Shown here in pieces: positions 1 through 32,887 of a stretch of DNA of 32,887 nucleotides. The DNA is taken from positions 1 to 32,887 of IMG/VR virus record IMGVR_UViG_3300031460_000004; one strand, 5' to 3'. Under the pieces are notes generated by a model that was given only the letters and a program-made list of their open reading frames with translations, did not search any database and was not told the DNA's origin. Position 1 is the stretch's first letter, and every line of letters begins with the position of its first letter. The DNA is from a virus. Taxonomy: Duplodnaviria > Caudoviricetes. Made by a program: the position numbers and the translations under genes.

Positions 1-180
1 GAACGACAGGGTGGCCTGATTGGACCCGTTCGCTGTCACAAGTAAGCCCTGGAACGCCGCGAGCGTCCGCAGTTGCCACGCCAGACGGTCCGGTTGGCCG
101 CGCACCCCACGCCGGGGATTCGGCTGGCTCAGCGTGATGTCATAGATGGGACGATGCGACCATGTAGCCATGCGTGACAT
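1..180 (-). CDS. 5' part of a probable baseplate hub protein (runs off the window edge)
   Basis: ATG at 180 preceded by GGAGGTG; open frame MSRMATWSHRPIYDITLSQP... to base 1. Function inferred only from its position after the tube-initiator and LysM genes. Confidence 0.55.
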   Translation of the reverse strand, partial: MSRMATWSHRPIYDITLSQPNPRRGVRGQPDRLAWQLRTLAAFQGLLVTANGSNQATLSF

Positions 181-220
181 CACCTCCCGGTTCTGACAGC
201 GGCGCGCGGCACGCGCCGCG

Positions 221-409
221 CTACGCCTTCCACGGCAACGTCAGTACCGTGCCTGGCGCAAGCGCGACATAGTCAAAGACCGCAGGATTAGCGGCGTAGA
301 TATCGTCCATGTAGGCGTATATGTCCGCATACCCCGCATCTCGGAGGAAGCGGGACGCGACATGGACAAGCGTATCCCCCGCCTGCCACACATAGCGATA
401 CCCGTCCAT
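221..409 (-). CDS. LysM-domain baseplate protein (P2 gpX-like)
   Basis: YVWQAGDTLVHVA...IYAANP...LAPGTVLTLP matches the LysM pattern; GGAGG RBS; typical myovirus position. Confidence 0.8.
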   Translation of the reverse strand: MDGYRYVWQAGDTLVHVASRFLRDAGYADIYAYMDDIYAANPAVFDYVALAPGTVLTLPWKA

Positions 410-433
410 GTCGCCTCCATATCCAAAGGTGTG

Positions 434-931
434 TTAGCGGGGGTACGGCGTAATAGCGAGTTGTGGGGCAGACACGCGCACAGCGGGCGCGTGGGTATCA
501 GCGCCGTACTCAATGAACGTCAAATCATACTGCGCGTAGAGGTGCTTGTCGGCGGTGATGCGGTCGGTCATGCGCCGCAGGTAGCCGTGCTTGATACCGT
601 TGAAGTGGGCGGGATACCCGAACATGATCTTCTTGTTAGGGCGTCCCACAATTGGCCGAAAGTATTCAAGCGCCCACAGGCCACCAGGACCGTCTAGTCC
701 ATCAATGCCTGTAAACCCTTGCATCGTGATGTGGCTGGGCTTCACGCCGAAGTCGAGCACGCCGTAGCCGTCCAGCGTCTGCACGTCTCCCTGGAGCGCT
801 TCGCTCTCGTTGCTGTACGTCTGCGGGTTAATGCGGAATGTGTAGACGCGGCGGCCGTCGCTGAAGTACGCCTTCTTGGTGATGCGTTTGGCGCGCTCGA
901 CAAAATGGAACAGGCGCTGCGCGTCGGTCAT
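434..931 (-). CDS. Putative tail tube initiator / baseplate centre protein
   Basis: Likely start ATG 931 (GAGGTG upstream); YTFRINPQTYS...ITMQGFTG pattern typical of genes following the tape measure in contractile tails. Confidence 0.6.
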   Translation of the reverse strand: MTDAQRLFHFVERAKRITKKAYFSDGRRVYTFRINPQTYSNESEALQGDVQTLDGYGVLDFGVKPSHITMQGFTGIDGLDGPGGLWALEYFRPIVGRPNKKIMFGYPAHFNGIKHGYLRRMTDRITADKHLYAQYDLTFIEYGADTHAPAVRVSAPQLAITPYPR

Positions 932-967
932 CTCTGCCACACCGCACCTCACATTGACACGATAGGC

Positions 968-1002
968 AACAAGAAACCTCGCGCGGCACGGCCGGCGAGG
1001 TT
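968..1002 (-). terminator. Intrinsic terminator
   Basis: Minus strand AACCTCGCCGGC-CGT-GCCGCGCGAGGTT followed by TCTTGTT. Confidence 0.55.
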
Positions 1003-1128
1003 GAATAGAGACAATGGAAGGTAGGTGGGTGGGTTGACTATGGGCGACGGATGCGCCCACTAGTCCGCTTAGTCGTCACTTTCGTCAGGGCAACCCTAAA
1101 CCAACACGCACGGCAAAATGAGCGGTCA

Positions 1129-1157
1129 TTGACGATCCCCTACTCAATTCCTATACT
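1129..1157 (+). promoter_or_regulatory. Sigma70-type promoter for the exported-protein moron
   Basis: TTGACG-17 bp-TATACT. Confidence 0.75.
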
Positions 1158-1195
1158 AAACTAAAATCGCATCACAGGTGAAGGGAGGGGAGTCA

Positions 1196-2350
1196 ATGTA
1201 CTTCCAAACGAGTGGCATAGCACGCGCCATTACAATTGGAGGGTTATTTACATGCTTGGTTATAACCAACCACGGGCGCTCACGTGCAAGCGGGGAGGCA
1301 TTGCTTTTACCCCCTCGCTCCGTTTTTATGCTTCCTCCATCTCTAACAGGGACCCCGTATACTTTGTACGGATCGCAGGCATCTACCACATCTCATTTTT
1401 CAAGCGGGGATGCTTTGACAACGTATTGGTGGTCTGTGTTGCCAATTGGCATGAACAAGCCATCCTTGGGCAGCTTCAGTGTTACGGTGATGCGTAGTGC
1501 GGCGCTGGCAAGTGCCAGAAGCGCCAGTTTCAATTCTGACGCATCTCACGGATGCATCGGCAATGGTTCGGGGTGTAGCACTACTTCTCCTCCAAATACC
1601 CCCCTTCTTGGCAAACCAGGTGGCGGGTGGTTGCGTGGAGTATGCACTCAATCAGTGTATTGTGCATACGCAGGTGGAGCTACCTACCGTAATGTGTTTT
1701 TTGTGGTTGAGGTTGACTGCGAAGGGCCACACGCTGCAAGATGCACACAATGGACAGATCGCTTAATCCGCCTCTTGGTTGGACACCTGGAATCTTACGC
1801 AGGCGTGCCAGACACGACGGCAAACGAGCCACCGGCACGGCAGCCAACCATCAACCGCCCCGTAGAACCAGCACCACTTCTACCACCGTCATCACTGTTC
1901 TATTTTAGTGGCCTCGGGCACTATAACGGCGGGGTGTACTCCCACACAAGTCAAGGCATACGCGTTGACGATTGGACACTTAAACCATCAATTTTTACAG
2001 GCAATGTAGGTGCAACGTATCATATTTTCTTCTATCGCAACAACAAAGACGCCTTAGTAGCAAATCAGTCTATAAAAACGCAACTGATGAACGCCCTTTC
2101 GGCTGTAACCCTTCAGCAAATCGATCTACATCGCACCGAATTGAACATTGCAGACCTCCATGCGTGGATGTTCATTACGCCCAACATCCACTGTGACACA
2201 AACGGTGGCTTTGTTTTTCGCAACATTGTTGTGCTTATGGGGGTTAACTCTCAAGATAATGTAGATACATGCACTAGTAAGGTGCAGTGGGCCGCCGACA
2301 CAGAAGCACGCATCTTGAACGCCGCTTCAGATTACGGCCTTACCCACTAA
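1196..2350 (+). CDS. Exported or membrane-anchored moron protein with two internally repeated Cys-containing domains
   Basis: GGAGG RBS, ATG 1196; N-terminal hydrophobic stretch; AT-richer codon usage; repeat units LLPP...C..GG..YRNV..V...C..QW and LLPP...C...GG..FRNI..V...C...QW joined by a Pro-rich linker. Confidence 0.75.
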   Translation: MYFQTSGIARAITIGGLFTCLVITNHGRSRASGEALLLPPRSVFMLPPSLTGTPYTLYGSQASTTSHFSSGDALTTYWWSVLPIGMNKPSLGSFSVTVMRSAALASARSASFNSDASHGCIGNGSGCSTTSPPNTPLLGKPGGGWLRGVCTQSVYCAYAGGATYRNVFFVVEVDCEGPHAARCTQWTDRLIRLLVGHLESYAGVPDTTANEPPARQPTINRPVEPAPLLPPSSLFYFSGLGHYNGGVYSHTSQGIRVDDWTLKPSIFTGNVGATYHIFFYRNNKDALVANQSIKTQLMNALSAVTLQQIDLHRTELNIADLHAWMFITPNIHCDTNGGFVFRNIVVLMGVNSQDNVDTCTSKVQWAADTEARILNAASDYGLTH

Positions 2351-2352
2351 AA

Positions 2353-2622
2353 TCACACATGGCCCTTGCCGGTTTCGGCGTCATCCCCACTACCGCTACG
2401 TGGACGCCCTTCACCGCTTAGGTTGTTGAGGTACTCGTTCAACCATTGAGGCGTTGTCATGACGATGCGTGGACTATAACGGCGTACGCGTAACTTGCCT
2501 CTGAGCGCAGCCATACGCAACGCGCTAGGTGATGCATACCCAGCACGCCGTGCGGCCTCAGCTAGCGTTATGTAATCTTCTTCGTCTGCCACTATAGGCG
2601 CATACAGCACTGCAACCGACAT
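2353..2622 (-). CDS. Small helix-turn-helix DNA-binding protein (excisionase/MerR-like HTH)
   Basis: YITLAEAARRAGYASPSALRMAALRGKL...WLNEYL; GGAGG and TATAAT upstream. Confidence 0.75.
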   Translation of the reverse strand: MSVAVLYAPIVADEEDYITLAEAARRAGYASPSALRMAALRGKLRVRRYSPRIVMTTPQWLNEYLNNLSGEGRPRSGSGDDAETGKGHV

Positions 2623-2645
2623 GCAAGCCTATTCCCCCTCCACCT

Positions 2646-2686
2646 ATTATATTAGTATTGACGATAGCGTAACAACATGCTATCCT
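2646..2686. promoter_or_regulatory. Overlapping divergent promoters
   Basis: Plus strand TTGACG(2658)-17 bp-TATCCT with upstream TG; minus strand TATAAT at 2651-2646. Confidence 0.65.
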
Positions 2687-2784
2687 CAAAGCGGGTGGGT
2701 AATGGCTCGCCTAAACAGAAACCCGCATGTCACCTCCGGTCAAAGATGAGACATACGGGCCACCCCAGCAAAGGAGTGTTCGTC

Positions 2785-3087
2785 ATGAGTATAGCAGACA
2801 GAAGCGACCATCTGCGCGTCATTGCCGCCCCCGACTTCCCGTGTACCGAACATGAGGCGTTCGGCGTCGAGATGATGGGCTTGGTGAAAGAACTCAGCTT
2901 TGCCGAGCCGGGATGGGTCACAGACATTATGGACACGGCTCCCCATCACAAAAAGGCGGTCGCTGTATTCGCCCTCACCCTTGTCATCCTGAACGCCGAC
3001 GCCATCGAAGCCAACATGCGGGCGCTGTACACGCCGGGGTTGTCCGTCGTTGCGAGTGGCCGTCCGGCGACGGTTCCGGCCTGTTAG
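2785..3087 (+). CDS. Hypothetical protein (100 aa)
   Basis: AAAGGAG RBS, ATG 2785; first gene of a tightly spaced three-gene unit. Confidence 0.7.
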   Translation: MSIADRSDHLRVIAAPDFPCTEHEAFGVEMMGLVKELSFAEPGWVTDIMDTAPHHKKAVAVFALTLVILNADAIEANMRALYTPGLSVVASGRPATVPAC

Positions 3088-3098
3088 GAGGCCAGACC

Positions 3099-3323
3099 AT
3101 GGATACCATGACGGGGGCGCGGCCACGCGCCCCCCACGGGCACGACTACAGCGTGCAGACGTTCGGCATCGCATCCCACGACCCACTGCCGCCGCTGAAT
3201 GACGGCTTGTGGGAGGTATACGGGTTCGACATCATCGCGCCGCGCACGTACAGCAGCAGCCTACACACAGGCGTTGCGTGCATTACCGTCGATAGCCCCG
3301 CCGGCGCGGGTCGGAAGGAGTAG
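3099..3323 (+). CDS. Hypothetical protein (74 aa)
   Basis: AGGAGG RBS overlapping the upstream stop, ATG 3099. Confidence 0.65.
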   Translation: MDTMTGARPRAPHGHDYSVQTFGIASHDPLPPLNDGLWEVYGFDIIAPRTYSSSLHTGVACITVDSPAGAGRKE

Positions 3324-3328
3324 CCATC

Positions 3329-3529
3329 GTGAACGGCCCAACCGTCGCAACCCCTCCACCGGATCGCCGAGGGTGGGACATCATCCAGTCCGGCGAAATC
3401 GTCGCTGCGGAAGCCCCGTGGTGGCGGGATGACCCGTACTGGAAGGGGCAGGAATTGACCGACAATCAGACATGGCAGACACACAGCACAACGATGACGA
3501 CGCTGACGTTCCTGCGCAAGGAGGCGTAG
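3329..3529 (+). CDS. Hypothetical Trp-rich protein (66 aa)
   Basis: AAGGAG RBS, GTG start directly after the upstream stop. Confidence 0.6.
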   Translation: MNGPTVATPPPDRRGWDIIQSGEIVAAEAPWWRDDPYWKGQELTDNQTWQTHSTTMTTLTFLRKEA

Positions 3530-3543
3530 GATACATATTCGTT

Positions 3544-3575
3544 TACCGGACCGCAGCGCAAGTTGCGGTCCGGTA
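3544..3575 (+). terminator. Stable GNRA-capped hairpin (terminator or processing site)
   Basis: TACCGGACCGCAGC-GCAA-GTTGCGGTCCGGTA; only a weak U tract follows. Confidence 0.5.
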
Positions 3576-3617
3576 TATGTAACGCTAAAGCGGCGCGTTT
3601 GTGGGAGGGTGATTAGG

Positions 3618-4604
3618 ATGGTAAGCGTGTGGACATATCAACTCAGGGATCGGTTCACAAACGAAATAAGGTATGTGGGCAAGACTGACAATCCAGTAAG
3701 GCGACTTAAGCAACATTGTCGACCATCTAAAAATCTCCACAAATGGCGTTGGGTCAAAGAACACATCGCTAAAGGTGATATCCCTGCGATGGAGTTGTTG
3801 AACGAATGGCCTGATGGCAATCAAGCAAATGCCGACGAGATGAGGCTGATCGCTGAGTATCGGACTCTCAACTATCCACTAACCAATCTCACCGATGGGG
3901 GTGATGGGGCAAGGGGAATTAATCTCTCACCAGAACGTCGCGTCAAAGTTGGTGACGTGAATAAAGGGCGCAAGCACACAGAAGAAGCGCGTCGTCATAT
4001 GAAAGAGGCTAGTGAGCGTGAGAAACTTAAGCCTGGGTATTACGAGCGAAAACATGAGGCAATGAAGCTAGCATGGGCTCGACACCGCGCTAGGTTCATG
4101 AGGGCGGCCGAGTTAAGGCGTAACAATACTGATGTAGAGCGGAAACGCCTTGCCGCGCTATCTCTAAAACACGGCGACCCAGAGTATCAAGCGCGACGGT
4201 TGGATGCTCTACGCCACAAGCTATTGGGCGTCCCGCGTACGGTTGACGTGAAAAGAAGGGTGAGCATTTCGCTACGCGAGTCGCGTTTATATGCTGAGAA
4301 GATGGTCGAATTGCGGCGCGACTCCGCATGGGAAGCGAAGCGGGTTGAAGGTTTGCGCAATTTCTATAACAGCGATAGTGGTCGCGCTCTGCAAAGCGAG
4401 TTGTCGAAGCGGCGATGGGCGAAAGTGCGAAACGGCGAAAAACCATCTCATAGCGATGAGCAAAGGGCTAAGTTGTCGGTAGCGCAAAGCGCTTTGTGGG
4501 CCGACCCTGCGTATCGGGCAAAATGGAGTGCCGCAAAGAAGGCGGCAGTTGAAAGGAAGCGACAGGAGCGATTGGGGGCGCCACAACAACTCTCCTTATT
4601 CTAA
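3618..4604 (+). CDS. GIY-YIG homing endonuclease with NUMOD3-like repeats and a C-terminal QLSLF motif
   Basis: TYQLRD...RYVGKT...RLKQH...E.RLIAEY...LTNLTDGGDG; KGRKHTEEARRHM and HSDEQRAKLS repeats; alternative start GTG 3609. Confidence 0.85.
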   Translation: MVSVWTYQLRDRFTNEIRYVGKTDNPVRRLKQHCRPSKNLHKWRWVKEHIAKGDIPAMELLNEWPDGNQANADEMRLIAEYRTLNYPLTNLTDGGDGARGINLSPERRVKVGDVNKGRKHTEEARRHMKEASEREKLKPGYYERKHEAMKLAWARHRARFMRAAELRRNNTDVERKRLAALSLKHGDPEYQARRLDALRHKLLGVPRTVDVKRRVSISLRESRLYAEKMVELRRDSAWEAKRVEGLRNFYNSDSGRALQSELSKRRWAKVRNGEKPSHSDEQRAKLSVAQSALWADPAYRAKWSAAKKAAVERKRQERLGAPQQLSLF

Positions 4605-4608
4605 CCTC

Positions 4609-4638
4609 TTGACGCTGCCTAGCCTTCCCCTCTACAAT
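4609..4638 (+). promoter_or_regulatory. Sigma70-type promoter
   Basis: TTGACG-18 bp-TACAAT. Confidence 0.6.
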
Positions 4639-4661
4639 AGCGTGCGAAGGGGGGACACCTT

Positions 4662-5174
4662 ATGCATCGCTTCGTTGCTGTCGGTTTGCTTTTGCTATCT
4701 TCGCAGTCTCCACATGTAAATCGGTCGGATGTGTCCTTATGGGCGCACGATGTAGCCGCTATTATCGCGCCGTGCAATCGAGACTTTCTGACCATGAACA
4801 AGGCATTGCGGAGCTTTCGGAGCGTCCGTAATGCGCGCGCTGTATTTCACGCAGCCGACCTTGCCGCGCCAGCAGCTCACCGAGCGTTAGCAAGTTGTTC
4901 AATCGCTTTCGTGACGCTGGACCCGCCTTTTATGTCCGAATCTCCCAGTGACCAGAAAGCCATCCATGGTGATGCTCGCATTTTATCTGTTACCAGCTTA
5001 ATGAGCTATGCAATGAGGGACATCGCTAGAGCGGCACAAGACATCGTAGCGATTTCAGCCAACCACACATCACTTGCTCCGCTTGACGACATTCCACAAC
5101 GGATGGACGCAGCAACCCGCGAAAGCGATCAGGCAACAGCGCAAGTTCAAGTCATCGTAAACAGCTATTTATGA
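4662..5174 (+). CDS. Putative secreted helical moron protein
   Basis: MHRFVAVGLLLLSS signal-like N-terminus; own promoter; converges on the tape measure stop. Confidence 0.7.
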   Translation: MHRFVAVGLLLLSSQSPHVNRSDVSLWAHDVAAIIAPCNRDFLTMNKALRSFRSVRNARAVFHAADLAAPAAHRALASCSIAFVTLDPPFMSESPSDQKAIHGDARILSVTSLMSYAMRDIARAAQDIVAISANHTSLAPLDDIPQRMDAATRESDQATAQVQVIVNSYL

Positions 5175-5186
5175 ACCAATGCCAAC

Positions 5187-8100
5187 TTAACGTAAATGCC
5201 CCGGTAATGTCGGGATACCCGGCGCAGGCGGCGTGTTGTCCGTCGGGCCATACGATTGATGGGCGATAGGCTTCCGCCCGGGGTTGATGGTGTGCGTGAT
5301 GGTGTGCGTCTGCGGCTTGACCTGCCCCGTGCCGGCCGGCTTCCCATCGGGATGTGTCAGCGTGACGGTTCCACCAATCTGGATTTCGACCTTCTGCGCG
5401 GCGTTAAAGGTGTCGTGCCCGTACTGCTGCGCGTCGGGGCCACCCCCGTTATAGGCCGCAAGGGTGCGCTCCCAATTGTGTGCGCCGCGCTTGGGGTCGT
5501 CATAGATGTCACGCAGGTAGGTGTCGGATGCCGTGATGGCGCGCTGGGGGTCCATGGCGTACTGCTTGGCCTGCGCGACCGACGACGCGCCCAGGTAGCG
5601 CATGGCGTTGCGCTGGTTGTCCGCGTTCGAGAAGTCCCACTGAGCGATACCATAGCCATGGTCCCCGTGTCCCTGCACGTTCTTGAAGTCGGTTTCGCGC
5701 GCGAGCAGAGCCAGCGACACGCCGATGGGGACATGCGTGTACTGCGCGGCGCCCGCCACCATGCCCGTCACCTGCGGCGTCGCGTAGTCCGTCGACCCGC
5801 GCGTGTTGTCCACGGGGATGGCGTGCGGCGTGACGTAGCGCGGATCGACCCAGCGGGTATCGGCCCCATAGCCACTCACGTAGCCCGGCACCGTCTTGGT
5901 GTGCCCGTCGGGTGTCTCGTACGGCTTGGCGTTTTCTTTAGAAAACGGGTCGCGCGGCAAGCGCGCCGGAAAGCCGCCCTCGACGGCCGCGCCAGGGAAA
6001 GCCTCGGCGCGGCGCTGACCGGGGTGCGCGGTTTGCCACTGCTTGACCTCGGCGGCGCTTGCGCTTGCGCCCAGGGCATCGGCCCCACGAATGAACGCCG
6101 CCGCCGCGCGCTCGGCGTCGATGGCTAATTTGTCGCCCGCCGATATGATACGGTTCGAGACATCAACACCTTTGTTCGTGAGATCCGTGCCCGTTTCGGG
6201 ATGCGCTTTCTCCTTCGTTTGGAGCGAGGCGTAATAGTCCTCAGCCGCCTTGGGGCCTTGCGACACGAGGCGCTGCACGACGGCCGCCGCGTCCGGCCCC
6301 TTGAGGCTGGAGAGGTCAAGGCCGGCTGTCTGGAGCGCCTGCTCGGCCACGTCCGTCCCATACGCGCCACGGTCGAACCGCTTGGCAACGCCGGCGTAGG
6401 CATCCCACAGCGCGGCGGGATTTTTTTGTGCAGCGAGGAACTGGGGTTCCGTCATACCAAGTATGGCACTCATTTGGATGGCCTGGCTACCCTGCGCGCC
6501 GATGGCCGGGGCCAGCGCCTGCCCGACGTTTAGCTCGGGACCGGCAAGGGCCTGCGTCGCCGCCAGGGATGTGACGCCGATAGCTCCCAAACCCGCCGTC
6601 TGATTCAATTCCTTCAGCGCGGCCGTAACGCGCGAGAGGCTAACTCCAGTGAGGCGTGACGCCTGATCCATCTCGGCGTAGGTATCGCTGATTTGGCTCC
6701 CACTGAAGCCGGCGCGGGCGTACTGACCCGAGAGTTGCGTGGTCGCGCCGAGGTCCATGCCGCCGACGCGGGCAAGGGCCATGGACGCTGAGAGCGTCCC
6801 GCCCAGTTGGCTGCTGTCCACGCCCGCGTCACCTAACTGGCGCGCTGCGGCGACGCTCTCCTTCTCGTGGTACAGGTAGCCCCAACCGGTTTGCTGCGCG
6901 GTCGTCAACTCAGACGATGGTGTGGCGCCCCCTCGGCTACCGACGCCGCCCGCTAAGGTTTGCTCCTCAGCGAAATAATGACTCGATTGCGCATTGATGC
7001 CTAGGCCGACGCCGACCGCAGCCAACATCCCCGCGACCGGCGCGAACAACTCACCCAGGGCTCCGGCGACGGGACGCGCCAGACCAGACACAACATCGCC
7101 GGCCGCGCCCATGCCGGCCGCGTCAAAGGCCCCACGCGTCAGACCAGCGGCCACGCTACCGCCTGAGCGAGTCAACGCGGACGCCATCTTATCAGCGAAC
7201 GTGGTGGCGGTCCGGTCTGTGTCCTGTGCGGTCGTGCCCCCGCCCAATGCAAAAGGCGACGTATTCCCTGCGCCTATCCCCCCTGTCGTCGTTGATGACC
7301 GTCCCTGCGCCTGCGTGGTCGCAGACGACGCCTGCTGCTGCTGAGCAAGCCAGGCGCTAAACGTCCGATATACGTCAGCCGGCGCCGACGATTGCGCGCC
7401 TTGCGCGCCCGGCGCCGGCTGTGCCGGTTGCGCCAATGGGGCAGGTTGCACCAATGGGGCTGGCTGTGCCGACTGTGCCAATGGGGCTGGTTGTACCCCT
7501 GTCGGCACGGACTCAGGGGCAGGGGCGGTGGTCGCCTGCGCGAACTGATCAATGTGGCTGCTAATCGTCGCGCGCCTATCTTCGGCGCCCATGACGGCTT
7601 GATGGAGCGCCGGTGAGAGTGCCCACACGTCCTCGGGCGTGCGCGTTGCGAGCTGCGTGCGCACGTCGTCGTAGTCATCGGCCTTGAGCGGTTTCCTGCT
7701 CGGGTTAGACAGATCACTGGGGCCAGGCATCTTCAAGGCGTTGAACAGGCGTGTCGCCTGTGTCTCGCGCTTCTGGAGGTCAGGGTCCAGCGCCTCGGCG
7801 TCGCCGCGCAACCGGGTCAACGCCTCGGGCGCCAGACCGCTTGTCGGGGACGCGGGTGCGGGACCGCCTCCTATCGCAGGAGGGGATGGGGGCGCCGTCG
7901 TCGGTTGCGTGAACGTTGCAGGCCATGCTGCCCCTACTGCGGGGGGTGTGGGCGCTCCTGGCGCTGATGTCGCCGTGGATGAGGGGGGTGGCGTTGGGGG
8001 CGCGCTCTCCGACCATGCGCCATACGCTTGATAGAATGCGCCGCCTGATAGAGTAGTGGCGTCTGGCCGCGCCTGCACGAAGTCGCGCAGTCGGGCGTCA

Positions 8101-8393
8101 ATGGCGTCCTGGCGCGCGGCAATCCCCGCCTGAATGCGCGCCATCTCGGGGTTCTGCTGAGCATACAGGTCGGGCGCGTACTGACTGGTGCGCTGCTCAA
8201 CCTCATCGTAGGAGCGAGCGGGACGCTGCTTCCCCTCAAGGGTCTGATTGAAGACCTCTGTGCCATGCTGCTTCAGTTCAAGCAGCGTGTCGTCGAGGGA
8301 CTGGGCATCCTCACGCAGCGCGCCGATGTTAGCGCGAGCCTGGTCAGTGTCAACGGTGAGAGGGATGGAGACCTCATCGTCGTTCTCGTTCAT
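5187..8393 (-). CDS. Tail tape measure protein with C-terminal lytic transglycosylase (SLT) domain
   Basis: 1068 aa, Ala/Gly-rich, follows the chaperones; N-terminal VSIPLTVDTDQA; SLT motifs ALLARETDF, GYGIAQ, LAAYNGG. Confidence 0.88.
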   Translation of the reverse strand: MNENDDEVSIPLTVDTDQARANIGALREDAQSLDDTLLELKQHGTEVFNQTLEGKQRPARSYDEVEQRTSQYAPDLYAQQNPEMARIQAGIAARQDAIDARLRDFVQARPDATTLSGGAFYQAYGAWSESAPPTPPPSSTATSAPGAPTPPAVGAAWPATFTQPTTAPPSPPAIGGGPAPASPTSGLAPEALTRLRGDAEALDPDLQKRETQATRLFNALKMPGPSDLSNPSRKPLKADDYDDVRTQLATRTPEDVWALSPALHQAVMGAEDRRATISSHIDQFAQATTAPAPESVPTGVQPAPLAQSAQPAPLVQPAPLAQPAQPAPGAQGAQSSAPADVYRTFSAWLAQQQQASSATTQAQGRSSTTTGGIGAGNTSPFALGGGTTAQDTDRTATTFADKMASALTRSGGSVAAGLTRGAFDAAGMGAAGDVVSGLARPVAGALGELFAPVAGMLAAVGVGLGINAQSSHYFAEEQTLAGGVGSRGGATPSSELTTAQQTGWGYLYHEKESVAAARQLGDAGVDSSQLGGTLSASMALARVGGMDLGATTQLSGQYARAGFSGSQISDTYAEMDQASRLTGVSLSRVTAALKELNQTAGLGAIGVTSLAATQALAGPELNVGQALAPAIGAQGSQAIQMSAILGMTEPQFLAAQKNPAALWDAYAGVAKRFDRGAYGTDVAEQALQTAGLDLSSLKGPDAAAVVQRLVSQGPKAAEDYYASLQTKEKAHPETGTDLTNKGVDVSNRIISAGDKLAIDAERAAAAFIRGADALGASASAAEVKQWQTAHPGQRRAEAFPGAAVEGGFPARLPRDPFSKENAKPYETPDGHTKTVPGYVSGYGADTRWVDPRYVTPHAIPVDNTRGSTDYATPQVTGMVAGAAQYTHVPIGVSLALLARETDFKNVQGHGDHGYGIAQWDFSNADNQRNAMRYLGASSVAQAKQYAMDPQRAITASDTYLRDIYDDPKRGAHNWERTLAAYNGGGPDAQQYGHDTFNAAQKVEIQIGGTVTLTHPDGKPAGTGQVKPQTHTITHTINPGRKPIAHQSYGPTDNTPPAPGIPTLPGHLR

Positions 8394-8457
8394 CCCCGCG
8401 CACCCCTTTGTCTACGTGGCCTTTCATAACCGCAACGGCCATGACCAACGTGACGCG

Positions 8458-8877
8458 CTACCGGCGTGTCACGGCCTGCCACGCGCGCTCATCCAACCCA
8501 TCCATGTCTATGTCATCGCCATCACTGCCGTCATCCACGCTGCCCCAGAGATGAGGCGGCAAGGTCGGCGGCGCGTCAATCCAGAGGGGATCGCTGGCGA
8601 AAAACTCCTCTTCGGCGTCTTCCTCGGCCCGCGCCGCCTCGGCGGGCGTTGGCGGTGGCTTGAGAGCCTCGAACGCGCCCTGCGGGTTGTGCTGGATGGC
8701 CCACGCCACGAGACGCTCCTCGTGGCGCTCCTCGTGGCGCTCCTCCTCGTCCCACTCCTCATTGAGCGTGACGTAGGCCCACTCGTCTGGGGTTAGCAGG
8801 CGGCCGGGGCCACCAAAGAAGGTGCTATCGCGGAGTCGCCTCCACTCAGCCCTCTTCAGTGGCCGCCTGAGTTTGGG
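8458..8877 (-). CDS. Tail assembly chaperone C-terminal extension (gpT-like), reached by -1 frameshift
   Basis: Open -1 frame beginning at slippery heptamer C CCA AAC; no convincing start of its own; lies just before the tape measure gene. Confidence 0.7.
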   Translation of the reverse strand, partial: PKLRRPLKRAEWRRLRDSTFFGGPGRLLTPDEWAYVTLNEEWDEEERHEERHEERLVAWAIQHNPQGAFEALKPPPTPAEAARAEEDAEEEFFASDPLWIDAPPTLPPHLWGSVDDGSDGDDIDMDGLDERAWQAVTRR

Positions 8878-9311
8878 TCGCGCGCCCGGTCCCGACGCTT
8901 GACGGCCGGCTGCAATTCGGCCCAGGCATAGGACGCAAAAATAGCGTCGATGAACGGGCCAGGGTGCGTGTCGAGCCACTCCATGCGGCGCTCGAACTCG
9001 TCCTGCTCGTCCTCGCCCCCCCGCCGCACGGGGCGACCGTTAATCGCGCGCAAGGCCATGGCGATACGAATCGTCTTGGCCGCCTTGGGTTGCAAGATGG
9101 GCGGGACGCGTTGCAGGCGGAGCGTGAGCTTGTCTTCTTCCTGCTTGTTGAGGATATGCCACGTCACGTCCCATCCCTGGTCGCCGTACTCAACGATGGC
9201 CTCAATGGGCGTGATCGTGCCCCACTCCGGCAAGGGAATACCGCCACCCTCGCCCTCGCCCTCACCGTCACGCGGCGGCGCATCCTGTGCATCGAGCGAC
9301 GTATCAGCCAT
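8856..9311 (-). CDS. Tail assembly chaperone (gpG-like)
   Basis: Between tube and tape measure; AAGGTGG RBS, ATG 9311; ends DPNSGGH with the slippery site. Confidence 0.75.
   Translation of the reverse strand: MADTSLDAQDAPPRDGEGEGEGGGIPLPEWGTITPIEAIVEYGDQGWDVTWHILNKQEEDKLTLRLQRVPPILQPKAAKTIRIAMALRAINGRPVRRGGEDEQDEFERRMEWLDTHPGPFIDAIFASYAWAELQPAVKRRDRARDPNSGGH
8871..8877 (-). other. Programmed -1 ribosomal frameshift site CCCAAAC
   Basis: X XXY YYZ heptamer in the correct phase (GAC CCA AAC), four codons before the stop; the -1 frame stays open to 8458. Confidence 0.75.
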
Positions 9312-9407
9312 AACCACGCGCCACCACCTTTTACGACGTGGCACAGACGAGTCTACACCCGTCTGTGTCCCGTTCCCAACCTACACCACGTCACCTATGG
9401 CTAACGA

Positions 9408-9968
9408 CTAGTTGCCGAGCAAGCCCTTCGGGACGTTGCGGCCTTGCTTGCCGTCGTCACCGAAGGCGTAGCCACGGGATATCGCGGTCATACTCTCGGT
9501 TAAGAGCCCTGTTGGGCTTTCGCCACCCCAGGAATAATTTGAAATCCCGCAATCGGAGTAGTGCCACGTTGCATCTTCGCGTGTCTGGTAGCCACCCTTT
9601 GGGTCCATAATGGCCTGGTAGAGATAGTGGTAGCGCATGACGAAGGGCAGGTCGCGGAAGTCCACGTCCTGCACGCCAGGATACTCGTTGCGCACCATTT
9701 CGGGGAGGTCCGACCCACGCTGCATCTGACGGCGCAGGGTGATGGTGAACTGGCGCGCGCCGACCACGACTTCCTGAAAGTCACTGCCGCCTTCGGGTTC
9801 CAGGTGGACGCCGTTCGCCTCGGCGTTGTTGAACATCTGCCAGCCGCCGAGCAACTGCCCTCCGAGGTAGAGTTGGCAATAGCGGGCGTGGCGTTTGCGT
9901 GTTCGGTTATTATCACGCATGTACGAGTGAATATCCTGCGAGAGGACAGGTCGGCTTGTCACAGGCAT
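9408..9968 (-). CDS. Tail tube protein
   Basis: Directly after the sheath gene; beta-rich; WHYSDCGISNYSWG...LTESMT pattern typical of tube proteins. Confidence 0.75.
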   Translation of the reverse strand: MPVTSRPVLSQDIHSYMRDNNRTRKRHARYCQLYLGGQLLGGWQMFNNAEANGVHLEPEGGSDFQEVVVGARQFTITLRRQMQRGSDLPEMVRNEYPGVQDVDFRDLPFVMRYHYLYQAIMDPKGGYQTREDATWHYSDCGISNYSWGGESPTGLLTESMTAISRGYAFGDDGKQGRNVPKGLLGN

Positions 9969-10127
9969 GGGTTGAAACTCCCAGCAGTGTTAAGGTCCCA
10001 CGACCGCCCTGCGTCTCTCCATGGACACGCGCGGGGTGGTAGGACAGCGGTAGGACAAAAAAGTGCAAACAGGCGTGCGTGCGCACGCACACACGTGTAG
10101 GCGTGTGCGTGCGCCTATGGAACTGAG

Positions 10128-11624
10128 CTAGAAGCCGACGATGGGGGTGATGTCAATCTCGCCGTAGGGGAACGGGTAGAGCAGGTTGACCGCGGCCTGG
10201 GGGCGGCCCGTCGCCGGGTCGATGGACAACTGGATACCGCCGGGGCCAAGTCCGTTCGTCGTGTCACCCATCTGGGCCACGGCGGTATTGAGCGCATAGG
10301 TGATATCGGCCACGTCACTGCTGCTGTCGAGGCGCGCCTGCCCGCTGAACGGATCGACCGCCTGGTACAGCCCGTACTCCACGGCATTGTCTACATCGCG
10401 CATTGACACCTGGTAAAAGATGTTGACGTTGTTGGAGCCAGCCGGGTACTCGGGCGTGGTCGTGATGTTGTCACGGATCGTGATGGGGCCGTTTGCGGCC
10501 GTTTGTCGCAACACCGTGAGTCCGGCCGCGCCCAGCGCATCCATTTGTGAAGGCGACAGGGGGCCGGTGACGCCCGTGTTGCCAAAACCCGTGAAACCGT
10601 TCAGGGGCTGGTTCTTGTTGCACGTCACGCGACGCGGGCCGGATGCCTTGAGCGCCACGAGCGCCGCCGCCTCGTAGAAGCCAGCGTAGGTGTCACCCGC
10701 GCCCGTCACCGGGTTAGCCATGAAGGCGAGGTCGTGTCCCACGCATTGCAGGCGGTCGGACAGGAACGGCGTCGTGTACGAGCCCGCCAGCGTCGTGTAG
10801 GGCGTGCCGGTGGCCGCGCCAAGGCCGAAAAAGCGATAATTGTTCGCGCCAATGGCCGCCGACAGGTGCGCTAGCACCGTGGGCGCGATGGCGGCGGCGT
10901 CGAACGCCGCCCAGCCATAATCGGCGCGGTAGGCCAGGCTCTGCTGCATCAGGGACGCGATGGTCGGATCGCTCGCGGTCGCGCCCTTGCCGTCCAAGCC
11001 GCCCGTGAACGCTGTGCCGGGGGCCGCGACCGCAACGCCTGGATACGCGGTCGCGCTGTTGACGGCCGAAACGGTGACGACCGACGAGGGATTGGCGACG
11101 GGTTGCGCGCCTGCGATACGGTCAGCGATAGCCTGCCACGACGAGAGGTCTCCCTGCGCGCTTGTGATGGCAAAGACGGGCGCGTTGGCCGCCAAGGTAT
11201 CCACGACGATCACGGAGGTAATGGCGCTGGTGGCGCCGCCCACGGTCGTCTGCACCGCTAGCGCGTTGCCGCGTGAGCCGGCGTACGCGCCAATGCCCTG
11301 TAGCGTCAGGCCACCGAGAGTGGCCGAAGCGCGGGTAACGCCGACGCGGCAGCCGACGATGTTGATGGGCGAGCTGCGGCGCGTTTGCGCCTGGCTCCCC
11401 AACACCTGGATGCCCAGCGGGCCGGTATAGCCAAGGGACAGGGGCGACGAGGCGAGACCATAGACCTGTTGTGCCTGCTGAGGAGACAGGTTGGGAATCG
11501 GCACGTCCGGGCCTTGCGGCGCGGTGAAGTAGGCGGCGACGCTATTGGCTGCGTTGCCGGCGGTGAGTTGTGTCGCCACCTGCGTCGGGTTAACGACCGT
11601 CTTGGATGGAGCGTACGGGGGCAT
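10128..11624 (-). CDS. Tail sheath protein
   Basis: GGAGG RBS, ATG 11624; FTGGLDG, YAGSRGNAL, IRDNITT and a terminal P...I.I strand pattern. Confidence 0.85.
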   Translation of the reverse strand: MPPYAPSKTVVNPTQVATQLTAGNAANSVAAYFTAPQGPDVPIPNLSPQQAQQVYGLASSPLSLGYTGPLGIQVLGSQAQTRRSSPINIVGCRVGVTRASATLGGLTLQGIGAYAGSRGNALAVQTTVGGATSAITSVIVVDTLAANAPVFAITSAQGDLSSWQAIADRIAGAQPVANPSSVVTVSAVNSATAYPGVAVAAPGTAFTGGLDGKGATASDPTIASLMQQSLAYRADYGWAAFDAAAIAPTVLAHLSAAIGANNYRFFGLGAATGTPYTTLAGSYTTPFLSDRLQCVGHDLAFMANPVTGAGDTYAGFYEAAALVALKASGPRRVTCNKNQPLNGFTGFGNTGVTGPLSPSQMDALGAAGLTVLRQTAANGPITIRDNITTTPEYPAGSNNVNIFYQVSMRDVDNAVEYGLYQAVDPFSGQARLDSSSDVADITYALNTAVAQMGDTTNGLGPGGIQLSIDPATGRPQAAVNLLYPFPYGEIDITPIVGF

Positions 11625-11754
11625 GGCGTGAACCTCCATCCCGTCGCGTGACACGAGGTGACGCAACAGGGTGGCTAAGGGCCACGCCCACGCGTGACCA
11701 GAGAACGGAGGGGGAACGAACAGGACCGACGATGCGGAACAGCAACGGCAGCGG

Positions 11755-11796
11755 CAGCGCGCGCGTCAGCGCGCGCGTCAGCGCGCGCGTCAGCGC
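11755..11796. repeat. 12-bp tandem repeat (CAGCGCGCGCGT) x3.5
   Basis: Directly visible; intergenic between the tail terminator and sheath genes. Confidence 0.9.
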
Positions 11797-11809
11797 CGCA
11801 CCCAGGGCA

Positions 11810-12553
11810 TCATGGGATGATGGTGCGTGTGACGCTGGCGACCGAGGGAACAGGCGCGAGCGCGCCAGGGAGATACATGGGCGCGCCCCCCTGCCCCTGC
11901 GTGGCGGGCAGCGCCGTTACAGCCAATGCAGGGCGCGGGTAGGGCGACAGGGGCGCGTACCACGCGCACGCGATGTCGGCCACCAGCGTCACCGTGCCGC
12001 GATAGATCTGGCCGTAGGGGCGATCATCCGACAGGCGCGGTTCCGGCGCCTGATCGGCGGCAAAGCGTTTGGACACAATGCCGGCGTCGTCCAGTTTGTG
12101 CAAAACAATGGCGGTCTGTGTGGCGCCCGAGGGCAGCACGGCGTACGCGGTCTGCATGCTCCAGCGCAGGTAGCTCATCAGGTATGTGCGCTGGGCCTGG
12201 TCGAGCGCCGCTATCTCGAACACGATCTGCGAGTCGGTCGCTTCCTCGCCGAACGTGGCGTATCCACCAGGCGTGCGGTCGATGGCGACGATGTTGTCGC
12301 CCGAATTGATCGGTTGCGGCCCCAGGCGCACCTGCACCGCTACCTGTGGATACTGCGCCTCTTCATCGGCCAGGATAGACGCCACGCGCACCGTCAACGG
12401 GGCGCCCGTGGCGTCTACGAGAGGTGCGAAGAGGGGTTGAATGATGGCGCACACGTTGCGCACGGCGTCGTCACCAAAGCCTGCAATGGTCTGGATAGGC
12501 GACGCTGTGTAGGCATAGGCCGACGACTCCGGGGGCGCGGACGACTGCGACAT
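11810..12553 (-). CDS. Putative tail terminator/completion protein
   Basis: Just upstream of the sheath gene; YPQVAV...IVFEIAALDQAQRTYL pattern. Confidence 0.65.
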   Translation of the reverse strand: MSQSSAPPESSAYAYTASPIQTIAGFGDDAVRNVCAIIQPLFAPLVDATGAPLTVRVASILADEEAQYPQVAVQVRLGPQPINSGDNIVAIDRTPGGYATFGEEATDSQIVFEIAALDQAQRTYLMSYLRWSMQTAYAVLPSGATQTAIVLHKLDDAGIVSKRFAADQAPEPRLSDDRPYGQIYRGTVTLVADIACAWYAPLSPYPRPALAVTALPATQGQGGAPMYLPGALAPVPSVASVTRTIIP

Positions 12554-12593
12554 GGGCGCCCCCTATCCCTGCGGCTCGTCACGTCGTGGCGAC

Positions 12594-13058
12594 TTAAAGG
12601 TCGGCGGCGAAAGCGTACGCCCCGAAATAAGCGCGCATCTCGCGCACGCGGGGCGACGCCCACGCGCGGGCCGCGAAGTCATTCGCCGCCCGGCCTTTTG
12701 TCATGTCCGGCGCCGGCGCCGATGCCTGTGCCGTTGTCTGCGAGTGGACGCGCGCGCCCTGACGACGCGAGGACGAGGATGAGGCGCGCACCCCTCGTGT
12801 CGTCGTGCGCGCTATTGTACGTGGGGACGCTCCCGTGCGCACGAACTCACCGTCATAGACCATGCGCAACTCGCCCATCAGATGGCCGGTCGGCACGAAG
12901 CGCACGCTTAGTTGCAAGAGCCCCGTGCGGCGCGGGGCCTGCGCCTGTGTTTCTTCGGCCCACGCCTCGCCCACGGCCAGCAAAGCGGCGTCGGCGCCCT
13001 GATCCAGGCGTTCCAGCAGACGCGCGACAGCCTCACTCAGACTCCCGTGTGACGCCAC
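12594..13058 (-). CDS. HK97 gp10-like neck/tail completion protein
   Basis: QAQAPRRTGLLQLSV resembles the AP.DTG.L..SI motif; position in the neck module. Confidence 0.7.
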   Translation of the reverse strand: MASHGSLSEAVARLLERLDQGADAALLAVGEAWAEETQAQAPRRTGLLQLSVRFVPTGHLMGELRMVYDGEFVRTGASPRTIARTTTRGVRASSSSSRRQGARVHSQTTAQASAPAPDMTKGRAANDFAARAWASPRVREMRAYFGAYAFAADL

Positions 13059-13111
13059 GAATGTGTACCTTTCAAGGACGGGAGCCCACGTGCTTTAGGC
13101 GTGGGAGAAGG

Positions 13112-13435
13112 TCAACCGATGGACGGCGTGGCTATCGCCGCGCCTGGACGCGCGGACGCGGCCGATGGGGGCGGGGGCGTCACGACGCTGGCCGTCGCCG
13201 TCGCCGTATCAGCAATGATCGTCGCCGCCTCCTTGGCGGCTTTGGCCGTGCCCGCGCTGGGGTCAGTGTAGCCCGCGCGCCGCAACTCATCGGCCTCCTC
13301 CTGCGAGTCTGCCGTGACCGTGCCATCCGCTCCCGTCAGGTAGTAGCGGCCTGAGCGCACGGTATAGGATGCGTGATAGTCCGGCGCCCGCAGCACGAGC
13401 GCGTTGTCTGTTTTTGTCGTGGTCGTCGTTGCCAT
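13112..13435 (-). CDS. Hypothetical virion-region protein with Ala/Thr/Pro-rich tail
   Basis: GAGG RBS; fits the operon; GC-rich third codon positions. Confidence 0.7.
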   Translation of the reverse strand: MATTTTTKTDNALVLRAPDYHASYTVRSGRYYLTGADGTVTADSQEEADELRRAGYTDPSAGTAKAAKEAATIIADTATATASVVTPPPPSAASARPGAAIATPSIG

Positions 13436-13489
13436 AGCGTCGGGTCCTCTCTCTGCTGTGGATCGTGCGGGGGTCGCATGCGTGGGGCA

Positions 13490-14107
13490 TTAAGTCCATG
13501 TGCCGGGCACAGGGCCACTCAGGTCTGGCACGGCCAGCCGATAGATGATGTCCGCTGGATCGCGCATCTCAACAGCGCAGTGGTGCATCACGACCTGCCC
13601 GCCCAGCGTCTGCGGATCGTCCACGTCGGCGACCACGAAGCGCGTCGTCACCGTGGACGGCGGTATCACGCGGACCACCACATCGTCTTTTTTTACGTCA
13701 TGGTCGCCGGGAGCGAGATAGAGTCGATCCTCGCTGTATTGCACGATGCCGTCATCCGTCTGCTGCGTCCGATTCTCGTTCTGTACCACGACCGCCTCAA
13801 TCGGGATGGGGTTCAGGTAGCCCCCCTGTTGCGGGATTGTGACCGTCGCTGGGATGATGAAGCCTGTTCCAAAGCACGTCGGGTCGTTCGGACGCGTCAC
13901 CTCGTGCCGGTCGGGGTCCCAACACGTCGGGCACGGCACAGCGCGCTGTCCTGTCGCGGGGTCAATCGTCGTGGCCGTGATACGCACCGCCAGCCAGCAG
14001 CGTTGCGGCCCCGCCATCATGCGGACGCGATACAGCAGAGAGTCCCTGGCGAGCGTATAGGGGTTGAAGGACCCCATGCCCATCACTGGCTGCATCGCCC
14101 CCCCCAT
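13490..14107 (-). CDS. Putative head-closure/neck protein with a Cys cluster
   Basis: CPTCW...PTCFGTGF motif followed by a beta-rich region; position after the adaptor. Confidence 0.65.
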   Translation of the reverse strand: MGGAMQPVMGMGSFNPYTLARDSLLYRVRMMAGPQRCWLAVRITATTIDPATGQRAVPCPTCWDPDRHEVTRPNDPTCFGTGFIIPATVTIPQQGGYLNPIPIEAVVVQNENRTQQTDDGIVQYSEDRLYLAPGDHDVKKDDVVVRVIPPSTVTTRFVVADVDDPQTLGGQVVMHHCAVEMRDPADIIYRLAVPDLSGPVPGTWT

Positions 14108-14175
14108 GCCCGCTCAGTGGCTTCCAGGGCATAGCGCGCCCGTTGTGTCCGACACAGGGTGTCCGCTGCGCTGCG

Positions 14176-14610
14176 TTAGCCCGCTGTTTCCCGCTGAAAT
14201 TCGTCCCAAATGATGCGGCCAGCCGCAGTAGGTCCTGTGTTTTGAGGGGAATACGATTCCGCCGGATATAGATTTGCCTTCTCGAACCACACTTGCGCCT
14301 GCTTACTCAGAGCGGCGGCGCGGGCGGCCCAGTCAATGTTGCCGCCGCCACCAAGTTTGATGTCCTGGGACACCAACGCCGCGTTATTCGCCGCCACGGA
14401 CAGCGCCTCGTAGGTGGCCCAGTCAAGGTTGCCCATGTTGTTTTGCAGGAACAGGGCGTACTCTTGGTCCGAAAACAGCACGGAGCGCTGGTCAAGGGCG
14501 CCCGTCACATTAGAGAAGTTTGTGTCAGAGAGACGCAAACGGAGCTGGTAGATAGGCGCGAGCGGGCCGGTCGTCGTGGGGTCGTACGAGTAACTTGCTT
14601 GGTAAGGCAC
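14176..14610 (-). CDS. Head-tail adaptor protein
   Basis: QLRLRLSDT...LFSDQEY..FL pattern typical of SPP1 gp15-like adaptors; GGAGG RBS with GTG start. Confidence 0.75.
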   Translation of the reverse strand: MPYQASYSYDPTTTGPLAPIYQLRLRLSDTNFSNVTGALDQRSVLFSDQEYALFLQNNMGNLDWATYEALSVAANNAALVSQDIKLGGGGNIDWAARAAALSKQAQVWFEKANLYPAESYSPQNTGPTAAGRIIWDEFQRETAG

Positions 14611-14632
14611 GGCGCGCTACCTCCCCTCTCGG

Positions 14633-15034
14633 CTACCCGCCGTGCCGCATCTGTTGCCGGCGTAGGTCGGCGTCGCGCTCGGCTTTCGTAGCCCACTGAG
14701 GCGACCAGCCGCTAAAGTATTTGCGTGCTTCCGTGATGCGTCCGGTGGCCTCATATTCGGCCACGCGCCCGCCCTGGGCGATGGCTTTTTCCAGGATGCC
14801 GTTGGTTACGTTAAACGCGCCTTGCATCCCCAGGTCGCGCCGCACCGCGTCAAGGGATGCGCCTGCTTCACGCCGCCGGTAGGCTTCTCCTAAAATCTGC
14901 TCACCCGACCCGTGGATGAGGTCCGACTCCAAACTGTCGAGCAGCGGGGAGTCCATCGCGTCGTACGAGGGCGTGTCGGCGGGCTCCCAGGCGATGTCAG
15001 ACGCGGCAGGACCAAAGTCAGGAACAGCAGGCAT
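14633..15034 (-). CDS. Hypothetical protein between capsid and adaptor
   Basis: 133-aa ORF in operon orientation with phage-like codon usage. Confidence 0.65.
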   Translation of the reverse strand: MPAVPDFGPAASDIAWEPADTPSYDAMDSPLLDSLESDLIHGSGEQILGEAYRRREAGASLDAVRRDLGMQGAFNVTNGILEKAIAQGGRVAEYEATGRITEARKYFSGWSPQWATKAERDADLRRQQMRHGG

Positions 15035-15054
15035 TGGGCTATGCTCTCACTTAC

Positions 15055-15089
15055 TTGTCATAGTATCTAAAGTGGGGTATAATAGATAC
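15055..15089 (+). promoter_or_regulatory. Sigma70 promoter with overlapping inverted-repeat operator
   Basis: TTGTCA-17 bp-TATAAT; GTATCTA (15063-15069) and TAGATAC (15083-15089) form an inverted repeat. Confidence 0.8.
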
Positions 15090-15104
15090 ATGAGGAGGGA
15101 AGAC

Positions 15105-15272
15105 ATGGAAGACGACCGGCCTATTAGCGTCCGCCTGACCGCCGATCTTAAACGGGGCTTACGAAAGGAGGCAGAGCGAAATCACCGCTCAATGAACGGT
15201 GAGATCAACGTCGCTATCTTGGAGCATCTGGCACGCGCCACCGTCAAGCGCGCCACGGGGAGAGAGGACTAG
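15105..15272 (+). CDS. Arc-family ribbon-helix-helix DNA-binding protein
   Basis: ISVRLTADLKRGLRKEAERNHRSMNGEINVAI matches the Arc pattern; GAGGAGG RBS; alternative leaderless ATG at 15090. Confidence 0.85.
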   Translation: MEDDRPISVRLTADLKRGLRKEAERNHRSMNGEINVAILEHLARATVKRATGRED

Positions 15273-15341
15273 ACAGAACGACGCCGCCACAAGATGAGGA
15301 CCTTGTAGCGGCGTCTAGGACACACGAAAGGATGTTTTCGC

Positions 15342-16307
15342 ATGACCGTAGCCGCAGTATACGCGCATCCTGTGACGGATGACGAGTTCACCGCGCTCTT
15401 TCCCGTGACCCGCGATATCGATTTGATGGTGATGCTTGGTGTCACCAAGTCCGTTGTTCGTCGTCGCGCTGAACGCCTTGGGTTGTCCAAGGACCCGGCC
15501 CATGTCTCGCACGTTAAGAGCGAAGCCCATCGCGGCGATAAACACTACGCCTGGAAAGGACCGGAGCGGCAAGAGGAACGTGAGCACCTGCGTATCACGC
15601 CAGAGTACAAGGAGTGGCGTCGCGCCGTCTTAGAGCGCGACGCCTATACCTGCGCCTGGTGCGGGTACGAGGGCACGACGCACACGATGCATGCCCATCA
15701 CATCAAGGCATGGGCTGAGTACGTCGAGTTGCGCACCGTTATCAGCAATGGTGTGGCTTTGTGCCGCAATTGTCACGCCGACTATCACGGCCTGACCATT
15801 CGGCGGCGAGAGCGCATCCCCTGTAGGTGTGGCTGTGAAACCATTATCGACACCATCGACAAGTGGGGCTATCGCCGCCAGTATGTCAAAGGTCACCAGC
15901 ACAAGGGGAAACGCTTCACGGACGAACACCGTGCCGCGCTATCTGTCGCTCGACGCAATAGTCCGCGCGGTCCATTAAGCGATGAGCACAAAGCCAAGGT
16001 CGGCGCCGCGAACAGGGGCAAGAAGCGCACGCCTGAGTATTGCGCAGCTCATAGTGAACGCAAGAAAGGATGGCAACCATCTGACGAAACACGCGCCCGC
16101 ATGTCCGCAACCCATCTCGCCATGGGCAAGAAAGAATGGACAAACGACGCCATGACGAAAGAAGAGTTTATCGCCCTTTACCCAACCATGACGAATGTGG
16201 AACTCGCCAGGCGCTGCCACTTTAGCTCCAGTGCTATTTCCTGGTGGGCGCACCGCTTGAACCTGCCGGGCAAGCCACGCGGATGCCCGCCCCGCGTGGC
16301 CCCTTAA
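15342..16307 (+). CDS. HNH homing endonuclease with NUMOD3-like repeats
   Basis: EYKEWRRAVLERDAYTCAWC...HAHHIK...NGVALCRNCH..YH; KGKRFTDEHRAALS, LSDEHKAKV and PSDETRARMS repeats; AAAGGA RBS. Confidence 0.9.
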   Translation: MTVAAVYAHPVTDDEFTALFPVTRDIDLMVMLGVTKSVVRRRAERLGLSKDPAHVSHVKSEAHRGDKHYAWKGPERQEEREHLRITPEYKEWRRAVLERDAYTCAWCGYEGTTHTMHAHHIKAWAEYVELRTVISNGVALCRNCHADYHGLTIRRRERIPCRCGCETIIDTIDKWGYRRQYVKGHQHKGKRFTDEHRAALSVARRNSPRGPLSDEHKAKVGAANRGKKRTPEYCAAHSERKKGWQPSDETRARMSATHLAMGKKEWTNDAMTKEEFIALYPTMTNVELARRCHFSSSAISWWAHRLNLPGKPRGCPPRVAP

Positions 16308-16326
16308 AGCTAATCGGCGTAACTGT

Positions 16327-16369
16327 CGCATAGTTAGTATAGGTTACAGTAATCTATACTAACTATGCG
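16327..16369. terminator. 43-bp near-perfect AT-rich palindrome between the convergent HNH and capsid genes
   Basis: 21-bp arms with one mismatch; includes the capsid stop codon. Confidence 0.65.
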
Positions 16370-17583
16370 CCCGCGAACTTAATCGCGGAATAGTACTTAT
16401 AACCATTCATTGCTAGTGCGAACGAAAATCCCATGAGTATGTCATCATGAGTCAAGAGGTACTCATCGGCGCTGCCGCCGTTGATGCCCTGGCGCTGCGG
16501 GATATTGCGCCACAGGGTGGGGCGCAGGCCCTTGCCGCGCTGCGTAATGTACATCAGGGGGCCGGCGTCGGCGCGCGGCAGGATGTAGTACGCGGTCGGG
16601 TTGGTCAGATAGCGCTCCAGGACCAGTTGCAGGATGGGCTGCAAGATGGTCTGTCGCAGCGGGCTCTCGTTGCCGAGCGTCGTAATGGGGTTGGCTGTGC
16701 CGGCGGCAATCAGCACCGTGCTGTTGAGGATCTGTGCGGCCTGCTGCGCGAGGCTAGCGGGCACGACCAAATACTTGGCCGGCTCGTTCATCGGCACGCC
16801 CGACGGGTTGAGGTCGGGGTCGCCCGTGAAGGAGTTGACGGCGGCGAGGCCCGCCTGGATGTTGTTGGGGGAGAGCGCCGAGGCGGCGCCGGAGATGAGG
16901 TTGCCGGTGAGGCCACCCATCTGGGCGCTGGCGCGCGAGGCCGAGAAAATGGGCAGACCGTCATAGGTCAGGGGGTTGCCTTCCAACCCGCTGCGCACCA
17001 CGATTTTGTTGATGGTCCTATCAACGGCGTTGGTCATGCGGGTGGGCATCGAGTTCAGGAACTGGAGGTCGTCGTTCTCGATGACCTGGAAGGGCAGCGA
17101 GATGTAGCGGCCCCACTTCTTCAGGGAGAACTGCAAGGTCTTGTCCGAGAGCGCGGAATCGCGGTAATCCGACTCCTGGAAGATTTGCAGCGCGTCTTCC
17201 ATCTGGGCCGGGAAGACGATGGTATTGACCTTGTAGTTGATGACCTGCTCTTCGTGCGCGTAGGTCTTGAAGGCCGGCTCGTACTGCTTGAACCACTCAT
17301 CCAGGCGGCGGTACATCAGGTTGGACATTAGGCCGGGCAGGTCACTCGTGGACGCGGACTCACGAACCACGGCGGCGTCAATCGGGTTGCCGTTGGCGTC
17401 GTGCGCGGTGGTCTCGCGGATGACGCTGGACTGATGGTCATAGTCAATCGGCGAGAGACCCTGCGACTCGCGGGCGCGGCCTAGGGCGATACCGAACTCC
17501 TTGAGTGGCATGGACCCCAGGCGCGTCAAATCGACGCCAGGGATGGCCGGGAAGGCGGGGACGGTGTTGGTGGCAGTAGCCAT
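16363..17583 (-). CDS. Major capsid protein (HK97 fold, Mu gpT-like)
   Basis: STSDLP, LKKWGR.ISL..QVIENDDL, DGLPIFS, PAKYLVVPASL motifs; very strong GC3 bias; AGAGGA RBS, ATG 17583. Confidence 0.92.
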   Translation of the reverse strand: MATATNTVPAFPAIPGVDLTRLGSMPLKEFGIALGRARESQGLSPIDYDHQSSVIRETTAHDANGNPIDAAVVRESASTSDLPGLMSNLMYRRLDEWFKQYEPAFKTYAHEEQVINYKVNTIVFPAQMEDALQIFQESDYRDSALSDKTLQFSLKKWGRYISLPFQVIENDDLQFLNSMPTRMTNAVDRTINKIVVRSGLEGNPLTYDGLPIFSASRASAQMGGLTGNLISGAASALSPNNIQAGLAAVNSFTGDPDLNPSGVPMNEPAKYLVVPASLAQQAAQILNSTVLIAAGTANPITTLGNESPLRQTILQPILQLVLERYLTNPTAYYILPRADAGPLMYITQRGKGLRPTLWRNIPQRQGINGGSADEYLLTHDDILMGFSFALAMNGYKYYSAIKFAGA

Positions 17584-17727
17584 TGCTGTCGTTCCTCTAG
17601 TGGTGTTACGGCCGCACCACAAAAGAGGAGCGGCAGGGGAAGGGTGAAACGCGAGAGATAGACGGAAAGCGATAGACAGAGGGCGCGCAGCGGACGCGCG
17701 CGCGCTGTATGGACGCGACTGCGGGGG

Positions 17728-18123
17728 CTACTGGGGGGCAAGCTCAACGAAGGCGGCGGTCGTCAGACCATACGCCTGAGCGGCGCCGGTGGTGGTGCCG
17801 ATGAGCGTGTTGCCCGTGGCGGTCGCCGTCAGCGTCGAGGGGTAAGCCGTCGAATAGTAGTTGGGGCCGAACGCCTGCACGGTCGAACCGTTGGCAATCG
17901 TGGTCCCCGTGGCGTACAGGGGCGTGCCTGCCGCCGTGCCCGCGGGCACGGGCAGCAGCACTTCGCCATGCTCAATCAGGACGGTCGTCCCGCCAATCGC
18001 GCACGTCAAGACGGATGTGCCAATTTTGTTGAGTTCTTTCGCCAACTCGTTGGACACATGCGCGCCGGCCGCAGCCGGTACATCGACCACAGGTGAAAGA
18101 CGCTTACGAATCGTTGTCGCCAT
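17728..18123 (-). CDS. Putative head decoration/cement protein
   Basis: Small Thr/Ala/Gly-rich beta protein directly upstream of the capsid gene; TLTATATGNTLIG resembles capsid cement proteins. Confidence 0.65.
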   Translation of the reverse strand: MATTIRKRLSPVVDVPAAAGAHVSNELAKELNKIGTSVLTCAIGGTTVLIEHGEVLLPVPAGTAAGTPLYATGTTIANGSTVQAFGPNYYSTAYPSTLTATATGNTLIGTTTGAAQAYGLTTAAFVELAPQ

Positions 18124-18174
18124 GGTGCGGTTTTCCTCTAGTGATAATCGCGCCAGTGCTTCAAGGCGCGCAAC

Positions 18175-18203
18175 AAAAAACCGCCTGCCCCAGTGGGCGG
18201 CGG
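18175..18203 (-). terminator. Intrinsic terminator
   Basis: Minus strand CCGCCGCCC-ACTG-GGGCAGGCGG followed by TTTTTT. Confidence 0.7.
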
Positions 18204-18250
18204 CGTCAAGCGTGGGACGGTAACGGGTAGGGGTGGGAGCGACGACGACG

Positions 18251-18847
18251 CTACTTGTCCTCAGCGAAGGCGTAGGACTCGTGCTTCAGCAGCCAGTCGG
18301 CCCAGAGGCGAGGAACGGGCGTGACCTCATTGGTCACAAAATGCACGCTCGGTCCGGCCATGTGCAAGTTGGCTGAGGATGGGCCGCCCTGCGCGGCGAC
18401 TTCCTTAAGCTTCTCTTTGGTGATGGGGCCGCTGGCGACCGATGTCTGCAAGAAGGCGGCGACCTGCGCGCGGTTGCGCGTGGAGGGGACCACCACGTCG
18501 ATATGTTCGTTGCCAACAGGCATAATTGACGACGTTTGGGCGTCGCCCTCATCGACCACGGCATCAGTGTCGGGGCCATCGACCACGGCGTACTTGCGGC
18601 CCACGTAGCGCAGGTTGACCAGCTTATCGCGCTCCTCGGCCGACGCGTAGCGCAGGGCGGCGAAGCGGCTGTCGGCGGGGACGGCGACAGCGCCACCCTC
18701 GCGCGGGGTCATGTCCTTTAGTTCATCGTTATCGACAGTCACGGTCGCGCCGTCAACCTCGCGGTCATTCTGACGCGTGAGGGCCTCAGCGCCGGACGCC
18801 GCGCCATCGAGAACGGTCTTGCCGTTCTGGTCTTTCATAGCTGGCAT
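18251..18847 (-). CDS. Hypothetical head-module protein (198 aa)
   Basis: AGGAGG RBS, strong GC3 bias; flanked by hairpins on both sides. Confidence 0.8.
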   Translation of the reverse strand: MPAMKDQNGKTVLDGAASGAEALTRQNDREVDGATVTVDNDELKDMTPREGGAVAVPADSRFAALRYASAEERDKLVNLRYVGRKYAVVDGPDTDAVVDEGDAQTSSIMPVGNEHIDVVVPSTRNRAQVAAFLQTSVASGPITKEKLKEVAAQGGPSSANLHMAGPSVHFVTNEVTPVPRLWADWLLKHESYAFAEDK

Positions 18848-18895
18848 GGATCTCTCGCCTCCTGGCGGTCCCCTGTCTGGGGTACTAAGATAAGA

Positions 18896-18934
18896 TAGCC
18901 CCTGCCCTCCCCTCTGAGGGGAGGGCAGGGGCTA
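18896..18934 (-). terminator. Perfect 19-bp-arm palindrome, probable terminator
   Basis: TAGCCCCTGCCCTCCCCTC-T-GAGGGGAGGGCAGGGGCTA, followed on the minus strand by TCTTATCTT. Confidence 0.6.
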
Positions 18935-18983
18935 GAGCGTCCTCGATATGTCTGCCAGCGCGTCTACGGTCAACGCGCCGGTG

Positions 18984-20678
18984 CTAGTTAGAGAGCGCGC
19001 CACTGACCATGCGGTCGAGGATGGACATCGCCATGTCGTTGACAGTCGCGGGCGCAGCCGGAGCGGTATAGCCACCCTCAGCGACCGTCGCCACCTCGGT
19101 CTTCGGTGCGGTCGGCGCGGTCAAGCCAGCGTTGCTCTCAGCGGTCGGCGCGGCCAGTCCGCCACCCAGGCCCGTTAACTGGCCCTTCTTCGGCGTCGCC
19201 GGAGTTGTGGCCTCTTCCGTGACTGGCTCGGCGATCGGGGGCAGGGTCTCGGCGTAGGCGTTCGCCTCGCGCGTCACGGCTGCCTCCAAATCCTCTTGCG
19301 CCGTGTACGTGCCGCGCTCACCCATCGTCGCGCCGTCGAACGAGCGCGTCACGAACGCGATTTGCTTGTCCGTCAAGGCGGGGTTGCTCTCGCGCACGAC
19401 CTTCTCGACGTGTGCGGCCACGAGGCGACGATTCTCAACGGCGAGCATCTCATCCACCGTGGACGCCAGTTCGGTGTTCTGCGCGGCCAGCGTGTCTTTC
19501 TCAGCACGCAGGGCCTCGGCCTCACGGATGATCGCCTGGATAGCGGGCGACTCTTTGATAGCCGCCTCTACGTCAATCGTGGGAGCCTGTGCCGGAGCGG
19601 CGATCTCGCGCACGACGAGATGGGTGGTGGCGTACTCTTCGCCGATCTTGCGGTACAACGCCTCGTTGGCGTCTTTGACTTCTTGCGGTGACAGGTTATC
19701 TAGCAGTCCCATGGCAAACTCATGCTCCTCATGGATAAGCGCGGGCGTATCGGCCTCGCGTACGGTCATACCGCCCGCGCCCCCTTCGGGCACGAGACAA
19801 CTGGCTTGATAGTTCAGCCATCCGATAATGTCTGAACTCCCTGGTCGGTCACGTTTGCCGACCGCCTCGACGGACACACCCACGCTATCGCCCGCCGCGT
19901 GGGCGAGGTCGATAGCCTGCAAGGCCATGGGGGTGCATTCAACATCCCCAAGCGTCCTTTTGGTCAATGGGTCATAGTGGATTGTTTCGCGCACCGCGAC
20001 AGCCGCAAGGTCGCGCAAATGGCGCTCTTCGCCGCGCATAATAGACTCAACCGCAGCGTGACCGAAGTAGAGTTTGGGTTTGTGTTGAATCTCAGAGACG
20101 AGGGCCTGCACGGCGCGTTCTGTATACACGTTGGACATTTTTTTGTTGCCGGGGCCGCTTGTCATAAAGACGACACGCCGTCGATTCGGGTAGGCCCGTT
20201 CTAGCTCGGCTTCACGGACGACAACGCCCGTTAATTCCGCCGGGATGCCCGCTCCCGCACGCCTGAATGGGTCTGGCGCGTCGCCAGCGGGGACAACCGT
20301 CGCCATAGCTGACTCCTTGACAGCGCCGCGCCTATCACTCTCATACCGCAGCGCGCTCACACGATGCTCTTCCATATGCCCCGTTGGCCGATGGTCGGCG
20401 TCGTGCCGGTCAAGGCGGGCGGTACGCTTGTCGCCCCGGCCATGCATCTTGGTAATGTCGCCGCAGTGACGCTCACCCGACGAGGCATGTCCATCCCTAT
20501 AGCCCACACCAACGGGCAGCGCCCACGACACATGGTCGCCATTGGCAAAACCGTTATCATCGGCGTCATTGTCTTCGGCCGGCCCACTGTAGCCGGGCGC
20601 GTCGTCGGCGTCGCCATCACCCGCGTCCTCGATGACGACGGCGCTCTCATCTTCATCGGCGCTTGTCGTGGTTGGCAT
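18984..20678 (-). CDS. Prohead protease-scaffold fusion with N-terminal Tudor-like domain
   Basis: FANGDHVSW...HCGDI Tudor-like pattern; protease motifs YFGH, VGVSV, LVPEGGAGG; coiled-coil acidic C-terminal half; GGAG RBS, ATG 20678. Confidence 0.8.
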   Translation of the reverse strand: MPTTTSADEDESAVVIEDAGDGDADDAPGYSGPAEDNDADDNGFANGDHVSWALPVGVGYRDGHASSGERHCGDITKMHGRGDKRTARLDRHDADHRPTGHMEEHRVSALRYESDRRGAVKESAMATVVPAGDAPDPFRRAGAGIPAELTGVVVREAELERAYPNRRRVVFMTSGPGNKKMSNVYTERAVQALVSEIQHKPKLYFGHAAVESIMRGEERHLRDLAAVAVRETIHYDPLTKRTLGDVECTPMALQAIDLAHAAGDSVGVSVEAVGKRDRPGSSDIIGWLNYQASCLVPEGGAGGMTVREADTPALIHEEHEFAMGLLDNLSPQEVKDANEALYRKIGEEYATTHLVVREIAAPAQAPTIDVEAAIKESPAIQAIIREAEALRAEKDTLAAQNTELASTVDEMLAVENRRLVAAHVEKVVRESNPALTDKQIAFVTRSFDGATMGERGTYTAQEDLEAAVTREANAYAETLPPIAEPVTEEATTPATPKKGQLTGLGGGLAAPTAESNAGLTAPTAPKTEVATVAEGGYTAPAAPATVNDMAMSILDRMVSGALSN

Positions 20679-20691
20679 AGGCTTCTCCAAT

Positions 20692-20721
20692 AGAAAAGCC
20701 GCACAGGAAACTGTGCGGCTT
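20692..20721 (-). terminator. Intrinsic terminator abutting the protease RBS
   Basis: Minus strand AAGCCGCACAG-TTTC-CTGTGCGGCTT followed by TTCT. Confidence 0.65.
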
Positions 20722-20747
20722 CATCTCATACCAGCGCGTGCGGAGCG

Positions 20748-23279
20748 CTACAGTGTGCTGTATTTATTAGCGTGATGACTGATAGGCCCTGTATAGGGAG
20801 CGTCCTTGCGCTTTTCGCGGAAGCCATCCAACCTATCAGCAATCAACCCTATGCGATGATTTGCTTCATGCATGACGCGCTGTTGTTCAATGTGCTCAGG
20901 GCTCCCATGTTTGCCCTTCGCCTCTAGCGCGATCATCTTATTGGTGGCTTTTTGATGCACATCACGCAACCCGTCATGGTCATGGCGTAAAGACATCTCA
21001 TCGCGCATGGGCAAGTAGTCTGTCGGATAGTGAGGCGTCGCATACAGCACGCGGTCCGTCTTGGCATTTAAGGGACCATCAGCATGCGCGACCCGCGCAA
21101 GAGCATGGGCGGGTGTTGTTTCAACAGAGGCAGGCTTACTGCCCGCGCTCATCGCTTTCAACCGCTCCATCCGCTCGGCGTCGCTCTTGCTCCGCTCGGT
21201 GTCATCAGCCGCCTTCTGCGCAGCCCGTCTGTCCTGGTCTGCGCCCGCCTCAGACCGCGCCGCCTCGCTCTTTTTTAAGAAGTCGGCGTACTCACGCTTG
21301 GTCTTGTCGGCGTAGGATTCAGGAGCAGTCCCCGTTGCCTGTCCCGCCGCCTGGGGAGTTGCGTAGGCTGGCGTGTGCGTCGCATCGCGTCCCGCATCCC
21401 GCGCCGCGTAGTCGGTCGGGCCATGCGCCGCCGTCGCGGCCATCGCAGCGCGCGTCTTGGCCGCAAAGTCGTCTTTAGGGTTGTCGCCCTTTGCCTCAGC
21501 CTTCGGCGCGTCCTGGGGCTTCTCAGCCGCTTTAGGGGCCTCTTTGGCACGGGCGTCGGCGCGGTCGGCCTGTCCGCGTAAAATCTCGGCCAACTTGGAG
21601 CGCGTGGCCTGGTTATGCATCGGAGTGCCGCCCAAGCCAGCAGCGGCGTGCTCAGGACTGCCCTGGCCTTCAAAGTTGCCGGCCAGCCATCGCTTTTCAG
21701 TGGAAGACTTGTCGCCATGGCGCTCTAGATGGCGGTTGATGTAGTCGTTGTCTATATCATCGTCGTCGGTGGCCTTCGGCTCCGCAGTGGCCTTCTCAGG
21801 CGCTTTGGGTGCGTCAGCCTTCGCCCCCACGGGGGCCTCAGTCTTCGGAGTCGTTGGTGATGGCGTAGGCGCTTTATAGCCGCCCAACACGAACGCCTTC
21901 TCGGCGTCGGTCAGCTTCTCGCGGGCCATGACCTTAGCCTGGATGGCGGCTTTGGTCAGGGGCTCGTTGGCTTTGGGCTTGTCGTCGGAAGCGGCAGATT
22001 GTGGGGCTCGATAGCCGTTGCGGACAAACGCTGTTTCGTCAGGCGTCAACCGTTGGTCGCTTTGCATCTTCGCTTGGAGATGCTCTTTGGCCAACGGTGT
22101 CGCGCTACTGTCCTGGTCAGCGGGGCGCGGCAAGTCCTTTGGTTCATCCCTGCCAGAAATGCGTCGCTGCTCAGGCGTTAGGCGCTTATTGGCCTCGTTG
22201 TGTATCCACCCCTCGACGGCGGCTTGATGCGGCGTGCGCTTATCGCCCCGGATGCCGACGTTGACCATGGACTTGTAGGTGCGCGCGTGGGCCGGATTTT
22301 CCTTCAGCACGTCATCAAAATGATGATTGCGCGCGATGTGCGCATTCGTCTTAGCCTTCTGTAGCGCCTGGTCCTCGGGCGTCATGGACGCCGCAGCCGT
22401 GCGTTGCTGGTGCATCTTGTCTTCGTGCGCGGCGACGGCGGCTTTACGCTTGTCGTCGGCTTCCTGCGCCTCGGACTCTTTCGCGCGCTTGTAGCCCTCA
22501 GCGAGTTCAACGTGCTCTTTGTCGGACGCTTTGACCACATGGCCAATAGCGGCCCGCGTGGCGTCATTGACCGGCTTGCCTTTGTGTTTGATGGGCGATC
22601 CATCGGACAGTGCGTCACGGAGCGCCTGCGTGCGCTTGGGAAACCCTAACTGCGCTGCATGATGATCGACAGCGGCGTGATCTACGTCAGGGTGGCTAAG
22701 AATAGCCTCGCCATCATCCTCTTTGGGCGCGCTCTTAGCCGTGCTCTCCGCACGCGCCTTGACCAGCGCTGCCTCAGCCTGCTCCTTCGTCAGCGGCTCC
22801 GGCCCCTCTTGCGCGCTGTGAGCCTCTGGCTCCGAGGCTGACGTGCCCTGTGCACCCTGTGCGCCGCTCTCAGGAGCTTTGCCCTGGTCCGCGCCATGCA
22901 GGCGCGCGTAGGGCTTGCCAGAACTCTTGACGCCCTCTTGCTGGCCCTCTTGCTTGGTGACGGGCGCTGTAGGGGTGGGCTTATGCTCGGCGTAGGACGG
23001 GTACTCTTTCGCGCCGGGAGGGGTGTGGTCAACGGGGTGATGCTTAATAGAGTGGGGACCATTGCTGAAATTGTTGAGTGAGGCTCCTATCAGAGACTTT
23101 GGGCCTTTGGTGACAATGCCCTTGCTGCCGCCCGAACCTGAGATGAACAAATGGACACCGCCGCCGTCACCGTCTTCGTCGCCTCCCGCGGTGACCCAAT
23201 GGCCTGCCGTGCTATTGAACTCGCGCACGACAGCGGCCACAGGCGCGGTGTAGCGCGACAGAAAGGCGGTGAGGCTCAT
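20748..23279 (-). CDS. Large low-complexity protein, putative internal head/ejection protein (843 aa)
   Basis: Located in the head module; N-terminal VVRE then HWVT...GVHLFI; rich in A/K/D/E/P/H; internal repeats. Confidence 0.75.
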   Translation of the reverse strand: MSLTAFLSRYTAPVAAVVREFNSTAGHWVTAGGDEDGDGGGVHLFISGSGGSKGIVTKGPKSLIGASLNNFSNGPHSIKHHPVDHTPPGAKEYPSYAEHKPTPTAPVTKQEGQQEGVKSSGKPYARLHGADQGKAPESGAQGAQGTSASEPEAHSAQEGPEPLTKEQAEAALVKARAESTAKSAPKEDDGEAILSHPDVDHAAVDHHAAQLGFPKRTQALRDALSDGSPIKHKGKPVNDATRAAIGHVVKASDKEHVELAEGYKRAKESEAQEADDKRKAAVAAHEDKMHQQRTAAASMTPEDQALQKAKTNAHIARNHHFDDVLKENPAHARTYKSMVNVGIRGDKRTPHQAAVEGWIHNEANKRLTPEQRRISGRDEPKDLPRPADQDSSATPLAKEHLQAKMQSDQRLTPDETAFVRNGYRAPQSAASDDKPKANEPLTKAAIQAKVMAREKLTDAEKAFVLGGYKAPTPSPTTPKTEAPVGAKADAPKAPEKATAEPKATDDDDIDNDYINRHLERHGDKSSTEKRWLAGNFEGQGSPEHAAAGLGGTPMHNQATRSKLAEILRGQADRADARAKEAPKAAEKPQDAPKAEAKGDNPKDDFAAKTRAAMAATAAHGPTDYAARDAGRDATHTPAYATPQAAGQATGTAPESYADKTKREYADFLKKSEAARSEAGADQDRRAAQKAADDTERSKSDAERMERLKAMSAGSKPASVETTPAHALARVAHADGPLNAKTDRVLYATPHYPTDYLPMRDEMSLRHDHDGLRDVHQKATNKMIALEAKGKHGSPEHIEQQRVMHEANHRIGLIADRLDGFREKRKDAPYTGPISHHANKYSTL

Positions 23280-23416
23280 CGGTATCTCCAACAGGCTAGG
23301 GGCGCGCTGCGGCGCTTAGAATGGCTTGGACGCGGCGTTGACGGTGAGTGCGTAGGCAGTGACAGGGGCGGGAGCGGACATGGGGCGCACCTAACGTTTA
23401 GAGGGACACGGCGCGA

Positions 23417-23830
23417 CTAGACGCCCGCATACGTGACCCATTGGCGCGGTTCGGCATTCACAGGATCAAGTGCGGTAGACACGGCCCAAGCGTCATGGCC
23501 GTCCAACGCGTCACAGACGGCCAACTCCATGACTGGCGTGATCATCTTGCCGCCAGAGGGATAGGCCGCTATGAGGACGACCGAATTGAGGATTTGTGCC
23601 GCGCGCATGATGAGCGCGGGTGGCACAATCAGCCAGTGTGGCCGGTGGCCGCTATTATCCGCGACGCGCGTTATGGCATCTTGCAGATTCGTCGCGGATA
23701 AGGTTGATCCCGCGCCAATAACGAGATTTGCCCGGCTGTTGTGGAAGAATGGCACGCCATCGGGTTGTATGGGGTTACCGTCAATGAGCGCCGCAATAGC
23801 GGTATCTTCAATCGCTCTATCGGTTGACAT
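23417..23830 (-). CDS. Stand-alone paralog of the major capsid protein A-domain region
   Basis: Colinear similarity to the capsid protein in this window: DGVPFF vs DGLPIF, NLVIGAGSTLS vs NLISGAASALS, AAQILNSVVLIAA vs AAQILNSTVLIAA. Confidence 0.85.
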   Translation of the reverse strand: MSTDRAIEDTAIAALIDGNPIQPDGVPFFHNSRANLVIGAGSTLSATNLQDAITRVADNSGHRPHWLIVPPALIMRAAQILNSVVLIAAYPSGGKMITPVMELAVCDALDGHDAWAVSTALDPVNAEPRQWVTYAGV

Positions 23831-23845
23831 GGACCTATATCCTAT

Positions 23846-24100
23846 TCACTTATCGGGCGTCGGGATGACGACCTTGCCACAGCGCCGGCAGTACAGGTGC
23901 AGGCCACGGTTGTCGCCGTTCGGGTCGAAGCCTGCCGCGTGCCACTCGTGCGCGCAGGCGTTCGACAACACAGGAGCTTCGTCGACGTAAGGTAGGCGCT
24001 CAAAGTCTAGCCTTTTCGTCGGCACGTAGCCGTGGCCCGTGTAGACGCCCTGGGGTGTCGTGTCGTCATCGTCATCGCTCGTGGCATGCACGTTCATCAA
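23846..24100 (-). CDS. Small zinc-ribbon protein
   Basis: CAHEW...YCRRCGK; start overlaps the upstream stop. Confidence 0.65.
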   Translation of the reverse strand: MMNVHATSDDDDDTTPQGVYTGHGYVPTKRLDFERLPYVDEAPVLSNACAHEWHAAGFDPNGDNRGLHLYCRRCGKVVIPTPDK

Positions 24101-24339
24101 CCCGTCACAGCGAATGTGTTATCTTCCACGCTCGCATCAGGCGCACCGTCGCCAAGCGCCGGGCCTGTGTCAATCCCCAACGCCGCACTCCCGCAATCGG
24201 TCAGCCACTGCGCCTGCGAACGGCCATCGGGCGGGGTCTCGGGGTAGCTGAACTGCGCGGCGGGCGTGGTCCCGTTCGTGGTGACGACGACGACGATGCT
24301 GCTGCCCGTATCGGTCGTGGATAGGATACTCGCGGCCAT
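24097..24339 (-). CDS. Small hypothetical protein
   Basis: TGATG coupling to the upstream ORF. Confidence 0.7.
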   Translation of the reverse strand: MAASILSTTDTGSSIVVVVTTNGTTPAAQFSYPETPPDGRSQAQWLTDCGSAALGIDTGPALGDGAPDASVEDNTFAVTG

Positions 24340-24566
24340 CAGCGCGCCCCCAAGATATACGCCGTCGCGTTCGGCCCCTTCGGCGTCACGCTATCGACAA
24401 GCGCAGTCGCCGCCGCTTGCATGGCCGCCTGCGACGTGGGCAGGTCGGCGAAACCGGGCAACGTGACGTTGCGGAAACGCGGCACAACCACCTTGCCGGA
24501 CGGGTGCAAAACGGTGATGTGAAAATGCCCGCCGATGGTCGCGGTGTTTGTCACGGTGGATGTCAT
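24339..24566 (-). CDS. Small hypothetical protein
   Basis: GGGAG RBS; coupled to the downstream ORF. Confidence 0.7.
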   Translation of the reverse strand: MTSTVTNTATIGGHFHITVLHPSGKVVVPRFRNVTLPGFADLPTSQAAMQAAATALVDSVTPKGPNATAYILGAR

Positions 24567-24587
24567 TAACGTCTCCCTGACCGTCGC

Positions 24588-25130
24588 TCATAGAATTAGT
24601 GCGCCTGCCAGCGAGTACGACCAACTAGAGGCGTCGTTATGGGTCGCGCTCGCCGTCCACACGCGGGGCAACACGCCATTTTGCGCGAGCGTTAATCCAC
24701 CAAGGGCAGCGGCCGTATTAGGGAATCCGGGATAGAGCGCATAGGTATAAAGCCCATTGGCGCTATTCGCCGTGGCGCCGGCGGCCACGGCGGGGGTTGT
24801 GAGCAGGTTAACAACCGCCGTACCAGTCACGGGTTCTATCGCTCGAATTGCGACCGTCAGCGTGGACGTTGCCACCGCAGGCGATGCTGTCACATTGAGA
24901 AACAACATCACCCCTCGGTGGTTGAGGCATGCCTGGGTGGCTATCGGAGGCGTGCTCGCGCGTGTGCCGGCGACGACAAGCACAAATTGAATGTTGTTCA
25001 ATGCTAGGTCGGTGCCCGTGCCGTTGTTGTAGGTCATGCCCTGTTCGGGCACTTCGCCCAGCGTGGTGCCCTCAACGCGGACGGATGTGCCGCCGTAGGC
25101 CAGGTCAGTGCGTTCGCTCATTGGCGACAT
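24588..25130 (-). CDS. Beta-rich hypothetical protein, possible virion surface component
   Basis: GGAGG RBS; Thr/Ala/Val-rich; directly after portal. Confidence 0.7.
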   Translation of the reverse strand: MSPMSERTDLAYGGTSVRVEGTTLGEVPEQGMTYNNGTGTDLALNNIQFVLVVAGTRASTPPIATQACLNHRGVMLFLNVTASPAVATSTLTVAIRAIEPVTGTAVVNLLTTPAVAAGATANSANGLYTYALYPGFPNTAAALGGLTLAQNGVLPRVWTASATHNDASSWSYSLAGALIL

Positions 25131-25142
25131 CCTCCAACGGGG

Positions 25143-27221
25143 CTAGGGTTTGCCGCTCATGCCGCCACTCGGTGTCCGGGCCCCAGACGAGGGGGCCTGC
25201 GCGCCCATCGTCGCCGCTTCAGCGTGGGTCTTGGCGACCTGCGCGTCAACCAGCGCGCCGTGCTGGTCCGTCTTTTGCTGGTCCTGCGTCGCCTTCTGCT
25301 GCGCAGCCTGTTGCTGCTGCTCTTTCTCTTCGTTAGCTTGATCCAGGGCATCATTATGCTGTTCCAGGCGCAAGTCAACCGCTTGCTCCCAGTCCCCCAT
25401 GGCATCGCTCACGTCGTCTACATTGAATAATTCATACGCCATACGTGCGGCTTGTTCCTGGGTGATGTATCCACCTTTGGCCGCCGTATCCACAGCTTGT
25501 ATGGATGCGGGAATGTCGCGGGCTAGGATTTTAGGCATGGACACGTCATAGCCACCGCGTGATTTATTGGCCTTGCTCTTTTGCGCGTCGGCGCGACGCT
25601 TGCCCGTCATCACCGTCGGCATAACGGGAGCAGGTGGCAACGGGGATACACCAGATGGTGCGGGCATGGGCATGTCTGCCTCTTTCACCGGCGCGGCCTC
25701 GGCATTCACCGCCTGCACAGGCGTCCCGTCCAGCCGCACCTTGTCGGGCGCGGGGTCAGCCTTGTCCCAGTCAATCATCTCGTGGCCGTGCCGGTACACC
25801 ACGGGCGCGATGATGCGTTTGGCCTTGGCCGCCTGTGTCAGCGCGTAGTCAATCAGCGCACGGAGCAGGTCACGCCACGCCGACTGCCTATCCTCGTACA
25901 TCTTGAGGACGGGCAACTCCATGGCGACCGCCGTCGCCAGCCTGCTCGTTTCGGTGCTCATGAGGATGTAGTGCGTGGGCAACCCGAACGCCGTGCCGAC
26001 CATTTGGGCCAACGCCTCAAGGTCCTGCGTTGCGCCAGCCGCGCCTGTGTCGAACTTGGGGAAGTCGATATCGACGCCCTGGCTCTTGGTGTAGACCTGC
26101 GCCACGCCCGTCGGGTTGCGCTCCAGGCCCCGCCATGGGCTCGTGGCCATGGACGACCGTTCGAGCGCGGCTGACGCCTGCACCTGCTGCGGACCACCCT
26201 TGACGGTCTTGATCATGCTGATTTTGGCGAGCGCCTGCATAATCATCACGCGGGCGTCCATGAAGCGCTTGTGCTCCACGACCCACACCACCGCCGCCGC
26301 CATATCCGGTATACCCCTGAGGCCGCCAATCCTATTGACGGGGAAGTGCGCCATCACCGCGCCGTCAGGGGCGCGCTTGAAGCCGCGCTTCTCGCGGTAC
26401 GGGTCACGGTCCCCCTCGTCACTCTCGGCGGGCGGGGCGACGTTGCGCCAGTCGGGGTAGTAGACGTACTCCGCTTGATCGCCCATCGGCAACGGTTGCC
26501 CGTTGCCGAAGTCGTACGCCTGGTCCATCACCTGGACACGATAGTACAGCGGGCGGCGTCTATCTTCGGGGTGCGGCACGATGTCAGCCACGCGCATCGT
26601 ATCGACGGTGCGCCACTTACAATGGCCGTCGTCAGCGACGGCCACGACCACAAAGATTTCGCCCGCGATGCGCTGCTGCCTATCAGTCTCTTTCTGCCCC
26701 TCGTGCGTCGCAAACTCAAAATTGTCAGGGTCGTCCCAACAGTCTGAGATGACCGCCTGCACGTCCGCGTCCGACGACACGGGCATGGGAATGCCCTGCC
26801 CAATGACGTAGCTTGTGCCCAGCCTCAGCGCGTTGTGGACGGGCGGCGAGGCGATAGCCAGGTTGCGGCCCATACCGACGTACTGGCGGCGCTGCCCAAA
26901 GTTCAAATCGACGGCGAGTTGCGGGTCTTGCTGCCCGCCCTGCCCCCACTCGTACAAGCCATTTAACTGCAAGTCAATATCAGGGTTCGTATTACTAAGA
27001 TATGCCGTTACTTCTCGGACAATGAGCGCCTCAGCCGCATCCCACTCGCCCGCCTCAATGGCCGCCATTGAGTTTGGGAAGTTCTGCCGCGCTTCTTTGA
27101 CAACGGGGTCAGCCTCAATCTGTTCGCGCACGGCGGCAGCGTAGACTTCGGCCTCGGAGAGAGGGCGTGTGTCCTCGACCTCTGTGCCTGTCGTCGTCGG
27201 GTACGCAGGCATCGGCGTCAC
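25143..27221 (-). CDS. Portal protein
   Basis: 692 aa following terL; YVIGQGI, GEIFVV, RGIPDM, FGLPTHYI, LATAVAMELP patterns; Gln-rich C-terminal tail. Confidence 0.88.
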   Translation of the reverse strand: MTPMPAYPTTTGTEVEDTRPLSEAEVYAAAVREQIEADPVVKEARQNFPNSMAAIEAGEWDAAEALIVREVTAYLSNTNPDIDLQLNGLYEWGQGGQQDPQLAVDLNFGQRRQYVGMGRNLAIASPPVHNALRLGTSYVIGQGIPMPVSSDADVQAVISDCWDDPDNFEFATHEGQKETDRQQRIAGEIFVVVAVADDGHCKWRTVDTMRVADIVPHPEDRRRPLYYRVQVMDQAYDFGNGQPLPMGDQAEYVYYPDWRNVAPPAESDEGDRDPYREKRGFKRAPDGAVMAHFPVNRIGGLRGIPDMAAAVVWVVEHKRFMDARVMIMQALAKISMIKTVKGGPQQVQASAALERSSMATSPWRGLERNPTGVAQVYTKSQGVDIDFPKFDTGAAGATQDLEALAQMVGTAFGLPTHYILMSTETSRLATAVAMELPVLKMYEDRQSAWRDLLRALIDYALTQAAKAKRIIAPVVYRHGHEMIDWDKADPAPDKVRLDGTPVQAVNAEAAPVKEADMPMPAPSGVSPLPPAPVMPTVMTGKRRADAQKSKANKSRGGYDVSMPKILARDIPASIQAVDTAAKGGYITQEQAARMAYELFNVDDVSDAMGDWEQAVDLRLEQHNDALDQANEEKEQQQQAAQQKATQDQQKTDQHGALVDAQVAKTHAEAATMGAQAPSSGARTPSGGMSGKP

Positions 27222-27264
27222 GTCCTATCAGCGACTAGGCGATACTGAGAGCAAGGAGGGAGAG

Positions 27265-27513
27265 ATGGCACCTATAGCCATATGGAACCCGTTTGACAAT
27301 CATTTTGAAGTGCATCAAAGAGGCTTTGTTGATTGCGCGACCTGCACGCAGCATCACAATATGGAAGGAGAGCGATGTCGCCAACGGGGGTGCAATGGAG
27401 TTAAGCATTTCACGTTTGGTCCATGGCGCACCGACGCTGAAACGCAGGACGATTACAACCTATGGCAATGCGAAGGCGACACCTGCCACCACCAACATGG
27501 CTGCTATGACTAG
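27265..27513 (+). CDS. Cys/His-rich small protein (antisense moron)
   Basis: AAGGAGG RBS, ATG 27265; CATC, CRQRGC, CEGDTCHHQHGC; AT-richer than flanking genes. Confidence 0.7.
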   Translation: MAPIAIWNPFDNHFEVHQRGFVDCATCTQHHNMEGERCRQRGCNGVKHFTFGPWRTDAETQDDYNLWQCEGDTCHHQHGCYD

Positions 27514-27788
27514 CGCCGTAAGTAGTGGTCACACTCACTGATGGGCACACAGAGCGCCTTCGCGTCGGGCGCATGCCAGCGCGTGCTGCCGTTTGACATG
27601 ACCCGCGCGCCTGGGGCGAACACATACTCTGTGTCCGTCGTCGCCACCAGCACGCCGTCTATCGTCGTGCCCGCCTTCGTAATCAGCCACACGTTGTAGG
27701 CACGGCGCGTGCGGGCAGGGTCGGTGACGTCTGAGGCGGCCATGGCCTCGCGCAGCAGCCAGCGGAGGGCGCGTTGGAGGATGGGCAT
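27510..27788 (-). CDS. Hypothetical protein (possible small beta-barrel)
   Basis: 92-aa ORF between terL and portal; VWLITKAGTTIDGVLV resembles Sm/SH3-like barrels. Confidence 0.65.
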   Translation of the reverse strand: MPILQRALRWLLREAMAASDVTDPARTRRAYNVWLITKAGTTIDGVLVATTDTEYVFAPGARVMSNGSTRWHAPDAKALCVPISECDHYLRR

Positions 27789-27822
27789 GATGAACTACTA
27801 CCCTAACGCTGGTCGCTCATAC

Positions 27823-29487
27823 CTAGTAGCGGCTATCGGAGGTCCAACCTAGCCCGTCCGCGTCGCCCGCGTAGGGATTATGGCCGTACAGGTCGTCCGT
27901 GCCCTCGACGCCATAGCGGGAGTCGATTGAATAGTTTTGTAGCCCCAGGTCTGAGGCAAGGCTTGTCACGACCTGCTGTGTAGGAGCCCAGAGGCGTCCA
28001 ATTTCAGCCAGTGCGGCCGAAATTACACGGTCATCATGGGCGCTGCCGGAGGCATTCGTCGCACCTGAGTCCTCCAGCACGTACGTCATTGCCTCTGCCA
28101 CAAACGCGGCATTGCGGTACGGACGCCCCTCACGAATAGTCGCGGCCAGGGCGTCAATCATGACGGGTTTGCTCGCGCTCGTCGTCTTCCAGCCAGGCCG
28201 CTCCGTCACATTGCCGAACACATCTTGCTGCATGTGGAGGTTGCCGTACCCCTCAATGGATGTGAGGGCAAGCAAGGTCGCTGTTCCATGATTATTTTGT
28301 TCGACAACGGTGTAGGCGTCGTTGTACATGCGCCCGAGGACGGCAATGTGCCGTGCGAACTCCTCCGGTTCCCAGTGGCCGTGCAGTTCGGCCACATCGA
28401 GGCCCGTATAGTAGTCAAGGACGGTGGCCGAACTGTAGTCACCCCTGAGTAGGCCCTCGGCCGTGTCCACGCCCATCACATAGCGCCCATTCTCCATGGG
28501 CATCTCCCAGATGCGCGCGTGACCCAAGGGTTGCCCTGTCGTCGTATCCATCCCCAGGGGCAGTGTCTCGATGGGCGCGACGCCCGTCATGGCGCGCAGC
28601 GCGGGGATGTCGAAGCGGGGACGACCCGAGAGGATGAACGCTTCGGCGGCGTCCGCTGGGAACTCCTGAGCCGCGGCCCAGGCAGGAAGATTTGCCGTGG
28701 CCTGGTCGTACCATGCCTGGTCTCGCCCCGGCCTGACGAACCACGGCAGAAAGATAGGCGTCATCGCCGAGTCGCCCTCGGTCGCCTTAACCCACTGCTG
28801 ATGGAAGAAGTTGCCCGCGCCGTTAGCCGTGCTCATGCCCACGATGCGATTGCCGGCGCTGCGCGCGGTCGGCGCGGCGGCGGCGAACACCTGCGCTTGC
28901 AGATAGGGCGCTTGCCGCGCCCATTCGTCAATAATTAAGACCTGCGCGGCCAATGAGCGGGCGCTATTGGCCGTCGTCGGCTTGACGATGATGCGTGAGC
29001 GATTCACAAGGGAGATGCGGGAGATGATGGCCGTATTGATGACGGGGATACGCACCGCATCGGGCAGGTAGTCGTAGGCCACGCGGCACTTCGCCATGGC
29101 CTCGTTCGCTGTTTCGAGATCCTGCGAGAGGATGATGATGGTCCAGCCAGGGAAATGATGGATGCAGTAGACGGCGAGGGCGGCCACCGTCTCGGTCATG
29201 CCAATTTGCCGCGCCTTGAGCACGATGAGCTCGCGATAATGCCAGAACGCACGGATAAAGTCCTGCTGATAGTCGTACAGGACAAAGGGGATCGGTCCTT
29301 TGCCTGTATCGGACATCACCTTGCAGTTCGCGTTGATCCACGCGATGCAGTGGTCGGCGCGCTCATCGGGCGTCAGTTCGGCTTTAGGTGTTGCGGCCTC
29401 AGCCTGTCGTCGTCGCCGTTCGCGTTCCGCCAGAAGAATGTCCAGTGATGAGGGCGTCCAACTCTTCGTCGGTGAGGCGAGTGACAT
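27823..29487 (-). CDS. terL: Terminase large subunit
   Basis: LYDYQ adenine-binding motif, Walker A KARQIGMT, Walker B LIIDE, coupling motif STANG, nuclease GVDTAEG..DYS and HDDRVIS. Confidence 0.95.
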   Translation of the reverse strand: MSLASPTKSWTPSSLDILLAERERRRRQAEAATPKAELTPDERADHCIAWINANCKVMSDTGKGPIPFVLYDYQQDFIRAFWHYRELIVLKARQIGMTETVAALAVYCIHHFPGWTIIILSQDLETANEAMAKCRVAYDYLPDAVRIPVINTAIISRISLVNRSRIIVKPTTANSARSLAAQVLIIDEWARQAPYLQAQVFAAAAPTARSAGNRIVGMSTANGAGNFFHQQWVKATEGDSAMTPIFLPWFVRPGRDQAWYDQATANLPAWAAAQEFPADAAEAFILSGRPRFDIPALRAMTGVAPIETLPLGMDTTTGQPLGHARIWEMPMENGRYVMGVDTAEGLLRGDYSSATVLDYYTGLDVAELHGHWEPEEFARHIAVLGRMYNDAYTVVEQNNHGTATLLALTSIEGYGNLHMQQDVFGNVTERPGWKTTSASKPVMIDALAATIREGRPYRNAAFVAEAMTYVLEDSGATNASGSAHDDRVISAALAEIGRLWAPTQQVVTSLASDLGLQNYSIDSRYGVEGTDDLYGHNPYAGDADGLGWTSDSRY

Positions 29488-29917
29488 CTATGCGCTCCGT
29501 GGCCTCGCCCATGTCAAGCCGCTCGGTCTTATCGGCGTAGTCCAATAGGCGCGCGATCCAATCGCCGCGTTTCGCCAGCGCGGCGGCGTCTATCTTCGCC
29601 AGTGCCGCGACACCTTTGCCCCTGACCGCCGCCGCGACCTTAATGCGGTCCTGCCGGCGCTTGTCCAACTCAGCCAGCCGCGCGGCCTTGTCGCGCGCGG
29701 CGGCCTCGGCTGCTATCGCTTCGTCGTGCTGCCTACATCGCTCCTGCCAATGAAAGGACGATGACCACTCTTTGAGAGTGGCGATGCGCGTCGTGGGTGG
29801 ACGCAGTTCAGGTGCGCTTTGGTAGGTCTGCGCGAGGCATTCGAGGCTACGGGGCGGCGTCTGCGTCTGGTAGGCCGTATAGGCCCGCAACGCCTGTGCG
29901 GATTCGGTTGTCACCAT
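29399..29917 (-). CDS. terS: Terminase small subunit
   Basis: Overlaps the terL start; ESAQA..AY..Y, WSSSFHWQER and C-terminal DVTRLTDEELDAL patterns. Confidence 0.8.
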   Translation of the reverse strand: MVTTESAQALRAYTAYQTQTPPRSLECLAQTYQSAPELRPPTTRIATLKEWSSSFHWQERCRQHDEAIAAEAAARDKAARLAELDKRRQDRIKVAAAVRGKGVAALAKIDAAALAKRGDWIARLLDYADKTERLDMGEATERIDVTRLTDEELDALITGHSSGGTRTATTTG

Positions 29918-29932
29918 CGTTGTCGCCTACAC

Positions 29933-30499
29933 TTACGTCGTCATCGCTCGACACTGTAACCCTTGCGCCCGTAGTCGGTCCAACACTATGGCCTGCGCGT
30001 CTTTACTCTCGCACTCCACCAGCACGGTAAACCGCTCAGGAATCGGCGGCGTCTGGATGCTCAGATCTGTCGCCAGTTGGTCGCTCACCCGCACCGTCAA
30101 GTCGTCAAGGTCTTGCTGTGAGTAGCCCGTGCCGTCCAGTGCAACGTCTGTCGCACGAAGGTCATCAAGCAGATTGAGCAGCAAGCCCTGGTCATATCCA
30201 CCAAGGTCAGAGGTGCGGTTATCGACCAGGACAATGTGCGCCGCCTCCTTATCGTCGACATCGACGTAGGCCACCGGTACAGCGGTCACGCCAACGTCGT
30301 GCGCCGCATGCAGCAGGTGATTGCCGGCCAGCACCGTGTTGTCGCGCCGATTGACGACGAGATGGCGAAACATGCCATGTGTGCGGATACTATCCGCGAT
30401 AGCGTCAATATCGCCCGCACGAGGGTTGCGCGCATACGGCTTCAGGTCGCCAATGGGAACCATGGCTGTGCCGACGATGCTAATTAGTGTGTCGGTCAT
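29933..30499 (-). CDS. ParB/Srx N-terminal domain protein
   Basis: VPIGDLKPYARNPR...IADSIRTHG...VLAGNH...LVDNR; this family is common just upstream of terS. Confidence 0.85.
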   Translation of the reverse strand: MTDTLISIVGTAMVPIGDLKPYARNPRAGDIDAIADSIRTHGMFRHLVVNRRDNTVLAGNHLLHAAHDVGVTAVPVAYVDVDDKEAAHIVLVDNRTSDLGGYDQGLLLNLLDDLRATDVALDGTGYSQQDLDDLTVRVSDQLATDLSIQTPPIPERFTVLVECESKDAQAIVLDRLRAQGLQCRAMTT

Positions 30500-30504
30500 A
30501 CCCT

Positions 30505-30790
30505 GTCTCATCACGCGACACAAGCCGCCCGAGGGGAGCCATCGAAGGTTCCCCTCCACCAACGCCAGAGGGCGAACGGCGGCTCATCGTGCAGCGCACG
30601 CCATACCCCTCGCCACACCCAATAGAGGCAGGCGAGAGCGGGACTCGACTCCCACGAGCGGCGCGCGCTGTGTACAAACAGGCTGCGGGCGCCGTTGTTC
30701 CGCGCTGGAAGGAGGGCAGCGCGGCGGTCGCCCGCTCATGCAATGCAGCCAGTCGCAGATTGATGTGGCTTAACGCGCCGCAAACCACGG
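30505..30790 (-). ncRNA. Candidate structured non-coding RNA or leader
   Basis: About 290-nt gap with no convincing gene and several nested helices identified by eye. Confidence 0.5.
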
Positions 30791-30794
30791 GGTT

Positions 30795-30917
30795 TTAACC
30801 CCGGTGGGTAGGCGCGATGGCCATCTCAGCCGCGCGCAGGCGGTCGCTCGTCCCATCCTCATCCGTGCCCGTCTCGGGGTCAGGCGTGTCGCCGTAGGCA
30901 TCCGTGGTCTCACCCAT
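30795..30917 (-). CDS. Small acidic peptide (40 aa)
   Basis: MGETTDAYGDTPDPETG...; ATG overlaps the end of the upstream ORF; below the ORF-track cutoff. Confidence 0.45.
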   Translation of the reverse strand: MGETTDAYGDTPDPETGTDEDGTSDRLRAAEMAIAPTHRG

Positions 30918-31224
30918 CGCTGTCAACGCCTCTCTCCGCCGCCGCGCCGTGTCGCGCTAGCACGCGGCCCCGGTCGCCCAGGATAGGCGCCAAGACGCGC
31001 GCCCGCTCAAACGGCGTCTCGCACGCGGCCAGGAGCGCGGCCTGCTCTTTGTACTGGCGGTGCGCGTTCGCGGCCCGTACAAGGGCGCGACGCGCGGCGG
31101 TCGGGTCATGGCCGTTGCGCAGAACGCCCGCAAGCAGATCGATCTCGGCCGGGTCGCCCCAGGTAGGCGGCGGCGCGGCCTGGTAGTAGCGCCGGCCAAA
31201 CGAGGATGAGGCAGGCAGAGACAT
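30910..31224 (-). CDS. Hypothetical protein, first gene after the leader terminator
   Basis: GGAGGT RBS, ATG 31224. Confidence 0.65.
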   Translation of the reverse strand: MSLPASSSFGRRYYQAAPPPTWGDPAEIDLLAGVLRNGHDPTAARRALVRAANAHRQYKEQAALLAACETPFERARVLAPILGDRGRVLARHGAAAERGVDSDG

Positions 31225-31469
31225 GGCCTGACCTCCACCACGACGCCGACACAACAAGACGCCCCCGCGACCTGTGTAGTAGAGGTCGCGAGGGCGTTGT
31301 ATAACGGGTAAAAAGGCAACAGGGCGTAATTATCCACCCCCAGCATACGAGAGAAAAACAGCGATTTGCGGCGTTTGCGCGCATACGCAAAAAGTGGGGG
31401 CGTTGTAGCCGTAGGAGGGAGAAAGCGTTAGATAGTCAATTGAGCGGACGTTCCCCACCACAGGGAATG

Positions 31470-31513
31470 AAAAAGGGATGGCCTGGAGCCCTGGAAACTT
31501 TCAAGGCCATCCC
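31470..31513 (-). terminator. Intrinsic terminator of the late leader
   Basis: Minus strand GGGATGGCCT...AGGCCATCCC followed by TTTTT. Confidence 0.75.
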
Positions 31514-31525
31514 GTCCGTCGCCAT

Positions 31526-31599
31526 CCGCCCGTAGCTCAGTGGATTAGAGCAAACCAATTCGCATGGGGAGGCCGTGGGTTCGAGTCCCACTGGACGGA
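31526..31599 (+). tRNA. Degenerate tRNA-Arg(TCG)-like sequence (pseudo-tRNA), probably transcribed antisense
   Basis: Canonical D arm GCTC-AGTGGATTA-GAGC and T arm GTGGG-TTCGAGT-CCCAC; acceptor stem has one C-A mismatch; anticodon stem only 3 of 5 pairs; A32 and C37 atypical; no CCA. Confidence 0.65.
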
Positions 31600-31609
31600 T
31601 GCCTGTTTT

Positions 31610-31639
31610 ATTTTACATGCAATCGTGCGTTTTGGTCAA
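31610..31639 (-). promoter_or_regulatory. Putative late promoter
   Basis: Minus strand TTGACC-18 bp-TAAAAT; a start near 31603 points into the reverse complement of the tRNA. Confidence 0.65.
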
Positions 31640-31724
31640 CTATTTGGGTTGACGAGGCGCGCTGAACATCCTCATGCGAGCGCGGACTGGTCCGCTCGGT
31701 CGCGTGAACGACGCTGGGAGAAGG

Positions 31725-32423
31725 TCAACCTGCCTCATCCATGTCGTCGCCGCGGCTCGTCATCAGCGCCTCAACGATAGCGGAGGGTGGCACAATGCCG
31801 ATGTAGAGCGTACGAAAATGCAGGCGAGCGCGCTCTAAACGACGGGTCACGGTTGAATCGGTCACATGTAGATGCGACGCGATGACCTTTTGCTGGATGG
31901 CAGTCCGGCGCCCGAAGGAGAGCAGACGCTGTGCCAACGTTTCCTCGCCCTGCGCGGGATCGCCCGGCGCTGCGGCGTCGTCGTCGAGCGGATAGGCCAG
32001 GACGAACGCGGCGAAATCGTCAGGGTACACTTGGGCCATCAGGTCATACGCGCGCCGGACAGAAAAGCGGTCCACCTTGCGCATCAGGGCATCCTTGACC
32101 GTCACGTCGTAGACGTGGCTGCCCTCGTGCATCTGCTCCGTCATCGCAAAATAGGTCACCTCCGGCCGGTCAGTGTTGCGGTACGCGTCGCCTATTTCCG
32201 CGCCCACGCGCCGCGTGCGCTCGTCTGTAAATGCCTTCTGTTTGCCAAAGTTGACCGCACGGCGATCTAGACACGGTTTACACTCACACGACGGCGCGTG
32301 AAAAACACCCTTCGTCGTCACACGCGGTCGGGTGCTCTGCGGCCCACTCGCATACACGGAGCGGTGGTTCTGTGCTTTGCTTCCCACAGGGCTTCTCCTC
32401 TCGGAGTACAGGGCGCGTCTCAA
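31725..32423 (-). CDS. Putative late transcription regulator (Cys cluster plus C-terminal sigma-region-4-like HTH)
   Basis: H..SCECKPC near the N-terminus; QQKVIASHLHVTDSTVTRRLERAR HTH; directly upstream of the late promoter; start codon uncertain. Confidence 0.6.
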   Translation of the reverse strand: MRRALYSERRSPVGSKAQNHRSVYASGPQSTRPRVTTKGVFHAPSCECKPCLDRRAVNFGKQKAFTDERTRRVGAEIGDAYRNTDRPEVTYFAMTEQMHEGSHVYDVTVKDALMRKVDRFSVRRAYDLMAQVYPDDFAAFVLAYPLDDDAAAPGDPAQGEETLAQRLLSFGRRTAIQQKVIASHLHVTDSTVTRRLERARLHFRTLYIGIVPPSAIVEALMTSRGDDMDEAG

Positions 32424-32887
32424 CTGGCGCGCCGTCTGCCCTCAGCATAACGACAGGCTATGATTAGCGCCACATACTATATCGCAATCGCTATGCAAGG
32501 GTGAAAGGACGGCCGCGCCGTGTGCACGACGGTGTCGGAGGGGCTCTCCTTCGTATCCTTGCTCAACCGGCAGACCCAATCAAACAGGTTCATCGTTCCT
32601 CTCATGGTTATCGTCCTTCAGGATGCTACTAGCACGCGATAGGGACGTTGGACCAGGATGCGATGTCGCGTCGCGCCAACAGGCCGCCGACGGCGAGCGC
32701 CCCTGTCTTCCTTGTTGCCCTCTCCCTCGTGCGCTTATCGTACGACCTCATGGCCGTGTTCACTTACAGCCTATCCAGAAAGTCTTTGTTATGGTAAAGT
32801 AGAGATCGAACACGCGTGACGGACGCTCCCCCGAACGACACCAAAGGAAGATACTCCCCGCATGACAGCACGTCTCGCAGCCCCTAA

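Follow-up and report, generated by a model that had tools for sequence, protein, structure and literature searches.

Introduction

Phages answer host defences that cut tRNAs by carrying replacement tRNAs. It would be another kind of tactic to encode a tRNA's complement, and such a gene would offer a direct test of whether tRNA halves signal in bacteria. Experiments in E. coli have shown that the prophage sponge RNAs AsxR and AgvB act with Hfq against small RNAs of the host (PMC8065619), and StxS, a terminated RNA made from a late promoter, regulates mRNAs (PMC7547250). The pseudo-tRNA called tRNA-Other in Bacillus cereus is expressed within larger RNAs (PMC3399842), and cis-antisense transcripts of tRNAs are found among the asRNAs of Streptomyces (PMC8388888) and in chloroplasts (PMC3276175). 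In Salmonella, vesicle tRFs act against phage P22 (10.1101/2021.11.09.467952), and RtcR is activated by 5′ tRNA fragments (PMC7790460). These last two accounts supply a reason for a phage to neutralise tRNA fragments, although a phage RNA that binds such fragments does not figure in the abstract of either (10.1101/2021.11.09.467952; PMC7790460). Our literature search, whose coverage excluded most subscription journals, found no phage gene for an anti-tRNA RNA.

The stretch of DNA analysed here (hereafter the window) is an entire virus record of 32,887 bases. Pfam and PHROG annotation places genes for tail sheath, capsid, portal and terminase subunits and a ParB-like gene on its minus strand, with the large terminase subunit at 27823-29487 and the small subunit at 29399-29917. 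Between these late genes and a gene for a 220-aa protein (31725-32387, minus strand) lies a tRNA-like cassette. Like AsxR, AgvB and other lambdoid late-region morons (PMC8065619), it is an accessory unit near the late region with its own predicted promoter and intrinsic terminator, and its small RNA is proposed, here by prediction, to neutralise a host RNA by pairing. Unlike those sponges, the cassette RNA is predicted from sequence and would complement a tRNA. The cassette also shares with tRNA-Other (PMC3399842) a non-translating tRNA-like element of mobile-DNA origin that is recruited, in the cassette by prediction, into a longer regulatory RNA, but its signals lie on the opposite strand. 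As in the cis-antisense tRNA transcripts (RF04354; PMC8388888; PMC3276175), the predicted RNA reads as a tRNA in reverse complement. Those transcripts lie opposite working genes, whereas the sense gene in the cassette is broken, and any target must therefore be in trans. Rfam RF04354 itself (plastid ycf2 5′ UTR) scores 29.7 bits on the region against a gathering score of 65.7.

Results and discussion

A tRNA-Arg-like block enclosed by minus-strand signals

A pseudo-tRNA derived from tRNA-Arg occupies 31526-31599 on the plus strand. ARAGORN reports tRNA-Arg(TCG) at 31525-31600 on this strand, and Rfam RF00005 matches 31526-31599 at E 1.6e-05, its 41 bits exceeding the gathering score of 29; for comparison, an intact tRNA-Arg on L267 scores 73.2 bits. 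A preliminary description of this DNA had noted a tRNA-Arg-like cloverleaf with intact D and T arms and a damaged anticodon arm, and the matches bear this out. Every pair is present in the stems of the D arm (31535-31551) and the T arm (31575-31591), against three of five in the anticodon stem, whose loop is abnormal (A32...C37) around the anticodon TCG (31560-31562). The acceptor stem carries a C4-A69 mismatch, and A73 (31599) is followed by TGCC in place of CCA. Since a functional tRNA-Arg has a five-pair anticodon stem, a pyrimidine at position 32 and a purine at position 37, the block as it reads does not qualify as a working tRNA-Arg. Its D loop retains A20, an arginine identity element. 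Conservation in tRNAs generally lies in the D and T arms, so finding them intact here partly reflects how the block was recognised.

The promoter and the U-tailed terminator that bracket the block are both on the minus strand, as had been proposed. The predicted promoter, TTGACC-18-TAAAAT (31639-31610), has its -35 hexamer at 31634-31639 and its -10 hexamer at 31610-31615, both identical in the relative L067. It matches the consensus at 10 of 12 positions, is one of only three minus-strand matches of at least 10/12 in all 32,887 bases, and would start transcription at about 31603-31604, 4-5 nt from A73. No plus-strand match of at least 9/12 to the consensus -35 and -10 hexamers occurs beyond 18498. 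The predicted intrinsic terminator (31470-31513) consists of a hairpin (31513-31475) and a U5 tract (31474-31470), and its stem starts 12 nt beyond tRNA position 1. The hairpin folds at -21.2 kcal/mol (z -3.2; equalled by 1 of 200 shuffles) and has a loop of more than 8 nt, which lies outside the size limit of the standard terminator scan. Only two of the 14 minus-strand T5 runs in the window are preceded by a hairpin, and this is one of them.

The RNA predicted from these signals (31604-31470, about 135 nt) would comprise the mirror image of the cloverleaf followed by the terminator, in keeping with the reverse complement of a tRNA, about 130 nt long, put forward previously. Its overall fold has a z of -1.87, with 7 of 200 shuffles as good. 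An imperfect tandem duplication on the plus strand (31505-31519 and 31520-31533, read by eye, the copies differing by an indel) gives the 5′ end of the RNA two alternative partners. In general, the minus-strand signals point to a terminated RNA as the likely product, the reverse complement of a tRNA-Arg. That some terminated transcript is made from this strand is in our estimate probable, and likelier than any single function for it; none of the 18 runs listed is an RNA dataset that carries the region. Judged by its sequence, the feature is real and odd; the case for it comes from one small family of phages. It is a warning that what is annotated as a phage tRNA may stand for an RNA read off the other strand.

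Four of the six other strong promoter matches in the window lie just ahead of ORFs without a structural-gene match (at 1129, 4609 and 15055 on the plus strand and 2675 on the minus strand), a pattern that hints at consensus promoters as the mark of accessory units in this genome. The best match of the window (11/12; 15055-15272, plus strand) precedes a 55-codon ORF (15105-15272, plus strand) just ahead of an HNH endonuclease gene; by eye, we take its product to be like Arc-like ribbon-helix-helix proteins.

The cassette and the late control region

The preliminary description had made the unit a late-operon leader, laid out like lambda Q/pR′/tR′. The relative L068 argues otherwise. Its regulator is 61% identical to that of the window, and it has the same regulator-parB-terS-terL order at 70-77% DNA identity, but no tRNA was found in it, and its 18.6-kb locus holds no counterpart of window 31400-31724 (score 32-34 against 26-40 for shuffles). 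What L068 does share is window 31316-31395 (minus strand), which it matches at 8623-8701 in 59 of 79 nt, a score that none of 1000 shuffles equalled. This region begins 16 nt past the regulator stop in L068 and lies about 75 nt downstream of the cassette terminator in the window. Because L068 keeps 31316-31395 directly behind the regulator while lacking 31400-31724, that region is the likelier native late control region, and the tRNA unit is by this comparison an insertion some 325 nt long. The lambda layout thus fits the conserved downstream unit, and the claim that the tRNA unit itself takes the place of the late leader is not supported. The cassette is probably not a late-gene on-switch. 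Missing from the same place in the syntenic L068, and also from the more distant L001, in which no tRNA was found either, it has the distribution of a moron; the preliminary description had itself named relatives without the block as evidence against its reading. The terminase relatives (64 loci) are distant, at 20-36% identity apart from one short piece at 48%, and among the 14 of them that were scanned, taken together with L001, one contained a tRNA.

The native control region contains two -10-like hexamers 7 nt apart, TATGCT (31347-31342) and GATAAT (31334-31329), both on the minus strand, and has no consensus -35. Beyond it is a terminator-like hairpin with a weak tail (31259-31297, minus strand), and L068 has a U-tailed hairpin (8706-8737) at the matching place. 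In lambda late control, a -10-like pause element occupies +1 to +6. The tRNA unit starts AGGCAT and has no such element at these positions; the downstream unit has GATAAT (TATAAC in L068) 7 nt past its first hexamer and so recalls lambda pR′ with its pause element. It also recalls an Ltr-activated terS promoter (PMC3753634), although the 220-aa protein matches no Ltr family, the family of the late activators RinA and ArpU described there, a comparison that concerns the neighbour and not the cassette. As with StxS of lambdoid pR′/tR′ (PMC7547250), a short terminated and perhaps functional RNA would arise between regulator and late genes. StxS comes from the late promoter itself, whereas the anti-tRNA unit appears as an insert with the conserved unit downstream, next to a regulator without a Q family match.

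The 220-aa protein is a putative late regulator with a C-terminal helix-turn-helix resembling sigma region 4, an assignment made through its relatives, of which P0024 has a Sigma70_r4 match (E 8.9e-08). The protein itself matches no Pfam or PHROG family and neither the Ltr nor the Q family; Foldseek returned weak sigma region 4 rows (E 0.58 or worse, for a model of pLDDT 54), and an atlas search gave weak leads to the same region. Alignment searches with it recovered one viral locus (L001), three metagenome loci, one of them the window's own record, and none in genomes. Close alleles of its gene fall into two C-terminal types, ending EAG or EAS (31725-31860, minus strand), which suggests recombination inside the helix-turn-helix region, adjoining the cassette. 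Past the late control region the first ORF (30910-31224, minus strand) encodes 104 aa, with GGAGG upstream and no Pfam family. A perfect 12-bp inverted repeat (31204-31215 and 31729-31740) links the 3′ end of the regulator gene with the start of this next gene, and a second arm of 11 bp covers the ribosome site of the latter. This repeat may be due to chance, as run X6 carries three changes in the 12-mer, one per codon.

These observations allow a scheme for the cassette in its setting. A consensus promoter would fire without the phage late regulator, like those of other accessory genes here, and the RNA would for that reason be made in the lysogen too. The terminator would close the RNA by default and insulate the late control region downstream, and the late genes would probably start separately, at about 31335, through the 31725-32387 protein.

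Homologous cassettes and sequence variants in metagenomes

Assembled contigs of seven metagenome runs, whose studies may form one campaign, were aligned to the window. Five runs contain at least half of the region's words; all are rock metagenomes, and one is possibly the source of the window itself. In five of the seven runs a contig of 506-532 nt departs from the window at 31646, its loose end the same each time, and another of 1031-1078 nt departs at 31472 in four of seven. As the loose ends stay window-like for about 17 nt on the right and 30 nt on the left, the elements in this second context would be homologues of the cassette, each about 225 nt long. Run X4 has the two right flanks joined to one listed left flank. 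In X2 and X4, the two of these five runs whose contigs were aligned across the whole regulator gene, the 506-532-nt contig did not match that gene at 80%. In run X8 a 6146-nt contig on the regulator gene (31858-32400, 28 differing letters) gives no cover of the cassette, and run X11 has no cover left of 31601; missing cover is uninformative in both cases.

Listed variants within 31472-31646 fall at 31498, 31514, 31519, 31572, 31579, 31605, 31609, 31617 and 31618, and none of those listed touches the promoter hexamers or 31520-31571. Variation is lower in the tRNA body (2 of 85 positions) than in the flanks (7 of 90), but not significantly so (p 0.17; p 0.058 with two unlisted differences added). 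The change at 31579, G53-to-A, occurs in L067 and run X2. It opens the plus-strand T stem, where G53-C61 is intact in the window, and leaves a G-U pair on the minus strand. C4-A69, a mismatch on the plus strand that can pair on the minus strand, points the same way, whereas G7-U66 pairs on the plus strand and is an A-C mismatch on the minus strand; the asymmetry favours the minus strand by just 2 to 1. Past the terminator, L067 and runs X2, X3 and X5 have 3-4 letters instead of the 37-nt segment 31424-31460. A stretch upstream of the promoter (31658-31678) has a 21-bp near copy about 23 kb away on a 25-kb contig of run X2, and part of it also occurs in the second right flank; it is possibly an operator.

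Candidate partners of the predicted RNA

Our preferred reading, which we hold tentatively, is that the cassette is an accessory unit whose terminated RNA of about 135 nt pairs in trans with the 5′ part of a host tRNA-Arg. We prefer it on account of a match to the 5′ part of a natural tRNA, the weakness of the mRNA targets and the unclear case from CGA codons. Positions 1-27 of the pseudo-tRNA agree at 25 of 27 with the tRNA-Arg(ACG) of an unrelated Tsukamurella plasmid, against 4 of 7 for the 3′ acceptor strand. The 5′ half of that tRNA is the best binder of 102 tRNAs (-26.3 kcal/mol; 3′ half -8.6). This asymmetry, drawn from one comparator picked by similarity, fits selection for pairing with the 5′ part of a host tRNA-Arg. 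The tight bracketing of the block, with a start 4-5 nt from A73 supplied by one of three promoters and an end by one of two terminators on the strand, agrees with this reading, as do the absence of plus-strand promoter matches beyond 18498, the defects of the block as a tRNA (with G53-to-A breaking only the plus-strand stem), the lack of a counterpart in L068, the second flanks at 31646 and 31472, and the freedom of 31520-31571 from listed variants.

Several points weigh against it. The best-binding tRNAs had been retrieved for resemblance to the query, and a tRNA-Val 5′ half scores -22.8 kcal/mol, close to tRNA-Arg, so the pairing may not be specific. Conserved D and T arms are common to any tRNA, the lower variation of the body is not significant, and the wobble asymmetry is small. 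A mature, modified tRNA is difficult to invade. In the most speculative step, the RNA would act as a sponge, its anti-D arm and anti-acceptor strand pairing over about 25 bp with 5′ halves of tRNA-Arg or with precursors in an unfolded state. A stronger form, in which a dedicated, exchangeable anti-tRNA gene soaks up the 5′ halves made from tRNA-Arg by an anticodon nuclease and so mutes tRNA-fragment signalling or defence, we consider unlikely; if true, an anti-tRNA gene would be an RNA counter-defence against tRNA fragments.

Searches beyond this family likewise lend the preferred reading no distant homologue. A D-arm plus T-arm pattern gave no matches in viral contigs or genome contigs, and the cassette has no match in the G001 record. 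The architecture itself, a T-loop followed by an opposite-strand promoter, was sought in viral contigs (60 of 64 parts scanned). Spacers of 16-19 gave at least 98 distinct matches at 120 loci, of which 22 were distinct tRNA cases; the wrong-spacer control (21-24) gave 54 at 70 loci, with 24 such cases. With 22 cases against 24, opposite-strand promoters are not enriched at tRNA 3′ ends in these contigs and a promoter-like match there can also arise by chance; the bracketed layout therefore does not hold generally, and the statistics for this window are post hoc. By eye, only five near-identical tRNA-Gln loci with 19-nt spacers had a U-rich-tailed hairpin next to the 5′ end of the tRNA, and their palindrome resembles parS. 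On L084, L096 and L129 an intact tRNA-Arg(TCT) has a near-consensus opposite-strand promoter 2-7 nt beyond its 3′ end. A ribosome site and ATG adjoin the tRNA 5′ end there, so that the anti-tRNA would be the leader of an mRNA.

A doubtful though serious alternative is that a tRNA-Arg gene was captured on the opposite strand and decayed, leaving a short RNA without a tRNA-related job and a terminator retained to block read-through from the regulator into the late region. The defects of the pseudo-tRNA and its absence from L068 and L001 agree with this, further accessory genes do sit on the plus strand of the late region, the conservation of the tRNA body is not significant, and recent exchange could explain the identity between contexts. 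Such decay requires a coincidence, however, namely a 10/12 promoter, one of three such sites on the strand, that starts 4-5 nt from the tRNA end. It also seems not to be ongoing, as the damaged anticodon arm has no variant among those listed.

It is less probable, in our view, that the RNA is a real small RNA for which the tRNA is merely a scaffold, acting on mRNAs through an exposed CCUCCCC stretch or serving as a protein decoy. This anti-Shine-Dalgarno-like stretch is freed by the broken anticodon stem and is weakly paired in the predicted fold, and there are precedents in StxS (PMC7547250) and in the pseudo-tRNA within a regulatory RNA (PMC3399842). No outstanding target for CCUCCCC was found in the window or in 10 kb upstream in L067, a search that covered phage DNA, including about half of the 81.6-kb relative; the ribosome site of the first late gene ranks 129 of 2832. 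Moreover, many tRNAs yield CCUCC in reverse. A T-arm-like hairpin in the late transcript (30637-30655, minus strand) is complementary to the anti-T arm and forms the best duplex with it (-30.2 kcal/mol; none of 25 hairpin-keeping shuffles as good, best -29.0, three seeds tried). We rejected it as a target because L067 alters the hairpin without compensation.

Folding and the proposed switch

The preliminary description had proposed that the 5′ end of the RNA pairs either proximally, closing the anti-cloverleaf, or distally, with the 5′ arm of the terminator, and that a tRNA or 5′ half could flip it into read-through. Both pairings exist as described. The conflict of the distal one with the terminator is partial, in that an extension of the alternative helix competes while its 4-bp core (GUCC/GGAC) lies just outside the terminator and is compatible with it. 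When the RNA is folded stepwise, the proximal helix is the first to form; at 99-114 nt the distal pairing is favoured (probability 0.99) without any ligand, and at 129-138 nt the closing helix (0.94-0.99) and the terminator (0.997-0.999) prevail. With conformers forced, in equilibrium calculations, the terminated fold leads by 7.9-9.6 kcal/mol in the free RNA and by 6.1-7.8 kcal/mol with the 5′-half site blocked, a shift of 1.8 kcal/mol that leaves the terminator preferred. When the variants 31498, 31514 and 31519 are combined in an assumed phase, the lead is about 15 kcal/mol free and 10 kcal/mol blocked. Co-folding with a perfect 5′ half or with the natural tRNA-Arg(ACG) 5′ half leaves the terminator intact.

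We therefore judge it very unlikely that the unit is a late-operon attenuator in which a tRNA-Arg 5′ half takes the proximal strand, so that the released 5′ end can block the terminator. The existence of both pairings, the predicted equilibrium at 99-114 nt and the entry of any read-through into late genes speak for it, and since the calculations are at equilibrium and barriers out of the alternative fold are 8-14 kcal/mol, a kinetic trap may exist. Nevertheless, the terminated fold is the more stable by 6-10 kcal/mol in every case modelled on the window, bound or free, and stepwise folding gives the terminator at full length. The distal pairing forms ligand-free, G31514T (four of seven runs) removes one alternative pair and lengthens the terminator, and L068 has late genes without the unit. 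In these models there is no sign that a tRNA controls the terminator, and no T-box motif or specifier stem matched Rfam up to E 10 in 31200-31760.

Expression of the plus strand and roles of the DNA

That the plus strand is expressed, as a tRNA or tRNA-like RNA with anticodon UCG or as a non-coding mimic, seems to us hardly probable. The Rfam and ARAGORN matches, the canonical arm lengths and the retained A20 and UCG would suit such a product, and Arg-like tRNA genes with odd anticodons, followed by sense-strand hairpins, occur on actinobacterial plasmids. No plus-strand promoter match lies near the block, however, the anticodon stem is broken, and G53-to-A disrupts the T stem. CGA makes up 26 of 465 Arg codons (5.6%) in minus-strand genes of the window and 13 of 224 (5.8%) in the tRNA-less L068, although in four matched genes the counts are 9 of 91 and 4 of 90; codon usage makes no clear case for a functional UCG tRNA. 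The plasmid genes in question (1502-1576 on L265 and L268, 1504-1576 on L266, from Corynebacterium and Prescottella plasmids) have an Arg-type D loop, anticodon AAC and an unpaired first acceptor position, with a sense-strand hairpin after each. They are not in the PLSDB gene table, which contains no RNA genes. As analogues of the cassette they were rejected, since their 3′ ends carry no opposite-strand promoter match.

Most improbable is a role of the DNA itself, as an attachment-site scar or a conserved linker at a module recombination point. In its favour, the assemblies show a single core shared by two left flanks and two right flanks, both right flanks on a single listed left flank in X4, and the tRNA 5′ end carries a small duplication. 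Against it, the second flanks are diverged homologues (about 30 nt left, 17 nt right) and not unrelated DNA, the entire tRNA and not just its 3′ half is present, and Pfam and PHROG annotation recognised no integrase in the window.

Other elements of the region

All three phages have a conserved three-way-junction element ahead of parB or terS (window 30523-30584, minus strand; L067 about 12960-13030; L068 about 9425-9490). It has 20 pairs, with 95% of cells paired and no compensatory change, and gave no match in Rfam and no pattern match in viral contigs. In the window it lies inside a longer non-coding sequence (30523-30893), which L067 shares at 91% identity. Conjugation genes immediately precede the late regulator: L067 (1259-8841) encodes TrbL/VirB6 (PF04610), a TraG P-loop ATPase (PF19044) and a type IV coupling protein (PF02534), and L068 (2818-7157) has a weak TrbL match at the same place. 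By these gene assignments, the element looks like a hybrid of a phage and a conjugative element.
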